A stretch of DNA of 64,000 bases, from positions 96,001 to 160,000 of the forward strand of contig CAWHCF010000050.1 in NCBI GenBank assembly GCA_963827655.1. Direction: 5' to 3'. Both the position numbers and the translations under genes were made by a program. Source of the DNA: an uncultured Acidobacteriota bacterium. Lineage in GTDB: Bacteria > Acidobacteriota > UBA6911. The notes under the pieces are model-generated. The model searched no databases. It saw only the letters and a program-made list of their open reading frames with translations, and had not been told where the DNA came from. Below are positions 1 to 64,000 of this stretch, piece by piece; positions within the stretch are counted from its first letter, which is position 1; each line of letters starts with the position of its first letter.

Positions 1-722
1 ATGGCGGGGCCATCTCGAATTACAACTCGATGCAAGTCACGGTATCGAAGCGGCTGTCACACGGGCTTCAGTTCGACAGTTCCTACACCTGGGCCAAAAA
101 CCTGGATGAAGGGAATAACCATCAAGACAGCTACGACATCGCAAACGACTGGTCGCTGACCGACATCGATCTGGCGCACCGGTTCGTCATGAGCTACATC
201 TACGAGCTGCCTTTCGGACGCAACCGGCACTTCGGCCAGGGCTGGTCCCCCTGGCTCAACGCAATTGCCGGAGGGTGGCAGTTCAACGGGATCACGGTAT
301 TCCAGAGCGGGACCACGCTGGCGCTGTCGGCGAGCAACACGGCCGGGATTTTCAACCCCTTGACCCGCCCGAACAACAACGGCCGCAGCGGGAAGCTGGA
401 CGGCCCGGTCGATGAGCGCCTGGATGCTTATTTCGACAAGTCGGTCTACAGCCCGCCACCCGCCTTTACTTTCGGGAATGTCAGCATGAGGCTCCCGGAC
501 ATCCGCAACGACGGCGTGCGCAATTTCGACCTGTCGATCTTCAAGGAGTTCCGGGTGGCCGAGAGGGTGAACGTGCAGTTCCGGACCGAGATGCTGAACG
601 CGTTCAACACCCCGCGCTTCGGCTCGCCGAACACGACCGTCACTGCGGGTGCGTTCGGCGTGATCAGCTCGCAGGCCAATGCGCCCCGTCAGGTTCAGTT
701 CGGGCTCAAGATCCTGTGGTAG
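1..722 (+). CDS. TonB-dependent receptor (Oar-like), C-terminal part, 5' truncated by window edge
   Basis: Beta-barrel C-terminus typical of acidobacterial receptors: [37 protein letters not shown]. Confidence 0.9.
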
Positions 723-785
723 GCCTTCGCCCGTATTCCAAGGACGCGCGCCCGCTAAACGGCCAAACTCCGTACCCCGCCCTCA

Positions 786-1012
786 GAAGATGTGAAAGAG
801 TTGGTCTGTGGGCGGGATGACAATGTTGCAAAACCCGCCCGGTTCATGTGCGGACGGGCTATCAAGCCCGTCCGGCCCCCTAGCGGCATTCTCAGTGGCC
901 CGGAATCGAGCGACCGCTCGCCTACACCCGAGGCCAAGCCGGAAGCTGCTGAGCCACATTTCCAGGGTAGAGCTGAAAACTTCAACGGATCTCATATGCG
1001 CGCCACAGACGC
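786..1012 (+). mobile_element. Degenerate nested MITE remnant (MITE-B left end enclosing a MITE-A copy)
   Basis: GAAGATGTGAAA at 786 matches 28303. TGTTGCAAAAC-CGCCCGGTTCATGTGCGGACGGGCTATCAAGCCCGTCCG (824-874) matches the 4723 and 28449 copies. Confidence 0.6.
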
Positions 1013-1144
1013 AATTATTTCTCCGCCTCCGGACGTGCGTAAGCTTGCTAAGCTTGCTCCGCGCCCGCATGCCTTCAGCTGACTTCCTGCGCGGTAGCGA
1101 AGCATCCGGAACAGGCTGACCACGAGCGAGCACGAAGAGCACGA

Positions 1145-2083
1145 ATGAAATTCACGCAAAAGGATGAACTCATGCGATCACTGGTGGGGAAAGTTGCTCT
1201 CGTCGCGGGCGGCACGCGCGGAGCGGGACGCGGAATCGCGGTCGAACTGGGTGCGGCAGGCGCGACGGTCTATGTGACCGGGCGCACCACCCGAAGCCAG
1301 ATGTCCGAGTATGGCCGCCCCGAGACCATCGAGGAGACCGCGGCGCTGGTCACCGGAATCGGCGGTGAAGGGGTGGCGATTCGCGTCGATCATCTTGTCC
1401 CGAACGAGGTCGAAGCGCTAGTCGCCCGAATTCGAAGCGAACGCGGAAGGCTCGATATTCTGGTAAATGACATCTGGGGTGGCGAACATTTGTTCGAGTG
1501 GAACAAGGCAGTCTGGGAGCACAATCTGGAAAACGGGTTGCGATTGGTGAGACTTGCTGTCGACACGCATCTCATTACTGCACACCACGCTCTTCCACTC
1601 ATGATCGCGAAGCCTGGCGGCCTCCTGGTCGAGGTAACCGATGGCACGGCGGAGTATAACGAGGACCACTACCGCCTGTCGGTGTTCTATGATCTTGCGA
1701 AGGTGGCCGCCATCCGGATGGCATGGGCGCACGCCAAGGATCTTGCGCCCTATGGAGCCTCAGCGGTTTCCATAACCCCGGGGTGGATGCGCTCTGAGAT
1801 GATGCTCGACAACTATGGCGTTACCGAAGAGAACTGGCGCGACGCCACTGCCAAATCGCCGCACTTTGTGATTTCTGAATCGCCGCGTTTCGTTGGACGC
1901 GCTGTCGTCGCTCTCGCCGCCGATCCGGAGCGAGCCCGCTGGACAGGAGAATCGCTTTCAAGCGGTGGGCTGGCGAAGGTCTATGGCTTCACGGATCTCG
2001 ACGGATCGCAACCGGACTGCTGGCGCTATATTCGAGAGGTTCAGGACGCCGGCAAACCGGCAGATGCGACCGGGTACCGATGA
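1145..2083 (+). CDS. SDR family oxidoreductase (DHRS1-like); start may be 1172
   Basis: AGGTRGAGRG Rossmann motif, LDILVND, YDLAK (YxxxK). Confidence 0.9.
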   Translation: MKFTQKDELMRSLVGKVALVAGGTRGAGRGIAVELGAAGATVYVTGRTTRSQMSEYGRPETIEETAALVTGIGGEGVAIRVDHLVPNEVEALVARIRSERGRLDILVNDIWGGEHLFEWNKAVWEHNLENGLRLVRLAVDTHLITAHHALPLMIAKPGGLLVEVTDGTAEYNEDHYRLSVFYDLAKVAAIRMAWAHAKDLAPYGASAVSITPGWMRSEMMLDNYGVTEENWRDATAKSPHFVISESPRFVGRAVVALAADPERARWTGESLSSGGLAKVYGFTDLDGSQPDCWRYIREVQDAGKPADATGYR

Positions 2084-2242
2084 GTCGTCCGGGAGTAAGA
2101 GTCCACGCCGCGCCCGGCAATGCGGTAAACGCGTGACGTTATTTCCTGCCCGAGCAAATTTACCGTAACGCCAGATTGATTCGATATTGATACGAACTCC
2201 AGCCATAGGCTAAGCTGCGCGCACACTTCGAGGGAAAGTCTG

Positions 2243-3913
2243 ATGACCGCGAGCGAGCCCATTACCGGTATCTTCGTTTCGGTGCTCTCCCTCTATCTGG
2301 GTGGGCTCGCGATCCTGACCTGGGTTTCTTATCGCAAGACCGATTCCGTCAAGGAATTCCTCGCAATGGGCGGGACTGCCGGAAGCATCCTGACAGGCTT
2401 CGCCTATTTCGCGACCCAGTTCAGCATGAGCTCTCTCGTTGGCGTGCCCGGGACGCTCTACTTCGTCGGCTTCGCCGGTCTGGGCATCATCCTGCCGATC
2501 GCGATGCTCAGCATGGCCTTCGGCACATTCGTCGGCGGTCGGCGGCTCAACGCGCTCTCGCACTCGCTCGAGCTGTGGACGCTGCCGGATTATCTCGCGT
2601 CGCGATTCAACAGCAACGCCATCAGGCTGCTGGCGGCGCTGATGATCATCGTGTTCCTGATTCCGTACATTGCGGCTCAGCTCGTGGGCGCCGGCGTGAT
2701 TTTCAATGTCTTCACCGGTGGCTCGTATTCGCTCGGCGTAGTGATCATGGGGACGGTCGTGGTTGCCTACTGCATGCTCGGCGGGATGCGGGCCGCGGTT
2801 CTGACCGACGCTCTGCAGGCAGTGCTGATGATCGCGGCCGCAATCATGACCTTCGCCGCGACGATGGCCCGGGGCGGGGGGATCGAGCAGGTCACGGGCC
2901 GGCTGGCGGCCGTGAATCCCGGTGCGCTGTCGTTTCCGGGCGCGCCCCATGCGCTGCTCGACTGGCGCGGCTACGTGAGCCAGATCCTCATGTGGACTCT
3001 GTTCTCGCTGGGTCAGCCGCAGCTCGTCAACAAGTTCTTCGTCGCGCGCAGCTATAACGCGCTTGTGGGGGCCTCATTGCTTTCGGGTGTGGCGATGACC
3101 CTGACCTGCGTTACGATCTGGAGCGCCGGGGCAATGGCGGCCGTGGTGGTTCCCGGAATCAGCGAGCCGGACTGGGTGGTGCCGACGCTGCTGCGCGCCA
3201 CGACCGGGCCCGTGGTGGCCAGCACCGTCCAGGCTGGAATCCTGGCCGCCGGAATGTCGACCATCGATTCGATCCTGCTGATGATCGGCGCCGCATTCTC
3301 GCGCGACCTCTACGGCAAGGTGCTTCGCCCCGGCGCCGATGACCGCACCGTGCTGCGCGTGTCGCGCAATGCGACGCTGGTTGCGGGCCTGGTCGCGCTC
3401 GCGCTGGCGTTCGCACGCCCGGCGACGATCTTCCAGATGGTCCTCTTCGGCTGGTCGGGCACCGGCATCCTTGCCGTAGCCGTGGTCGCGGGGCTCTACT
3501 GGCGTCGCGCGACCGCTGCAGGCGCCAGCGCAGGCACGCTCGCGGGCGTCGTCGCGCTCCTGGCTGCAACCTTTGCGTTTCCCGGCTTGGCGCTGGGCTT
3601 TCATCCCATCGTGGTGGCCGCTGCCACCGGCTGCCTCGTGCTCGGCGGCGTAAGCCTCCTGACGCGGCCGGCGCCGGAATCCGTGCTCCAGCTACACTTC
3701 GCTCCCGGAGACCCGGGCGCACGCCGGCGTGACCGCCGGTACGCGCCGGTCTTCGCCGCCTGCTTTCTTGTTCCCTGGCTCCCGGTCCCGTTCGTCTTTC
3801 CGTGGAAGCGGTACCTCGCCGGGTGGTTCGGCGTGCCGGTGTTCGTCTGGGTCTGGCTGGGACTGCAGGTTGCTAGCGGCGCAGCGCTGGCACTCTATCG
3901 GCGCAAGGCATGA
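2243..3913 (+). CDS. Sodium:solute symporter (SSS/PanF-like) with an extra C-terminal hydrophobic segment
   Basis: Many TM helices; TLPDYLASRF, GGMRAAVLTDALQ, AAGMSTIDS motifs. Confidence 0.9.
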   Translation: MTASEPITGIFVSVLSLYLGGLAILTWVSYRKTDSVKEFLAMGGTAGSILTGFAYFATQFSMSSLVGVPGTLYFVGFAGLGIILPIAMLSMAFGTFVGGRRLNALSHSLELWTLPDYLASRFNSNAIRLLAALMIIVFLIPYIAAQLVGAGVIFNVFTGGSYSLGVVIMGTVVVAYCMLGGMRAAVLTDALQAVLMIAAAIMTFAATMARGGGIEQVTGRLAAVNPGALSFPGAPHALLDWRGYVSQILMWTLFSLGQPQLVNKFFVARSYNALVGASLLSGVAMTLTCVTIWSAGAMAAVVVPGISEPDWVVPTLLRATTGPVVASTVQAGILAAGMSTIDSILLMIGAAFSRDLYGKVLRPGADDRTVLRVSRNATLVAGLVALALAFARPATIFQMVLFGWSGTGILAVAVVAGLYWRRATAAGASAGTLAGVVALLAATFAFPGLALGFHPIVVAAATGCLVLGGVSLLTRPAPESVLQLHFAPGDPGARRRDRRYAPVFAACFLVPWLPVPFVFPWKRYLAGWFGVPVFVWVWLGLQVASGAALALYRRKA

Positions 3914-4659
3914 TCATGTCGAGAACGGTCTTGATTACCGGTGGCGCCGGCGGGATCGGGTTGGCTGCGGCCCGGCGGTTCGCGGACGAAGGATCCCGCA
4001 TCGTTCTGGTCGATCTCGATGAGCGGGCGCTCGAGCGCGCCCGCTCGACTCTGGTCGGCGACGGCGGACGCGTCGACATCGTCGAGTGCGACGTTGCCGG
4101 ACATGCAGCCGTACAGGCGGCCGCGCGAGGCGTCCTGGACCGGTGCGGCGCCGTCGAGGTGCTCGTGAATAATGCCGGCATCTCGCAGCCGAAGGGTGTT
4201 CTGGAGCTGGAAGACGCCGAGTGGGATCGGACGCTCGCCATCAACCTCAAAGGGGCGTTCAACTGGTGCCGGGCCTTGCTTCCCGCGATGCTCGAGGCTG
4301 GGCGCGGGAAGATCGTCAACGTCGCATCGATGAGCGCCAAGATGGGAGGAGGCCCGGGCACGATCAGCCGCGCTTGCTACGCCGCGTCCAAGGCCGGCCT
4401 GCTGGGCTTCACGCGGGGACTTGCCCGCGAGGTCGCGCCCGCGGTCACGGTCAACGCCGTCTGCCCGGGCCTGATCGACACCTCGATGACCCGTGCCTTT
4501 ATTGCGCGGGCCGGCGATGAGATTGCGGCTGGAATCCCGCTTGGGCGACTCGGGACGCCCGATGACGTCGCCGGCGTTATCCAGTTCCTCGCTTCGCCTG
4601 CGGCCGCCTGGATCACCGGCGAAGTCGTGGACTGCAACGGCGGAACTTATATCGACTGA
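3910..4659 (+). CDS. SDR family oxidoreductase (FabG-like)
   Basis: TGGAGGIG, VNNAG, YAASK; ATGA overlap with the symporter. Confidence 0.92.
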   Translation: MIMSRTVLITGGAGGIGLAAARRFADEGSRIVLVDLDERALERARSTLVGDGGRVDIVECDVAGHAAVQAAARGVLDRCGAVEVLVNNAGISQPKGVLELEDAEWDRTLAINLKGAFNWCRALLPAMLEAGRGKIVNVASMSAKMGGGPGTISRACYAASKAGLLGFTRGLAREVAPAVTVNAVCPGLIDTSMTRAFIARAGDEIAAGIPLGRLGTPDDVAGVIQFLASPAAAWITGEVVDCNGGTYID

Positions 4660-4722
4660 GCGCGAGCGCTAGACGAGAGCGTTCGAGGAACCGTACCGAA
4701 TTTGGTGTTGCGCAGGTCATCA

Positions 4723-4912
4723 GAGACTGTTGCAAAACTCGCCCGGTTCATGTGCGGACGGGCTATCAAGCCCGTCCGGCTCCGAACTTTTTAAGGTTAA
4801 GGCATTCGCGATTCCGTATACTTGCGACGGGCCAATGCGACGCACTGTCTGCAAAGGGCTCAAGAGTGTCTGAGCCACACTACCAGGGGAATCTGAGTTT
4901 TGAGACAGTCTC
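4723..4912 (+). mobile_element. MITE-A (190 bp), 18-bp TIRs, 4-bp ATCA target duplication
   Basis: GAGACTGTTGCAAAACTC...GAGTTTTGAGACAGTCTC (16/18 inverted match); ATCA at 4719-4722 and 4913-4916; flanks GCAGGTC/GACCTGT form a hairpin. Confidence 0.85.
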
Positions 4913-5103
4913 ATCAGACCTGTGCGTCGAGCGCGCCGATGGCGCGGCACCTGCGTGTAAGGTTCAGCGCTTGCTACCACACTCCAAGAGGGATTTTATC
5001 CTTGACTGCAACGCGAACGTCATCCTATCTAGGAGCAACTTTCCAACACCAATGAGACGAGAAACCGTCTCGCTCAATCTCTTTGATGCGCGAGGTAAAC
5101 TGA

Positions 5104-6351
5104 TTGCTGCGAAGAGAGTTCCTTAGTTATTTCGCGTCGAGCTATTCGCTCTGGCTTCGAGACGCCCGGGCAGCCGGCACCTCGCGGGTTCCCAAGCTGA
5201 AAATCACGGCTATCAAGGCGCTTCGGCTCCGCGACCTGAATAATCATTTCGTTCGCGTCTACACCGATCAAGGACTACACGGAACGGGCGAGACCTTTGA
5301 CACCATCGGCGTCACCGAGATCGTGAACGGCTATCTCGGACCTGCGCTGGCGGGCCGCGATCCTCTCGATATCGAAGCCATCTACCAGGATCTTTGGACC
5401 ACGCAGGTTATTCCCGGCGGACAGCGGCCTGCATTCATGCGGGGCATGGGCGGCCCCTATCTCAGCGCGGTGAGCGCTACGGAGATGGCCTTGTGGGATC
5501 TTGCAGGCAGGGCTCTCCAGGTGCCGGCCTATCGATTGTTTGGCGGCAAGGTGCGCGACAAGGTCGCCGTCTACTTCCCGTCGAACAGCGCGGCGCGGGC
5601 CGCTGAGGTTGTGCGCTCAACCGGAGTCCGCGCCGTAAAGCTCGCCGCCGACGAAGTCCTGGAGCGGCTGAAGGCGGAAGGTAAGGTCTCGAACCTCTTC
5701 GATCCGGCGAGATCGGCGGGCCTGCGGCTGACGACCGCCGAGATCGACGCTCTGGCGGGAGTGGTGGCGTCCGTGCGCGAGGCGGTCGGACCCGGGATCG
5801 GAATTGCGGTAGATGCGCATACCAAGTTCGACACGGAAAGCGCCATCCAGCTGGCGGTGGCGCTGGAACCGTACCGGTTGCTCTGGTTGGAAGAGCCGGT
5901 GCCGAGCGACAACCGGGACGCACTTGCCGAGGTGAGGCGCCGGACCCGCACCCCTATTGCCTGCGGCGAGAATGTCTACACACGCTACGGCTTTCGAGAG
6001 ATCCTGGAGAGGCAGGCAGCGAGCATCATTCAGCCCGATGTAGGCAAGTGCGGCGGTTTGTGGGAGGCTCGAAAGATCGCGGCGCTGGCTGAAATCCATT
6101 ACGTTCCGGTCGCGGCCCACGGCGTATTTTCGCCGCTGGGGACCATGGCGTCCGCTCAATTCGGCGCGTCGATTCCCAACTTCATGATCCAGGAATGGGC
6201 GCGCTTCCTGCATCCGGTCATCAACAAGATCGCCGCGCCCCTGCCTTATAGCGCCGGATATCTCGAGATTCCCGACTCGCCGGGGCTGGGTGTGGAGTTG
6301 AAGGACGAGGTACTTCAGGAACTGGCGGCGCCGGGGTCGCCGCGCTTGTGA
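5104..6351 (+). CDS. Mandelate racemase/muconate lactonizing enzyme family (sugar-acid dehydratase-like), Tat-like RR leader
   Basis: LRREFL leader; ALWDLAGR, VDAH, WLEEP, CGEN, IQPD, PGLG motifs. Confidence 0.9.
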   Translation: MLRREFLSYFASSYSLWLRDARAAGTSRVPKLKITAIKALRLRDLNNHFVRVYTDQGLHGTGETFDTIGVTEIVNGYLGPALAGRDPLDIEAIYQDLWTTQVIPGGQRPAFMRGMGGPYLSAVSATEMALWDLAGRALQVPAYRLFGGKVRDKVAVYFPSNSAARAAEVVRSTGVRAVKLAADEVLERLKAEGKVSNLFDPARSAGLRLTTAEIDALAGVVASVREAVGPGIGIAVDAHTKFDTESAIQLAVALEPYRLLWLEEPVPSDNRDALAEVRRRTRTPIACGENVYTRYGFREILERQAASIIQPDVGKCGGLWEARKIAALAEIHYVPVAAHGVFSPLGTMASAQFGASIPNFMIQEWARFLHPVINKIAAPLPYSAGYLEIPDSPGLGVELKDEVLQELAAPGSPRL

Positions 6352-6731
6352 GAGGTCGAGCCCGAGACAAGCTCATTCCACTCTCGGTCGTGCCGGCGCA
6401 TTTCCTCGTCCTGTGCCTGAAGCTCCTGAGCGTACTTGCGGATGCGCGGGTCGGAATGCGTGAGATAACGCTCGAAGGCCTTCCGTTGCTTTCGGCGGAT
6501 GAACCCTTCCCAGCTAACCAGCCGCTCGAGGTCGTGGAGATCCTGTCGATACGCCAGTTCTTCCTGTCCGAGTCGAGAACAGTCCTGGCAGAGGTGACGA
6601 GCGTGCCCGTGCCCGGAAAAGCGCTCGTGCGCACGGATCGTTCCGCAGCACCAGCAGAAGTGACCGCGCTTCTTCTTTCCCCGCTTCACCGGCCGAGCAT
6701 CCTTCCTCGGTCGTGTGGGCGATTTACCCAC
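6315..6731 (-). CDS. Small basic hypothetical protein with putative Zn ribbon
   Basis: CWCC...HGHARHLCQDC; overlaps the enolase 3' end convergently. Confidence 0.6.
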   Translation of the reverse strand: MGKSPTRPRKDARPVKRGKKKRGHFCWCCGTIRAHERFSGHGHARHLCQDCSRLGQEELAYRQDLHDLERLVSWEGFIRRKQRKAFERYLTHSDPRIRKYAQELQAQDEEMRRHDREWNELVSGSTSHKRGDPGAASS

Positions 6732-6786
6732 CTGTTAACAACGCGGGCAAGGTCAGAGAAGGAAACCGAGACACCGGATCTCCATT

Positions 6787-7188
6787 TCACCTTATCCATG
6801 CCACAGTGATTTCCCGCTCCACGAGCTTGAAATCCGGGTCGCTTGTGATTAGTTCGGCCTTCTTTGCCTTGCTAAGGGCGGCGGCGAAGGCATCGGCGAG
6901 GCCAAGGCCATGCTCGGTTTTGAATCGCGCGGCCAACTCAGCCAGCTCGCGGTCGAGCGCAGCCACTTCGAGCGGCATGGTCCGCTCGAATCTTTTGGCG
7001 GCCTCGGTGCCGTTTGCGCCTCGCTTCCGCTGCATCCGGTAGAGAACTTCACACCAGTTTGCTGCCGTGATGAGAAGGGGCTTGTCAGCCTCGGCGGCCT
7101 TGAGAAGCAAGATCTCTACTCTCTCCGCGCCGGGCTCGTCGAAAAATAGCGCTAGCACCGCCGAAGCATCAAGGACAGTGGTTTTCAT
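6787..7188 (-). CDS. vapC: VapC-family PIN-domain toxin
   Basis: VLDASAVLA, NWCEV, LGLADAF, LITSD PIN motifs. Confidence 0.9.
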   Translation of the reverse strand: MKTTVLDASAVLALFFDEPGAERVEILLLKAAEADKPLLITAANWCEVLYRMQRKRGANGTEAAKRFERTMPLEVAALDRELAELAARFKTEHGLGLADAFAAALSKAKKAELITSDPDFKLVEREITVAWIR

Positions 7189-7267
7189 GAGCCTTCATTC
7201 TTGTGACGGGCCATCGTTGTCATGGTGTTTGATAAGGGCTGTCGCATTGTTTCAGCGCGTCCGGCTT

Positions 7268-7516
7268 TCAGGATTCCTCGCGCTTGCGCTCCGCGGCGCG
7301 ATCCTCGCGCAGTTCCTGAGTAGCGGGCTTCTCGCCAGGCTTGAGTTTGAAGATGCCGCGAAAACTGCGGATGTACTCGCGGGTGACCGGTTGAAGGATG
7401 ATGCGCCCATTCTCCTCCAGGAAGTTAATACGGGTGCCGGGCTTGATGCCATAGCGCCGTCGTATCCCCGATGGCACTACTAACTGACCCTTCGATGTGA
7501 CATAGGCGGTGTGCAT
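7268..7516 (-). CDS. AbrB/MazE/SpoVT-type antitoxin
   Basis: VTSKGQLVVPSGIRRRYGIKPG swapped-hairpin motif; upstream of the PIN gene. Confidence 0.88.
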   Translation of the reverse strand: MHTAYVTSKGQLVVPSGIRRRYGIKPGTRINFLEENGRIILQPVTREYIRSFRGIFKLKPGEKPATQELREDRAAERKREES

Positions 7517-7632
7517 GTCTTTGTCTTTCCTCTTTGGATAAGATAGCACCTGTTTAAAAGTAAGGCAATGAGCTCAGGTAAGACACTTCTGAAAAATAGC
7601 CACCCCTTCGACCCACCGGCGTCTGCCTTCTC

Positions 7633-8479
7633 CTACTGCTTTACCGCCGGGAGCGACTGGCCGCGCATGTCCGACCACAGGTCGCCGACGTCGGCGATGC
7701 GGCCGGCCATCGTCCGCAGCGTGAATGTCCGGGGGCCGACCTCGCCGCGTTCGAGCTCCTCCCACGTGCACGGCGCGGACACGGGCGCGCCGGGCTTCGC
7801 CCGCACGGCGTAGGGCGCGGCGAACGTCGCGCTGTAGCCGTTGCGTCCGGTGTCGACCAGGATGCGGCCGCCGCGATCGGCCTTGCTGAACTCCTGGGTG
7901 AGGTGCTGCGGATCGCGCTTGACCAGGATCGTACCGACGGCGTGTGCGAACCTCGAGACCTCGCCGAAGCCGGCCTTGCCGTCGAGCGGGACGACGATGT
8001 GGAACCCCTTGGAGCCCGATGTCTTCACCCAGCTGGTCAGAGCCAAGCTCATTCAGGAGGTCGCGAAGCCCGAGCGCTGCCGCGCGCAGGACGTCCGGCT
8101 CATCTTCGGACGGGTCGAGGTCGAAGACGCAGATGTCGGGCTGGTACAGGTTCGGCGCGCGGGACGTCCACACGTGCGGCGTGATGCTGTTCTGGTTGGC
8201 CAGCCAGAGCAGCGATCGCGTGTCGCAGACGAGTGGATGGTGCACCGTCCCGCCTTTCTTCGGAACCTCGACGCGCTCCAGCCACTCGGGAAAACCTTTC
8301 GAAACGTCCTTCTGCATGAAGCCCTGCTCGCCGATGCCGGCCGGGTAGCGCTCCATCGTGACCGGACGCGCGCGGATGTGCGGCAGCATGATCGGCGCGA
8401 TCGCTTCGTAGTAGGAGGCGAGCTCGCCCTTGGTGATCCCGTCGTCCGGGAACAGCACCTTCTCGGGGTGCGTGATCAC
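7633..8479 (-). CDS. LigD polymerase/primase domain protein (NHEJ), frameshifted near 8041
   Basis: ITHPEKVLFP, ERYP, FDLDP in one frame, then KTSGSKGFH and APYAVRA in another; GTG start overlaps the ligase TGA. Confidence 0.85.
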
Positions 8480-9354
8480 GCCATCTCCCTCACGACCTCG
8501 CGTGCCGACTTGTCGGTGCGGACGCCGAGCAGCCGGGGATGGCGCAGCTTGCCGTGCACCGTCCATTCGATGAAGGCGACCTGCACGACGATCTCGGGAC
8601 GCACCCAGTGCGCGCGCAGGCGCGGCAGCCCGACGGCCTTGGTGAACGGCGGCGTCGCGATCTCGAGCGTATCCAGCCGCGCGCGGAGGTCCAGCAGCAG
8701 CTTCGTGTCGAAGCCCGTGCCGACCTTCCCGGCGAAGACGAAGTCGTCGTGGTCGAAGTAGCCGACGAGCAGCGCGCCCAGGCCGACCCGTCCGCCCTGC
8801 GGATCGGTGAACCCGCCGACCACGAGCTCCTGCGTCGCCTCGCACTTCATCTTCAGCCAGTGCGGCGAGCGGCGGTGCTCGTAGGGCGAGTCGCGCCGCT
8901 TCGCGATGACGCCCTCCCAGCCCTCGCTGCACGCGCGCTCCCACGGTTTGGCATCTTCGAGTGAAGCCACGCGCTGCAGCGGCGACCGAAGGGGCAACTG
9001 GCTCAAAAGCGCGCGCCGGGCATCGAGCGGCAGCGACGTCACGTCGCGGCCGTCGAGCCAGAGGATGTCGAACACGTGGTAGGCGGTCTCACCCTGCTTG
9101 CCCCACACGCCGGTGGCCTCGCCATCGAGGATCACGTCGTGCACCGGAAGGTTCGCGATGGCCTCGACGACGGAAGGGTAGGACCCGTTCTGCGGCAGCC
9201 GGTTGCGCGACAGGAGGCGGACATCGAGTCCATGTTTGAACGCGAGCAGGCGGATGCCGTCGAGCTTGCGCTCGAAGATCCACTCCGGCCCGGTGAACCG
9301 CTCCTGGGTGAGGGTCGCGGCCATCGGCTCGACCCATTCGGGAAACGCTAACAT
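8476..9354 (-). CDS. ATP-dependent DNA ligase (LigD/LigC ligase domain)
   Basis: ERKLDGIR (KxDG), LDGE, FDIL, EGVIAK, WLKMK, GKVGTGF, LRHP. Confidence 0.92.
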   Translation of the reverse strand: MLAFPEWVEPMAATLTQERFTGPEWIFERKLDGIRLLAFKHGLDVRLLSRNRLPQNGSYPSVVEAIANLPVHDVILDGEATGVWGKQGETAYHVFDILWLDGRDVTSLPLDARRALLSQLPLRSPLQRVASLEDAKPWERACSEGWEGVIAKRRDSPYEHRRSPHWLKMKCEATQELVVGGFTDPQGGRVGLGALLVGYFDHDDFVFAGKVGTGFDTKLLLDLRARLDTLEIATPPFTKAVGLPRLRAHWVRPEIVVQVAFIEWTVHGKLRHPRLLGVRTDKSAREVVREMA

Positions 9355-9366
9355 TGGTCAGGCGTA

Positions 9367-9444
9367 CTTCGCGTTTCTTGGTGTCTTCGCGTCTTTGTGG
9401 TTAGTGCGCGAAATCAAAAGAGAACCGCGAAGACACGAAGAAAC
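9367..9444. repeat. Octamer-arm intergenic hairpin repeat (CACGAAGA family)
   Basis: TCTTCGCG/TCTTTGTG left arm, CGCGAAGACACGAAGAAAC right arm; related copies at 17376, 18286, 30988, 52147, 56468. Confidence 0.75.
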
Positions 9445-9494
9445 GGTAGGTTTCCGGTTTGATTTGCCGGAGAACGTCCGGCCCGACTCGGAGC

Positions 9495-10943
9495 TTACGC
9501 GAGGATCTCGCGCACTACACGCGCCGGAAACTCGTCGGTGACTCGCTCGTGCCGTCCGTCTCGCTCGAAGAACAGGTCCCGGTGATTCAAGCCTGCCAGG
9601 TGGAGGATGGTCGCGTGGAAATCGTGCACGCTGACTCGATTTTCCACCGCCTTGTAGCCGATCTCATCCGTAGCCCCGTACACCGTGCCTCCTTTAACGC
9701 CGCCGCCGGCGAACCAGACGGTGAATCCGGAGGGTCCGTGGTCACGGCCTGCGCTGGCCCCCGGAGACTGCGCGATGGGCAGCCGGCCGAACTCACCACC
9801 CCACACCACCAGCGTGCTATCCAGGAGGCCGCGCTGTTTCAGATCAGACAGCAAGGCGCCGATCGGCTTGTCGGTTTTGCCGCAGGAATATTGAAGGTCT
9901 TTGACTATGTTGAAGTGGTTGTCCCAGATCTGCGTCTCGATGTAAATCTGCACCAGCCGCACGCCTCTTTCCACCAGCCTCCGGGCCATCAAGCATCTTT
10001 TCCCATAGGAAGCCGTCAGCTCATTATTCAGCCCATACATCTCGCGGGTGGCTTCGCTTTCTTTGGAGATGTCGAGCGCGTCGGTAGCTGCCAGTTGCAT
10101 GCGGGCAGCCAGTTCGTAAGATGCGATCCGCGCATCCAGGTCGGGCTGGTTCGGCCGCTGGGCGCGATGCGCCGCATCCATGCGGTGCAGCAGGTTGCGC
10201 GTCAGCTCTACCACCGGGCTCGGCGGCGGTTCCGACGGCTGCAGGTTCAACAGCGGCGCCCCTTCGGACCGGACCCGCGTGCCCTGAAAGACACCGGGCA
10301 GATAACCCGCCTGCCAGCTCTGGATGCCGTTGATCGGAAGTCCCTTGGGATCGTCCAGCACGACATAGGCAGGCAGATCCTGACTCTCGCTTCCGAGTCC
10401 GTAAACGATCCAGGCGCCCAGCGAAGGCCGGCCGGGCAGCATGCGGCCCGAGTGAATAATAAACAGCGCGGCCTCGTGCGCCAGGTGGGTCGTGTACATG
10501 GAACGGATGATCGCCATGTCGTCCACGTGCCGGGCGATGTGCGGCAGAAGTTCGGAAACTTCGATGCCCGCCTGGCCGTGCCTGGCAAACTTGAACGGAG
10601 AAGGCATCAGCCCGCCCGCCTCGCGGACGGCCCGGACCTCGCTCGTCAGATCGCGGCTCGGCGGCTGGCCGGCATGCTTTTCGAGCGCCGGCTTATGGTC
10701 GAACAGATCCACCTGGCTTGGTCCGCCGTTCATGAAAAGCTGGATCACCGCCTTCGCTCGCGCCGGGTGATGCGCGGGCTTGGGCTTGAGATCGTGGATC
10801 CGGGGCGCTGCTGCGGCAAGGCCGGGATCCGCGTGAACCAGATCCTTGCCGAGAAGGCACGCGAGCGCGGTCCCATGAAGCCCGTCGACAATCGAGGAAA
10901 AGAATCCGCGTCGTGTGGTTCTCAGGACAGCGTCAGTCGACAT
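9495..10943 (-). CDS. DUF1501 domain protein
   Basis: TRRGFF leader, FMNGGPSQVDLFD, ARRLVERGVR, WDNH, GEFGR, GRDH. Confidence 0.92.
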   Translation of the reverse strand: MSTDAVLRTTRRGFFSSIVDGLHGTALACLLGKDLVHADPGLAAAAPRIHDLKPKPAHHPARAKAVIQLFMNGGPSQVDLFDHKPALEKHAGQPPSRDLTSEVRAVREAGGLMPSPFKFARHGQAGIEVSELLPHIARHVDDMAIIRSMYTTHLAHEAALFIIHSGRMLPGRPSLGAWIVYGLGSESQDLPAYVVLDDPKGLPINGIQSWQAGYLPGVFQGTRVRSEGAPLLNLQPSEPPPSPVVELTRNLLHRMDAAHRAQRPNQPDLDARIASYELAARMQLAATDALDISKESEATREMYGLNNELTASYGKRCLMARRLVERGVRLVQIYIETQIWDNHFNIVKDLQYSCGKTDKPIGALLSDLKQRGLLDSTLVVWGGEFGRLPIAQSPGASAGRDHGPSGFTVWFAGGGVKGGTVYGATDEIGYKAVENRVSVHDFHATILHLAGLNHRDLFFERDGRHERVTDEFPARVVREILA

Positions 10944-13872
10944 AGAGAAACTCCGCCGAGTTCAAGACAGTGTGGCAGAAACCAGCCATCGCGAGCCACC
11001 GGGCTCGGTACGAGGCCGGCTCGGCCGGCTTCTCGGCCTGGAGCTTGTGCTCCCAGGCCTCCCGCAAGCCCTTGATGGCGGTGATAGCGGCGGCCGCCTC
11101 GACGTCCGAGGGCCGGCGTGAAAGCGCCGCCAGGTACACGCGCTCTACCTGCCGGGCCAGATCCTCACCGCCGGCATCGATGACACGGCCGGCCATGTAT
11201 TGCGCGCTCTTCACGGCCAGGTCGCTGTTCATCAGTTGCAGCGCCTGCAGAGTAACCGTGGACTGACCGCGCTTGATGCAGTTCGGGTTCAGCAATGGAG
11301 CATCGTACACTTCCAGCACCGTGACGGGGCTGGAACGCCGCTGCAGGAGGTAGATGGCCCGGCGGTAGCCTTGCGCGGTCGGCACGCCAAACACTTCGCC
11401 ATCGCCCTTGCGATCGATCTCAGCCGGAGGGCCGAACGGAGTTTCGTCGAGCCGGCCGGTCACCTTCAGCAGGGAGTCATGTACGGCCTCGGCATCGAGC
11501 CGGCGGAACGGAAACCGCGACAGCAGCCGGTTGTCGGCGTCTGCCGCATGCCGGGTTTCGTCGTACCGCGAACTTTGCCGGTAAGCGTTTGACGTCATGA
11601 TCAGGCGGTGAAGGTATTTCATGCTCCAGCCCTGGCGTACAAACTCGGTCGCCAGCCAATCCAGTAACTCGGGATGCGTCGGCGCCAGACCCGCCTTGCC
11701 GAAGTTTGCCGCGCTGGCCACGAGGCCGGTTCCGAAGTGATACTGCCAGACCCGGTTCACCAGCACCCGCGTCGTCAACGGATGATTCGGCTGCGTCAAC
11801 CAGCGCGCAAAGGCGAGGCGCCGGCCGCTCGTGCCACTCTGGTGCGCGGGCTTCTCGACTTTGTAGGCGGGCAGCGCCGCACTGAGCACGGAGGGCGGCC
11901 CGGGCTCGACCAGCGCGCCCGGATTGTTGACATCGCCGCGCAGCAGGATCCGGTTCGGAGTCGGTTCCCCGCCCATGTCGAAAAGCGCTCGAATCCTGGG
12001 AGCCGGCCGCAGCTTGGCTCTCTCGGCGGCGATCTTCGGTTGGATCTGCCGCGCCAATTCACGGTAGTCGTCGAAGCGATTCAATTCCTGGCCCGAAACC
12101 TCGAGCGCCGTCTTGAACTTTTCCACCAGGTACTTCTGCAGCTCGGTCCGCTTTTCCGCCGGAGTGTCGGCCGCTTGCTGTAGATCCTTTCGAACCTCCG
12201 CCGGCAGTTTCTCGAGCTTCTCCGCTCGAAGCTTCAGGCGCAGCGGCGCCGCCTTCGCGTCCAGCGTCTTCTGGAGTTCTTCGATCCGCTGGTTTATGGG
12301 CGCGTTGTGGATCTCGTTCTGACGCTCTTCTTCCGGTGCATGGTAGGCGACGTCCCGGATATCGTCGTCGCCACACTTGGCGCCGACGCCCAGGCATCTG
12401 TTCGGCACCCGCCAGTCGTACGGATCGTACGCCGTCTGGAGAATGGCGCTCAGGCGATAGTAATCGCGCTGGGGAACCGGGTCATACTTGTGATCGTGGC
12501 ACTGGGCGCACGCGATAGAGAGGCCGAGCACGGCCGTCCCGAGAGTCTCCATCTCGCCGGCGACCGTGTCGTGCCGGTCCGCCAGAAAATTCTGCTCCGT
12601 GCTGTAAGTGGAGTCCGGAGCCATGCGCAGGAAACCGGTCGCCACCAGTTTCTCGGCTTGTTCCGGCGTGTATTGCTTGGTCGCCTTATAGTCAAACATT
12701 TCATCGCCTGCAATCTGCTCGGTCAGGAACTGATCGTATGGCTTGTCGCTATTGAGAGCGCGGATGACGTAGTCGCGATAGCGCCACGCATGCGGGCGGA
12801 TCGTGTCGGCCGAAACCGCGCCTTCCGAATCGGCGTAGCCGGCCGCGTCCAGCCAGTACTTCGCCCATCGTTCTCCGTGCCGCGGCGATTCCAGCAACCG
12901 GTCGATCATTTTCTCGTAGGCGTTGGGGCTTCGGTCCGCTTCATAGGACTCGATCTCTTCGGGCGCAGGAGGCATACCGATCAGGTCGATGTAGGCGCGC
13001 CGCATCAACACCAGCGGATTGGCCGGTTTCGAGAACGTCATGCCCTTTTGTTCCAGTTGCGCGAGAAGGAAGGCGTCCAGCGGGTTCCGCACGAGGGTCG
13101 CCGCGCGCACAGAAGGGACGGCCGGCCGCGCCGGAGGCCGGAAAGCCCAGTGCTGCCGGTCCTGGGCGCTCACCAGCGGATCCGAGTCAGGGCGCACCTC
13201 GATCGGCTTTTCGTTATCCGGGGGCGCGCCGGCCGCAATCCATGTCTTCAATTTGGCAAATTCATCATCGGTCACTCCACGAACCGAGTACTGCTCCTGG
13301 AGCTCCGCCGGCGGCATCTGCTGCCCGCCGATTTTCTTCACGATCAGGCTTTCATCCGGTTTTCCCGGAACCATCGCCGGTCCCGACTTCCCGCCGCGCA
13401 GCAGGCTTTCGCGGGTGCGCAGATCGAGGCCGGCCTGTTGCGTGCGCCGGCCGTGGCACACGAAGCACTTCGCGCCCAGGATCGAGGAGAACACGTCGCG
13501 CTCGGACACGAGCCGGGCAGCTTCTCGCTCTCCTTGTTTCAAGGCGCCCGCGTCGATCCAGCGCCGGAGCAGGGCAATCTCCTGCTCATCCAGTTTCGCC
13601 CCGCCCATCGGCATCTTGCCGGAATTGACCAGAGTGAGCAGGATGCTCTCGGCGGGCCTCCCTGGCACGACGGCAGCACCCGTCTTGCCGCCGCGCAACA
13701 CGTCGTCGCGGGTTTCGAGCGAAAGGCCGCCCTGCCGAGTGCCGGCGCTGTGGCAAGCAAGGCACCTGGTTTTGAGGAGCGGAAGAATGTGAGATTCGAA
13801 ATGCAATGGCGAATCGGCCGAGAGCAATTGCCAGCCCAGCAGCATGAGCCACGTGGTGGGGATGGAGATCAT
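10933..13872 (-). CDS. DUF1549/DUF1553 protein with two planctomycete-type cytochrome c domains
   Basis: [39 protein letters not shown]-terminal EFLYVD. Confidence 0.92.
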   Translation of the reverse strand: MISIPTTWLMLLGWQLLSADSPLHFESHILPLLKTRCLACHSAGTRQGGLSLETRDDVLRGGKTGAAVVPGRPAESILLTLVNSGKMPMGGAKLDEQEIALLRRWIDAGALKQGEREAARLVSERDVFSSILGAKCFVCHGRRTQQAGLDLRTRESLLRGGKSGPAMVPGKPDESLIVKKIGGQQMPPAELQEQYSVRGVTDDEFAKLKTWIAAGAPPDNEKPIEVRPDSDPLVSAQDRQHWAFRPPARPAVPSVRAATLVRNPLDAFLLAQLEQKGMTFSKPANPLVLMRRAYIDLIGMPPAPEEIESYEADRSPNAYEKMIDRLLESPRHGERWAKYWLDAAGYADSEGAVSADTIRPHAWRYRDYVIRALNSDKPYDQFLTEQIAGDEMFDYKATKQYTPEQAEKLVATGFLRMAPDSTYSTEQNFLADRHDTVAGEMETLGTAVLGLSIACAQCHDHKYDPVPQRDYYRLSAILQTAYDPYDWRVPNRCLGVGAKCGDDDIRDVAYHAPEEERQNEIHNAPINQRIEELQKTLDAKAAPLRLKLRAEKLEKLPAEVRKDLQQAADTPAEKRTELQKYLVEKFKTALEVSGQELNRFDDYRELARQIQPKIAAERAKLRPAPRIRALFDMGGEPTPNRILLRGDVNNPGALVEPGPPSVLSAALPAYKVEKPAHQSGTSGRRLAFARWLTQPNHPLTTRVLVNRVWQYHFGTGLVASAANFGKAGLAPTHPELLDWLATEFVRQGWSMKYLHRLIMTSNAYRQSSRYDETRHAADADNRLLSRFPFRRLDAEAVHDSLLKVTGRLDETPFGPPAEIDRKGDGEVFGVPTAQGYRRAIYLLQRRSSPVTVLEVYDAPLLNPNCIKRGQSTVTLQALQLMNSDLAVKSAQYMAGRVIDAGGEDLARQVERVYLAALSRRPSDVEAAAAITAIKGLREAWEHKLQAEKPAEPASYRARWLAMAGFCHTVLNSAEFLYVD

Positions 13873-13934
13873 CTGTTACTCTCGAAGTACTCCAATACCA
13901 TTAAGACGCGAAGACACAAGAAAACACCCAGATC

Positions 13935-14339
13935 TTACTTCATCCCGGCCAGGTGCGACCAGTTCGATAATCGGTAGCTGTCAACGGCGAGCTTCTCGAC
14001 GGAGCCTTCGGCCACCAGCTTATCGAGGCGGTCCTGGAGCTTCCGCGATTCCCACAGAAACTCCCGCAGTCCCGCCACACCGAAGCGAAGCTCACCGGGC
14101 TGTGCGCGCTGCATATTCTGGATCTTCTGGAGAAGCCGCTCGGCATCGCGCGCGCGCACCCAGGCTGGTTCGGTCAGGCCCGCCCTGCCTGAGTCTCGCC
14201 GGGGCGGACCGGGCCCATCCGTCCAGAAAGGTGGAAAAAAACCGATCTGCCATTCGGACAGTGCTCGCTGCCGATTCGCCCGGGAGGGCACGAATAGCCG
14301 CCGGCACGTGAAGCGCGGGCCGAGAGTTTGCGATAGCAT
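13935..14339 (-). CDS. Hypothetical protein or gene fragment
   Basis: 134-aa ORF, no recognisable motif; 5' end abuts a MITE-A end. Confidence 0.35.
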   Translation of the reverse strand: MLSQTLGPRFTCRRLFVPSRANRQRALSEWQIGFFPPFWTDGPGPPRRDSGRAGLTEPAWVRARDAERLLQKIQNMQRAQPGELRFGVAGLREFLWESRKLQDRLDKLVAEGSVEKLAVDSYRLSNWSHLAGMK

Positions 14340-14360
14340 GGACCTGGGCGACGGGTCATT

Positions 14361-14575
14361 GAGACCGTCGCAAGCCCCTCAGTCGCGTCCCTTGCCTGTA
14401 GTGTGGCTCGGGAGCAGTCGCTACGCTTGCCCGTCGGCGACATGTCCTTCGACCCTTGTCAGCGCAAGTAGCGTAACCATTCGTGATCGGACCATTACAG
14501 CCTTAGAGAGTTCTGTGTGCCCTTCGGGGGCCGGACGGGCTTGATAGCCCGTCCGCACATAAACACGGCGACTCT
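14361..14575 (-). mobile_element. MITE-A copy, one TIR intact
   Basis: GAGACCGTCGCAAG at 14361, GTAGTGTGGCTC, and reverse hairpin CGGACGGGCTTGATAGCCCGTCCGCACAT (14532-14560); other end degenerate. Confidence 0.65.
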
Positions 14576-14629
14576 GAATCGCAAAAACCGATAGCGATCA
14601 TTGACGCAGCCGCATACCGGGATGTAGCC

Positions 14630-15988
14630 TTGGTTGATTTTCATCGAGCGGCGTCAAAGAGAGCGATGCGTCACGCGGCTACAAGATCTGCAGAGATTCT
14701 GGAACGGAACCGGAGATACATTCCGGGAGGCGTGGTTTCGCTGAATCGTGCCACGGACCCCCAGATTGTCTTCGTCAAAGCGCGGGGCGCGATTCTATGG
14801 GACGCCGACTCCAACGAATACATTGATTACCACGCCGCCTTTGCGCCGCATTTGCTGGGGCATAACGATCCTTCCGTAACCCAGGCGATAATGCGCGTCC
14901 TTGCCGATGAAGCGAGTCTGTACGGGGCCGGGACCAATGAGCTGGAGGGCCGCCTTGCGGAGTTGATGTGCGAGCACGTGCGGGCCATCGAGTCAGTCCA
15001 GATCGTCAACAGCGGAAGTGAGGCGACTTATCAGGCTTTAAGGCTCGCGCGGGCCTGGACCGGGCGGGACCACATTATCGTCATGCAGGGCGGCTACAAC
15101 GGCTGGCACAACGATGTCGCCTGCAATCTCATGACTCCGCTGAGCCAGCTCGGACCCAGATGTTCCCCCGGTGAGTACCCGTATATCGGGATCAGCAGCG
15201 GCGTGCCGCGAGAACACCAGCGTTTAGTGCATCCCATCAATTTCAACGATCTCGACTCGGTAAAGTATGTCTGCGAACGTTATGAGGTGGCGGCTCTGAT
15301 CACGGAGCCGATTCTTCAGAACGTGGGCGTGATTCACCCGCTGCCGCGGTATTTAAACGGATTGCGCGAACTGGCCGACCGCCATGGTTTCCTTCTGATT
15401 TTCGATGAGGTGAAGACCGGTTTCCGCCATGCGCTCGGCGGTTATGCGTCGATCGCGGGCGTAACGCCCGATCTTGCTGTGTACGGAAAGGCGCTCGCGA
15501 ACGGCTACCCGATTGCGGCCATTGGTGGGAAGGCAGAGATCATGAATCTTTTTGCCCATCCCGACCTGTCCAGGCGCGTCTTGCTGGCGGGGACCTACAA
15601 TGCGCATCCGGTTCCAACCGCCGCCGCCATTGCCACAATAGAGCGCCTGGCGGCGAACGGCGGAGAAGTCTATGCGTATCTGGAGCAGCTCGGCGCCTTG
15701 ATACAGGGAGGCATCGAGGAGATCCTGCAAAGACTCGGACTCGAAGCCGTGGTGGCGCGGCAGGGTTCCGCATTCTGCATCTATTTCATGGACCACCTAC
15801 CGGTCGACTGGCACGACCTTGCCTCTCATCACGATTTCGACCGTGATCTCGAAATGCGCAAGAGCCTCATCCGGGGCGGCGTCTACTTCTTTCCCCAGGC
15901 AGTAAAGCAAGCGTCGCTGTCCTTTGCCCACACGCGCGCGCACCTCGATTACACCCTGACCTGTCTCGAGAAGGCGCTCGGCAATTGA
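14630..15988 (+). CDS. Class III PLP aminotransferase (glutamate-1-semialdehyde aminomutase-like)
   Basis: IPGGV, NSGSEAT, LIFDEVKTGFR, YGKALANG (PLP Lys), AGTYN. Confidence 0.9.
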   Translation: MVDFHRAASKRAMRHAATRSAEILERNRRYIPGGVVSLNRATDPQIVFVKARGAILWDADSNEYIDYHAAFAPHLLGHNDPSVTQAIMRVLADEASLYGAGTNELEGRLAELMCEHVRAIESVQIVNSGSEATYQALRLARAWTGRDHIIVMQGGYNGWHNDVACNLMTPLSQLGPRCSPGEYPYIGISSGVPREHQRLVHPINFNDLDSVKYVCERYEVAALITEPILQNVGVIHPLPRYLNGLRELADRHGFLLIFDEVKTGFRHALGGYASIAGVTPDLAVYGKALANGYPIAAIGGKAEIMNLFAHPDLSRRVLLAGTYNAHPVPTAAAIATIERLAANGGEVYAYLEQLGALIQGGIEEILQRLGLEAVVARQGSAFCIYFMDHLPVDWHDLASHHDFDRDLEMRKSLIRGGVYFFPQAVKQASLSFAHTRAHLDYTLTCLEKALGN

Positions 15989-17289
15989 CAGGCGCTGAAG
16001 ACACGAACGGCCCTCCCGAAATCACCGGCTTCTCGAGGACGCAGTGGACCATCGTCGGCCTGCTCTTCTCGATGATCGTTCTGAATTACCTGGACCGGAT
16101 CGTTCTTTCCATCGTAAGTCCCGTGATGCGCCAGGAACTCGGCCTGAGCGAGGTCGACTACGCCTGGGCTTTGAATTCCTTCCTGCTGGCCTATGGAGTC
16201 ATGTATCTCGGTTCCGGCCTGATCCTGGATCGGATCGGTTCGCGCGCCGGGCTGGCGATTTTTGTGGCGGTCTGGTCACTGGCTTCGAGTCTGCATGGAC
16301 TCACAACCGGCCTCTGGTCGCTGGTGATGTTTCGATTTGTTCTGGGGCTCGCCGAGCCCGGCGGCTGGACCGGCGCCGTCAAGTCAGTGGCCGAGCGCTT
16401 CCCGACGCGTCAGCGCGGTCTGGCTTCGGGCATCTTCACCTCCGGCGCAGGTCTGGGCGCAATCATCGCCCCGCCCCTGGTGGTCTGGCTGAGCCTTCAC
16501 TATGGCTGGAGGACAGCATTCTGGATCTCGGGTGTTGCCGGAATATTGTGGGTGCCGGCGTGGCTTGCATTCACGCGCTCGGGAACTGAGTTCGTGGCCG
16601 CGCCGCGTTCTGGACTTCGAATCCGCGAGCTGATCTCGGATCGCAGGGCGCTGGCTTACTGTGTAACGCGCTTCTTCGGCGACAGCAGCGGATACTTCTT
16701 TCTTTTCTGGTTACCCGAATACCTGGTGAATTCGAAGCGCTTCAGCCTGGCTGAGGTCGGCATGCTGGCATGGATTCCTTTTTTGTTTCAGGACGCAGGG
16801 GCGATTCTTGGCGGCTACTGGAGCGGCGGCCTCATCGCGCGAGGGCGACCGCCGCTGCGGGCTCGCAAGATCGCGATGACCCTGGCCGGAGTATTCGTGA
16901 TCCTGGGCACGCTGCTCCATTCCGCTTCCTCCGCCCCTGTCGTCATCCTGTCGACGAGTCTCTGCACTTTCGGCGTCGGCGTGTGGGCTGCCAACATGCA
17001 CTCGGTGCCCATGGACGCTTTTCCGCACTCGAAAGTTGCCAGCGTGCACGGGCTCGCGGGCTCGGCCGGCGCGGCCGGAGGAATTGTCTTCAATTGGATT
17101 GTCTCTAGTTTCACGTCTCAGGGAAATTACGGGCTGGCCTTTCTGGTGCTGGCGACGCTTCAGCCGTTTGGCGTCGCAGCGCTGTGGCTGGGAATGCCGA
17201 GCTCCCGAAGCAACGCCACACTCCGTTCGCTCAATCTCGAAGGAGCGCCTCTTGCAGCAACTCGTGCGGTCCGAAAACGATCATGTTGA
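15985..17289 (+). CDS. MFS transporter (ACS/ExuT-like)
   Basis: LNYLDR, LDRIGSR, FRFVLGLAE, YGWRTAF, WLPEYL. Confidence 0.9.
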   Translation: MTGAEDTNGPPEITGFSRTQWTIVGLLFSMIVLNYLDRIVLSIVSPVMRQELGLSEVDYAWALNSFLLAYGVMYLGSGLILDRIGSRAGLAIFVAVWSLASSLHGLTTGLWSLVMFRFVLGLAEPGGWTGAVKSVAERFPTRQRGLASGIFTSGAGLGAIIAPPLVVWLSLHYGWRTAFWISGVAGILWVPAWLAFTRSGTEFVAAPRSGLRIRELISDRRALAYCVTRFFGDSSGYFFLFWLPEYLVNSKRFSLAEVGMLAWIPFLFQDAGAILGGYWSGGLIARGRPPLRARKIAMTLAGVFVILGTLLHSASSAPVVILSTSLCTFGVGVWAANMHSVPMDAFPHSKVASVHGLAGSAGAAGGIVFNWIVSSFTSQGNYGLAFLVLATLQPFGVAALWLGMPSSRSNATLRSLNLEGAPLAATRAVRKRSC

Positions 17290-17375
17290 AGACCGGGTGA
17301 GAATACTTCTGGCTGTGAGAAACAGGAGTCACTGTGGCATCGCCCCGTTTCTAACGAACGGACCCTTTCCTTAGC

Positions 17376-17443
17376 GTTTCTTCGTGTCTTCGCGCTTGGT
17401 GGTATTTGTTCCGCAGACCTGACCACGAAGACGACAAGAAACC
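17376..17443. repeat. Octamer-arm intergenic hairpin repeat
   Basis: GTTTCTTCGTGTCTTCGCG...TATTTGTTCCGCAG...ACCACGAAGAC; reverse complement nearly matches 30988-31041. Confidence 0.75.
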
Positions 17444-17444
17444 G

Positions 17445-18252
17445 TCAGGGCTTCTCGGCCAGAACCTGATCGAGCGCCTGGTCCAGCGCCGAATTGAACC
17501 GGACCGGGTCCTCCAGCATGGGATAGTGGCCGGTGCCCGTGACGATGATCGCGCTGGAATCCCGGCATATGGCGCCGGTTGACCTCGACATTGGTGGGGA
17601 ACTTGTCGGCGTTGACCGCGCGGATCGGCGCCTTGATCTCGCGCAACGCGGGCAGCGGGTCATAGGTCCAGGACTGACGCAGCAAGGCGATCGAGATGCC
17701 GGGATGCATCGCAGTCGCGTGGCGGAGCACCCGTTCGCGCACCGCCTCCGTCGTGCTTGGCGTGAACAGGTACTCGGCTGACATCTGCGTCACCGTCGTC
17801 TTGTAGTCGGCCTGGAGCTGACTGGCGATGGCTTCGACTTCCTCCGGAGACGAGCGTTGCTCGACGTCGAGCAGCGTGTCGATCAGCACCACTCCCTTCA
17901 CGCGTTCCGGCATCCGTCGCGCCGCCTCCAGCACCACCGGGCCCCCCATGGAGTGGCCGATGAGCACGACCTGACTCGCGTTCACGGCCTCGACCACTGC
18001 CTTCACGTCCTGGCCGAAGGCGGCCATCGTCCACTGAGCGCGCTGGCGGCCTGATTCGCCGTGGCCGGCGAGGTCGAGGGTTACCACGCGATGCCGGGCC
18101 GCGAGCGCGGGCACCTGGCCGTCCCACAGCCGGCGATCCAGGGCCCAGCCATGGACAAGCACCAGAGTCGGCCTGCCCTTGCCGTGAACCTGGAAGTGGA
18201 TGGTAGCGCCATCATCCGAGCGCGCCGTGCCTCCGTTGGTATTCTGGTTCAC
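17445..18252 (-). CDS. Alpha/beta hydrolase, frameshift near 17557
   Basis: LVHGW, DLAGHGES, GHSMGG; GTGHYPMLEDP C-terminus in another frame. Confidence 0.85.
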
Positions 18253-18285
18253 GAGTCGCTCCTCCTTGCACCAAAGTGCGCTAAG

Positions 18286-18357
18286 TGTTCTTCGTGTCTT
18301 CGTGGTTAGCGCTGCGAAACAAATACCACAAAGCCACTAAGACACGAAGAAACACCA
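18286..18357. repeat. Octamer-arm intergenic hairpin repeat
   Basis: TCTTCGTGTCTTCGTGGTTAGCGCTGCGAAACAAATACCAC...AAGACACGAAGAAAC. Confidence 0.75.
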
Positions 18358-18391
18358 GGAATCCGTCGGGCTTCGGTGTAGGCTAAACCGC

Positions 18392-19294
18392 GTGCTTTCA
18401 TTGCAGTCGTCACTCAAGCCCCGAAGCTCCAATTTGAGCGGCATCGTCGCCATGCTGGCCGCAGTCGGCCTGTTCGCGCTGATGGACGTCGTGCTGAAGC
18501 TCCTGGCGCCGCGCTATCCTCCGCTGCAAGTGGCGGCGTTGCGAGGCGCCGCATCGCTGCCGCTGGTGGCGATCTGGGTACTGTCCTCGGTGGGCCTGGC
18601 TTCACTGTGGCGGGTGCGTTGGCCCTTGCATCTTCTGCGTGGCGCGCTGGGCCTGGGGATGATAACCAGTTTCACCTATGCCTTGCGCTCGCTGCCGCTG
18701 TCGACCGCCTACACATTGTTCTTTGTCGCGCCGCTCTTGATCACGGCGCTATCGGTGCCTGTTCTGGGCGAGCGCGTGGGGCCACGCCGCTGGAGCGCCA
18801 TTGCGATCGGCCTGCTCGGCGTGTTGGTGGTGTTGCGGCCCAGCGCTGAGGGCATGGTGACCTGGGCCGGGCTGGCCGTGCTGGTCGCGGCGGCAGGTTA
18901 TGCTTTGTCAGCGATCACAGTTCGGGTGCTGTCGCGCACGGATAGCACGCAGAGCATGGTGTTCTGGTTGTTGCTGATGATCGGTCTCGGCGCCGGCGCG
19001 TTGGCCGCTCCGGGCTGGGTGCCGATCCAAACAAGTGATTGGCCTTTGATCGCCGCCCTGGGCCTGTCCGGCGCCCTGGGTCAAGTCGCGATCACCGAGG
19101 CCTTCCGCCGCACCGAAGCTTCAGTGAACGCGCCGCTGGAATACACCGCGCTGGCCTGGGGCGTGGGCTTCGACGCCATGCTTTGGGGCGTGCTGCCCGA
19201 TCGCATCACCTGGCTGGGCGCGGCGATCATTGTCGCCAGCGGCCTGTATTTGATCCGCCGTGAGCGCGTGCACGCCGAGGCAGAGCATCCTTAG
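18392..19294 (+). CDS. DMT/EamA family transporter
   Basis: About 10 TM helices; LGERVGPRRW, APLEY motifs. Confidence 0.9.
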   Translation: MLSLQSSLKPRSSNLSGIVAMLAAVGLFALMDVVLKLLAPRYPPLQVAALRGAASLPLVAIWVLSSVGLASLWRVRWPLHLLRGALGLGMITSFTYALRSLPLSTAYTLFFVAPLLITALSVPVLGERVGPRRWSAIAIGLLGVLVVLRPSAEGMVTWAGLAVLVAAAGYALSAITVRVLSRTDSTQSMVFWLLLMIGLGAGALAAPGWVPIQTSDWPLIAALGLSGALGQVAITEAFRRTEASVNAPLEYTALAWGVGFDAMLWGVLPDRITWLGAAIIVASGLYLIRRERVHAEAEHP

Positions 19295-19443
19295 AGACTT
19301 CGTATTACACGACTGTGAAATCTTGTTTTTAGCGCAACCTTTTTTTGCCACGAGTTGCAGCACGTTGATTAGAAGCCCAAGTGCTCGAAGTAAAACGAAT
19401 GTCTACTTCTCTCATCCAGAAACCAGCAACGGCGTTCGCCAAA

Positions 19444-19474
19444 GCTGATAGCTGACCGCTGACAGCCGATAGCT
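19444..19474. repeat. Heptamer tandem repeat (GCTGAYN)x4
   Basis: GCTGATA GCTGACC GCTGACA GCCGATA GCT. Confidence 0.7.
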
Positions 19475-19549
19475 CAGCGCGGCCAGGCGTTTTTGATCAT
19501 TTTTGGTTGCGGCCTTCCGGGCCGCGCTGTGTCTTAGCGGTATTTGTGG

Positions 19550-20992
<1,443 letters not shown>

Positions 20993-21091
20993 TGCGGCCT
21001 CCTCTCTTGGAGCATTGCGAAGTTTTCGTTCCGGTTTCATGATGGCGTTGCTGACCGCTCCGCTTGCCAGGAGATTACGTCCCCGAGTCTG

Positions 21092-23620
21092 TCAGTCCAC
21101 ATAGAGAAATTCATTCAGGTTGAGCATCGCGTGACAGAAGTCGCGCAGTGCGGCCGCCTCCGGATGTTCGTGCCGGCGTTGAGTGTAGCGGTCGCCTTGA
21201 TTTTTCAGGAACTTCAGCGCCCAGTCAACCTCCTTGGGACTGGCCGGCCGGCTCAAAGCATGCTTGAACGCGCGTGTGATCTGCGCGCGCCGGTCGGCCC
21301 CTGCTTCCAGCTCGATGCGCCGGGCGAAATGGTTGGCCTGCTCCAGAGTCGATTCATTGTTGAGCATAGCGAGTGCCTGGGGCGCGACGGTTGAAACGCT
21401 GCGTGTTGGAGACGAAACCGTCGTGGCAGGGCAATCAAAGACTTCGATCAGCGGCAGGAGGACCGAACGCTTGACGAAAATGTAAACGCTGCGCCGCCAC
21501 TCTTTCGGCCCTTCTGTAACGTCGAGGGGCCATCTGGGCCGGGATCCGGTTGCGATTACCGATGAATCGATGCGCGGGTAAATCCCCGGACCACCCATTT
21601 GCAAATTGAGCTTCCCGCTCACGGCCAGGATGCTGTCGCGCAGGGTTTCGGCTTCCACCCGGCGCGGATTCATGCGCCAGAATAGCCGGTTCTCGTGATC
21701 CCGCGACGCGGCTTTCGGATCGAAGCGGCTTGACTGCCGGTAAGTGTTCGAGGTGAGGATCAGCCGATGCATCGCTTTCCAGCTCCAGCCCCGCGCGGTG
21801 AACTCGACCGCGAGCCAGTCCAGCAGCTCCGGGTGGCTTGGGCGATCACCCGTCGCTCCAAAGTCGCTCGGGGTGCGCACGAGGCCTTTGCCGAAATGGT
21901 ACTGCCAGATCCGATTCACGGCCACTCGGGGCGTCAGTGGATTAGCGGAGCTTGCGATCCAATCGGCCAGCTGTTTGCGCCGGTCCTCCAATGAGATGTC
22001 CGCTTCGCCGGCCAGGACCGCCGGGAAACCGGGACCCACGGCTTCGTCCTTTTGAGTAATGTCCCCGCGTAGCAATAGAAATGCCTGTTCCGGCTTCGCC
22101 TTGTCGGTGATCCCCATCGCAGCAGGAAGCGGCTGCGGCCGTGTCTGGTTGATCTTTCTGATTTCCTCCTGCAGCTCTTTGCGCGCTTTCTTCTCTTCGG
22201 GCGAAAGCAGCGCCTCGATCTCTTCGTCCTGAAGTTTGACGTCTTTGGCAAACCGCGTGGCAGTCGCCTGGCGGAACTGCTCCCGGTCAATCTGGCTCAG
22301 GGCTCCGCTTGATTCTGCCAGGCGAACGTGAAACTTCACTTTCTCGGCCAGGAGGTGTTCGCGATGCGGACCTTCGATGACGGCGATTTTCTCCCTGAAC
22401 GGCTTGACCAGTTCATCGAGCTCATTGTTGCGCGCTTTGAAGGCAGCCGCCTCGGATGCGCTCACGAGAAGGCGATCGGTTTTCTCGAAAGGGAAGAAGA
22501 TCGCCTGCATGCGATAGTAGTCCTTCTGCGGGATCGGGTCGTATTTGTGATCGTGACAGCGGGCGCACCCGACCGTCAGACCGAGAAAGACAGATGAGGT
22601 CGTGGTCACCATATCATCGAGTTCATCCGCGCGGGTCTGTTCGTTGGTGGCATTGTCGACGGTCGGCCCGTTGCGGCAGAAACCGGTCGCGATCAAAGCC
22701 GCAGGATCTGCGGGATTGAGCTGATCACCAGCCAATTGCTCGCGAATGAAACGATCGTAGGGCTTGTCTTCGTTGAACGACTGGATCACATAATCGCGGT
22801 AGCGCCACGCGTGCGGGCGATCGTAGTCGAATTCGTATCCGCCGCTGTCGGCATAACGGGCCAGGTCGAGCCAGTGGCGGCCCCAACGTTCACCGTAGCG
22901 GGGCGAGGCGAGAAGCCGATCAATGATCTTTCCGTAGGCCGCGTCGGATGGGTCGGCCAGGAATTGGTCCAGGTCTTCAGGCGAAGGCGGCAGCCCAATC
23001 AGATCCAGATAAATCCGGCGCAGCAATACCTGAGGTTCCGCAGGGGGCGCGAAGGCCAGGCCGTTGGCCTCGAGTCGCAGCAGAATAAAAGCGTCGATTT
23101 CATTCCGCACCGACGAACGGTTCTTGACCGCCGGAACTGCCGGGCGCACCGGCCTCTGGAATGACCAGAATTGCCTGTCGGTGCCGGTGATCGGAGAACC
23201 AGGTTGGCGTACCGGCATGGTCGTTTCTGATGCAGCGGCCAAATCCCTGGGCAGGCTTTCGATCCAGCGCGCGATTTCAGCCGTATCCGAATCGGGCAGT
23301 CTGGCCATCCCCATCGGCATGGCGGGTTCTTCCTGGTGAGTGATCAGCCGGTACAACAGGCTTCGGTCAAGATTGCCGGGGACAACCGCAGGCCCTCTTG
23401 CTCCGCCGCGCAGGATGGTAGGTTCACTACGCAGATCAAGACCGGAACGTTGGACAGAACCGCCGTGGCACATGACGCATTTCTGCTCGAGGATCGGCGC
23501 GACCCGCTTGAAGAGCTCCGCCGGACGTTCCGATTGCTGGGCCGCCAGGACGCAGGTTACCCCGAGAATAAGGATGGCGAGCGTCTTGCTGGCGCATTGT
23601 GCGAGGCTGGGTGTTCTCAT
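21092..23620 (-). CDS. DUF1549/DUF1553 protein with a cytochrome c domain
   Basis: [33 protein letters not shown]; start chosen at MRTPS (signal peptide). Confidence 0.9.
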
Positions 23621-24201
23621 CCGAAAAGCCGGCCCTCTGAAAGGCTGGATTATCTTAGCTGAATTTGACCCTGCTCTCAAAAGGTTCGTTGCTTTTTCAG
23701 CGGCATTCTTGATGTTCTTCGTGTCAGGGTGACTGGAGCGTTTGCACCCACACCGAGTTTCCATTAGACGTTCCCGTCGCTGCGTAACTAAGAATGCCTC
23801 TGCCGTTTTTTGGGAAGCAAACCTCCGCGATTCAGACAACGGTAGTCAATAGCTCGCTCGTGAGGGCGTGCACTGAAAAATCTCGTAGTCCGAGGTCCGA
23901 ATGTCCGGCAGTGTCCGGCCGTTAGGCCGGGATGGCGAAGCAAGCGTAGCAGGCTATTGCTTATCCGGTTGTTTCACCTATCTGGCCATCGCCATCTTGC
24001 TAAATAGTGATGGCGAACAGCAAGCACCTCAGGAGTCCGGGGTCGAGCAGCTTCACTCTTCCGGCGGGCCTGAGCGGCGCTTTCGATCACACACCCCTCG
24101 AAGTCGGTGTCCTTGCTGTCAGTTGGCGATCCAGTGTACCTTTTCTTTGTAACACGCTTGTTTTATGAATCAGAAACCGGAAGTGGGAAGGAATGGGCTA
24201 A

Positions 24202-24375
24202 ATGATGAATCGAATTCAAGTCAACCCGGCCCAACAGCAGAAGAACGAATTAGCGATCGAACTGTTGGATGAATGGCTGGCAGATGAGTCTGGATACGAT
24301 GAACAGGTCTGGCCAACAGTAAAGAAGCTGCTCGAAGAGAATCGCCTATCCGACAGGAGTCGTTTTGGTGATTAG
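24202..24375 (+). CDS. 57-aa acidic small protein, antitoxin-like (absent from the ORF track)
   Basis: MMNRIQVNPAQQQKNELAIELLDEWLADESGYDEQVWPTVKKLLEENRLSDRSRFGD, translated by hand; GGAAGGA upstream. Confidence 0.55.
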   Translation: MMNRIQVNPAQQQKNELAIELLDEWLADESGYDEQVWPTVKKLLEENRLSDRSRFGD

Positions 24376-24506
24376 CCGTGTGCTTTGTATCACAATCCAA
24401 CGGCATAGCAGCATGTGTCTCCGCGAACGGGGAGAGGCGTGGGTCGGGCATAAAAAGTGTGAACGATACTCAGGCTACTGCCAGAGACCAAAGCGTAAGC
24501 TCGTCG

Positions 24507-27014
24507 TCAAAGCGGGCGAAGCAGTTCGAGCAGTTCCTGGCGCGTGAAGATCTTGTTCAGGTGGGGGTCATCGGCCTGGACCACAGAATCCATGAGATTC
24601 CGTTTCCGGGCGACGATGGCCGAGATCTTCTCCTCCAGGGTGCCCTCGGTAATCAGCTTGAACACTTGAACCGCGCTCCTCTGTCCGATCCGGTGCACGC
24701 GGTCGGTGGCCTGATCCTCGCGTGCCGCATTCCACCAGCGATCGTAATGAATGACAACCGAGCCTCCTACCAGGTCGATCCCCGCGCCGCCGGCCTTGAG
24801 ACTCCCCAGGAACACGCGACACGCAGGGTCATCGTTGAACCGGCGCACAATTTCGCCGCGGTCCACGCTTGCGCCGGTGAGCGTAGCGAACTCGACACCG
24901 AGCGCTGACAGCAGCCGCTCAATCATCGTGATCATCCCCAGGTACTGGCTGAAGACGACTACTTTGTGGCCGCTGTCCAGGCTTTCGAATAAGAGTTCCT
25001 GAAACAACTCCCATTTACCGGACTGATAGTCCTGATATTGCTCGATCTTATTCAGGGCGAGTGCCGGATGATCACAGATCCGCTTGAGGAGGTTGAGCAG
25101 AGCGAAGACGTGGATGTAAGGAAGCTGGCGGCCGACCGCTCGGATTTGCTCCGCCAGTTCCACGCCCTTCGTCGATATCGCCTCGCGGTAAAGCCCCACT
25201 TGCATCTCGCTCAATACGCAGGTGCGAAGGTCCTCAAACTTTTCGGGGAGTTCATCAAGCACCGCGCTCTTGAGCCGGCGCATCACGAAGGGCGCGATCA
25301 ACCTGCTCAACTCCGCGCTTGCCGGCCGCGCAGACTCTTCCGGCCCTTTCTCCAAGTACCGTGGCGCGAATTCATCGTCGCTGCCGAGGTAACCCGGCAG
25401 CACAAGGTCGAAGAGAGACTTCAGATCGCTCAGCGAGTTTTCGATCGGCGTCCCGGTCAGTCCGATCTTCATTCGGGCCGGAATGGCGCAGGCGGCCTGG
25501 TAGCTCAGCGTCTCGCGGTTTTTTAGATTCTGGATCTCGTCGAAGACCACCAGCGAGAAGGGGACCCGACCGAGCTGCGCCACATCGCTGCGCAGTATCC
25601 CGTACGAGGTCAGCAGCACGTTTGCGTTCTTCAAGACGGCATCCAATTGCCGCTGGCTGCCATGATAGGCGGCCGGCTTCAGTCCGGGCGCGTGTTCGCC
25701 GATCTTGTTCAGCCAGTGGCTGATGACAGTCGTGGGACAGATGACCAGGAAGGGGTCCTTCGCCTTTTGCTGCTCTAGCAGCCACACCATCAGCGCCAGG
25801 GCCTGGTGAGTTTTGCCGAGTCCCATGTCGTCGCACAGCAGGCCTGAAAGGCCGTTCTCATAGAGGAACCTCAACCAATCGACCCCCTTCACTTGGTAAG
25901 GCCGCAAGGCTGTCTTCATGCCTTTCAATCTGCCGGTGGGCGCGGCTGGAGCGAGAGCCAGCAGGCGGTTGACGATGTCCGATCGATTCTCCTCTTTCAC
26001 CCGAACGGGCTTTCCTCCTGAGGCCATCAGCCGCAAGACGTCGAGGGCCGATAGGCGGACTTTCTCGCCGGTGACCGCTAGATCCTCGCTGAAGGCGTCA
26101 AGCGCGCCAAATGCCGGCGAATTCACATCGACCCACCCTCGTCCGAGGGGAAGATAAGACCGTCCCTCGCGCCTCGCTTCCAGGATATCTGCCAGCGAGA
26201 CTGAATCGCTTCCGAATCCATAGTGGATCGAGAGCCAGTACCAGCTCCGCTCGACCGCACCCGGGACAATCTCCACGTGGTCGTACTCGCGCAACACCGA
26301 AAGATGACGCAGCGGATCGTCCAACACAAGCAGGCCTTCCGCGATCTCGCTCCGGTGCTCGTCGAGAAACGCGGGGAGACGGCTTTTTTCAAGCCGCATG
26401 GAGATCGGAGTCGTAAAGTTTCTTCCGCAACCCGGCTTTGCCAGGTCGGCCAGCGATGTTATATCGCGCAGATAGACCAGGTTGCCGTAATGGAATTTGG
26501 CAAATTCCTTCCCCTCGAAAAACTTCACCTCTCCTGAGGACTGCAGCGCCTGGATAACCGGGCGGACTTCGAGATCCAGCTCGGTTTTTTCAGAGACGAG
26601 GAAAATGGACCTGAGCGGGACAGGGTGGATCGCCAGATCGGACTGCTTCGGGAACTCGGCCGATAGCAGCGCAAGTACCTTCCTGACTTGCCTGCGGGGG
26701 ACAGCCAGCTTCAAGAGAGGCTCGGAGTTGCTGGAAACGCACTCGAGGATGAAGTCGCCGCTGCTCTCCTCAATCGCCGGGTGGAAGATGCAATCGTTGC
26801 CGTACTCGCGGAAGCAGTGATAGGCGAGCCTCCCCCAGAAGCTCTGCTCCGCTGCCTGGCGGCGCGTGAGGCTACCGGCCTCATTGATCCTTTTCTCTTC
26901 GTCGCTCTGCAGGCAGCGGGTGATTCGTTCAATGAGATCCGACCGATCCTGGAAGCGACTTGGCTGCGGCAGCTTTCCTGCCCGCTGGACGAAGGGCAGG
27001 GAGGCCAGCTTAAT
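24507..27014 (-). CDS. SNF2/SWI2-family helicase; true start uncertain
   Basis: DDMGLGKT, DEIQ, TGTPIEN, QATDRVHRIGQ. The frame stays open about 300 bp upstream of 26714 with no ATG/GTG/TTG; possible frameshift from the ATG at 27051. Confidence 0.88.
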   Translation of the reverse strand: MKLASLPFVQRAGKLPQPSRFQDRSDLIERITRCLQSDEEKRINEAGSLTRRQAAEQSFWGRLAYHCFREYGNDCIFHPAIEESSGDFILECVSSNSEPLLKLAVPRRQVRKVLALLSAEFPKQSDLAIHPVPLRSIFLVSEKTELDLEVRPVIQALQSSGEVKFFEGKEFAKFHYGNLVYLRDITSLADLAKPGCGRNFTTPISMRLEKSRLPAFLDEHRSEIAEGLLVLDDPLRHLSVLREYDHVEIVPGAVERSWYWLSIHYGFGSDSVSLADILEARREGRSYLPLGRGWVDVNSPAFGALDAFSEDLAVTGEKVRLSALDVLRLMASGGKPVRVKEENRSDIVNRLLALAPAAPTGRLKGMKTALRPYQVKGVDWLRFLYENGLSGLLCDDMGLGKTHQALALMVWLLEQQKAKDPFLVICPTTVISHWLNKIGEHAPGLKPAAYHGSQRQLDAVLKNANVLLTSYGILRSDVAQLGRVPFSLVVFDEIQNLKNRETLSYQAACAIPARMKIGLTGTPIENSLSDLKSLFDLVLPGYLGSDDEFAPRYLEKGPEESARPASAELSRLIAPFVMRRLKSAVLDELPEKFEDLRTCVLSEMQVGLYREAISTKGVELAEQIRAVGRQLPYIHVFALLNLLKRICDHPALALNKIEQYQDYQSGKWELFQELLFESLDSGHKVVVFSQYLGMITMIERLLSALGVEFATLTGASVDRGEIVRRFNDDPACRVFLGSLKAGGAGIDLVGGSVVIHYDRWWNAAREDQATDRVHRIGQRSAVQVFKLITEGTLEEKISAIVARKRNLMDSVVQADDPHLNKIFTRQELLELLRPL

Positions 27015-27160
27015 TCAAGACACGACGGCGAGCGGATCCTGCGGTGGGCATATTGCTCAGCCGGGCTCTGCAGGATTATAGTAGCCTGGCAAAAGCCGAC
27101 GACTAACGACGTACCACCGTCAGGATGACAACTGGATACACATCAAGAGGGAAAACCGAC

Positions 27161-27862
27161 ATGAAAAATATGTTAGCTGTCCTGGCCGCGATACTGCTGA
27201 GCTCGTCGTATGTGGGGCTCGGGCAAGCGGGAGCACAACAACAGACTCAACCCATGGGTTTCTTCATCACCAGCGTTGGTCCGGGGAATGGAGCCGATCT
27301 TGGTGGTCTGGCAGGCGCCGATAAGCACTGCCAGTCGCTTGCCCAGGCTGCGGGAGCCGGCGGTCGAACGTGGCGGGCTTACCTCAGCACCAACGCTTCC
27401 GGCGGTCAGCCGGCGGTGAACGCCCGCGATCGCATTGGCAATGGTCCCTGGCACAATGCGAAGGGAGCCATCATCGCTCAAAATGTAGCCGATCTGCACG
27501 GGGACGTTCAACGCGACCGTAACAGCATTAACAAGGAATTCGCGCTTAACGAAAAGGGCCAGCCGGTCAACGGCCGAGGCGATCAGCCCAACCAGCATGA
27601 TATCCTGACCGGGTCGGACTCACTCGGCAATGCATTGCGGGGTGATCCAATCAATACCACCTGCTCCAACTGGACGAGCAGCGCTGCCAACACCGGGGCT
27701 CAAGGCCAGCCGGCCTCGAGTAGCGCGATGGTAGGCCATCATGATCGCGCCGGCGGTGGCAACTCGTCGTGGAATGCGGCGCACCCAAGCAGAGGTTGCA
27801 GTCAGGCGAATCTGGTGGCCACGGGCGGCGCCGGCTTGTTCTACTGCTTCGCCACTAATTGA
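27161..27862 (+). CDS. Secreted endostatin/C-type-lectin-like fold protein
   Basis: Signal peptide; GGLAGADKHCQSLA, WRAYLS, ARDRIG, TCSNWTS, LFYCFA. Confidence 0.75.
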   Translation: MKNMLAVLAAILLSSSYVGLGQAGAQQQTQPMGFFITSVGPGNGADLGGLAGADKHCQSLAQAAGAGGRTWRAYLSTNASGGQPAVNARDRIGNGPWHNAKGAIIAQNVADLHGDVQRDRNSINKEFALNEKGQPVNGRGDQPNQHDILTGSDSLGNALRGDPINTTCSNWTSSAANTGAQGQPASSSAMVGHHDRAGGGNSSWNAAHPSRGCSQANLVATGGAGLFYCFATN

Positions 27863-28015
27863 GACCGCGTGAGCCTCGAGATGCCCAGGAGCTTCCGGTG
27901 GGCGGTTGAAATGATCCGGAGGGTTCTGGATTGCGATAGCGAACTGGCGTCGCGGGCCGCGCTTCGCCCATCAACAATGGCGTGTCGCCGGATCGCTGGA
28001 GTGTAACAGCCGAAT

Positions 28016-28090
28016 TGGAGCAAGCGAAGCAAGCTTCGGCACTCCAAGGGCGCGCCTTTGGAGTGCGCGAGCTTGCTTGCGCCTTGTGCC
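28016..28090. repeat. GGAGTGCG/GCACTCC REP-like repeat cluster
   Basis: GCAAGCTTCGGCACTCCAA and TTGGAGTGCGCGAGCTTGC; related copies near 4953, 28765, 32063, 34061. Confidence 0.6.
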
Positions 28091-28225
28091 GCGGCAGCTT
28101 GCTGCCCGCCCGCGAAATGGCCAGTCTGCAGGCCGAAGCCAAAGGGATCCCGGTTAATTGAAGGCGTTCGCCGAATTTTTTCACAGCTTCTCAGCGTCAG
28201 GGCGGGGTCATCAAGATCTCGCTGA

Positions 28226-28302
28226 CACGAGGCCCAAACGCCGGCACTCCGGCTGTGTCTCACCTTCGGCGCTTCTTAACCGCACGTCCAATCCCGGCCT
28301 TA
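28226..28302 (-). repeat. Multi-hairpin repeat, copy of 39189-39279, interrupted by MITE-B
   Basis: CACGAGG..CCGGCACTCCGGCTGTGT.CACCTTCGGCGCT..GCACGTC.AATCCCGGCCTTA shared in reverse orientation. Confidence 0.75.
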
Positions 28303-28725
28303 GAAGATGTGAAAAAATTGATCTGTGGCGCGGGTCATCAGACCCGCGCGTTGCGGGCAACTAAGTTCGTACGCGTGCTTTAGATCTCTTTAACGCGATC
28401 CTAATGAATAAGTGGCAGATCGGCTGACGTGAAATGCACGGGTCTAATGAGACTGTTGCAAAGCTCGCCCGGTTCATGTGCGGACGGGCTATCAAGCCCG
28501 TCCGCTCCCGACGGGGCACTACTGAACTTCTAAGGCTTAAGGCATAGCGATTACGTTAGACTTGCGACGGGCCATTGGCTCGTCGCCACAGCGGTGCTCA
28601 AATGAATGTCTGAGCCACACTACCAGGGGAATCGTGAGTTTTGCGACGGTCTCTAATGGCCCGCGCCACAAAAGCCAAAGGCGGCCGGTTGATCGAGAGT
28701 CTTCGCTGAATTTTTTCATAGCTTC
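28303..28725 (+). mobile_element. MITE-B (423 bp including nested MITE-A), about 17-bp TIRs, TNA flanks
   Basis: GAAGATGTGAAAAAATT...AATTTTTTCATAGCTTC; TTA left and TGA right; extra orphan right end at 28174-28190. Confidence 0.7.
28449..28653 (+). mobile_element. MITE-A (205 bp), TAAT target duplication, nested in MITE-B
   Basis: GAGACTGTTGCAAAGCTC...GAGTTTTGCGACGGTCTC; TAAT at 28445-28448 and 28654-28657. Confidence 0.85.
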
Positions 28726-28889
28726 TGAGGCCGGGGATGGCGAAGCAAGCTTCGCCAAATTGAGGCGGTAGCAAGCTACCGCACTCCAAGTTCGCGCCTT
28801 ACTCCAAATCATGGAACTCTCAACTTTGTCGTCTCGGCTTGTCCCCGGCAGGGGCGGCTCATGCGCTATACTGTGTGGCGGAGGTCCTC

Positions 28890-30980
28890 ATGAGAATTTC
28901 ATCATCGATGCGCGTGCTGTTCACCGCCTTGCTTGCGATCGCTCCTTTTACTGTTCGCGGCGACGAGGGGATGTGGACGTTCCACAATCCACCGGCCCAG
29001 CAGCTGAAGGAACGTTACGGGTTCAACCTGACCCCGGAATGGCTCGATCAAGTGCGTCTTTCCAGCGTTCGTTTCAACGACGGGGGTTCCGGCTCCTTCG
29101 TAAGCCCGCACGGCCTGGTCCTGACCAACCACCATGTGGCGTTCGGGCAATTGCAGAAGATGTCCACGCCCGAGAAGAACTATGTCCATGATGGCTTCTA
29201 CGCCCGGACCCGCGGGGAGGAGATCAAGTCTCCCGACCTCGAGCTCAACGTCCTGGTCTCGATGGAGGACGTGACTGCGCGCGTTCAGGGCGTGGTCACG
29301 AAACAGATGGCCGACGCCGAGGCCCTGAAGGCAAGGAAGGCGGAGATCGCGAAGATCCAGAAGGAAAGTCTCGATTCCACCGGACTGCGCTCCGACGTGG
29401 TTTCGCTGTACGGCGGCGGCGAGTACTGGCTCTACCGTTACAAGAAGTACACCGATGTACGGCTGGTCTTCGCGCCGGAACAGCAGATTGCCTTCTTCGG
29501 CGGGGACGCCGACAATTTCACCTACCCGCGCTATTGTCTGGATATGGCGCTCTTCCGCGTCTACGAGAACGGCAATCCGGTGGAAAGCAAGCGCTACCTG
29601 AAATGGAACGCCGCCGGCGTCAATGCGGGTGATCTGGTCTTCGTATCCGGCCATCCAGGCTCGACGGAGCGGCTGAAGACCGCCGAGGAGCTCGAGGCTC
29701 AACGCGATCACCACCTCCCGATGATCATGCGAATGCTCAATCGGCGCCTGAACGTCTTGAAGCAATATGGCGCGCGCGGACCCGAACAGGCGCGCCAGGC
29801 CGCGAACCAGTTGTTCTCGATCGAGAACGCGCTGAAGGCTATGAAGGGAGAACACGATGGGCTGCTGAACAAGGGGCTCATGGAGAAGAAGAGGAAGGAA
29901 GACTCCGAATTCCGGGGTCTGGTCTCGAAGAATCAGGAACTCGAGGGCCGTTACGGCAGCGCGTGGGAAGACCTCCGGCTTGCCCAGAAACGGGAGCTGG
30001 AGCGTGCCAAGGAGATGCGCTTCCGAACGCTGCGCGGTTCACGCCTGGCCCCCATGGCCCTCTCGATTGTCCTCTACGTCGAGGAGGTTGGGAAACCTGA
30101 TGGCGAAAGGCTCGAGGGATTTCACGAGTCCGAGCTCGAATCGCTCCGGTTCCGTCTTCTCTCGCCGGCGCCGCTCTATCCCGATCTGGAGATCGCGCTT
30201 CTGGCTGACAGCCTTCAGGAATCGCTCGAGCAACTCGGTCCCGACGACGCCTTCGTCAAGGCTGCCCTTCAAGGGCGCGCTCCGGCCGACGTGGCCAGAG
30301 AGGTAATCGAGGGGACGAAGCTTACCGATCCGGCGTTCCGGAAGAAGCTGATCGAGCAGGGGAAAGCGGCCGTCGCCGAATCGAAGGACCCGGCCGTCGC
30401 GCTGGCCCGCAGGGTCGAACCCGCTGTGCGCGAGATCCGCAAGTGGCACGAGACCCAGGTGGAAAGCCTCACAACCTCGGCGGGCGAAAAACTGGGCAAG
30501 GCGCGGTTTGCAGTCTACGGCAGATCGATCTACCCCGAGGCCACGTTTACGCTGCGGCTGGCATTCGGAACGGTCAAGGGTTATCCGATGAACGGAACCA
30601 TGGCGCCGCCGAAGACGACTTTCTTCGGGCTTTACGACCGGGCGCGCAGCTTCGATCTGAAGCCGCCCTTTGAACTGCCCGAGCGGTACGGCAAGAAGCG
30701 CGAGCGCCTGGACCTGTCCACTGCGTTCAACTTCGTCAGCACGGCGGACATAATCGGAGGCAACTCCGGGTCGCCGGTCATCAATCGGGCGGGCGAAGTC
30801 GTCGGGCTGATTTTCGACGGCAACATGGAAAGCCTGGTAGGGAACTATATTTACTACGAGGAGACGAATCGCGCGATCGCCGTTGACACTGCCGGCATGA
30901 CCGAGGCCCTGAGAAAGTTGTATGGAGCCGACGCGCTGGTGAATGAACTGGCGGGCGAATCCCCGCAAGCTTCGCCGTAG
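28890..30980 (+). CDS. S46 family dipeptidyl peptidase
   Basis: Signal peptide + DEGMW, TNHH, DNFTYP, TLRLAFG, IIGGNSGSP, FDGN. Confidence 0.93.
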   Translation: MRISSSMRVLFTALLAIAPFTVRGDEGMWTFHNPPAQQLKERYGFNLTPEWLDQVRLSSVRFNDGGSGSFVSPHGLVLTNHHVAFGQLQKMSTPEKNYVHDGFYARTRGEEIKSPDLELNVLVSMEDVTARVQGVVTKQMADAEALKARKAEIAKIQKESLDSTGLRSDVVSLYGGGEYWLYRYKKYTDVRLVFAPEQQIAFFGGDADNFTYPRYCLDMALFRVYENGNPVESKRYLKWNAAGVNAGDLVFVSGHPGSTERLKTAEELEAQRDHHLPMIMRMLNRRLNVLKQYGARGPEQARQAANQLFSIENALKAMKGEHDGLLNKGLMEKKRKEDSEFRGLVSKNQELEGRYGSAWEDLRLAQKRELERAKEMRFRTLRGSRLAPMALSIVLYVEEVGKPDGERLEGFHESELESLRFRLLSPAPLYPDLEIALLADSLQESLEQLGPDDAFVKAALQGRAPADVAREVIEGTKLTDPAFRKKLIEQGKAAVAESKDPAVALARRVEPAVREIRKWHETQVESLTTSAGEKLGKARFAVYGRSIYPEATFTLRLAFGTVKGYPMNGTMAPPKTTFFGLYDRARSFDLKPPFELPERYGKKRERLDLSTAFNFVSTADIIGGNSGSPVINRAGEVVGLIFDGNMESLVGNYIYYEETNRAIAVDTAGMTEALRKLYGADALVNELAGESPQASP

Positions 30981-31040
30981 TTGCTTGTGTTTCTTCAGTG
31001 GTCAGAACTGCGGAACAAATACCACAAAGACGCGAAGACA

Positions 31041-31900
31041 CTATTTCACGAATGTTCCCAGGCGGAGATCCAGCAGCGCCTGCTTGATCTCCTCTTCCGT
31101 GTTCATCACGAACGGACCATAGCGCGCAATCGGCTCATGCAGAGGCTTGCCGGAAACCAGCAGAAAGCGAACGCCGCGCTCCGTCGCGCGAACCTGCACT
31201 GAATCCCCGTCGCCAAACACGACCAGTCTGGGCTGGGTAACGGCGCTTCCTGCTTCCGGTCTGTAACACCGAAGATTCCCCCTCCCTCGTAGACGTAGGC
31301 AAAGGCCGTGTGTCCCTGCGGGATCGGATGAGCGAAGGAAACTTCCGCAGGCATTGAAATATCCAGGTAGGTCGGGTCTAACGCGATTTCGCTGACCGGA
31401 CCGTGCGCATCGCCGACCATCCCCGCGATCACTTTGATCTTCACCCCGTCCTTGGCGCTTACTTCTGGAATCTTCCCGGCGGCGTATTCCTGATAGCGCG
31501 GACGGGTCATCTTGAGCCTGGCCGGCAGGTTGACCCACAACTGAAACCCATTCAGTCGTCCTCCGCGCACCTGGGGCATTTCTTCATGCATGATCCCGCT
31601 CCCGGCGGTCATCCATTGAACATCGCCGGCGCCGATGCTGCCCGAATGCCCGATAGAATCCCGGTGATTCACGACGCCCGACAGCATGTAGGTCACGGTC
31701 TCTATGCCGCGGTGAGGATGCATCGGAAATCCCGCGATATAGTCGTCGGGGTTGTCTGAACCGAAATGGTCGAACAACAAGAACGGGTCCAGGTAATTCA
31801 GCGACCGCGTGGCTATGCTTCGTTTCAGCTTCACACCCGCGCCCTCGACTGTAGGCTCGGGATTCACGATTCGCTGCACGTTCCTGGGTTGTAATTCCAT
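31041..31900 (-). CDS. Pirin family protein, frameshift near 31255
   Basis: DPFLLFDHF, HPHRGIETVTY, MTAGSGIMHEE, QLWVNLP; EPIARYGPFVMN in another frame. Confidence 0.9.
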
Positions 31901-32152
31901 ATTCCCTCCCGCATCGTGGCAATGCCTCAACTAAGGGTCAAAATACTGGCGAGAGATTGGCGAAGTCAAACAAAGAAAGGACGCCACGGTTCTCCGCGAC
32001 AACTTCACATTCTGGCGCGAGAGTTGGTGGTCAGTTTTTTGAATCGGATTTTCCGTTTGCCTTGGAGTGCGGCAGCTTGCTGAGCTTGCTACCGCCCCCA
32101 AGGCGCAAGTAAGTTCTTAACCTTACAAGCATCTCATCGGTCTCGGCGATTT

Positions 32153-32239
32153 CGCCCCGGAGGGGGCGACGGAAATTAGCCCCGTGGCAAGCGAAGCGCA
32201 GCCCGGGGTTAGGGGTTTATAGTTTGTGCGCCCTGAAGG
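32153..32239. repeat. Left half of the REP/REPIN-like multi-hairpin element hosting the IS110
   Basis: CGCCCCGGAGGGGGCG, GGAAATTAGCC, GCAAGCGAAGCGC; inverted counterparts at 33904-34022. Confidence 0.75.
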
Positions 32240-32251
32240 TCCTGTGTTGTG

Positions 32252-32257
32252 AGTCAA
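32252..32257 (-). promoter_or_regulatory. -35 box (TTGACT) of the IS110 circle-junction promoter
   Basis: Overlaps the transposase TGA; lies 17 bp from TATGAT (33893-33898) once the ends are joined. Confidence 0.8.
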
Positions 32258-33603
32258 GCAATTTTTTTTAGTTTGGGGTCCACTTTTTTCCACAGTGCAC
32301 GGTTGTCCTTGTGCTGACGAACAAAAGTTTTCCACAGGCCCGCGTGATGGATTCGGATCTGTTCAATCATTCGATTTACATCGTACATCTGGTTTCGGGC
32401 GACCAGTGCCCAGATGACATGGGCCATTCTGTTCATCTCAGCGCAGACGGCCTGCTGGGGACACAGGCCGCGCTGGATCATTCGCCACTTATGAAACGCA
32501 AAGGCGGGGTCAAAGTTGCAGGCGGTCTGCGTAACCAGATACAGCATAGCTCGTTGCTTGTGGTCGCCCCGGGCGGTCAGATGTGTTTTGTTAAGCGAAG
32601 TTCCCGTTTGGGTCCGCTCAGGACAACTGGCCCATTGAGCCGACAAAGCCTTGCCCGAAACGAACCGGGCGAGTCCCCGTGTGCCCAGCACCAGAGTGGC
32701 GGCAGAGACTATGGCGATGCCGGGGATACTGTCGAGCAGCTCGACCTGGCGCGCCGCAGACACGCCTTCTTCGGGTGTTTCGGTCTCGGCTTTCGCCTGT
32801 TGTACATAGGCAACCAGGGTCCGCTCTATATAGGCCAACCTCTTCTCCAGCAACTCGAGCTGAGCGAGCAGAAAAACCATGGCCTCGGCGTCATCGTCCT
32901 CGCCGGCGCTGGCTATCGACTGCTTAGCCAAGAGGATCAGTTGTTGAGCCCGTTCTACTCCGAGAGACCGACCCCGCCGCTCAGACTTCACTCGAGCCAA
33001 AGACAGGGCCTGGCGACGGGCCGCACGTCGTGCGGTGGGAATCTCACTCAACACCGCCCGAGCGAGCTTTGCGAACGGGTCGGCGAAAACCTGGGTGAAC
33101 TCTGGAAAGCACACCAGCACTTGCTCGTGAATCCGGTTTTTGGTTGCCGCCAGATCCTGGACCAAACGCTGACGTTCACTAATCACACGAGTCATCGCCT
33201 GGGCTTTGGGATCGTAATCGAAGGCCTCCAGCCGACGTTCGTATACCCGGGTAAACTCCGCCACATGATCGGAGTCGGACCCATCGGTTTGATCGCGGCG
33301 CGGGTTGGGACCTCCAAAGCGCGCGCTCTGGCCCGGATTGACCCGAATCAGCCTGATATTGCGATCCTGACAGGTCAACTTCCATTCTCCAAGCCAGGCG
33401 ATCAGGTTGTCGTCTATCCGTCCGCTGGCCTCGATTCCGATCGTGAGATCCCCCTCTGGCAAGACAGACTTCAGACTCTCGAATCCCTCGCGCGACATGT
33501 CAAACTGCCGTGCTTTCCAAACCCTTTCTCCGGTCGAATGCACCAGAGTTGCTGCAAAAAAAGACTTGCCTGGGTCAATGCCCAGCACGAAACTAGCTGT
33601 CAT
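32254..33603 (-). CDS. IS110-family DEDD recombinase/transposase (449 aa)
   Basis: LGIDPGK, GIEASG, VNP, QTDGSD (DEDD); LLDSIPGI and PERTQTG (Tnp20 domain); AGGAGG RBS at 33610-33615. Confidence 0.93.
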   Translation of the reverse strand: MTASFVLGIDPGKSFFAATLVHSTGERVWKARQFDMSREGFESLKSVLPEGDLTIGIEASGRIDDNLIAWLGEWKLTCQDRNIRLIRVNPGQSARFGGPNPRRDQTDGSDSDHVAEFTRVYERRLEAFDYDPKAQAMTRVISERQRLVQDLAATKNRIHEQVLVCFPEFTQVFADPFAKLARAVLSEIPTARRAARRQALSLARVKSERRGRSLGVERAQQLILLAKQSIASAGEDDDAEAMVFLLAQLELLEKRLAYIERTLVAYVQQAKAETETPEEGVSAARQVELLDSIPGIAIVSAATLVLGTRGLARFVSGKALSAQWASCPERTQTGTSLNKTHLTARGDHKQRAMLYLVTQTACNFDPAFAFHKWRMIQRGLCPQQAVCAEMNRMAHVIWALVARNQMYDVNRMIEQIRIHHAGLWKTFVRQHKDNRALWKKVDPKLKKIA

Positions 33604-33627
33604 GGGAGCCCTCCTTGGGTTATCCCG

Positions 33628-33886
33628 CATCCGGGTCTCTCACCCTTGCGGCGATCCGCCTTAGTCAAGCGCGGTCCTGTACGAGATGAACCCGGTCTAC
33701 GGGCGGAAGAGCGACCTTCAGGACGAGCTCGAGGCTCACGGGGCGCACGCTTTCTTCCGCCCGTATTCTTTTGCGGACTTAAAATGATCCCACGGATTTC
33801 CACATTTCCACAGCAATTCACAAAGAGAAAGAAGCAAAGAGAAAGCTACTACTACTACTATTGATATTCTTACTTAATTGGGTGCC
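33628..33886 (-). ncRNA. Predicted IS110 bridge RNA (structured core 33631-33765; 5' end inferred from the promoter)
   Basis: Perfect 13-bp stem 33698-33710/33753-33765 encloses target-matching guides; second stem 33631-33641/33683-33695 encloses donor-matching guides. Confidence 0.85.
33796..33880 (+). other. oriC-like module: DnaA-box-like 9-mers + (CTA)5 trio-like run + AT-rich tract
   Basis: ATTTCCACA x2 (33796-33812), AATTCACA, purine spacer, CTA x5 (33846-33860), then TTGATATTCTTACTTAATT. Confidence 0.45.
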
Positions 33887-33892
33887 ACAATG

Positions 33893-33898
33893 ATCATA
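33893..33898 (-). promoter_or_regulatory. -10 box (TATGAT) of the IS110 circle-junction promoter
   Basis: Junction reads TTGACT-cacaacacagga-cctt-g-TATGAT (17-bp spacer). Confidence 0.8.
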
Positions 33899-33903
33899 CA
33901 AGG

Positions 33904-34022
33904 GGCGCCGGAGCATTGAGGGCCGTGTCCAGCGCCCCTCCGGGACGCGTCTCTTCGCGTGTCTGTGACCGGGGGCAGCGCTCCGCTTGCCCCCGGCTAA
34001 TTTCCTTCGCCCTTTCAGGGCG
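33904..34022. repeat. Right half of the REP/REPIN-like host element
   Basis: CGCCCCTCCGGGACG, CCGGGGGCAGCGCTCCGCTTGCCCCCGG, GGCTAATTTCC, CGCCCTTTCAGGGCG. Confidence 0.75.
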
Positions 34023-34109
34023 CGAGCTGGCGTAACCGTTCGTTCTGGACCAATACAAGATGCGTGTAAGGTTCAGAGCAAGCGTGCGCACTCCAAACCA
34101 ACACGAGCA

Positions 34110-37100
34110 CTAAGGCCACCAGCGCGTTGCGTCCTGCACCGAGGAATACGCCTCGGCCACCGCTTCCGCGCCTCCAACTGCGGCCAGCGCGCCGGCTGCA
34201 TTCGCCAGCACGGCGCAGATGTCCTTGCGAGTGCCCGTAGGAAGTCTGGTTATTGCCTGAGAGAACCAATCACCCCAGAACGGATAGAGACGGGCCGGGA
34301 GAAGTTCGAGTTTTGCCAGCCATTCGATCAACGGCGGACTGCTCTTGTGCAAAGAAAAGACGTCTTCGAGCAGAGCATCCGATAAGAATGGACTTAGCAG
34401 GTCGATCACGCGAATTGGATCATCGATCGCCAGCACGGCTTCCCGGGCGACTTCCTCTCGTAACGGAGTCGCCAACCGCGCGGCCAGGGCGGCCAGCGCC
34501 TCGGCGCGGCGCGGCTTGAAATCAATCTCACGAGCGACAGTGAGCGCCTCGGGAAGTAACTCCTCCGGGAGACGCGGCGCCAAAGACTTCAGCGCTTCGT
34601 AACGTTCGAACAGGGGGATCTTGCGGGTCATCGCGAGCGCCTCAGGCAGCAGAGCCGCCGGAATATGAGGCGCCAGGTGTGTTAGATTCCAGCTCACGTA
34701 AGGAGATTGCTCTACCAGCTCGAGCGCCTTGGGAACGGCCTCTCTCTTAGCGTCCTCCGGCAGGTTGGGAATCAGTTCCACCAGGGTGTGGAGGCGGTCG
34801 TGCTCATAATCGATTCCGAGCGCGAGAGAAAGGGCTTCGCGGGCAACAGCGGAAAGGAGCCTCGCCTTGGAGGCACTGCAACAGGTACTGCAAAGCCGGC
34901 AACCGGTTTGCCTCCTGCAATTCGGCGGCATGCTTTTCGCGCCTCCTGGATGCAACTATTTCGGCGCACTCCAGACAACCGGGGAATAACGCTCCCGCAA
35001 TACCTGGCACCTTTCCCAGGAATCTTCAAATTCATTCGCAGCCCGAAGAAATTCGTCGATCAGCGATTCTGGAACGCTCCTGGCCAGATGGGCCAAAGCC
35101 CTGGCCCGCACGTCCAGGAATTTGATCGATCGAGCGCGGGCCAGCGCCTGTGCGAAAAGGGGTGCGGGCAACCGCGGCGCGAGGTGCTGCAGCACCGTTA
35201 CCTGATCGTCGGTGTGATGTTCCAGCACGGCAGCGAGTGCCTCTCCCAGCAGCCTTGCCGGAAGATAGGGCGCCAGCGCGATCATGGAGTTGACCCGATC
35301 GCGCGAGTAGATCGAGAGTTCCCGCACCGCGGCCAGCGCTTCGTCGAACAGATGATCCGGGAGATGCGGGGCAAGGACGGCTAATATTTTCGCTCGCTCT
35401 CGGAAGTCCGGCGTTTTGCGCATCTGCGCGAGCGCCTCGGCCAGGGCTCGCTCGCGCGATTCACCGGGAAGGTGAAGAGCCAGGCTCCATAGGACCTGTT
35501 CGCATTCGTATCGATCTCCGACTTCGCGGCGCGCGTCTACCGTCTCGCGCAGCACTTGCTTGGTCTCGCCCTCAGGCAGGTAGGGCACAAGGTCAAACAG
35601 TGCTTCCGAGCGCTTCCACCCGAAGCCCACGCCGATCGAGCGCGCCACCTTCAACGCCTCGCGGAGGAGATCATCCCGGAATGGGCCTGTGGCGCGTTTG
35701 ATGAAGCTCGCCAGCGCGGTGACTCGATAGCCGGCGTCTTCGATCCTGCCGGTCACTGCCACGGCTTTCGGGAGGAATTCTTGCGGGAGGCACTCGGCTA
35801 TTTCGGTCAGGGTGGTCGATCGCCTCAGCTCGTCGTCAATTCGCTCAACCGCCGACAGCGCTCGACGCGCGGCTCGCGACCGGATACTTCCGGTGAGATG
35901 AGGGGCAAGCCGCGCCAGCAACTTGGCGCAATCATCCTGGTCCTGAACGGCTGATGCCGCGGCTACGGCCTCGCGCCGGGCGCCGGGCGCGAGATACGGC
36001 GCAAGTTCGACGAAAATGTCGGCGCGCCGCCACTCGTTGATCTTGTTCTCGAAATGCTCTGCATCTCTCAGCCGCCGGCGCAGAATCGTTCCCCCCAGGA
36101 ATGCAGGCCAGTGAGGCGCCAGGGCTGAAGCCAGTCTGGACCGAAACACAACCGGGATCGAGCGAGCCGCTCGAACGGCTTCCTGAATCACTTGCTCTTT
36201 CGCTGTTTCGGGCAGGCGGGGAATCAAGGATACGAGCAGAGTGCCACGGGAATAGCCATCTGCCTGGCGTAGATGATGCCAGCGACGTACACGCAACTGG
36301 CGCGCGATCTCCAGGATGCTCGAGAGCAGCGATTCCGGCACGAAAGGAACCAGATGTTTCAAAGCGCCGGGAAGCTCAACTGCGCTTGAAAGAGCCCTTT
36401 CCATCAACGACTCGGGCAGCGAGGGGGCTAGAGCCGCGAGCGCCTTGCCCCGGTAATAGTTATCCAGGACGCCGATTCTCTCGATCGCCTCTCCAAGACA
36501 TGATTCGGGCAGATAGGGCGTCAAAGCGGTGAGAGTATTGACGCAAGTATCAGGATCGCGAATGGTCCAAACGAACTGCGAGGCTTCCCGAACCAGTGAA
36601 TCCGGGAGCTGGGGGGCTAGTTCCCGCATCGCTTCGGCTACTTTCGTTGAATATCTGTAGTCGGTGGTTTCCCGCAAGGCGGTGAGCGCCTCTTGAAGAA
36701 CCTCTTGCTTCCGTTCGCCTGTGGCATGTCGTGCCAGGGCGCTCAGGGCCTTGCATCGGTCATCGGGAGAAGAGACCCTTCGTGCTACCCCCAGCGCCTC
36801 CCGCAGCACATCGTCTTTGAAATCCGGCGGCACATACGGGAAAAGCGCCGCCAGCCCCATGGAACTGACATCTGCATATCTGGCGTTTCGAGCGTAGGCC
36901 AGCGCCTGCTCCCATGACCAGACTCCGTGTTTGACCAGGGCCTCCAGGAGCGGTGGTTCGATATGCCAGGCCAGACTTCTGAGCGAGGCGGCAATGATGG
37001 CGTACCGGACTTCGAGTCCTATGCTGGCGGGGATTTTCCCCTGACGTCCCTCCCCGGCCGACATCCGCTCGCTCATGGCCCGCGCACGGCTGAGATCGCT

Positions 37101-39065
37101 CAGATATCCCGACGTATCGCCGGCCTGTTCGCGTGCGGCGAACCAGGCGTTCACGGCCTGAGGCCCGAAAGCTTTGTCCTGCTCGGGCCATTCCACCTGG
37201 AAGAGAGCCCGCACATCCCGTTCCCGGCCGGCGCCCTCCAGGTGAGTCACAAGGTGCCGAAGCCCATAGCGCTCGTCCAGCTGGACGGACGTGGTCTCCC
37301 TCAAATTGGGCAACCCGGCCGCAAGTCCTCCCCAGGCGTTGATGTATCGGTCGGCAAAGCGCGAATGCGCGCTGCGTGTGGCTTCGGCGATTTCTGTCGC
37401 GAAGCGACGCTCGCCGCTTGTCATTTCACTTGCATCCGCCCTTCCATCCAGGAATTCTCGCAGACTGGCATGGTGGAGGCGGTATCGAGGCTCGGGGCCC
37501 TCGCTAACCGTGACAAATGCGATCCAAGCCTGTTCCAGGAGCCGCCGTGCTGCGGGCTCAGCCGTCACGCCGGAAACGGAACAGAGGAACTTCAGGGAAC
37601 AGTCTTCCTGGGCGGCGGCCAGGCTGGTGAGCAGCGGCAGTTGGATCGCGTCCCACTCGTCGGCGTGCTCTCTTCGCCATCGCTGCCAGTAGCGGGCATA
37701 GTACTGCCACACCCCCTGAGGCAAGGTTTCGAGTTCCAGCGGAGACCGTTCGCCGCTTTCGATTTCGCCGACAACGTAGTGCAGATAGATCCATACACCG
37801 CGAGATTTATCGAGTAGTTTCTCGACGAAGCGATCCGGCGAAAATTCGCTTTTTCTGAGCGCCTGGGAAATTTTCTCCAGCCCGGCCGTGCGCTCCACAT
37901 AAGCGCGCATGTCAGCCAGGTTGTTGGCATCCCCGGCTTCCAGTGTTACAACTCGGCGCGAAGTATCGACCATTAGCGAAACCTCCACCGGCCTCTGGGA
38001 AACCAGGAAATAGACACCTTCCGGCACCACCCCTGGCAACCCCAGGACGTTTTGTCCTGGAGGCGTGCCCGCCTCATCGAGCGCATCGACGACGACGACA
38101 ATCTTCTCGCCTGGAGCCACTTCGTCTCGTTTGCGGGCGGCCTCAACCAGCAACGTCTGCAGGTAGTCGGGACGCGTGGCAGCTCCTGGCAGCACCTCAT
38201 CGAGGCCGTAAGGATTCAGCTTCCACGAGCGAATCAGCTGAGCCGCCAGATTCTTGAGTCCCGGTCCAATTCCATCGGCGCCGGGGGCCAGTTCGACAAA
38301 GTGGTGAATGTATCCGCGCTCCTTTACCAGATAAGCGAGCAGGGCTGTCTTGCCCAAACCCGCTTTGGCTTCGAGCACAAAATAACCGGAGGAACTCTCG
38401 GAGAGAAACGTATCGAACTGGCGGGTCAACCATTCGCGGCCGACGAAGCGGTCGAGCCGCACCCTTCGGAATACCGACCACGGCTGAATGTAAGCATCGC
38501 GCAGCCGCTGGTAATCGCCAACAAACACCTGATTGTGGCTTCCGGAGACGACCACACTGCGGATGACCTCGCCTCCGACTCCTATCTGCGCCACCAACCA
38601 GTTGTGCAGGTCTGCGGTGATTTTGGCCGCAAGCTCATGCGGATTGCTGAATTCGGTGACCGTGTGGCGGTCCGGTGCCCGCAGCTCCTGTTTAAGCGCG
38701 GTCAGCCGCGCCGATTTATCAGGGTCGGTTTCGCGCCAGGATGGGTCGATGGCCGATTCGGCTTTGAAATAAATGAAGCAGGGCAGGCCGCGCTCCTGGG
38801 CGCGCCGGTACTCTCGCTCGGTGATGCCCGAACCGTAGCGGCCTCCGAAAATGCCGATGTAAACCTGGCTTCGGTCTACTTCGTCGAGCGATGCCACTTC
38901 GGTCGTTTCATCGCGGCTGCCGAAATACTCCATGCCGACGAACTTGGTGTCTCTCATGCGCTGGAGCGAAGCCTCCACGGCCTCGCGCTCGGGCTTCAGG
39001 TCGAGCGAGGTCGAACTCACAAATACCGCTACCGTTACCGCAGGTCGGGGAGGCATGGGGCGCAT
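34110..39065 (-). CDS. DUF4062 + STAND/NACHT-like NTPase + helical repeat protein (about 1650 aa), with several frameshifts at about 34860-35000
   Basis: VFVSSTSLDL...GGRYGS..TEREY (DUF4062); AKAGLGKT, VVVDALDE; repeated AL..LAP.LP units continue into the 34110-34955 ORF. Confidence 0.85.
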
Positions 39066-39188
39066 TCAAATCCGCCTTAAAAGGCACGCATTGAATTGCT
39101 GGTAGATAGGACCGGCGACTATGTGCTGCTGTTCGCAATTACGGTCACGTATTTTGGCAGTGAGGCTTGAAGGGCCGACAGAGAGTAG

Positions 39189-39279
39189 CCCGGCCGTAAG
39201 GCCGGGATTAGACGTGCATCAGTAAGAAGGAGCGCCGAAGGTGGGACACAGCCGGAGTGCCGGTCCTTCGGACCTCGTG
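39189..39279 (+). repeat. Multi-hairpin REP-like repeat (empty site of the MITE-B target)
   Basis: CCCGGCCGTAAGGCCGGG hairpin preceded by GTAG; homologous to 28226-28302. Confidence 0.7.
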
Positions 39280-39402
39280 CCTACTTTCCCCTCAGCACTT
39301 TTTACTTTTCACTCTCCACGGGGCCTTCGGCCCTAGGCAACACAGCCGACTCCTACCGCTCTGCCCATACGTCAGCGTAATTATGAACCAACCAACTCAC
39401 GG

Positions 39403-40545
39403 TCAACCGTACCCTTCGAAGCAGTCCAGGCCCCGGCTCAGGTCTGCGTGAAGCAGGCGGTGGAAGAGGTGCTCGCCGGCTTCGCGGCGGGCGGACAGGC
39501 GGCCGGCGCGGTAGGCGCGCGACGTGAGACCGCGCTGTACCGAGCGGCAGATGGATGTGTCCTCGTCCTGGATCCGCTGACCGACGTTGATGCTGGCGAG
39601 GTTACGGACGCGCGCTTCCTCCGACGAAACGTCGGAAAAGTAGAAGTCGAAGATCACCTCTGTCCGGTCGATCCCCAGGGGCCGGACCAGGTTCGTGTCC
39701 ATCACTCCTTCGTACCAGTTCACCATGAAATTGGGGTAGATCCAATAGTAGAGGGCCAGCTTCCCCTGACGGACGGCCGCGGTTTCGGGCTCGGCGCCTT
39801 CGCTTGTTACCGGGCTTTTCTGCAGGCAGTGCCGCGGGCCGTTCTCGATGGTATATCTTCCGTAGTCGAGGACGCTGTCGAGACCCTTGTGCAGGTGAGG
39901 GATGTGGTAACCGCCGTCGAGGTAGTTGTCGACGAAAACCTTCCAGTTGCACTCGAAGGCGTAGCGGCGCCTCTCCATGAAATGGAAACCTGTCAGGCCC
40001 AGCGCGTGAAACTGAGCCCTGAGATCTTCACCGAGGAACTCCTCAATCGACGGCCCTTCCGGGTCGAGCCGGACGAAGACGAACTGCTCCCATGTAGCAA
40101 CTGCGATCGGGACCAGGCCGTTCGCGGCGCGATCGAAGTCGCAGACCCCGGCGAAATCGGGTGTGCCTCGCAGCTCCCCGTCGAGGCCATAGGTCCAGCC
40201 GTGATAGGGACAGCGCAGGCTGCTCGCCTCTCCCTGCGGTTCGGTCATGACGGCAGCCGCGTGGTGCCGGCACACATTGAAAAAGGCGCGCAGCCGGCCG
40301 TCGGATCCGCGCACGACCAGGATCGGCTCTCGGGCCAGCTCATCGGTGACATACCGTCCGGGCTGCGTCACTTGCTCGACGCGGCAGATCATCTGCCACG
40401 ACTGGCTGAAGACGATCCGGTTTTCCAGGCCGGCGATCCGCGGGTCGACGTACCAGTCCGACGGGATGGTCCAGGCCCGCTCGAGCGGAGCCTTCGGGTC
40501 GTACGAGTCGACGATTTGCCGGAGCGGGCGGCGCATGGGTCTCAC
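39403..40545 (-). CDS. Rieske non-heme iron oxygenase alpha subunit (choline monooxygenase-like)
   Basis: CRHH...CPYHGW Rieske motif; NWK..VDNYLDGGYHIPHLH; CRSVQRGL. Confidence 0.92.
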   Translation of the reverse strand: MRPMRRPLRQIVDSYDPKAPLERAWTIPSDWYVDPRIAGLENRIVFSQSWQMICRVEQVTQPGRYVTDELAREPILVVRGSDGRLRAFFNVCRHHAAAVMTEPQGEASSLRCPYHGWTYGLDGELRGTPDFAGVCDFDRAANGLVPIAVATWEQFVFVRLDPEGPSIEEFLGEDLRAQFHALGLTGFHFMERRRYAFECNWKVFVDNYLDGGYHIPHLHKGLDSVLDYGRYTIENGPRHCLQKSPVTSEGAEPETAAVRQGKLALYYWIYPNFMVNWYEGVMDTNLVRPLGIDRTEVIFDFYFSDVSSEEARVRNLASINVGQRIQDEDTSICRSVQRGLTSRAYRAGRLSARREAGEHLFHRLLHADLSRGLDCFEGYG

Positions 40546-41748
40546 GACAGCGACGGAGGCGTCGCGGTCTTGCGGGGCGGATTGAAGAACGGCGTCGGGA
40601 CCACCTTCGCGGAGATCCGGTGTCGCACCGCCTCCACCGTCACCTCCATCCGCAGCATCGTGCCCGGCGCGTCGTGCGGTTGGCTGATGGTCGCCAGGGC
40701 GATGAGCTTCTTGAGAGTGGGCGACCAGGTGGTGGAGGTGGCCTTCCCTACCTGCCGGCCCTCGCGGTAGACGGGCACTGCGACGCGCGAGGCGATCGCC
40801 GGGACCTGGGGCGCGAGGCCGATCTTTTCGTAGAGCGCCTCCAGCTCGTCCCAGCTAAGCTCAAGGCCGACGATCCGGCGCGCCGGCCCGCGCCGATGTT
40901 CCGCCCTCAGGGCCGCCTGTCCGACGAACCGGCCCTTGTCGAGCGCGACCAGACGCGCGAACCCCAGCTCGAACGGCGAGTACTTCTGCGTCTCGATAAG
41001 CGCCTTTTTGCTGCTGTGGAAATCGACATCGATCAGCAGCAGCCCGGCCTCGATGCGCGCGACGTCGAGCGCCAGCATCCCGGTCGGATGGAGGTCGAAC
41101 GCGCGGCCCGCGTCCATCAGCGTGTCCCATACGCGCGGCGCCTGATCCCAGGGGATCCAGATTTCGTATCCCAGGTCGCCCGTGTAGCCGGTGCGAGAAA
41201 TGTCCACCGGCACGCCGGCGATCCGGCCACTCGTGACGCGGAAGTATTTGAGCTTCGAGAGATCCGCCTCGGTCACCCGGGCGAGGATGCGGGCCGAGGT
41301 AGGGCCCTGTAGCGCCAGCGCGGCGATCTGCTCGGAAATGTCCTCGATCTCCACTTCCATTCCTGTCGCATTCTGGCGGAACCAGCGCAGGTTCGGGTCG
41401 GCCGCGGTCCAGCGGTAGGTGGTCTCGGCCAGCCGCGTGACGGTGCCGTCGTCGATCACCTTGCCGTCGCTCGTCGCACCAGGGGGTGTAAACGACCTGC
41501 CCCACCGATACCTTCCGCATATCGCGGGTGATGATGCGATCGACCAGGCGCGTGGAGTCCTTTCCCTTCAGCCGGTACTTGTAGAGAGGGGTGATGTCGA
41601 TCAGCGCCGCCGCGTTGCGGATGGCGTTGTACTCGTGCTCGTGGTGGATCTCGTAGGAGCTGACCGCGTAGTAGCCGGACCATTCGCGGTAGCTCAGGCT
41701 CTCGCACAGGGGGAAGGTCTTCTCGTGCAGCGCGGTACCAATGGGCAC
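40542..41748 (-). CDS. GcvT-like folate-binding aminomethyltransferase, frameshift near 41470
   Basis: EYNAIRNAAALID, IDDG, ALQGP, SRTGYTGDLGYE, RIEAG. Confidence 0.9.
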
Positions 41749-42108
41749 GGTCGGGCTCCTCGACGGTTGCGGCGAAGATTATAGTACAAGCGTGATCAGG
41801 AAGGCGGGCAAAGAGAAGCTTATCGTCACCGGTTCCGGAGGCTCTGGTGCAAGGTTTCGAATGCTTGATAAACCGAGTCCGTCCCCCTTTCATTCATGGA
41901 TATCAGCCCGCGTATGCGCGGGCAATTTTCCATCTCGACTACTAACTCCGATGTGTCGAGAGCTACACATACATTTGCCCAGCTGATCAGTTCCATCCCT
42001 GCCAGGCCCGATCACAGCCAGGATTTTCCGCCGCTCAAGCTATCTAAAATGCCGCAGATTTCTGCCATCATCATCCTCAGGAAGAGGACAGTCTCGAAGT
42101 TCCGAACG

Positions 42109-43209
42109 TCAGGAGCTTGACGGCCTCTCGGGCGTCCTCCAGGTACTGTTTCCGGAAGTCTTTGTCCGGAAGCCTCTCTTCCCTTCCGCCTGGAAATCAA
42201 TCTCGAGGAGTTGCCCGAGCGCGACTCTCGTGATGCATGCGAGGCTCTCAGCGGTGATCAGATTCTCGAGGGACTTCGAATGCACGAAGGCAATAGTCGC
42301 CGCCTGGATGTAATTTCTGAAGACAATGACCCCTCGGCCTGCAGGTGATGTCTTATCGATGATGAGGGGCGTGGGCAGTCCTCTAAATGCCGGACTCACG
42401 GACCGCTCGTCCTCGTCAGACTGCCTGAGGTCGTGAATAAAGGTGGTGATAACTCCTGATGACGCTTCCGCCAGCTCTGTCGTGAGCATCAGTTGCGCCG
42501 TCAGCGCGTCGGCCTGCCCGGAGTCTCCGACGAACACGTAGCGATATTCCGGATAGATGGCTGCGAAATTGGCAAAATTCTGGAACTTCACCACGCCAAT
42601 CTTGTCTTCGTTCCCATGCGGGATCTTCTGAACCTTGGAATCGATCTTTGACCTCACAAATGTTTCTAGCGTTCCTATGGTCGAACAAACAAGCTCTCCT
42701 GACAGCGCGCTGGGGCACAATCGTCGGCCGCTGTATTCCACCAATTTCGTCAGACTCCCTTCCTCAAATATGCCGGCGACAGGATTGGGCCGAGCCGACA
42801 AGGTCGTGACGGGAATGCCCTCCAGCGTGAACGGCTCACGTTTCAAAGCATCGTAGAATTCCAAGATTCCAGGGTAGAAGGTCTTCCTTTGGGGCCTCCG
42901 TGGATACCGTTCGTCAATAAGATTGGCGTACATCGTGTCATCGACATCTGAAAGGACTTTGACACCGTTCTCCCGCGGCGCCGTTCGGAGATGATCGACG
43001 ACCCGAGCCCGACACCCCTCGTTGTCGATATCGTGGCACAAGTATTCCTCGAGATCCTTGTAGTCCCCGTCATACTCCAAGGCATACTTCAGCAAAGAGA
43101 GGTCCTGTTTGTCGACGAACACAGGAGGCGTTCCATCCGCAATTCGTCCCTCCCAGGGCACCCCGATGACCGAGCCTCTTGAAAACTCAATCTTGTCGGC
43201 CAGGGTCAA
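42109..43209 (-). CDS. App1/DUF2183-like HAD-type phosphatase (ends uncertain)
   Basis: LSDVDDT, LSARP, FVGDSGQAD motifs. Confidence 0.65.
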   Translation of the reverse strand: MTLADKIEFSRGSVIGVPWEGRIADGTPPVFVDKQDLSLLKYALEYDGDYKDLEEYLCHDIDNEGCRARVVDHLRTAPRENGVKVLSDVDDTMYANLIDERYPRRPQRKTFYPGILEFYDALKREPFTLEGIPVTTLSARPNPVAGIFEEGSLTKLVEYSGRRLCPSALSGELVCSTIGTLETFVRSKIDSKVQKIPHGNEDKIGVVKFQNFANFAAIYPEYRYVFVGDSGQADALTAQLMLTTELAEASSGVITTFIHDLRQSDEDERSVSPAFRGLPTPLIIDKTSPAGRGVIVFRNYIQAATIAFVHSKSLENLITAESLACITRVALGQLLEIDFQAEGKRGFRTKTSGNSTWRTPERPSSS

Positions 43210-43369
43210 CTCAGCGGCGTTGCGAATCCGTCTGTCGAGGCTTTTCCGCCCGTCTCTGTCGAGTAGATCTCATTGGCGTCGGAAGCAAGCACTGCTTGGT
43301 GGATGGTCTCCCGGTCGTATAGCCCAAGCAGACTGGCTCGAGGAAAAGGCGGCCGGACGCTCGCAGCGC

Positions 43370-43801
43370 TTACTTCCGCTCGGGGACTGGGCGGCCAAGG
43401 GCAATGACAAAGTAGCGGGCTCGCGTGGTTCCTACATTGCGCCAGCCATGTTCTTCGTTCGATGCCACAAGCGCGACCGACCCGGGCCCCAGGTTGACGC
43501 TGCGTCCATGGATCGTCACTTCGAGCGTGCCCTCGCGTATCAGGATCATCTCTTCGTGGTCATGGCGATGAGGCGGATGCGGCGCCAGCCCTGGAGCGAG
43601 TTCGGTTTCGTGCAGTTCAATACCGAATCCGGAATGCAACTCTTGGTTCAGGATCGGTCGCGAGCGATTTTCGCCGTTAGTGTTAACCTTGAGGTCCTCG
43701 TAGCGGTAGGTGTTCGACTTTGATGGCCGGTCCTGGGCGAGGGCGCTGGTCATGGCGAAGGCAAGTAATAGAAGACTCAAGTCTCTTTTGTTGAAGCGCA
43801 C
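43370..43801 (-). CDS. Secreted cupin-domain protein
   Basis: Signal peptide; PHPPHRHDHEEM...EG...EHGWRN. Confidence 0.85.
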   Translation of the reverse strand: MRFNKRDLSLLLLAFAMTSALAQDRPSKSNTYRYEDLKVNTNGENRSRPILNQELHSGFGIELHETELAPGLAPHPPHRHDHEEMILIREGTLEVTIHGRSVNLGPGSVALVASNEEHGWRNVGTTRARYFVIALGRPVPERK

Positions 43802-43935
43802 AAGTTCCTCCTCTGGTTGTCGTCTGATCGCAGCAAGGTCTTTTTCGCGGGGCCATACCGTTGGGCGCCGCCTCCGGCTACTCGAAGCGGAGATTATAGT
43901 ATACTCGCGAGGAATCGCATCCGAAGGCGGTCAGA

Positions 43936-45534
43936 GTGGCTCACTCATACGATGTGATCGTGATCGGCGGCGGGCATAACGGGCTGGCCCACGCTGCCTA
44001 CCTGGCGCGTTCCGGCATGAAGGTGCTGGTCCTGGAGCGGCGCCATGTCGTGGGAGGCGCGGCGGTGACAGAGGAGGTCTTCCCAGGCTTCACCTTCTCG
44101 GTCTGTTCCTACGTTGTTTCGCTGCTGCGTCCGGAGATCATCCGGGAGCTGGATCTGCCGCGTCACGGCCTGGAGATCCTGCCGCTGGACGGCACCTTCA
44201 CGCCGATGCTCAACGGCGACTACCTGTGGCGCCTTAACGACCATGCCAAGACTCGGCGCGAGATCGCGCGCCACTCGCGGCTCGATGCCGAGGCCTACGA
44301 CGAGTACGGCAAGGCGATGGTCGAGATGGCCAGGTTCGTCAAGCCGATCCTCAGCATGACGCCGCCCGACCCCGCGCGCCTGGGCCTGAGGGGGATGAGA
44401 GACCTGCTGTTCCTGCTGCGGCGGTTTCAGCGGCTCCCCTACCGCGACCAGTATAACCAGGTTCAGCTCATGACGATGAGCGCGGTGGACTTCCTCGATC
44501 AGTGGTTCGAGACCGACGTGTTGAAGGCGACGATGGCGGCGTCGGGAATCATCGGCACGTTCCTGGGGGTCCGCTCCCCGGGCACCGCATACGTCCTGTT
44601 GCACCATTACATGGGAGAGATTGACGGCGCGTTCCGATCGTGGGGCTTCGCCCGTGGAGGCACGGGGGCAATCTCCAACGCGATTGCGGAAGCGGCGCGC
44701 GAGGCGGGCGCCGAGATCCGGGTCGAATCGCCCGTCGCGAAGATCCTGGTGCGGAGCGGACGCGCCGCCGGTGTCGTGCTCGAAAGCGGCGAAGAGATCG
44801 CGGCGCCGATCGTCTCCTCGAGCGTGGACCCGCGGCTGACGTTTTTCAAATTCGTCGGCAGGGAGCACCTCGACGACGAGTTCGCCGCGGAGATCGAACG
44901 CTACAAACTGCGCGGCTCGTCGGGCAAGGTCAACCTGGCATTGGATGGCCTGCCGGACTTCCGTTCGCTGCCCGGACCGGGCCGGCACTTGCGGGGTGCG
45001 ATCTCCATCTCGCCCTCCGTCGACTACATGGAGCGGGCCTACGACGACGCCAAGTACGGCCGCTTCTCCCGCCGCCCGTACATCGACATCGTCATCCCGA
45101 GCCTGACCGATCCCAGCGTCGCGCCCCCGGGCAAGCACGTAATGTCTTGTTTCGTTCAGTACGCCCCCTATCACCTCAAGGAGGGAAGCTGGGATGGCCG
45201 GCGCGATGAGTTCGGCAACACGGTAATCGAGACTATCGCCGAGCACGCGCCCAACCTCGAGAACCTGATTCTCCACCGGCAGGTGCTGACGCCGCTGGAC
45301 CTGGAGCGCGAGTTCGGCCTTAGCGAAGGAAACATCTTCCAGGGGGAACTAAGCCTCGAGCAGCTCTTCTTCCTGCGGCCGGCGCCGGGCTGGGCGCAGT
45401 ACCGCACCCCAATCCGTAACCTCTACATGTGCGGCTCAGCGACACACCCGGGGGGCGGCATCATGGCTGCCCCGGGACGGAACGCCGCGGTCGTGATCTT
45501 GAACCACGCAAGGCACCGGAGGCTCGCCGGTTGA
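43936..45534 (+). CDS. Phytoene-dehydrogenase-like (PYROXD2-type) FAD oxidoreductase
   Basis: IGGGHNGL, LERRHVVGG, TPLDLE, LYMCGSATHPGGG. Confidence 0.92.
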   Translation: MAHSYDVIVIGGGHNGLAHAAYLARSGMKVLVLERRHVVGGAAVTEEVFPGFTFSVCSYVVSLLRPEIIRELDLPRHGLEILPLDGTFTPMLNGDYLWRLNDHAKTRREIARHSRLDAEAYDEYGKAMVEMARFVKPILSMTPPDPARLGLRGMRDLLFLLRRFQRLPYRDQYNQVQLMTMSAVDFLDQWFETDVLKATMAASGIIGTFLGVRSPGTAYVLLHHYMGEIDGAFRSWGFARGGTGAISNAIAEAAREAGAEIRVESPVAKILVRSGRAAGVVLESGEEIAAPIVSSSVDPRLTFFKFVGREHLDDEFAAEIERYKLRGSSGKVNLALDGLPDFRSLPGPGRHLRGAISISPSVDYMERAYDDAKYGRFSRRPYIDIVIPSLTDPSVAPPGKHVMSCFVQYAPYHLKEGSWDGRRDEFGNTVIETIAEHAPNLENLILHRQVLTPLDLEREFGLSEGNIFQGELSLEQLFFLRPAPGWAQYRTPIRNLYMCGSATHPGGGIMAAPGRNAAVVILNHARHRRLAG

Positions 45535-47117
45535 GCCCGACACGCGATGTCGTGATCATCGGCGGTGGCCATAACGGCCTCGCCGCCGCCTGCCTGCTGG
45601 CGCGCTCCGGTCTGCGCCCGCTGGTACTGGAGCGGCGTGACGTTGTGGGCGGCTGCGCCATCACGGAGGAGATTCACCCGGGGTTCAGGTGCCCGACGCT
45701 GGCCCACGCGGCCGGCCCTCTGGCGCTCGACGTGTCTCGCGAACTCGGGCTGGCGAAGCACGGGCTCGAGGTCTTGCAGCCGGAGGTTCGGGTGTTCGCG
45801 CCCTCGCTGACCGGCCCGTCCATCACGCTGTACCAGGACGCCCGCCGCACCGCTCTGGAACTGGAGAGCGTCTGCCGCAAGGATGGCGCGCGTTACCCCG
45901 AGTTCGCCGAAAGTTTCGCCCGGATCGGCCGCTTCCTCCGGCCGGTACTCGCCCTGACGCCGCCGTCATTGAAAACTCCGAGCCTGCCCGAGGCCTGGCG
46001 GCTCCTTCGACTCGGCAAAGGCTTCCGTGACCTGGGACGCAAGAATGGCTACAGGCTCCTGCGCTGGGGCCCCATGGCCGTGGCGGACCTGGTGGCGGAG
46101 TGGTTCGAGACCGATCTGCTGCGGGCAGCCGTGGCGGCACGTGGAATCCACGGCAGCTTTGCCGGCCCATGGTCGGCGGGCACGAGCATCGGGCTCCTGC
46201 TCCAGTCCGCCCTTGATGGGCAGCCGGTGGCGCCTTCGGACACGTTCCGCGGCGGGATGGGCGCGCTCGCGCAGGCGCTGGCCGCCGCCGCCCGGGCGGC
46301 CGGCGCCGAGATACGGACCGGCGCCTCGGTCGCGCGTATCGGTATCGAGCAGGAGAGGGCCGTCTCCGTAATTCTGGCCTCGGGCGAGGAGATCCGCGCG
46401 AGGGCGATCGTTTCGAACGCCGATCCCAAGTCGACGTTCCTCGATTTTATCGATCCGGCCGACCTGGATCCCGAGTTCGTTCAGAGGATACGCAACTACC
46501 GATCGTTCGGGACAGTGGCCAAGATCAACTACGCGCTGTCGGGGCTGCCGGGCTTTTCCGGAAGCGGCGCCGGGAAGATCGGCGCTCTGTCGGGCCGCAT
46601 CCATATTGGGCCGGAGATCGATTACCTCGAGCGGGCCTTCGACGCGGCGAAGTACGGTGAGTTCTCGGCCGAGCCCTACATGGACGTCACGATTCCGTCG
46701 CTGGCCGACGCTTCGCTGGCCCCCCGTGACGCCCACGTGCTGTCGGTACACGTGCAGTTTGCTCCCTACAAGCTGCGCTCCGGGGACTGGTCGAGCCGCG
46801 GCGAGGAGATGGCCGACAGGGCCGAAAAGACGCTGGCCGACTACGCGCCGAATCTCAAGGGACTGATCCTCACTCGACAGGTAATCACGCCGGCCGATCT
46901 CGAGGCGGTTTACGGGCTGCATGGCGGGCACATCTATCATGGCGAGCAGACGCTGGATCAGGTCTTCACGATGCGCCCGCTGCTGGGCCTGGCACAGTAC
47001 CGCACACCGATCCCGAGGCTATACCTCTGCGGCGCAGGGACGCATCCTGGCGGAGGCGTGACGGGCCTCCCGGGCGCCAACGCGGCGCGGGAGATTTTGA
47101 AAGACCTCAAGCAGTAG
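45531..47117 (+). CDS. Second PYROXD2-type FAD oxidoreductase
   Basis: Same motifs; TTG start overlaps the upstream TGA. Confidence 0.9.
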   Translation: MSPTRDVVIIGGGHNGLAAACLLARSGLRPLVLERRDVVGGCAITEEIHPGFRCPTLAHAAGPLALDVSRELGLAKHGLEVLQPEVRVFAPSLTGPSITLYQDARRTALELESVCRKDGARYPEFAESFARIGRFLRPVLALTPPSLKTPSLPEAWRLLRLGKGFRDLGRKNGYRLLRWGPMAVADLVAEWFETDLLRAAVAARGIHGSFAGPWSAGTSIGLLLQSALDGQPVAPSDTFRGGMGALAQALAAAARAAGAEIRTGASVARIGIEQERAVSVILASGEEIRARAIVSNADPKSTFLDFIDPADLDPEFVQRIRNYRSFGTVAKINYALSGLPGFSGSGAGKIGALSGRIHIGPEIDYLERAFDAAKYGEFSAEPYMDVTIPSLADASLAPRDAHVLSVHVQFAPYKLRSGDWSSRGEEMADRAEKTLADYAPNLKGLILTRQVITPADLEAVYGLHGGHIYHGEQTLDQVFTMRPLLGLAQYRTPIPRLYLCGAGTHPGGGVTGLPGANAAREILKDLKQ

Positions 47118-47163
47118 CCAAAACCAACCTCCAAGACGCGAAGACTCCAGGAAACGCCAGGGT

Positions 47164-47649
47164 CTACTCCCAGGCTCCGAGCAGGCGTCGCAGGAGAACG
47201 AGCTGGCCGAGGTGATACGCGTTATGGTCTGCGATGAGCAACGCTTCGCGGAGCACGGTGTGTTCCGGCTTGGCGTCCGGGTGCTGGATGCGCGCCAGCA
47301 GATCGGTCTTGGGGTCCTCCACGAGTTTCTGCATCGCCTTCAGGTCGGCGTGAAACGCGGCAACGCTCTTCTCCCACGCGGTCTCGTCGGGCGGCGCTTC
47401 GGTCGAAGACCAATAGCCCGCGGGAAACTCCGGCGAAACATGGGTGGGTTTGCGAGAGAACTCGAGGATGTCCCACTGGGCGAGGCGCATGTGCTCCAGC
47501 AATTGCCAGGCGGTGTGCGGCGCATCCGGCGGTTTCGCTCCGCGCAGGCGGGCGGGGAAACCGGCGATCGCTTCGTCGAAGCCGACGTGAGCTCCACCTC
47601 CGCGCAAGACATTCAATATGTGCTTCCGCAAAACGTCGTCGGCAGGCAT
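47164..47649 (-). CDS. DinB-family protein
   Basis: WQLLEHMR, DHNAYHLGQ. Confidence 0.85.
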   Translation of the reverse strand: MPADDVLRKHILNVLRGGGAHVGFDEAIAGFPARLRGAKPPDAPHTAWQLLEHMRLAQWDILEFSRKPTHVSPEFPAGYWSSTEAPPDETAWEKSVAAFHADLKAMQKLVEDPKTDLLARIQHPDAKPEHTVLREALLIADHNAYHLGQLVLLRRLLGAWE

Positions 47650-47722
47650 TACGTCCTCCTTTAAGGGTTCGCGTTTCTTACTTCGAGCCCTCGTGGTTAG
47701 CGCGGCGGCAAAACCAGACCTC

Positions 47723-48595
47723 CTAGTTGGCCGGCCTCAGATTTTCGATAAAATCCCGGTCCTTGGTGCCCTGGTGGCACACGATGCACGAGCGCTGGCC
47801 GCGCTCTTCGAGATCGGAGACCAGAGCGTAAGTCAACCCGCGATCAGTCCACGTGATTACTTTTAGCCCGTCGATCGAGTCGTAGTGGAACGTAATGCCC
47901 TTTGAAACGATTCTCTCTCCGCCTCGAGGGACCGCTGCCGAGGCGGACGTGATCACGAGTGAAATCGGGCGCTTCCGCATTTGATACGCCACGTATGCCG
48001 CGTAATCATTTCTGAACCCGACCAATCGGGCGCCCTCAATCTGATACAGCTTTTCCTGGCCCGACGACTCCTGGTAGTTAGGCAGCTCCACGCGGAAGGG
48101 AACCTTGCCGGCAAACCACGTGGAGATTTCTTGCGGCGAATCCGACGTGATCTCGAGTGGAAGCTGGCCTCGCAAGTGTCGCAGGTGAGTGTCTACGGCC
48201 ATCCTCGCAAAGTTGAACGATCCACCCCAGTACCATAGGATGGCTAGTACGACGGCGATCGCGGCGCCGGCCGGCATCAGATACGGCCTCCAATTCGCGC
48301 GTGTCGTCGTTTTCCTGAGGAAGCGCTGGAGACGATTACGAAATTCCGGAGAGGCGGTGTAAGAGGGAGGCGCTTCGTTGAGAACTTGTTCGATCCGGGC
48401 CCGGAGAACCGGTGATGCCGTGTAGAGAGGCGCTGCCTGGCGGACGATGTCCATCAGACGGCGCTCACGGTCCACCTTCTCGCGGCAGCCCTCGCATTTC
48501 CTCAAGTGTTCGGCGAAGGCAGCCAGTTCGGCGTCGCGCAATTCATCGTCCAGATAGTAGGCCATCTGGCCAAGGAGCTCATCACAAGGAGTCAT
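47723..48595 (-). CDS. Membrane anti-sigma factor (zf-HC2) with C-terminal CxxCH
   Basis: YLDDEL, HLRKCEGC, one TM helix, CIVCH at 47774-47788. Confidence 0.85.
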   Translation of the reverse strand: MTPCDELLGQMAYYLDDELRDAELAAFAEHLRKCEGCREKVDRERRLMDIVRQAAPLYTASPVLRARIEQVLNEAPPSYTASPEFRNRLQRFLRKTTTRANWRPYLMPAGAAIAVVLAILWYWGGSFNFARMAVDTHLRHLRGQLPLEITSDSPQEISTWFAGKVPFRVELPNYQESSGQEKLYQIEGARLVGFRNDYAAYVAYQMRKRPISLVITSASAAVPRGGERIVSKGITFHYDSIDGLKVITWTDRGLTYALVSDLEERGQRSCIVCHQGTKDRDFIENLRPAN

Positions 48596-49149
48596 ATTTT
48601 CCTATGCGCAGCTTCCGGCCGCCACTGACCGAGCAATGACCGGAGCTTCTGCCGCGCTCGTCCGAGCCGCGACATCACGGTGCCAACCGGACACCGCAAG
48701 ATCTTGGCGATCTGTTGATAACTGAAACCTTCGATGACGCGGAGCACGACGATTTCGCCATAGAGCTGCGGGAGGCTCTCGATTGCGGCGCGCACCTCCT
48801 CCCGTTTGAGCTTTCGCACCAGGGCTGCGTGCGGGTCATTGCCTTTGCCGTCCAGCCATTCGGCGGGTCCCTCCTCCTCGGGCTCGAGTCCCACGAAATT
48901 CGGGCGGCTATGGGCATGGCGAATCTGGTTGAGCCAGATGTTACGCATGATAACGAACAGCCAGCTCTTGAGGTTGCTGTCAGCCACCAACTGGCCGAAA
49001 GCACGCACGGCCCGGAGGTAGGTCTCCTGGACCAGGTCCTCCGCTTCGGCTTGATTGCGAGTCAGCGTCATGGCAAACCCGTAGAGCGCATCGAGGTACT
49101 CGAGCGATGCTTGCCTGAAGGACTCGCTGCTTTTATCAACTTCGCTCAT
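48592..49149 (-). CDS. ECF RNA polymerase sigma factor
   Basis: AEDLVQETYLRA, SWLFVIMRN, SYQQIA..L.CPVGTVMSRLGRAR. Confidence 0.93.
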   Translation of the reverse strand: MSEVDKSSESFRQASLEYLDALYGFAMTLTRNQAEAEDLVQETYLRAVRAFGQLVADSNLKSWLFVIMRNIWLNQIRHAHSRPNFVGLEPEEEGPAEWLDGKGNDPHAALVRKLKREEVRAAIESLPQLYGEIVVLRVIEGFSYQQIAKILRCPVGTVMSRLGRARQKLRSLLGQWRPEAAHRKI

Positions 49150-49397
49150 TCCGGAGGCTCCGAATTTCGCTCTGCTCTTATAAGAACACGCGTCCGAAGC
49201 GATAATTCCCGGACTCGAAAAAAATTTTGCCAGGCCAGGGAATAAATCGGCGCCACCGGTGTTATTGACCACAGCAGGATAAGTTGCAAGTTCGAATTTA
49301 TCTTCGCGAGGGTTTCCCCCCAATCAGGTGTGGCAGCGGGCGATGTCGCCCTGCGGAAGAATCGAAAGTTGCTCAACCGTTTAATGGAGGCAGCATC

Positions 49398-50789
49398 ATG
49401 AGCACAAGAATTGCAAAGCTCAGCCTGGTCGCTTGCTTTGTGGCCGGCGTCTGGTTATCGGTGATCGCCCAGGAGAAAAGGGAATCCAGCTATGCGCCGG
49501 TGGTTACCAACGAGCCGTTTGCCACCACCCTGGCTCGGATGAAGGCCGCCAAGAAGGGGGTCATGGACCGGCAAATGGCGCTTCTCAACGAGCGCTACGA
49601 CCTCTCGAAGCGAGAGGCAAAGGACGTGAAGATGACGCGCGGCAAGCCGATACCGGAAGGACCGGCGACCAAACTTGCGAGCGGCCTCACGTGGGACAAG
49701 CTGGGCGCCATGAGTCCCGACCAGATCAAGGATGGCGGACACTTCCCGGCGGGATTCATGCCGCTGCCGCACGCGAACCACCCGGAAGGTGGAATGCTCT
49801 TCCCTAAGATGATGATTGATCTGTTAAACAAGATGGGGGAAGGGAATCGGCTGGAACGGTTCGACCTCGATTTCGATTTGCCTGAACATTTTCTGCCGGA
49901 GTTCCCGCCCGCAATCTTCCTGATCACCCGCCCCGACCTGGGCGATGTCTCCCAGGGCAAGCTGGTGACGCTCGACAACTTTTTCGAACTCTTCAACGGG
50001 ATAATGAATCCGAAACAACTGGACGGCCTGCGGCTCCTGGTAAGCCAGTTTCCCCAGCAGCAGTTCAACAATACGGACGATCGCAGAACCGAAAAGCCGA
50101 GCCGAGGCGTGACCTGTCTGGATTGCCACGTCAACGGCCACACCAACGGCGCGACCCACCTGATAGGCGACATCCGTCCGCAGGCGCACCGGCGCCGGAT
50201 CGAAACGCCTTCGCTGCGCGGAGTCAATATCCAGCGGCTGTTCGGCTCCCAGCGGGCGCTGAAATCGGTTGAGGATTTCACGGAGTTCGAACAGCGCGCG
50301 GCTTACTTCGACGGCGACCCGGTCATCGCGACCAAGAAGGGAGTCAACGTACTGGACCGCGGCAGTGCTGTTCACGAAATGGCCGAGGTCCAGGAACTGT
50401 TCGACTTTCCACCCGCGCCTAAACTCAACGTGTACGGGAAACTTGACCCCGCGAAAGCCAGCCAGTCCGAGATCAGGGGCGAGGCGCTCTTCTTCGGCAA
50501 GGCCAACTGCTCGATCTGTCATACCCCGCCTTATTACACCGATAATCTGATGCACGACTTGAAGGTCGATCGCTTCTTCAAGCCGCGGACCATCAATGGC
50601 TTGATGGCGACGGCGCAGGGCCCGATCAAGACCTTCCCGCTGCGCGGCATCAAGGAATCGCCGCCTTACTTCCACGACGGGCGGCTTCTTACCCTCGAGG
50701 ATACGGTTGAGTTTTTCAATGTGATTCTCAGCCTGAAACTGGCGGCACAGGAGAAGAGCGACCTGGTTGCGTTCCTTCGAGCGCTCTGA
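49398..50789 (+). CDS. Secreted diheme cytochrome c (cytochrome c peroxidase/MauG-like fold)
   Basis: Signal peptide; CLDCH, TPSLRG, CSICH, PYFHDG. Confidence 0.85.
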   Translation: MSTRIAKLSLVACFVAGVWLSVIAQEKRESSYAPVVTNEPFATTLARMKAAKKGVMDRQMALLNERYDLSKREAKDVKMTRGKPIPEGPATKLASGLTWDKLGAMSPDQIKDGGHFPAGFMPLPHANHPEGGMLFPKMMIDLLNKMGEGNRLERFDLDFDLPEHFLPEFPPAIFLITRPDLGDVSQGKLVTLDNFFELFNGIMNPKQLDGLRLLVSQFPQQQFNNTDDRRTEKPSRGVTCLDCHVNGHTNGATHLIGDIRPQAHRRRIETPSLRGVNIQRLFGSQRALKSVEDFTEFEQRAAYFDGDPVIATKKGVNVLDRGSAVHEMAEVQELFDFPPAPKLNVYGKLDPAKASQSEIRGEALFFGKANCSICHTPPYYTDNLMHDLKVDRFFKPRTINGLMATAQGPIKTFPLRGIKESPPYFHDGRLLTLEDTVEFFNVILSLKLAAQEKSDLVAFLRAL

Positions 50790-50857
50790 GGATAGCGCTA
50801 GGGACAAGAGTCACCACTAAGACGCGAGGACGCGAAGAAACACCAAGAAGGTTGCGG

Positions 50858-52111
50858 CTAGGCCTCGTCCGCGCCCTTCAATATCGCCGACACATCTTTG
50901 ATCCCCACGCCGGGGCCGGACGGCACTGTCATCTTGCCGTCCTTGACGGTGATCGGCGGGTCGAACCAGGTCCCGTATTTCTCTGTCCCCAACTTGTATT
51001 CCTGGTAACGTCCGATGTCGGGGACGCACGAAGCGAAATGCAGCATGTACACAAATCCGAATCCGCCCGAGATATGCACCGTAGTCGGAATCTTGGCGAG
51101 TGCCGCCATCCGTGCCACGCGCACCGACCGGATCATCCCGCCGTAGTAATGCAAGTCGGGCTGCACGATATCGACACCCCGGTTGGCGATCATCCACCGG
51201 AAACGCCAGTGGCTCGACTCCTGCTCGCCGCCCGCAACCGGGATGGTCAGCGTGTCCGCGACCACCTTGGTCTCATCGAGTTCATCGAACGGGCACGGCT
51301 CTTCGAAGTAGACGGCCTTGACCTCTTCGAGCATCCGGCCGACTTTGATAGCCAGCGGCGGATCGTACGAGCTGTTGGAATCGGCATGGATGTCGATTCC
51401 GTCGCCGACGGTTTTCCGCACCAGCGGGATCAGCTTTTCGGTCCGGCCCGGCATCGCATCCGCGTTCCGGCTCATCCGCCCGCCGACCCGGAATTTCAAG
51501 GCCTTCGCTCCTGATTGTTCCAGGAGTTTTGCCAGATATTCGACCTCCTGTTCCGGCGTCGTGTCGCGCCGACCGCTGGCCACGTAGATGGCGACGTTCT
51601 GCCGGACAATGTTTCCCAGCAGCGCTCCCATCGGCTGGCCTGCGATCCGCCCTAACATGTCCAGAATCGCGAATTCGACCCAGGCCTGCGGGCTCCATAG
51701 CGCCAGACCGTGCAGCTTGTAGTTATCCTGCCATCGGTACAGATCCCACAATAGATCTTCCAGGTCGCGCGCGTCCTTGCCGATGAAAAAAGGGATCAGC
51801 AGTTGTTTGAGAATCTTGTCCAGGTACTGCGCCCGCGGCGGGTTGGTCAGCGAGACTCCCTCCGCCCCGTCCTTCGACCGCACATGGACGAAGTACTCGC
51901 GATCCTTCTTCAGCAGTTTGATCGATTCGATGATCACCGGCGATTTCAGCCGGTCGCGCCTCAGTACCGGAGCCGCGGCCGCCCGGTCCAGTTCCTCCAC
52001 CCTCGGACTGGACCGCGTCGTCTTATCCAGCTTGCGCTCGTCCTCGGCCGCCAGCCCGATCGCTCCTAATCCCGCGGCGCCTGTGAGAAAACTCCGCCGG
52101 TTTACCTGCAT
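50858..52111 (-). CDS. Tat-exported mandelate racemase/MLE family enzyme
   Basis: NRRSFL, KALKFR, ADSN, FEEP, GGEQE, VQPD. Confidence 0.9.
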   Translation of the reverse strand: MQVNRRSFLTGAAGLGAIGLAAEDERKLDKTTRSSPRVEELDRAAAAPVLRRDRLKSPVIIESIKLLKKDREYFVHVRSKDGAEGVSLTNPPRAQYLDKILKQLLIPFFIGKDARDLEDLLWDLYRWQDNYKLHGLALWSPQAWVEFAILDMLGRIAGQPMGALLGNIVRQNVAIYVASGRRDTTPEQEVEYLAKLLEQSGAKALKFRVGGRMSRNADAMPGRTEKLIPLVRKTVGDGIDIHADSNSSYDPPLAIKVGRMLEEVKAVYFEEPCPFDELDETKVVADTLTIPVAGGEQESSHWRFRWMIANRGVDIVQPDLHYYGGMIRSVRVARMAALAKIPTTVHISGGFGFVYMLHFASCVPDIGRYQEYKLGTEKYGTWFDPPITVKDGKMTVPSGPGVGIKDVSAILKGADEA

Positions 52112-52146
52112 AAGCTTCACCTCCTGAGAAAAAGATTCCTGGTGAA

Positions 52147-52215
52147 TCTTCGTGTCTTTGGGTCCTGGTGGTCTATGTTTCACAGCGCTACCACGAAGAC
52201 ACGAAGACACGAAGA
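52147..52215. repeat. Octamer-arm intergenic hairpin repeat
   Basis: TCTTCGTGTCTT...ACCACGAAGACACGAAGACACGAAGA (three perfect CACGAAGA units). Confidence 0.78.
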
Positions 52216-52370
52216 TGTCAAGCGGCAGCCTCATTTTCCCTTGTCACCCCAAGGCTCGAGGTCTAGATTGGCTTGCTGAAGAGTCAACATTGAATTTGAA
52301 TCCTCGACCGGGGGAGAGCTGCGTATGATTTGGATGAGCCATCCAGCCCCATTCCTTACAGCAATCCTGA

Positions 52371-52553
52371 TACTCGGTTTTCAAACCGGTATATGAGATG
52401 ACGGGCACCGACTTCAGTCTGAGGCAGGGCGGCGCGGCGGTGGACGCCGGATGCCGGCTGCCGAATGTCAATGACGATTTCACGGGCCGCGGCCCTGACC
52501 TGGGCGCGCTGGAACTGGACCGCCCGGTTCCGGTCTACGGCCCAAGGCGTTGA
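52371..52553 (+). pseudogene. C-terminal remnant of a secreted beta-helix-type protein
   Basis: DFSLRQGGAAVDAGCRLPNVNDDFTGRGPDLGALE..PVYGPRR*; in-frame stop just upstream. Confidence 0.6.
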
Positions 52554-52642
52554 ATTCTCCGCGAGGGTCGTCCACAGACCAACCACGGAGACGCGAAGAA
52601 GCGGCCAGGTGTCTTGTAGAAGAGAGGGAGGAAAGTCGATCT

Positions 52643-54163
52643 ATGAAACGATGGATGCCATTTTTACTGGTGACGGCGCTGCTGGGCGCATTGTGCGCTG
52701 CTTCTTTTGGTCAGACCCGGAAGCGTCCCAACATTCTATTGGCCATCTCGGACGACCAATCGTATCCCTACACCTCCGCCTACGGGCATAAAGGCGTTCG
52801 GACCCCCGCGTTTGACCAGGTCGCGAAAAGGGGGATGCTCTTCAACAATGCATTCGTCGCTTCTCCTGGGTGCAGCCCTTCGCGAGCCGCGCTGTTGACG
52901 GGCCGCCATACCTGGCAGCTCGAACATGCGGGCACTCATGCCAGTTCGTTCTCGCCGAAATACGCGGTTTATCCTGACCTCCTCGAACGCGACGGATACT
53001 TCGTTGGTTATACCGGAAAAGGTTGGGGACCGGGCGATTGGAAGGTGGGGGGGCGCACTCGCAATCCGGCCGGTCCGGAGTACAGTCAGCATAAACAGAA
53101 GTCCGTCCGGCCAGGCACCAACCCTATCGACTATGCGGCTAACTTCCAGGCTTTTCTGGCCGGCAGACCCAAGGATCAACCATTCTGCTTCTGGTATGGA
53201 GGGCACGAGCCTCACCGCGCTTTCGCACAAGGGACCGGCCTCAAGGCGGGCAAGAAGCTCGAGGATGTTGAAGTTCCTCCCTTCCTCCCCGACACTCCGG
53301 AAATCCGCAGCGATCTCCTCGACTATCTTGTCGAGATCGAATGGTTCGATCAGCACCTGGGCCGCATGCTGAAAATGCTGGAAGAGGCTGGAGAACTCGA
53401 CAACACCCTGGTGGTTGTGACCAGCGACAACGGCATGTCCTTCCCGCGCGCCAAGGCGAATCTCTACGAATACGGGATCCACGTCCCGCTTACCATCAGC
53501 TGGCCGGGGAACGTGCCGGCTGGACGCGTTGTCGACACACCGGTCAGCCTGGTCGACCTCGCGCCGACGATCCTCGAAGCCGCGGGTGTCAAGCACCCTG
53601 GAGCGCCGCCGATGGTGGGGCGCAGCCTCATGGGGCTTCTTAAATCGGGCGCCGATGACGCGTCGCGGCAAATGATCTTCAGCGCTCGCGAGCGGCACTC
53701 GTCCTCGCGTCATGACAACCTTGGCTATCCCAGCCGAGTGGTCCGCACTCGCGAGTATCTCTACATCCGAAACTTGAAGCCTGAACGCTGGCCGGCCGGC
53801 GATCCTCGGAAGTATGAAGAGAGCGGCGAACTCGGGCCCATGCACGGGGGCTACCACGACATCGACGAAGCGCCAACTTTGAGTTTCCTGGTCGCAAATC
53901 ACAATGACCCTAAAATCGGCCGATTCTTGCACCTTGCCGTGGACAAACGCCCGGCCGAGGAGCTATACGACATCCGTCAGGATCGCGGCTGTCTCAACAA
54001 CCTCGCGCAGTCCGCTCAACACGCGGATGTGAAAAAGCAGCTGGCCGCGGCTCTGGAGCGATACTTGACCGACACTCATGACCCGCATATGGCGAAGCGG
54101 GGCGAAGTGTTCGAAACCTATCCGCGCTACTCGCCTATTCGTAAGTTTCCCCCCTCTCCGTGA
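52643..54163 (+). CDS. Sulfatase (FGly-dependent, sulfamidase-like)
   Basis: PNILLAISDD, CSPSRAALLTG, SDNG, EELYD. Confidence 0.93.
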   Translation: MKRWMPFLLVTALLGALCAASFGQTRKRPNILLAISDDQSYPYTSAYGHKGVRTPAFDQVAKRGMLFNNAFVASPGCSPSRAALLTGRHTWQLEHAGTHASSFSPKYAVYPDLLERDGYFVGYTGKGWGPGDWKVGGRTRNPAGPEYSQHKQKSVRPGTNPIDYAANFQAFLAGRPKDQPFCFWYGGHEPHRAFAQGTGLKAGKKLEDVEVPPFLPDTPEIRSDLLDYLVEIEWFDQHLGRMLKMLEEAGELDNTLVVVTSDNGMSFPRAKANLYEYGIHVPLTISWPGNVPAGRVVDTPVSLVDLAPTILEAAGVKHPGAPPMVGRSLMGLLKSGADDASRQMIFSARERHSSSRHDNLGYPSRVVRTREYLYIRNLKPERWPAGDPRKYEESGELGPMHGGYHDIDEAPTLSFLVANHNDPKIGRFLHLAVDKRPAEELYDIRQDRGCLNNLAQSAQHADVKKQLAAALERYLTDTHDPHMAKRGEVFETYPRYSPIRKFPPSP

Positions 54164-54251
54164 TCGAGGAGGGAATTACCATTCTTTGCGCCTTGGCGGT
54201 TCGGTTTTGTTATCGCCGGTGCGCCGCCACTGCAACACGGAAGACGAATTC

Positions 54252-55175
54252 ATGACAGAAGTCCTGAGCGTACACGAGATCTCAAAGACCTTCGGCAGTG
54301 TCCGGGCTGTGGACGGCGTGTCTTTTTCGATTCGGAAGGGATCCATCACAGGGCTGCTGGGACGGAACGGCGCCGGCAAGACGACGATGCTGCGGATGAT
54401 CAACGGCATCTTTCTGCCCGATCGGGGGACGATCGAAATCTTCGGTTCGGCGAATCACGCTTCCGCCCGCGACCGCATCGGGTATCTGCCTGAGGAGCGG
54501 GGGCTCTACAAGAAGATGAAAGTGACGGAGCAGCTCCTCTTCCTCTCCGAGATCAAGTCGCTCAAGCCGGTGACGGTGAAGGCGCGAGCGGAGAGCTGGT
54601 TGAAGCGTCTCGAGCTGTGGGAAAAGCGCGACAGCAGGGTGGACGCGCTGTCCAAGGGGAACCAGCAAAAGGTGCAGCTGATCGGCGCTCTCTTGCACGA
54701 TCCGGAGCTGGTGATCCTGGATGAGCCGATGTCGGGGCTTGACCCGGTTAATGTCGTACTCATCCGACGTATTTTGAGGGAGCTGCGGGAGGAGGGTCGC
54801 ACGATCCTGCTTTCGACCCACATGATGGGAGAGGCGGAAAAGATGGTGGACGAGATACTGCTCATTCACGAGGGAAAGGTTGTCTTGTCCGGCGAGCTTG
54901 ACAGCGTTCGATCCTCCTTCGGGAAGAACACCGTCCATTTGTCCTTCGAGGGAGATGGATCCTTTCTCGCTTCCGCTCCCGGCGTCGGAAGGGCAACTGT
55001 CCAGAACAACGTGGCGGAGATCCAATTGAAGGATGGGGCGGATCCGCATAAGCTCCTCGAGGTGGCGATCGGAAGGCTGCGGATCAGCCGTTTCGAAGTC
55101 GCCGCGCCTTCGCTCGAAGAGATTTTTATCGACCGGGTTGGGGCAGGAACTCTTGAAGCAGAGGTGTCGCCATGA
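54252..55175 (+). CDS. ABC transporter ATP-binding protein (NatA/YhaQ-like)
   Basis: GRNGAGKT, LSKGNQQ, ILDEP. Confidence 0.93.
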   Translation: MTEVLSVHEISKTFGSVRAVDGVSFSIRKGSITGLLGRNGAGKTTMLRMINGIFLPDRGTIEIFGSANHASARDRIGYLPEERGLYKKMKVTEQLLFLSEIKSLKPVTVKARAESWLKRLELWEKRDSRVDALSKGNQQKVQLIGALLHDPELVILDEPMSGLDPVNVVLIRRILRELREEGRTILLSTHMMGEAEKMVDEILLIHEGKVVLSGELDSVRSSFGKNTVHLSFEGDGSFLASAPGVGRATVQNNVAEIQLKDGADPHKLLEVAIGRLRISRFEVAAPSLEEIFIDRVGAGTLEAEVSP

Positions 55176-56464
55176 ACAAGATGTGGGCGATCTTCAAACG
55201 CGAGTACCTCCAGGTGGTTCGAAAGCGGTCTTTTCTCATTCTGACAATGCTCGGCCCGATTCTGCTCGCCGGCCTGATGATCATTCCCGCGTTTCTCGCG
55301 GTGAAGGGCCTGGGCGCAAAACGCGTCGCCATAGTGGATGGCACGGAGCGTCTGGCCGAAGCATTCGCGGCCAGGCAAACCGCGTCCGCGACAAAACGTG
55401 GCCAAACGGGACCTTCTTTGCTCGAGTTCGAGTACACGGCAAGCAAGGAGGACCCGGCGACGTCATCCCAGGCATTTCTGAAGCAGTTGAGCGACGATGG
55501 GGCCAAGACGAAGCGGCTCGACGGCGTGCTCGTGATCCCGCGAGACGCTGTGGAGAACCCGGCAGTGAAACTGACCTATTACAGCCGCACTGCGGCGGAC
55601 CTCATGACCAGAGAGCGCCTCGAACGGATTGTCAACCGGGCCGTGTCCCGGCATCGTCTCGCCTCGCGCGGCATCACCCCTTCGGAAAGCGACAATCTTT
55701 TGAAAGCACTTCCGATCGAGGCTGTCCAGATCTCCAAGACCGGCGAGCGCAAGACCGGGGGCGAACGCGGCTTCTTCGTGGCATTCGCGTTTGTCGGGCT
55801 GCTCTTCATCCCCATGCTCATCTACGGGCAGGAGATCATGCGCGGGATCGTGGCTGAGAAAACGGACCGCATCGTAGAGATCCTGATCTCTTCGATGTCG
55901 CCGATGCAACTTTTGAGCGGCAAGATCCTGGGGCTGGCGGCGGTGGGACTGACCCAGATCGCGATCTGGCTCCTGATGGCAGGGGTCGGCATCATGTACG
56001 GAGTCGGATTCGCGCCGACGGGAGTTGATGCCGCACAGCTTGTCGAAGCGCGCCTTCTGCCATTCTTCTTTCTTTTCTACCTGCTTGGATACTTGATTTA
56101 CGTTTGCGTCTACGCGGCCGGCGGGGCGATAGCCAACTCGGAAAAAGAAGCCCAGCAGCTTTTGACCCCACTGGTTTTCTTCATGATGGTTCCCTGGATT
56201 CTTGCCATGCCTATTATCCAGAATCCGGAGTCGGGGTTGGCCGTGGCTCTATCGCTGACGCCGGTTTTCAGCCCGCTGACGATGTTCATGCGGATCGTCG
56301 TCTCGGAGCCTCCCTTCTGGCAGGTCACTCTGTCGGTCGTCATTTCGCTTGCCACCATCTATGTCATGTTCTGGATTACCGGCAAGATCTTCCGCGTGGG
56401 TATTCTCTCCTACGGCAAGCGCCCCACGCTTCCGGAGCTGTGGCGGTGGCTGAAAGTGGCGTGA
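55172..56464 (+). CDS. ABC-2 type permease (NatB/YhaP-like)
   Basis: EKTDRIVEILISS, GKILG, 6 TM helices plus an extracellular loop. Confidence 0.9.
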   Translation: MNKMWAIFKREYLQVVRKRSFLILTMLGPILLAGLMIIPAFLAVKGLGAKRVAIVDGTERLAEAFAARQTASATKRGQTGPSLLEFEYTASKEDPATSSQAFLKQLSDDGAKTKRLDGVLVIPRDAVENPAVKLTYYSRTAADLMTRERLERIVNRAVSRHRLASRGITPSESDNLLKALPIEAVQISKTGERKTGGERGFFVAFAFVGLLFIPMLIYGQEIMRGIVAEKTDRIVEILISSMSPMQLLSGKILGLAAVGLTQIAIWLLMAGVGIMYGVGFAPTGVDAAQLVEARLLPFFFLFYLLGYLIYVCVYAAGGAIANSEKEAQQLLTPLVFFMMVPWILAMPIIQNPESGLAVALSLTPVFSPLTMFMRIVVSEPPFWQVTLSVVISLATIYVMFWITGKIFRVGILSYGKRPTLPELWRWLKVA

Positions 56465-56467
56465 CAC

Positions 56468-56542
56468 GTCTTCGTGTCTTAGCGGTTGGTTTTTGTTCCC
56501 CCGCCTAACCACGAAGACTCGAAGACACCAAGAAACGCGAAG
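56468..56542. repeat. Octamer-arm intergenic hairpin repeat
   Basis: GTCTTCGTGTCTTAG...ACCACGAAGACTCGAAGACACCAAGAAACGCGAAG; reverse complement resembles the 9367 copy. Confidence 0.75.
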
Positions 56543-56809
56543 CATCTCAACTAAATCGTCCTGGCCAATTAGCATCGAAGAGCTTATAATCTGATTCTTC
56601 TTGGCAATCACGGCGTTTTAATCCCTTTTCTTCGCAGTGAAGTGTGCGAAGTCGCGTCTCTAATCGCGCTTGGCCAATTCCTTCTCCTCGCCGCCGGTTG
56701 TTTTAAACGTATGGTGAAGCTGTTCCGCAAGTTTCCCGTGAAATTCCACCTGAGCCCGCCCTATCTTTCCATCAGCCCCTTGAAACAAATTCCTATTGGT
56801 TAATTGGAC

Positions 56810-59724
56810 ATGCCCGGTCGGACTGTATCCCACTACCGGATCCTGGAAAAAATTGGCGCGGGCGGCATGGGAGTCGTCTACAAGGCACACGACACCAAGC
56901 TCGACCGGTTCGTGGCGCTGAAGTTTCTGCCGCCGGATGCCGGCGCAGATTCCGATGAAAAGCATCGTTTCCTGAACGAGGCGCGAGCCGCTTCGGCGTT
57001 GGATCATCCCAATATCGGCGTCGTGTATGAAATTGACGAAACCGACGACGGGCAGATGTTCATCGCTATGTCCTATTACCCGGGCGAAACGCTCAAGCAG
57101 AAAATCGCGCGGTCCCGCCGCGACGGCGAAACCACAGCCGACACGGTGGGGGTCGGACTTGCCGTGCCCGAGGCGCTGAATCTGGCGCTGCAGATCGCGA
57201 GGGGGCTTGCCAAGGCGCATGAGCACGGAATCGTCCACCGCGACATCAAGCCCGGGAACGTCATGGTCACGGCCGACGGTGGCGTCAAGATCATCGATTT
57301 CGGACTGGCCAAGCTGAGCGATGCGACCGCCACCATCAGACCCACGACCAAGGGCACGGTCGGCTATATGTCGCCTGAACAGGCCCTGGGGAAGGATGTC
57401 GACGCGCGGTCGGATGTGTGGAGCCTGGGTGTGACGCTGTATGAAATGCTGGCTGGCGAGTTGCCGTTCCGTGGCACGAACCAGGCGGCGCAGATCCATG
57501 CCATCCTGACTGCGGAACCCGTGTCGCTTGGCAAACTGCGTTCGGATGTGCCCGAAGACGTCGAGCGAGTGGTGGCGCGGGCGATGGAGAAAGATGCGGC
57601 GAGGCGCTATGGGTCCGCAGCGGAAATCGCACGGGACCTGGCGGAGTGTCAGGCACGGATGTCGGCGCCGCTGACAGCAGCCCCGGATTTGAAGCGCTGG
57701 ATCGCGCGGCCCGCCGTAGTCGTGCCGGCGGCTCTGCTGCTTGTGGCTTTGGTCGCAGGGGGGGTGATGGTCTATCGGAGGAACGCCCAGGTCCGATGGG
57801 CGCGCGAGGAGGCGTTGCCGCTGATCGCTCAGCTTGAGGAGCAGGACAAGATCAGCGCGGCCTTTCAGTTGGCACAACAGGCCGACCGGGTAATCGCCGG
57901 AAACCGGCACTGGTCAAGATAATGGATAGCCTTTCGGTTCCATTCAGCTTCGACACGGATCCCCCGGGTGCCGATGTCGAAATCAGGGACTTTGTCGACA
58001 ACCAGGCTGATTGGATGCCGCTCGGCAAGTCGCCCATCAGAAACGCGCGGGTGCCCAGGACTTATCTACGGTGGCGAGTCTCCAAGCCGGGATTTGCCCT
58101 GCTGCAGGGCGCCCAGTCCGCTTCGGGCAACACTCCCAGGGTAAAGATGGAGCGTGAAGGCATCGCCCCTGCCGGAATGGTCCGAGTCGCCGGCGGCGCC
58201 TACACAGTGAATGTAGGCCAGGTAGGACAACTGCCGATGGCGACCGTCGAACCATTCCTTATCGACCAGTACGAAGTGACCAACCGGCAGTTCAAAGAGT
58301 TCATCGATGCCGGCGGATATCAAAAACCGGAGTTCTGGAAACACAAGTTCCTGAAAGACGGGCAGGAGCTGACCTGGGAGCAGGCCCTGAATGAGTTTCG
58401 AGACTCGACAGGCCGGCCCGGCCCGTCAACCTGGGAGGGAGGCCGCTTTCCAGAGGGCCAGGCCGATTACCCGGTGGCCGGCGTGAGCTGGCACGAAGCT
58501 GCGGCCTATGCGGCATTCGCCGGCAAGCAACTGCCCTCCTTGTACCACTGGTACAAGGCGGCAGACCCGAACACCTCGGCCCTGGTCAGTTTGTCCAGCA
58601 ACTTCTCTCGAACCGGGCCCGCGCCGGTAGGAAAGTATCAGGGAATCGGGCCGAGCGGCACCTATGACATGGCGGGCAACGTCAAGGAATGGTGCTGGAC
58701 CGAAACGGGCGGCGGCTTTCGCTTCATCCTCGGTGGAGGCTGGAATGAGCCGACCTACATGTTTCATGACGGCGACGCGCGCTCGCCGTTTGACCGTTCT
58801 GCGCAGAACGGATTTCGCTGCATGCGGTCTCTCGGCTCAGTGGATCAAAAAGCGCTCGCGCCGGTGCAGCGCATTTTTCGCGACTACGGCAAAGAAGAAC
58901 CGGCGTCCGACGAGGCGTTTCGCATCTTCAGGAGGCTCTACGATTACGATCGCACGGACCTGAAACCCAAAGTCGAATCGGTTGACGAAGGTGAGGCCGG
59001 ATGGATCAAACAGAAGGTCTTGATCGACGCTGCCTATGGCAACGAACGCCTGCCACTCTATCTTTTCATTCCGAAGAACGCCAGGCCTCCCTATCAAACC
59101 GTGGTGTTTTGCCCAGGCGCCGGCGCTCTGCGAGCGCCCACCAGCCAGGAGCTTTTTCACTTCAAGACCACGCTGGACTTCGTCATCCAGAGTGGCCGGG
59201 CGGTAGTCTATCCGGTTTACAAGGATATGTACGAGCGCCGCGGCGTCTTTGAACGGCCGCTGACGCTGGTCGAGGCTAGAGAACGATTTGTGGCAATCAC
59301 CAAGGACCTGTGCCGCGCGGTCGACTATCTGGAGTCGCGGAAGGAATTTGACTCCACCCGGCTGGCATATATGGGAAAGAGCTTTGGAGCAGCGCAGGGC
59401 GTGGTCTGGAGCACGGTCGAAGAACGGTTCCGGACCGTCATCTATGTCGACGGCGGCTTCTACTTTACACCGAGGCTGCCCGAGGTCGACGCAATCAATT
59501 TCGCTCCCCGCATGCGCCGGCCGGTTCTGATGCTGAGCGGCCGCTACGACTTTACATTCCCACTCGAGACCTCGCAGCGCCATATGTTCCGGTTGCTGGG
59601 AACACCGGAGAAAGACAAGAAGCACGTGTTGTTTGACACGGCGCACGACGTCACTGTCAAGCGGAGCCAGTTCGTCAAGGAAGTGCTGGATTGGCTGGAC
59701 AAGTACCTCGGGCCCGTGCGTTAG
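56810..59724 (+). CDS. Ser/Thr kinase-TM-FGE/SUMF1-like domain-alpha/beta hydrolase fusion, split by a frameshift near 57905
   Basis: GAGGMG, HRDIKPGN, DFG, SPE; YEVTN, DMAGNVKEW, GFRC; GKSFG, GRYD, TAH. Adding one C in AACCGG joins the two ORFs. Confidence 0.85.
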
Positions 59725-60287
59725 TATGGCCATCCGGTGATGAGAAATCGCTTTCCAGAGCGGCTTTCAGGCTTCGTATACTGCGAAACCTGTTGACACT
59801 CGCCCGGCAGGGTAATAGTGTCGCGGCCAGACCAGGCCCAAAACATTAACGTGGGCTCCCGGCAGTTTGAAAGGACGTGTCTTGATACCTGTGGCTGGGA
59901 TATCGGCTTTAGCGAGAGCGCCAAGAGTCTAGTCTTTGCGCTCGAACGTCATGCCGGCCAATACGGACGTTGCTCGACAGGCTGGAATAGCGGTGACACA
60001 TCAACCTCATCCGGGCGCTGATCGAAAGCTCGGAAAGTTCGCGCAAAATCTCCAGGTACATCTCCCGACGACAGTTCCCAAGAGCATCTCTCCCCCTGCT
60101 TCAAACAGCCACGCATGACTGCCGACGCGTCTTCGGTCCAGTCTGGTCCGCAAGGGTCGCGGTAACATTCTCCGTTTCTTCGACCGCGATGCCTTGCCAC
60201 CGCCGCGGAGACCACGAAGGTCGTGCTGCTTCGGAATGCGGCGACGAGGTGTTCAGCCTACATCGGTAGAACAGGGGAGGAATCAAA

Positions 60288-63200
60288 ATGAGACGGATAT
60301 TTCAATTATTGTCTGGCCTTGCCTTATTGACGCTCATTCGGCTTTCTGCCCAGATTTCATACGCGCAACATGCTCAAATCACCGGAAGGGTCACAGACCC
60401 GAGTGACGCGGTGGTACCAGGTGTGGAGATCACCATCACCAACGTTCAGATGGGCATACAAAAGACGACTGTCACGAACGATTCGGGAATATACGTCGTT
60501 CCATTCCTGGTTCCTGCGATGTACGCGATGAAGGTGGAGCTGGCAGGATTCAAATCGATCACGCGCTCGGCCATCAAGCTGGAGGTCGACCAGGTGGCCA
60601 GGATCGATTTCACGCTCGAGGTCGGCGCAGTAACGGAATCGGTCACCGTTACGGGAGGTGCGCCGCTCTTGCAGTCCGAGTCCAGCGGAGTAGGACAGGT
60701 CGTCGGTCAAAAGAAGGTTGTCGATCTTCCCTTGAACGGCCGCGACTTCACCCAGCTGGCCACTCTGACGCCAGGGGCTCTGGCCAGCGGAAGCAGCGCT
60801 AACCTGGGAGGAGGTCCCCGGATCGTGCTCAACGGTATGCGCGCGTCGAAGACGGCGTTCTTTATCGACGGGGTCAATGCGTCCAACCAATGGGTCGACG
60901 GCGTAGTCGTGCAGCCTGCGCCCGACGCCATTCAGGAATTCAAAGTGCAGTCGAACGCGCTCAGCGCCGAGTTCGGTCAGGGGGGAGGGATCATCAGCAT
61001 CGAGCTGCGGTCGGGCACAAACGACTACCACGTAACGTTGTTCGAATTCATACGCAACGACGTTCTGGACGCTCGCAATTTTTTCAACGCTCCGCCCGCC
61101 AAGCAGAGTATTCTGAAGCAAAACCAGTTCGGGTTCACGGCCGGCGGTCCGGTAATCAAGGACAAGACCTTCTTCTTCGGCGACTACCAGGGAAGGCGTG
61201 AACGCCGCGGAGTCATTTTCAATAACCCCGTCGGCTCCGTGAAAATGCGCGGCGGAGATTTTTCCGAATTGAGCGCGACAATCTTCGACCCGGCGACGAC
61301 GCGGCCGGACCCTGCGAACCCCGGGAGGACCATTCGCGATCCATTCCCGGACAATAAGATTCCGTCCAACCGGCTGTCCCCGCAAGCGCTGTACTTTATC
61401 GAAAACAATTACATCCTGCCTCCCAACACCCCCGAGGGAAACTACAATCGTTCGGGTAGCCGCATTTCCGATACCGACCAGTTCGATCTTCGCGGCGACC
61501 ACCAGCTTGCGGCGCAACACCTCCTTGTTTGGTTCTTACAGCTTTCAGCAGAATACGTTGGTCAGTCCTGGCCTCTTCCCGACCAATGGAGCGGCCGGCG
61601 ACCTGACCCGGACCCAGCGGACCAGCGCGGGTCTGATCCATACTTTCAGTCCTCGCCTGATCAACGAGGTCCGGGCCGGCTATACGCGCGCCCGATCCAT
61701 CAACGAAGCACAGGGCGTCGGGGAGACCAACTATACGGTGGAGTCGGGAATTGGCGGCTTCGGCGAAACCAGCGCGAGGTTTCCCGGCTTTCCTGGATTC
61801 GCCATTACCGGTTACGGCGGGATCGATGCCTTGACCTTCCGGCCCGGTTTCCGCAGGAGCAATCAATACAATGTGATCGATAATCTGACCTGGGTCCGCG
61901 GCGAACACAATCTCAAGCTGGGCTTCGATTTGAGATGGTTCTCGGTAGTCGACGAGAACTGCGCCTTCTGCCGTTCGAACTTCGCGTTTACCGGAACCTA
62001 CACGGGAAATGGCTTCGCGGATTTCATGCTGGGCATCCCCTTCCAGGGCTTTCGCTCGTTTCCCCGAGATCAGGTCGGCATTCGCCGGGAGACATCACAG
62101 CATTTCTACTTCCAGGACGACTGGAAGGTGGCTCCCAACCTGACGCTCAACCTCGGCGTGCGCTACGAGATGATTCACCCGCCGCGACCCACACGGCATG
62201 CCTCTGCCATCTTCGATGCCAGCATCGGCAAGATCATTGTAGGAAGCGATGAGAACGGGGAGTTCGACCTTACCTCCCAGCAGGTGGCCCGGTTCGTGTA
62301 TCCGCTCTTTTCAGACATCATCGTGAGCGACAAGTCCGTGGGACGCAACGACTCGATGAGGTTCCTGGACAAGAACGACTGGGCGCCTCGCGTGGGCATC
62401 GCCTGGAGGCCGGTGGGTGACCTCGTCATCCGCGCCGGATACGGAATCTTTTATGGTCTCCAGCAGGTGAACCGGACCAACTCGACCCTGGTCGCCAGCC
62501 CTCCGTTCCTCGCCGACGAACGGTCGGTCTTCAATAGCTCGCCGGCGCCGACCTTCGACCTCACGAATTTCTTCACGCCATTCTCGGCCGGGTCGGAAGC
62601 CCTTTCTCTGCAGGGTCCCTTTGCCTTCCAGGTTGATTCTCAAATGAGAACCCCCTACTTCCAGCAGTGGAACCTCACGCTTCAAAAGGCGATCACTGGA
62701 GTGGTATCGATCGAGGCCGGCTACGTGGCCAGCAAGGGGACCAAGATCGAGTACTCGCGTCCGATTAACCGGCCCGATCCGGGCGCCGGCACCATTCAGG
62801 TCCGGCGGCCGTTCCCTCGCCTGGGCGACCTGTTTTCCGTTGAGAACAGCGGATTCTCGAATTACCAGTCGTTTCAAAGCAAAGTTGAAATCAAGAGCTG
62901 GCGCGGTCTTTCGTTCCTCGGAGCGTATGCTTTCGCGAAGTCGATCGACAACATCAGCAGCGACCCTCAGGGCGACAGCGTGCAAAATGCTCTCAGAACC
63001 GATCTGGAAAAGGGTTCTTCAGACTTTGACATCAGACAACGCTTCACGTTCAGCAGCAACTACGCTCTTCCATTTGGAAACGGCGTTGCGGGTCCGGGCG
63101 GCTATCTGATCAGGGACTGGGAAATTGCCGCGATCTTGACCTTGCAGTCGGGTTCTCCGTTCACGCCGGTGATTTCAGCAGACACAGCCAACGTCGGCGC

Positions 63201-63558
63201 AACGGCGCGCCGGCCGGATCGCGTCGCGAGTGGATTTTTAGACAACCCCACGCTTCTGAGATTTTATGATGTTTCGGCCTTCAGGGTTCCGGAGCCATTC
63301 AATTACGGCAACGGCGCGCGAAACATTCTCATCGGTCCGCCGCTGAACAACCTCGATTTTCTGATCATGAGAAATTTCCGCTTCAACGTGCCGTGGAGCG
63401 AAGACGCTAACTTCCAGTTTCGGGCAGAGTTCTTCAATTTCACCAATACGCCGCACTTCGCGAACCCGGTGAACAACATTCAGGCGGCAAGCGCGGGACG
63501 AATCCTGAGTGCGGCGCCGGCGCGAGAGATACAGTTTGGGTTAAAGCTGATGTTCTAG
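60288..63558 (+). CDS. TonB-dependent receptor (Oar-like), frameshift near 61515
   Basis: ITGRVTDPS, LPLNGRDF, IQEFKV, QDDWKV, REIQFGLKLMF. Confidence 0.9.
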
Positions 63559-63599
63559 GAACCATCGTCATCCCTAAGAAGGATGCGCGAGACAGAAAA

Positions 63600-64000
63600 A
63601 TGATGATATTGAGACTGATCGAGGCTTGTCTTTGTTCGACGCTTGTTGCATGCATGGTTGGATGGTGTGTCACCCCGGCCGCCGCTGCGACTCTGCGCGC
63701 CTCTTGCGTGAAGATTGATATCACTCCAGAGGGCAGCCAATGGTTACTGGGTTACGCCGCGAGACAGTCCGAGGGCGTGCACGACAGACTCTTTCACCGG
63801 ATTGTTGCTCTCGCCGACGGGAAGACCGAATTCATTCTGGCTTCGTCGGATCTGGCTCTCGTCTCTCCGTCGCTGGTCGACGATACGTTGCGGCAGCTCG
63901 AGAAGGAGACCGGCCTCAAGCCGCAGCAAATCTGGTGGACTGCAACTCATACCCATTCCGCGCCCGAAGTGGGTCCACCGGGTCTGGCGTCGTTGTTTCT
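63600..64000 (+). CDS. Neutral/alkaline ceramidase-like N-terminal domain protein, runs off the window
   Basis: Hand translation: KIDITP..WLLGYAARQSEGVHDRL...ATHTHSAP. Confidence 0.8.
   Translation, partial: MMILRLIEACLCSTLVACMVGWCVTPAAAATLRASCVKIDITPEGSQWLLGYAARQSEGVHDRLFHRIVALADGKTEFILASSDLALVSPSLVDDTLRQLEKETGLKPQQIWWTATHTHSAPEVGPPGLASLF

Follow-up and report, generated by a model that had tools for sequence, protein, structure and literature searches.

Bridge RNAs have been a published class since 2024, with orthologues predicted in the thousands by other workers (PMC11208160; PMC11208158). As described in these two reports, the insertion sequence IS621, which has been studied by experiment, combines a recombinase of DEDD and Tnp domains with unequal ends, the left one long and the right one very short. 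[quoted passage not shown] The CT core occupies positions 8 and 9, where T9 is almost invariant and C8 less conserved, with the top strand cut after position 9, and two handshake bases stand 3' of each right guide. The same reports describe a scheme for IS110 elements in which a junction promoter is formed across the core, a target that lies in a repeated palindrome, and a first loop that varies while the second is conserved (PMC11208160; PMC11208158). The locus analysed here resembles IS621 in its domains, its unequal ends, the layout and reading directions of its putative RNA, the places of core and handshake bases, a candidate junction promoter and a palindromic target, whereas, unlike IS621, it is known from its sequence alone.

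Two further groups of elements offer partial parallels. ISPpu10 and ISPpu9 of Pseudomonas putida are also IS110 elements, and the insertions described for them all lie in one conserved intergenic/REP stem-loop sequence; in the ISPpu10 account, however, the stem-loop is a 5' extension beside the guided site, while here the guided site itself takes up the 5' arm of the hairpin together with its loop. The IS1111-type elements, which use seekRNAs, are likewise RNA-guided DEDD transposases whose target-matching segments are naturally reprogrammed, but in the published description (Siddiquee et al. 2024, PMC11187229) their non-coding region lies downstream of the gene and the two target-matching regions come in the opposite order, whereas here the RNA would precede the gene, an arrangement shared with the IS110 type.

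The window, a stretch of 64,000 nucleotides from an uncultured Acidobacteriota bacterium, contains an element of this kind on its minus strand. The best explanation of the full set of observations, which we consider very probable, is that the left end of the element encodes a bridge RNA on the IS621 plan, with a CT core and a promoter that would form in the excised circle. The element, its gene, its target and the candidate promoter boxes are located as follows.

32237..33902, minus strand: IS110-family insertion sequence including both CT cores, delimited by its junctions, an identical second copy, vacant targets and ends kept in 33 related loci
32254..33603, minus strand: recombinase gene, 449 amino acids plus stop, with DEDD RuvC-like and Tnp domains (D10, E58, D107, D110, T333-G334)
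32100..32236, no strand assigned: left half of the target repeat, a member of a dispersed palindromic family; one arm scores 18.0 bits with Acido-Lenti-1 (gathering score 37)
33903..34080, no strand assigned: right half of the target repeat, scoring 24.2 bits with Acido-Lenti-1 at 33983-34022 (gathering score 37)
32252..32257, minus strand: candidate -35 box TTGACT of the right end, overlapping the recombinase stop codon TGA (32254-32256)
33893..33898, minus strand: candidate -10 box TATGAT at the left-end terminus, which pairs with the right-end -35 box in the excised circle only

The boundaries can be read directly from the junctions. With both core copies counted (32237-32238 and 33901-33902), the element covers 32237-33902, and its length of 1,664 bp is made up of 1,662 bp of unique sequence (32239-33900) and one CT core. 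On the plus strand, GCGCCCTGAAGG is followed by TCCTGTG at the junction between 32239 and 32240, and ATACAAGG is followed by GGCGCC at the junction between 33903 and 33904. The non-coding left end measures 300 nt (33604-33903), and the right end extends just 14 nt past the stop codon. The anatomy is thus that of IS110 elements, with a long non-coding left end, a short right end, a two-nucleotide core at each junction and no terminal inverted repeats.

A second copy of the element, on another contig (G000:C53), is 100% identical across 1,663 nt and occupies the same 18-nt site. Around the two copies, the flanking sequences agree across 138 nt to the left (92.8%) and 177 nt to the right (97.2%), with no relationship farther out; since this likeness ends, the two copies represent separate insertion events in different members of a repeat family rather than one segment that was duplicated. 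In one contig assembled from an RNA library, 32239 runs straight into the right flank of a paralogous repeat, a weakly supported join at 90% likeness. The window element is an intact and recently active member of the IS110 group.

Its relatives come almost entirely from metagenomes. A large protein collection gave 104 matches to the protein, 87 of them at 41-98% identity; the contigs concerned are nearly all 1.4-4 kb long. From metagenome contigs, a profile scan yielded 42 loci, of which the 33 with a left end were aligned together with the window (34 left ends). A single-protein scan of reference-genome contigs found no close relative, and a profile scan of reference genomes gave one partial match at 38% (L005). 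Among 51 genomes of the same family searched at E 1e-20, the window's own genome alone contained a match. Of the plasmids searched, 252 records matched, all below 60% identity and the best at 27.6%, with no close relative among them.

The element has inserted into the central hairpin of a palindromic repeat, about 290 bp long, which is dispersed across the genome and represented there by 33 HSPs of at least 150 nt. The identification of this repeat with the Rfam family Acido-Lenti-1 (RF01687) was considered and set aside, both scores, 24.2 and 18.0 bits, falling under the gathering score of 37; a scan of the whole window with Rfam at the gathering score returned no matches. The empty target reconstructed from the flanks is real and occurs elsewhere in the same genome, the 18-mer being present uninterrupted twice and its 14-nt centre ten times, while 14 copies of the 12 guided bases are found. 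Within this intergenic, dispersed repeat, the natural target would be part of the central hairpin, namely its loop together with its 5' arm. With 14 vacant and two occupied sites in one genome, such a repeat may serve as a safe landing site for the element.

The putative RNA lies between the recombinase gene and the left-end terminus, and consists of the following parts.

33846-33861, minus strand: (TAG)n microsatellite, whose length differs at 33846 in two RNA-library contigs
33797-33845, minus strand: nearly invariant CT-rich / GTGGAAA block in the alignment of 34 left ends
33698..33765, minus strand: target-binding stem-loop, closed by an outer 13-bp stem (33753-33765 with 33698-33710)
33739..33747, minus strand: left target guide, located 5' in the loop and facing target positions 1-9, of which 3-8 match the flank here
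33714..33722, minus strand: right target guide (33718-33722, positions 14-10), core-facing A-G (33716-33717) and handshake G-U (33714-33715)
33631..33695, minus strand: donor-binding stem-loop, closed by an outer interrupted stem (33682-33695 with 33631-33642; RNAalifold and pair counts)
33673..33680, minus strand: left donor guide ACAGGACC, same sense as donor positions 1-8 (right-end terminus plus C8)
33643..33649, minus strand: right donor guide GCA (33647-33649), core-facing A-G (33645-33646) and handshake G-G (33643-33644)

In plus-strand text, TACGGGCGGAAGA at 33698-33710 and TCTTCCGCCCGTA at 33753-33765 form a perfect 13-bp stem, which encloses the loop segments CCTTCAGG (33715-33722) and GGGGCGC (33740-33746); the second stem is formed by CCGGGTCTCTC at 33631-33641 and GAGATGAACCCGG at 33683-33695, and encloses CCTTG (33644-33648) and GGTCCTGT (33673-33680). 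All of these strings, the perfect stem included, sit at the coordinates which the sequence-only reading of this DNA had given them. In the target stem-loop, a 3-bp extension follows and leads to an inner hairpin at 33724-33738. The donor stem is interrupted (7 + 5 bp) in the consensus fold, and leads through an internal loop to a variable inner hairpin. A variable 5' hairpin at about 33771-33796 is the counterpart of the 5' stem-loop of IS621, with the CT-rich block and the (TAG)n run (33797..33861) standing upstream of it. These two additional segments set the 300-nt left end apart from that of IS621, for which 191 nt are reported.

Both stem-loops are recovered in the consensus fold of 24 non-redundant sequences (RNAalifold). 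In the cleaned consensus structure 99.0% of cells are paired, and 12 of the 36 pairs have changed on both sides. The target stem (helix 1) contributes 16 pairs, six of them changed on both sides, and the donor stem (helix 3) 12 pairs, five of them so changed, with 99% of cells paired in either helix. Against the 12 double-sided pairs, shuffles gave 2.1, with 0/500 reaching 12, and sliding the partners by 1-3 columns gave 0-4. Folding energy tells a more divided story. The 143-nt segment 33628-33770 (minus strand) folds at -60.3 kcal/mol vs -52.4 +/- 3.8 for shuffled sequences (z -2.09; 3/200 shuffles equally good) and shows both stem-loops, whereas the stability of the whole 302-nt left end is ordinary (z 0.11; 56/100 shuffles equally good) and its minimum-energy fold lacks the second stem. 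The decisive support for the putative RNA is comparative, in the form of covariation, rather than energetic. A scan of 32000-34200 with Rfam at E up to 10 placed no family over the bridge RNA; as no curated family matched, this blank is no argument against it.

Numbered as in IS621, with the core at positions 8-9 and in the sense of the recombinase gene, the target of the window copy reads GGCGCCC-CT-TCAGG and its donor, that is the joined ends, reads ACAGGAC-CT-TGTAT. The guides match both, as had been claimed from the single copy, with exceptions at individual positions: the left target guide has G vs T at position 9, and the right donor guide GCA contains a G.T wobble at position 12. The right target guide comprises five guided bases, unlike that of IS621 in its published description. 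The donor guides (ACAGGACC, GCAAG) and the element ends are nearly constant across loci, the left donor guide being the same in 32 of 34 aligned loci and different in L026 and L041. An extended, discontinuous right donor guide, in which GAUC would pair with GATC of the left end, was dropped for want of covariation, left ends with GCTC or GTTC keeping the RNA unchanged.

The target guides, on the other hand, vary together with the DNA into which the elements have inserted. Among 31 distinct combinations of guide and flank, 29 with a left and 27 with a right flank, the left guide matches its flank at positions 3-9 in 26, 24, 28, 29, 28, 21 and 26 of the 29 loci, respectively, and the right guide at positions 10-14 in 25, 27, 26, 27 and 27 of the 27. 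Beyond the guides the agreement is lost (8/29 at position 1, 9/29 at position 2 and 1/27 at position 15). When guides were dealt at random among loci, the mean number of matches was 166.6 for the left guide, against an observed 199/261, and 116.7 for the right guide, against 151/189, and in neither case did any of 10,000 shuffles come as high, although these counts overstate the significance, the loci being related and some of them copies of a single element (L008-L010, L013-L014, and L027-L031 with L038). Judged from the aligned loci, the varied and flank-matched states at positions 6, 10, 12 and 14 hold regardless of such kinship. Position 6 is matched in 29/29 loci (C in 22, G in 7) and position 14 in 27/27 (G in 22, C in 4, A in 1), while the variable positions 12 and 10 are matched in 26/27 and 25/27. 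In the 28 loci with both flanks, the 12 guided positions contain no mismatch in 12 loci, one in ten, two in five and four in a single locus (L008).

There are 16 distinct guide pairs among the 34 loci, and they track the flanks. Identical loops at different targets, the outcome that would have spoken against guidance, were looked for and not found; the target loop has instead been naturally reprogrammed across relatives. Covariation in 33 relatives likewise bears out the initial description of an IS110 element whose long non-coding left end contains a two-loop bridge RNA.

The handshake nucleotides follow the IS110 rule, by which they are complementary to positions 6-7 of the non-cognate DNA. 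The G-U of the target loop complements donor C7-A6 and is GU in 33 of 34 loci; the G-G of the donor loop complements target C7-C6, and its second base is C in 5/8 loci with target G6 and in 0/24 with C6. The IS621 donor, at the positions named in its published account, agrees with the donor here at six of seven (1, 6, 8, 9, 12 and 14; PMC11208160; PMC11208158). The difference is position 7, given as T there and C here, which makes C7-C8-T9 common to target and donor in this element. The handshake base of the IS621 target loop is reported as A81, in place of which a G is present here, changed in step with donor position 7 (PMC11208160; PMC11208158).

On this plan, the RNA would be made from the left end, bound by the recombinase and used as a guide. 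The 5' side of the target loop would read the bottom strand of target positions 3-9, and its 3' side the top strand, first at positions 14-10 and next at the core C8-T9, the last two bases, G-U, forming the handshake with donor C7-A6. The donor loop would do likewise on the joined ends ACAGGAC-CT-TGTAT, with G-G shaking hands with target C7-C6. Recombination would be expected at the CT core as in IS621, with C7 additionally common to target and donor, and the exact positions of cleavage would presumably be those of IS621 as well.

The placement of the core has to be weighed against two neighbouring registers, since the junctions of the window copy share CCTT, an overlap which fits CC, CT and TT alike and leaves this copy unable to decide. 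The sequence-only reading had assigned to the same bridge RNA a crossover at CC (positions 7-8), different from the core of IS621, and had seen all four segments overlap on CC. This overlap does exist in the window copy, where the 5' guides pair through C8 and mismatch at T9, but only there, and only if a handshake nucleotide is counted in the right guides; moreover C7 is invariant in targets (29/29) and in donors, and C is the commonest base at position 8 (19/29). The relatives nevertheless point one base further on. T9 is invariant at both junctions (29/29 and 27/27), whereas at the left junction position 8 varies, with C in 19 loci, T in 8 and A in 2 out of 29, and mostly tracks the left guide, so that T or A stands there in 10/29; position 9 of the left guide is U in 26/29; and A-G faces C8-T9 in both right guides, always, the A opposite T9 being invariant. 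Next to it, adjoining the stem, stand two nucleotides that occupy the handshake place of IS621 and match the non-cognate DNA, and the donor aligns base for base with the published IS621 positions, by which C8-T9 is CT. On account of the invariant T9, the variable position 8, the A-G of the right guides and the two bases left before the stem, the evidence favours a core at C8-T9, CT as in IS621, with the extra C being position 7. The CC assignment appears to be a misreading one base off register, which arose because C7 is common to target and donor and because the left guide of the window copy has G, not U, at position 9. In that copy the core is incompletely paired on the 5' sides, the left target guide having G opposite T9 just as the left donor guide does in all loci save the divergent L040 and L041. 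We regard a CC crossover as unlikely. A core of TT (positions 9-10) is also compatible with CCTT, and could draw on the left junctions, which always read TT-GTATG (29/29), and on targets of the type TCGCCCT-TT-CAGGG, which need no mismatches in that register. At the right junction, however, position 10 is C or G in 9/27 loci and is specified by the guide (25/27); being variable and guide-specified, it belongs to the target sequence and is not common with the donor. L015, L023, L024, L027-L032, L035 and L038 contradict the TT register, which we hold to be very unlikely.

A different kind of explanation would dispense with guidance, taking the stem-loops merely as a structured 5' leader that regulates translation or transcription of the recombinase and explaining the matches as incidental to the conserved ends and to the palindrome in the target. 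The second stem-loop does stop 27 nt ahead of the start codon, with a conserved ribosome-binding region next to it, and a palindromic target raises the odds of finding matches. Such a leader fails to predict, though, that loop bases covary with DNA outside the element at seven positions of the left guide and five of the right but not at their neighbours, or that a donor-loop base tracks target position 6, and we give this explanation hardly any credence. The preferred reading remains a bridge RNA with a CT core, and the element is a genuine, unusually clean and divergent natural example of a kind already known since 2024. Given a published class with thousands of predicted orthologues, one more natural example is unsurprising. 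Its value may lie in the family being clean and fully decodable, with 16 natural guide pairs whose insertion sites independently recover the IS621 rules, among them the guide lengths, the tolerant first core base, the invariant T9 and the handshake, including a donor-loop base that tracks the target.

With regard to expression, the joined ends contain TTGACT, a spacer of 17 nt and TATGAT, with an A-tract preceding TTGACT; they could thus rebuild a sigma-70-type promoter across the junction of right and left end, a candidate by its sequence. The right-end hexamer begins with TTGAC in 28 of 35 tails, and is TTGACA in 19. A scan for consensus promoters and terminators in 33560-33960 of the integrated copy gave 0 sites, and inspection of the conserved CT-rich block by eye found no convincing promoter. 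Transcription of the RNA would probably start from a promoter present in the excised circle alone, where the right end supplies the -35 and the left end the -10 box. The interval 33606-33845 is covered by contigs from four RNA libraries, each of a different study, but these contigs are silent on strand, ends and level, and may derive from DNA. The ends of two such contigs at 33845/33849 were considered as a transcript start and rejected, as they fall at the (TAG)n run, a place of assembly breaks and of length differences.

The recombinase starts at an ATG that follows a conserved GGAGG. Both of its domains are recognised by Pfam (PF01548, E 9.1e-19, 68.2 bits with a cut-off of 29; PF02371, E 2.6e-11), and the residues D10, E58, D107 and D110 are conserved in 98 of the 105 rows aligned, the others being truncated. 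An AlphaFold (AF2) model of the protein has a pLDDT of 85.3 and a pTM of 0.77. Its ten best fold matches in the PDB are all chains of IS621 and ISCro4 synaptic complexes (E 4e-11 to 2e-9; TM (target) 0.67-0.72), at 16-18% identity, followed by Nop5-type proteins, as the literature would lead one to expect. In a comparison of the clade profile with PDB chains, ISCro4 was found at E 6e-22 and IS621 at E 2e-21. ISCro4 / IS622 (PDB 9t56; preprint 10.1101/2025.05.14.653916) is thus the best PDB match by both sequence and fold, at the same distance as IS621.

The NCBIfam model NF033542 (IS110 family RNA-guided transposase) is matched over profile positions 1-342 of 343 with 128.7 bits vs a cut-off of 140. 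Judged by its score against this NCBI threshold, the predicted recombinase is a divergent relative and not an equivalog, in keeping with the divergence proposed for it at first reading, its identity to IS621 in the fold match being about 17%. The IS621 protein is described as having 326 aa, compared with 449 aa here, and a serine, S241, in the place of which a threonine is found. A profile alignment, with numbering checked on D11, sets the catalytic S241-G242 of IS621, whose serine is highly conserved in the family, against T333-G334, and the spacing from a conserved proline is identical to that in IS621.

As the elements are clearly mobile, T333 probably acts as the nucleophile. That the clade uses T333 as its DNA-linking nucleophile together with three bases, C7-C8-T9, common to target and donor is a more tentative proposal, to which we give slightly less than even chances. 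If true, only one mismatched base would be left in the four-base staggered region defined by the IS621 cut sites, which would make for a tidier strand exchange, and the clade would represent a natural, working threonine variant of the bridge mechanism in soil. The word 'threonine' does not occur in the main texts of PMC11208160, PMC11187229 and 10.1101/2024.06.21.599552. A protein clade that is far from the studied enzymes, larger, and with an apparent threonine in this place could be a mechanistic variant, and possibly a scaffold for engineering.

The presence of threonine at the nucleophile position throughout the clade is a noteworthy observation in its own right. T-G-x-S is found in all relatives of at least 41% identity. 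In a library clustered at 50% identity, among the best 150 representatives listed, of which 137 (at least 300 aa) could be aligned, the 16 nearest have T-G and 117 have S-G, the other states being S-A in two, F-G in one and a gap in one. The serine of the T-G-x-S motif, S336, is missing in two of the threonine-bearing representatives, and is thus not a general substitute.

The recombinase of the window's IS110-family element presents a threonine, T333, at the alignment position of the catalytic serine of IS621:

32605-32607, minus strand: T333 codon, aligned with catalytic S241 of IS621

The same residue occupies this position in all 16 of the nearest representatives clustered at 50% identity, out of 137 of at least 300 aa that were aligned from the best 150 listed; the proteins concerned in the threonine observation are the related recombinases P0001-P0087 and P0105-P0125. 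Among the matches listed, 117 of the 137 aligned representatives carry S-G at the position of S241-G242, and the remainder comprise S-A (two), F-G (one) and a gap (one). S336, which lies three residues after T333, is absent from two of the threonine-bearing representatives. At the end of the same gene, the stop codon TGA is contained in the -35 box TTGACT (32252-32257) of the predicted junction promoter, whose two boxes come together in the excised circle, and the A-tract preceding this box codes for the C-terminal lysines of the recombinase.

The left end of the element carries a block of about 50 nt, flanked on one side by the predicted junction promoter and on the other by the 5' hairpin:

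33797-33861, minus strand: CT-rich, then GTGGAAA-type block (about 50 nt) and (TAG)n run

This block is nearly invariant in relatives as distant as 60% protein identity, and the length of the (TAG)n run that follows it varies among contigs. The 191-nt left end of IS621 has no counterpart of the block.

Within the donor loop of the bridge RNA, columns 102 and 124 of the alignment of this region (window 33671 and 33656) vary jointly without standard pairs, the combinations being C/G in 13 sequences, U/U in seven, U/C in two, and C/U and A/A in one each. Such covariation may reflect a tertiary or protein contact. Core position 8 was compared between two sets of related loci (L018, L020, L027 and L029-L032 versus L009, L011, L012, L015, L017, L025, L035 and L039). 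Where the left guide has U at this position, the left junction has T or C, and A once, whereas at the right junction the base is C without exception. This pattern is consistent with U.G wobble pairing or with a core mismatch that segregates.

The insertion site of the element is the central hairpin of a dispersed repeat:

32100-32236 and 33903-34080: intergenic, palindromic repeat (about 290 bp) containing several hairpins

Further copies are found in the host genome (G000) at C8:224335-224608, C23:218597-218916 and about 30 other places, and the genome holds 33 HSPs of at least 150 nt to the repeat. Both repeat arms weakly match the Rfam family Acido-Lenti-1, in opposite orientations, and parts of the repeat are covered by RNA-library contigs. 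Two open reading frames adjoin the element:

34110-34955, minus strand: 281-aa ORF
34956-39065, minus strand: 1,369-aa ORF

Repeat runs of the type 'LAP.LPE..L.EAL' are common to both.

Follow-up and report, generated by a model that had tools for sequence, protein, structure and literature searches.

Bridge recombinases of the IS110 family are intensively studied for programmable genome editing, but little is known of how they are regulated in nature or which host factors they require. In the closest described elements, IS621 and ISCro4, a recombinase with DEDD (RuvC-like) and Tnp domains is accompanied by a left-end RNA with target and donor loops, the promoter is split over the right and left ends, the core is short and contains CT, and insertion occurs in a repeated intergenic sequence. 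Outside this family, the basal unwinding system (BUS) of replication origins arranges DnaA boxes, DnaA-trios and an AT-rich region in one order and polarity; the published rules ask for three or more trimers with a central A and put the spacer between the box and the first trio at 0-16 bp, with a mode of 10-13. In the transposon field, the accessible text of PMC3347997 counts DnaA among the host proteins co-opted by these elements and describes a DnaA site in the ends of Tn5/IS50. There, one box lies within the 19 bp at the end of a DDE element to which the transposase binds. Finally, the boxA/Nus signals of rRNA operons and lambda nut are short pyrimidine-rich linear motifs found soon after a promoter and before a long untranslated structured RNA.

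The element described here lies in the window, a stretch of 64,000 nucleotides from an uncultured Acidobacteriota bacterium, and shares with IS621 and ISCro4 the protein domains, the two-looped left-end RNA, the split promoter, a short core (CCTT, containing CT) and the insertion in a repeated intergenic sequence. In contrast to them, its left end is longer by about 100 nt, which lie between junction promoter and loops and include an invariant CT-rich block, a TAG run and DnaA-box-like 9-mers, and further boxes are present in the 3' end of its recombinase gene; among the papers listed by a literature search, none was found to describe such a left-end block or boxes in IS110 elements. An earlier note on this DNA had read the extra stretch as an oriC-like unwinding module through which the excised circle may recruit host DnaA, either to be replicated or melted, or to tie bridge-RNA transcription and transposition to the cell cycle. 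In the left-end non-coding region of this IS110 bridge-RNA element, the stretch makes up the half nearer to the promoter.

An IS110-family element with a split promoter and a bridge RNA

The window carries an IS110-family element that is active in this genome. Its main parts, apart from the block itself, are the following:

32240..33903, minus strand: IS110-family insertion sequence of 1664 bp, one copy of the 4-base core AAGG/CCTT counted
32252..32257, minus strand: -35 hexamer TTGACT of the predicted junction promoter (ends joined in silico), overlapping the right-end stop codon
32254..33603, minus strand: recombinase (transposase) gene, 449 aa, with its ATG at 33603
32258..32269, minus strand: A-tract AAAAAAAATTGC, immediately upstream of the -35 and nearly invariant in a right-end alignment of 28 sequences
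33604..33629, minus strand: hairpin around the ribosome-binding site GGAGG, before the ATG at 33603 (consensus-fold pairs, columns 192 and 214)
33630..33696, minus strand: donor-binding loop of the bridge RNA (consensus fold)
33699..33764, minus strand: target-binding loop of the bridge RNA, stem ACGGGCGGAAGA/TCTTCCGCCCGT (consensus fold)
33739-33747 and 33715-33722, minus strand: target-loop guides TGCGCCCCG and CCTGAAGG, respectively
33766..33795, minus strand: variable segment before the loops, a hairpin of variable length in relatives (alignment columns 1-36)
33893..33898, minus strand: -10 hexamer TATGAT of the predicted junction promoter, left-end bases 2-7

The host site is a genome-wide repeat of about 340 bp into which the insertion sequence has inserted, as seen from two occupied copies and from empty repeats. 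The second copy of the element, on another contig (C53), is identical over 32227 to 33915 and has different flanks; the two copies known in the genome occupy the same point of the repeat with the core AAGG at both junctions (32236-32239 and 33900-33903 in the window), and where the repeat is empty, as in five copies, its sequence is ...CCCTGAAGG|GGCG.... Such site-specific insertion with a short shared core is characteristic of the IS110 family, whose elements lack terminal inverted repeats. The protein domains are characteristic as well: an N-terminal DEDD (RuvC-like) domain (DEDD_Tnp_IS110, PF01548, E 9.5e-19) and a C-terminal Tnp domain (Transposase_20, PF02371, E 2.7e-11). The AlphaFold model of the recombinase (pLDDT 84.6) shows a fold match to 8wt9_A, a chain of the IS621 recombinase (E 3.2e-11; TM on the target, 0.68). 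The IS621 chains have about 320 aa, and the 449-aa protein is longer by some 130 residues and has extra helices.

The bridge RNA shows the two-looped guide architecture of the family, with a consensus fold of 20 sequences reaching -60.95 kcal/mol with 51 pairs, six of them compensatory. The target guides match the two strands of the target ...GGCGCCCCTTCAGGG..., and the left one co-varies with the flank among relatives, while the donor guide ACAGGACC (33673-33680) equals the right end plus the core (32238-32245). We also considered a short reading frame of 73 aa that spans the bridge RNA (33600-33821) and rejected it, since the variable hairpin differs in length among relatives by numbers of bases that are not multiples of three. 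When the ends are joined, the hexamers read TTGACT-17 bp-TATGAT, a spacing that exists only in the joined form; by its sequence, this is the junction-reconstituted promoter of the IS110 family. The predicted design is present in all 20 relatives with both ends in the locus (one further locus lacks the right end). The A-tract upstream of the -35 may be read as an UP-like element.

Public data hold a subfamily of about 87 proteins. Searching the genome contigs with a single protein retrieved no close relatives, and a second scan of these contigs gave one partial locus (L060). No match was obtained in viral contigs with either a protein alignment or a 26-mer pattern, in plasmids with the protein, or in plasmids and phages with the DNA of the block. 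An Rfam scan of 31500-34500 returned only two sub-threshold matches to Acido-Lenti-1, both in the flanking repeat.

A conserved left-end block of short motifs and similar sites at the right end

The block lies downstream of the junction promoter and upstream of the bridge-RNA loops (33630-33764), just where the earlier note had placed it, as the coordinates of the -35 and -10 hexamers and of the loops agree. Its parts, together with the similar sites of the right end, are:

33796..33812, minus strand: left-end boxes, TGTGGAAAT twice with a one-base overlap; relatives have TGTGGAAAT and then TGTGNAAAA
33815..33822, minus strand: TGTGAATT, a weak box-like element; relatives have TGTGAATG or TGTGGATG
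33819..33845, minus strand: CT-rich block, an invariant 26-mer (the purine-rich spacer of the earlier note), with CTTTCTCTTTG twice (33821-33831 and 33835-33845)
33846..33860, minus strand: (TAG)5 run, (CTA)5 on the plus strand, its GTAGTAG core kept in most relatives
33861..33892, minus strand: variable spacer (the AT tract of the earlier note), variable in sequence and constant in length
32328..32336, minus strand: right-end site 1, TGTGGAAAA, full relaxed DnaA-box consensus, codons L-W-K-T, at -97 to -89
32286..32294, minus strand: right-end site 2, TGTGGAAAA here (codons L-W-K-K), TATGGAAAA in most relatives, at -55 to -47

The motifs that had been pointed out earlier are all there. On the plus strand, ATTTCCACA occurs at 33796-33804 and 33804-33812, each copy matching 8/9 positions of TTWTNCACA and differing at two from TTATCCACA, which is within the two mismatches allowed to origin boxes; the copies have one base in common and thus form an 8-bp tandem. 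The caution that these boxes are imperfect holds for the left end of this copy of the element, where none exceeds 8/9. They are followed by AATTCACA (33815-33822, one base to the left of a simple count from the earlier description), by a purine-rich 23-mer (33823-33845) and by (CTA)5 (33846-33860), which continues as TTG ATA TTC TTA CTT to give ten trimers with a central T, a run that none of 1000 shuffles reached. The tract is AT-rich as described, with 68% AT in 33796-33880 and 67% in 33846-33899 versus 39% in the rest of the left end, in a window of 61% GC. Since the element is on the minus strand, its own orientation reads (TAG)5, the CT-rich 26-mer, TGTGAATT and then TGTGGAAAT twice. The whole 1664-bp element contains four sites within one mismatch of the relaxed box (TGTGNAWAA), all in one orientation and near the ends, versus about one expected by an estimate from base composition, which is weak for the window alone; the case rests on conservation in relatives. 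In RNA-library contigs of near-identical elements, the (TAG)5 run is 3 or 2 bases shorter. Among metatranscriptome contigs from four RNA runs, two of one study end at 33799 and one of another at 33845, both at repeats, and these ends are uninformative on starts or strand.

Comparisons were made with 25 to 32 related left ends (32 distinct in one set, 25 in another), a sample of about a third of the subfamily whose members are related, so that counts overstate their independence. The alignment of these non-coding ends showed the block kept and constrained and its boxes nearly invariant; it is thus neither absent nor unconstrained in relatives, the outcome that the earlier note had named as telling against its proposal. 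Across 32 left ends with recombinases of 40-98% identity, the CT block shows little or no variation. A relaxed box with zero mismatches lies at left-end positions +85 to +99 in 26/29 loci, a set with near-duplicates, and another inside the recombinase gene, at its 3' end, in 28/30; all have one orientation, and only three other matches occur in these loci. The position that varies in the second left-end box is the N of the consensus, and the three outgroups (L052, L054 and L055) all carry a perfect TGTGGATAA in their left ends. At the level of sequence, relatives then possess a conserved 9-mer matching the DnaA-box consensus, as would mark a DnaA-box site in a transposon end.

The trimers and the AT tract behave differently. 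The TAG copy number ranges from 0 to 7 among relatives, and of 26 distinct left ends only 7 have a trimer run beyond that of shuffles. At least three trimers adjoin the CT block in 20/26, with only 2-3 in 10/26 and none in 4/26. As to the trimer phase, which the earlier note had suggested comparing among relatives, the run is displaced by one base with respect to the boxes in 11 of 32 left ends. The variable spacer is only mildly AT-rich in relatives, with a mean AT content of 0.55 where the remaining left end has 0.40; its sequence is not conserved, and despite this the CT block stays 49-57 nt away from the terminus in all 32.

The block lacks a conserved RNA fold: the consensus of 25 left ends gave -0.52 kcal/mol, with 8 pairs and no compensatory change, and its folding energy against shuffles had a mean z of -0.85 on either strand (+1.2 for the window's own copy). 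A hairpin between purine-rich parts of the variable spacer and the CT block, suggested by single-sequence folds, was rejected on these grounds, with a consensus fold close to zero and energies no better than those of shuffles. The CT block might also pair over a longer distance, either with the target-loop stem or with the donor loop on its 3' side. This was likewise discarded: both partners are invariant, which leaves no covariation, and by eye no single register is kept in the outgroups.

At the right end, TGTGGAAAAC of site 1 is invariant in 28/28 aligned sequences. Its Lys codon (K425) is AAA in 27/27, compared with 48% AAA elsewhere, and its Thr codon is ACT in 24/27, so that conservation reaches past the 9-mer. 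Only 13 of 309 codon columns are fixed at 95% or more, and two of these fall within the two TGGAAA sites. In site 2, Lys is AAA in 24/25 relatives and Leu is the rare CTA in 15/25, a codon used for 6 of 1219 Leu residues elsewhere in the genes; the TATGGAAAA held by CTA departs from the DnaA consensus, and therefore some of the constraint on site 2 is not due to DnaA. Moreover, both sites encode the conserved residues L-W-K, so their conservation is partly at the protein level.

Boxes are also present in a second lineage. The locus L079, whose recombinase is only 21.5% identical, carries CCTGTGGAAAACTTTC upstream of the gene and TGTGGATAA, TGTGGAAAT and TGTGCAAAA in the gene 3' end, with gaps of 3 and 2 bp. 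An upstream box was found in only 1 of 27 other IS110-family loci of the phylum, and it is therefore not a family-wide trait.

Proposed host-factor sites and other readings of the block

The explanation that we favour, with a probability of about 0.4 and judging from sequence, is that the block consists of host-factor sites, probably for DnaA, around the junction promoter, plus a separate CT-rich element, and that it is not an unwinding module of the chromosomal type. A conserved host protein would most likely bind the TGTGGAAA elements, and DnaA is the leading candidate. The block is an array of short linear motifs, lacks a conserved fold and stays some 55 bp from the crossover site. The TGTGGAAA sites are all in one orientation and near both ends (left, +88 to +104; right, -97 to -89 and -55 to -47), and therefore come to flank the junction promoter in the circle. 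Their occupancy may modulate transcription of the bridge RNA and the recombinase, or assembly at the ends, and such modulation would tie transposition to the replication state of the host. The invariant CT-rich 26-mer and the adjoining TAG run would form a separate element.

The host genome itself points to DnaA. Among the 214 relaxed boxes in its 8.18 Mb only six pairs lie within 150 bp, two of them at dnaA and two being the insertion sequence copies. The 12-mer CTGTGGAAAACT of right-end site 1 occurs three times in the genome, in the dnaA 5' region and in each copy of the element, and the four occurrences of CTGTGGAAAAC correspond to both dnaA boxes and the two copies. What stands from the earlier note is in this way its DnaA-box part, conserved, at full consensus in most relatives and matching the host dnaA boxes, and its weaker alternative, in which DnaA links transcription or transposition to the cell cycle, would be the best candidate; the unwinding module is not supported. 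The DnaA site of the IS50/Tn5 outside end may serve as a precedent, although here several candidate boxes, instead of one, lie 47-104 bp inside both ends of an element with an RNA-guided recombinase and flank the junction promoter. The two TGTGGAAAT copies of the window overlap, which would make simultaneous occupancy of both difficult. The CT block, the most conserved piece, is unexplained by a DnaA-site reading.

Since the block is transcribed, or at least present in RNA libraries, its motifs may also be read at the RNA level, an explanation that we hold as a possible second, clearly behind host-factor sites on DNA. The block would be the single-stranded 5' leader of the bridge-RNA/recombinase transcript, serving as a protein platform: it lies about 40 nt downstream of the junction-promoter start, its sequence is invariant and without fold, and the remaining bridge-RNA scaffold is just as invariant. 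RNA-library contigs do cover it (X15, 33606-33919; X18, 33545-33845), but strand, start and level are not readable from them. One candidate is a boxA-like Nus-factor antitermination signal in the CT block, which would shield the untranslated leader of about 290 nt from Rho. CTCTTTG occurs there twice, the TCTTT(G) core is found in the boxA of the host rRNA leader (TCTTTG in common with GATCTTTGAAAA), and TCTCTTTGTGA matches 7/10 specified positions of GYTCTTTAANA; unlike boxA, the motif is duplicated and lacks the first G, which is U here, the same change as in the function-lowering boxA5 mutation. Hfq, with the (A-G-U)n run and the U-rich tract as its targets, would be another candidate, as would an additional contact with the recombinase, which is unusually long. 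Any of them would leave the right-end TGGAAA sites in need of a separate explanation, and neither a perfect DnaA consensus in the outgroups nor identity to the host dnaA boxes is expected for an RNA motif; covariation with which pairing could be judged is also lacking.

Arm-type accessory sites are an unlikely third explanation, in which TGTGGAAA would be DNA bound by the recombinase itself or by a bending protein, pairing the ends for excision or shaping the donor junction in the manner of the arm sites of phage attachment. The geometry is suggestive: right-end site 1 is at -97 to -89 in 17/20 relatives (-96 in one, absent in two), and the first base of the left-end box falls between +84 and +91 (+88 in 9/20), so the distances from the two ends are mirrored, although this could be a coincidence because the right-end spacing is set by coding sequence. 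Direct orientation, the constant distance from the terminus to the block through variable sequence, and a recombinase with extra helices with respect to the IS621 chains also fit. On the other hand, no arm-binding domain was identified in the recombinase, the solved IS621 and ISCro4 complexes involve, to judge by their entry titles, only core-proximal DNA, and a self-encoded site would not be required to equal the host DnaA box.

Basal unwinding as at oriC, the main proposal of the earlier note, fares worse and we regard it as improbable. A DnaA filament loaded from the boxes onto the TAG/CTA trimers would melt the AT tract, and the circle would be replicated, primed or opened. The order and polarity of boxes, CTA-type trimers and AT-rich stretch are indeed the same as in the host's own dnaA-dnaN spacer, the window has ten central-A trimers, and the boxes are conserved. 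In addition, recent preprints report single-strand or copy-out excision of IS110 elements, which makes the route to double-stranded intermediates a question. In the same improbable range we place the extended version, in which the subfamily would have recruited DnaA so that the boxes astride the junction, the TAG run and the AT-rich region let it open or prime the excised intermediate, as the element's own initiation site for producing or amplifying a double-stranded donor circle, with the 33-bp spacing bridged by a binder of the CT block. That spacing, 33 bp from the box and 23 bp from the weak AATTCACA, had already been noted as longer than canonical; it exceeds the maximum of 16 in origins, and the pattern matches only when the limit is raised to 40, whereas the host dnaA-dnaN spacer (TTTTCAACA, spacer of 9-12 bp, 5-6 trios) passes the rule. 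The intervening 26-mer, without central-A trimers, is invariant and not explained by the model. Among relatives the trimer run varies in number and register, and the sequence of the AT tract is not kept; the tract holds the -10 hexamer and start region of the junction promoter, which also account for its AT content. The element encodes no replication protein and is a mobile-element site, not one at dnaA, and the published pattern is permissive, with 125 genomic sites having a box and at least five trimers within 16 bp.

The least probable reading is an internal promoter (TTGTGA as -35, the TGTGNAAAAT region as -10) giving a bridge RNA of about 190 nt from the integrated copy, a position just before the variable hairpin and loops that would suit the expression without junction promoter that IS621 requires according to the accessible text of PMC13626964, but that text ascribes basal expression to read-through, a consensus promoter scan of the linear left end (33550-33950, both strands) gave no promoter-like site, the last T of the -10 is not conserved, and the TGTGGATAA of the outgroups fits a DnaA box better than a -10.

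Meaning for bridge-RNA elements

The strictly conserved extra left-end block of this subfamily has no counterpart in the IS621 model, and whichever of the readings above is right, its CT-rich 26-mer, being invariant, offers mutagenesis a clean target. The case also illustrates how a plausible origin-like pattern can fail a published spacing rule that the host's own origin passes. If TGTGGAAA does bind DnaA, an RNA-guided IS110 element would for the first time be linked to the replication cycle of its host, and this would bear on the processing and timing of copy-out or single-strand intermediates.

The element and its left end

The sequence under study lies in the left end (LE) of an IS110-family element whose recombinase has a predicted structure (pLDDT 84.6) matching the IS621 recombinase of bridge-RNA complexes (8wt9_A, E 3.2e-11). 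When the sequence was re-read, every motif listed in the earlier note was found at its place, and that observation is confirmed: the trimers with a central T that follow the purine run are ten in all, and the AT content of 33796-33880 is 68%, in a window with 61% GC.

Table. The element, the flagged stretch and RNA-library contigs (window coordinates)
32240-33903, minus strand: IS110-family insertion sequence
32254-33603, minus strand: recombinase, 449 aa, DEDD_Tnp_IS110 and Transposase_20 domains
33796-33804 and 33804-33812, plus strand: two copies of ATTTCCACA, one base common to both
33815-33822, plus strand: AATTCACA
33823-33845, plus strand: purine run, 23 bases
33846-33860, plus strand: (CTA)5, then TTG ATA TTC TTA CTT
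33606-33919: RNA-library contig X15, over the block
33545-33845: RNA-library contig X18, over the block

A second copy of the element, on contig C53, is identical over 32227-33915, with flanks that differ at 28 positions in the 2 kb compared, and both copies are inserted at the same point of a ~340-bp repeat present in dozens of copies genome-wide. Five empty repeat copies read ...CCCTGAAGG/GGCG..., from which the ends of the element and a 4-base core (AAGG; CCTT in element orientation) were placed, leaving only 14 bases past the stop codon at the right end (RE) and 296 non-coding bases at the LE. The target repeat flanks the element at 32099-32239 and 33904-34097, has 112 matches in the genome (70-98% identical) and contains a GGCTAATTT...hairpin motif, for which the Acido-Lenti-1 RNA family scores below threshold (24.2 and 18 bits; gathering score 37). 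Beside the element, a 1369-aa ORF (34110-39065, minus strand) that carries DUF4062 and weakly matches NPHP3_N (NTPase) is directly abutted by a 281-aa ORF at 34955/34956; the pair is repetitive and helical-repeat-like in sequence, and may represent a STAND-like gene that is split or has two parts.

Joining the ends yields TTGACT-17 bp-TATGAT, a candidate split promoter reconstructed in 20/20 relatives with both ends in the locus. The 3' two-thirds of the LE adopt a two-loop fold (-60.95 kcal/mol, 51 pairs, 6 of them compensatory, in a 20-sequence alignment), in which TGCGCCCCG and CCTGAAGG of the first loop match the two strands of the target, and ACAGGACC of the second corresponds to the right end plus core. 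Because the joined ends form this promoter and the guide loops fold and match in this way, the earlier note was correct in placing the block between junction promoter and bridge-RNA loops. A conserved hairpin with GGGAU...AUCCC-type pairs (33604-33629) encloses the ribosome-binding site of the recombinase, and could limit its translation. In four RNA libraries, contigs extend over the recombinase gene and the LE, block included; they give presence only, neither strand, start nor level, and their breaks at 33799 and 33845 coincide with repeats. For IS621, PMC13626964 describes the junction promoter and also weak expression of the integrated element by read-through.

The recombinase subfamily is well bounded, with 87 proteins 41-98% identical and the next at no more than 29%. 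When metagenomes were scanned with 35 aligned subfamily proteins, 42 loci were obtained, and a genome scan gave one partial locus; 32 distinct left ends were aligned, and 25 in a separate second alignment. The resulting order is as follows.

Table. Order of the left end, in element orientation
1: core, then GTATGATC, conserved and containing the -10
2: ~40 nt of variable sequence
3: TAG-type trimer run, GTAGTAG core conserved
4: TTTCTCTTTGCTTCTTTCTCTTTGTG (CT block), invariant or nearly so, with CTTTCTCTTTG inside it twice
5: AAT-G-N-C, then TGTGGAAAT, then GTGNAAAA, nearly invariant
6: hairpin of variable length, then the two loops

The CT block stands 49-57 nt, mostly 54, from the terminus, although the intervening sequence varies. 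In the aligned left ends of relatives the module is thus both present and under constraint, its most conserved part being what had been taken for a spacer and its least conserved the proposed AT tract. An RNA structure was ruled out by a near-zero consensus fold of LE positions 1-112 (-0.52 kcal/mol, 8 pairs, 0 compensatory) and by folding energies of the 5' part no better than those of shuffles (mean z -0.85 on either strand; +1.2 for the window's copy). The block consists of linear motifs, to be read on double-stranded DNA or unstructured RNA.

DnaA-box-like sites on both sides of the junction

The box-like 9-mers of the earlier note proved conserved, with the full relaxed consensus in relatives, while the window's own copies reach only 8/9. 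The second LE box of relatives is TGTGNAAAA, a full match whose varying position is the N of the consensus. In a set of loci that includes near-duplicates, boxes with zero mismatches occur at LE +85 to +99 in 26/29 and within the final 100 nt of the recombinase gene in 28/30, all in one orientation, and only 3 further matches were found elsewhere in those loci. Moreover, a perfect TGTGGATAA occupies the homologous LE place in 3/3 outgroups (L052, L054 and L055, with recombinases ~40% identical). Among 27 other IS110-family loci of the phylum, a sample that omits the window's own locus, one from an unpublished genome and one with too little upstream sequence, only one carries a box within 400 nt upstream of the gene. 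This locus (L079, G029:C175), whose recombinase is 21.5% identical to that of the window, has CCTGTGGAAAACTTTC 352 nt upstream of the start codon; at its 3' gene end is a tandem array of three DnaA-box-like 9-mers, TGTGGATAA, TGTGGAAAT and TGTGCAAAA, spaced 3 and 2 bp apart. The element is present in a single copy, with undefined ends.

At the RE, the window has TTTTCCACA at 32286 (site 2) and 32328 (site 1), plus strand. These sites fall in codons for a conserved L-W-K and are constrained beyond the protein level: at site 1, Lys is AAA in 27/27 (48% elsewhere) and Thr is ACT in 24/27, and of 309 codon columns just 13 reach 95% fixation, the Lys codons of both sites among them. Relative to the right terminus, site 1 occupies -97 to -89 in 17/20 relatives, and the LE box starts at +84 to +91; in the window, TGTGGAAA is found at 32328-32336 (-97 to -89) and 33804-33812 (+88 to +96), ~188 bp apart across the junction. 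From these near-mirrored distances, the sites would flank the junction promoter in the circle, roughly equidistant and in direct orientation, and site 2 and an A-tract lie close upstream of the -35.

In the host genome, relaxed boxes number 214 in 8.18 Mb and form six pairs within 150 bp, two of them at the dnaA 5' end and two being the IS copies; another of the six is an inverted TTTTTCACA pair, 131 bp apart, at window 28177 and 28308. Of the 12-mer CTGTGGAAAACT the genome contains three occurrences (dnaA once, each IS copy once), and of the 11-mer CTGTGGAAAAC four, one in each dnaA box and one in each IS copy. At the dnaA 5' end (G000 C10:164820-164853), two inverted CTGTGGAAAAC boxes are separated by TGTGAAAAT; because the longest ORF call includes them, dnaA probably starts at a codon further downstream.

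Several findings speak against DnaA as the only explanation. The LE boxes of the window itself are 8/9 and overlapping, conservation of RE site 1 runs past the 9-mer, and RE site 2 (32286-32294), whose Leu precedes Trp in window and relatives, is held as TATGGAAAA through the rare CTA codon in 15/25 relatives, CTA being 6/1219 of Leu codons elsewhere. Such codon choice indicates that RE site 2 is under some constraint at the nucleotide level that is not a DnaA box. A DnaA site in the Tn5/IS50 ends offers a precedent (PMC3347997, in the portion available). Overall, we consider the TGTGGAAA sites good candidates for host DnaA boxes flanking the junction promoter, and give the reading as a whole a probability of roughly 40%.

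The CT block and the comparison with an origin

For the CT block, no convincing partner exists among the candidates considered. A minority reading takes it for a boxA-like antitermination signal, since it shares TCTTTG with the host rRNA-leader element GATCTTTGAAAA, fits 7/10 specified positions of the boxA consensus GYTCTTTAANA and stands shortly after a promoter and before a long untranslated RNA, a suitable position for antitermination; however, the first boxA G is U here, as in the function-lowering boxA5 mutation. In the host rRNA leader (L063 ~1395-1415; G000 C8), the boxA-like CTGATCTTTGAAAAC lies ~100 nt upstream of the 16S start.

Less survives of the oriC-like unwinding module, of DnaA boxes, DnaA-trios and AT tract, originally proposed for the block. 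The published rules of the basal unwinding system, as given in PMC8287927 (a box with at most 2 mismatches from TTATCCACA, 0-16 bp of spacer with a mode of 10-13, and at least 3 central-A trimers), were re-implemented and run on the host dnaA-dnaN spacer and on the IS block. The former passes, with TTTTCAACA, a spacer of 9-12, GTC CTA CTA ATT CTT CTA and an AT-rich stretch, and looks like a textbook origin unwinding region; its polarity (boxes, CTA-type trimers, AT-rich sequence) is indeed that of the block. In this host spacer (G000 C10:163073-163425; L061 ~614-966, minus strand), TTGTCCACA, TTTTTCACA and TTTTCAACA precede the trimers. The IS block has a spacing of 33 bp, or 23 bp from AATTCACA, itself with 3 mismatches, and was matched only once the spacer limit was raised to 40; on the trio strand, the 26-mer between boxes and trimers contains not one central-A trimer.

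The long trimer run characterises the window's clade and one other, beats shuffles in 7/26 distinct left ends, is absent beside the CT block in 4/26 and is off by one base in its register to the boxes in 11/32 left ends. Near-identical elements carry 5 (window), 4 (L018) and 7 (L019) TAG copies, and RNA-library contigs have 3- or 2-base deletions in this run. As for the AT tract, the variable spacer of relatives is mildly AT-rich (0.55 vs 0.40) and contains the -10 and start region of the junction promoter. On these grounds we do not class the block among unwinding modules, and an origin-like mechanism is improbable.

Two preprints report single-strand or copy-out excision of IS110 elements, and a term search for DnaA in the second returned no occurrence; the literature searched on IS110 with DnaA, and on DnaA boxes with transposition, yielded no account of such boxes. 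The block is genuine, conserved and hitherto undescribed, an accessory region of one bridge-recombinase subfamily.
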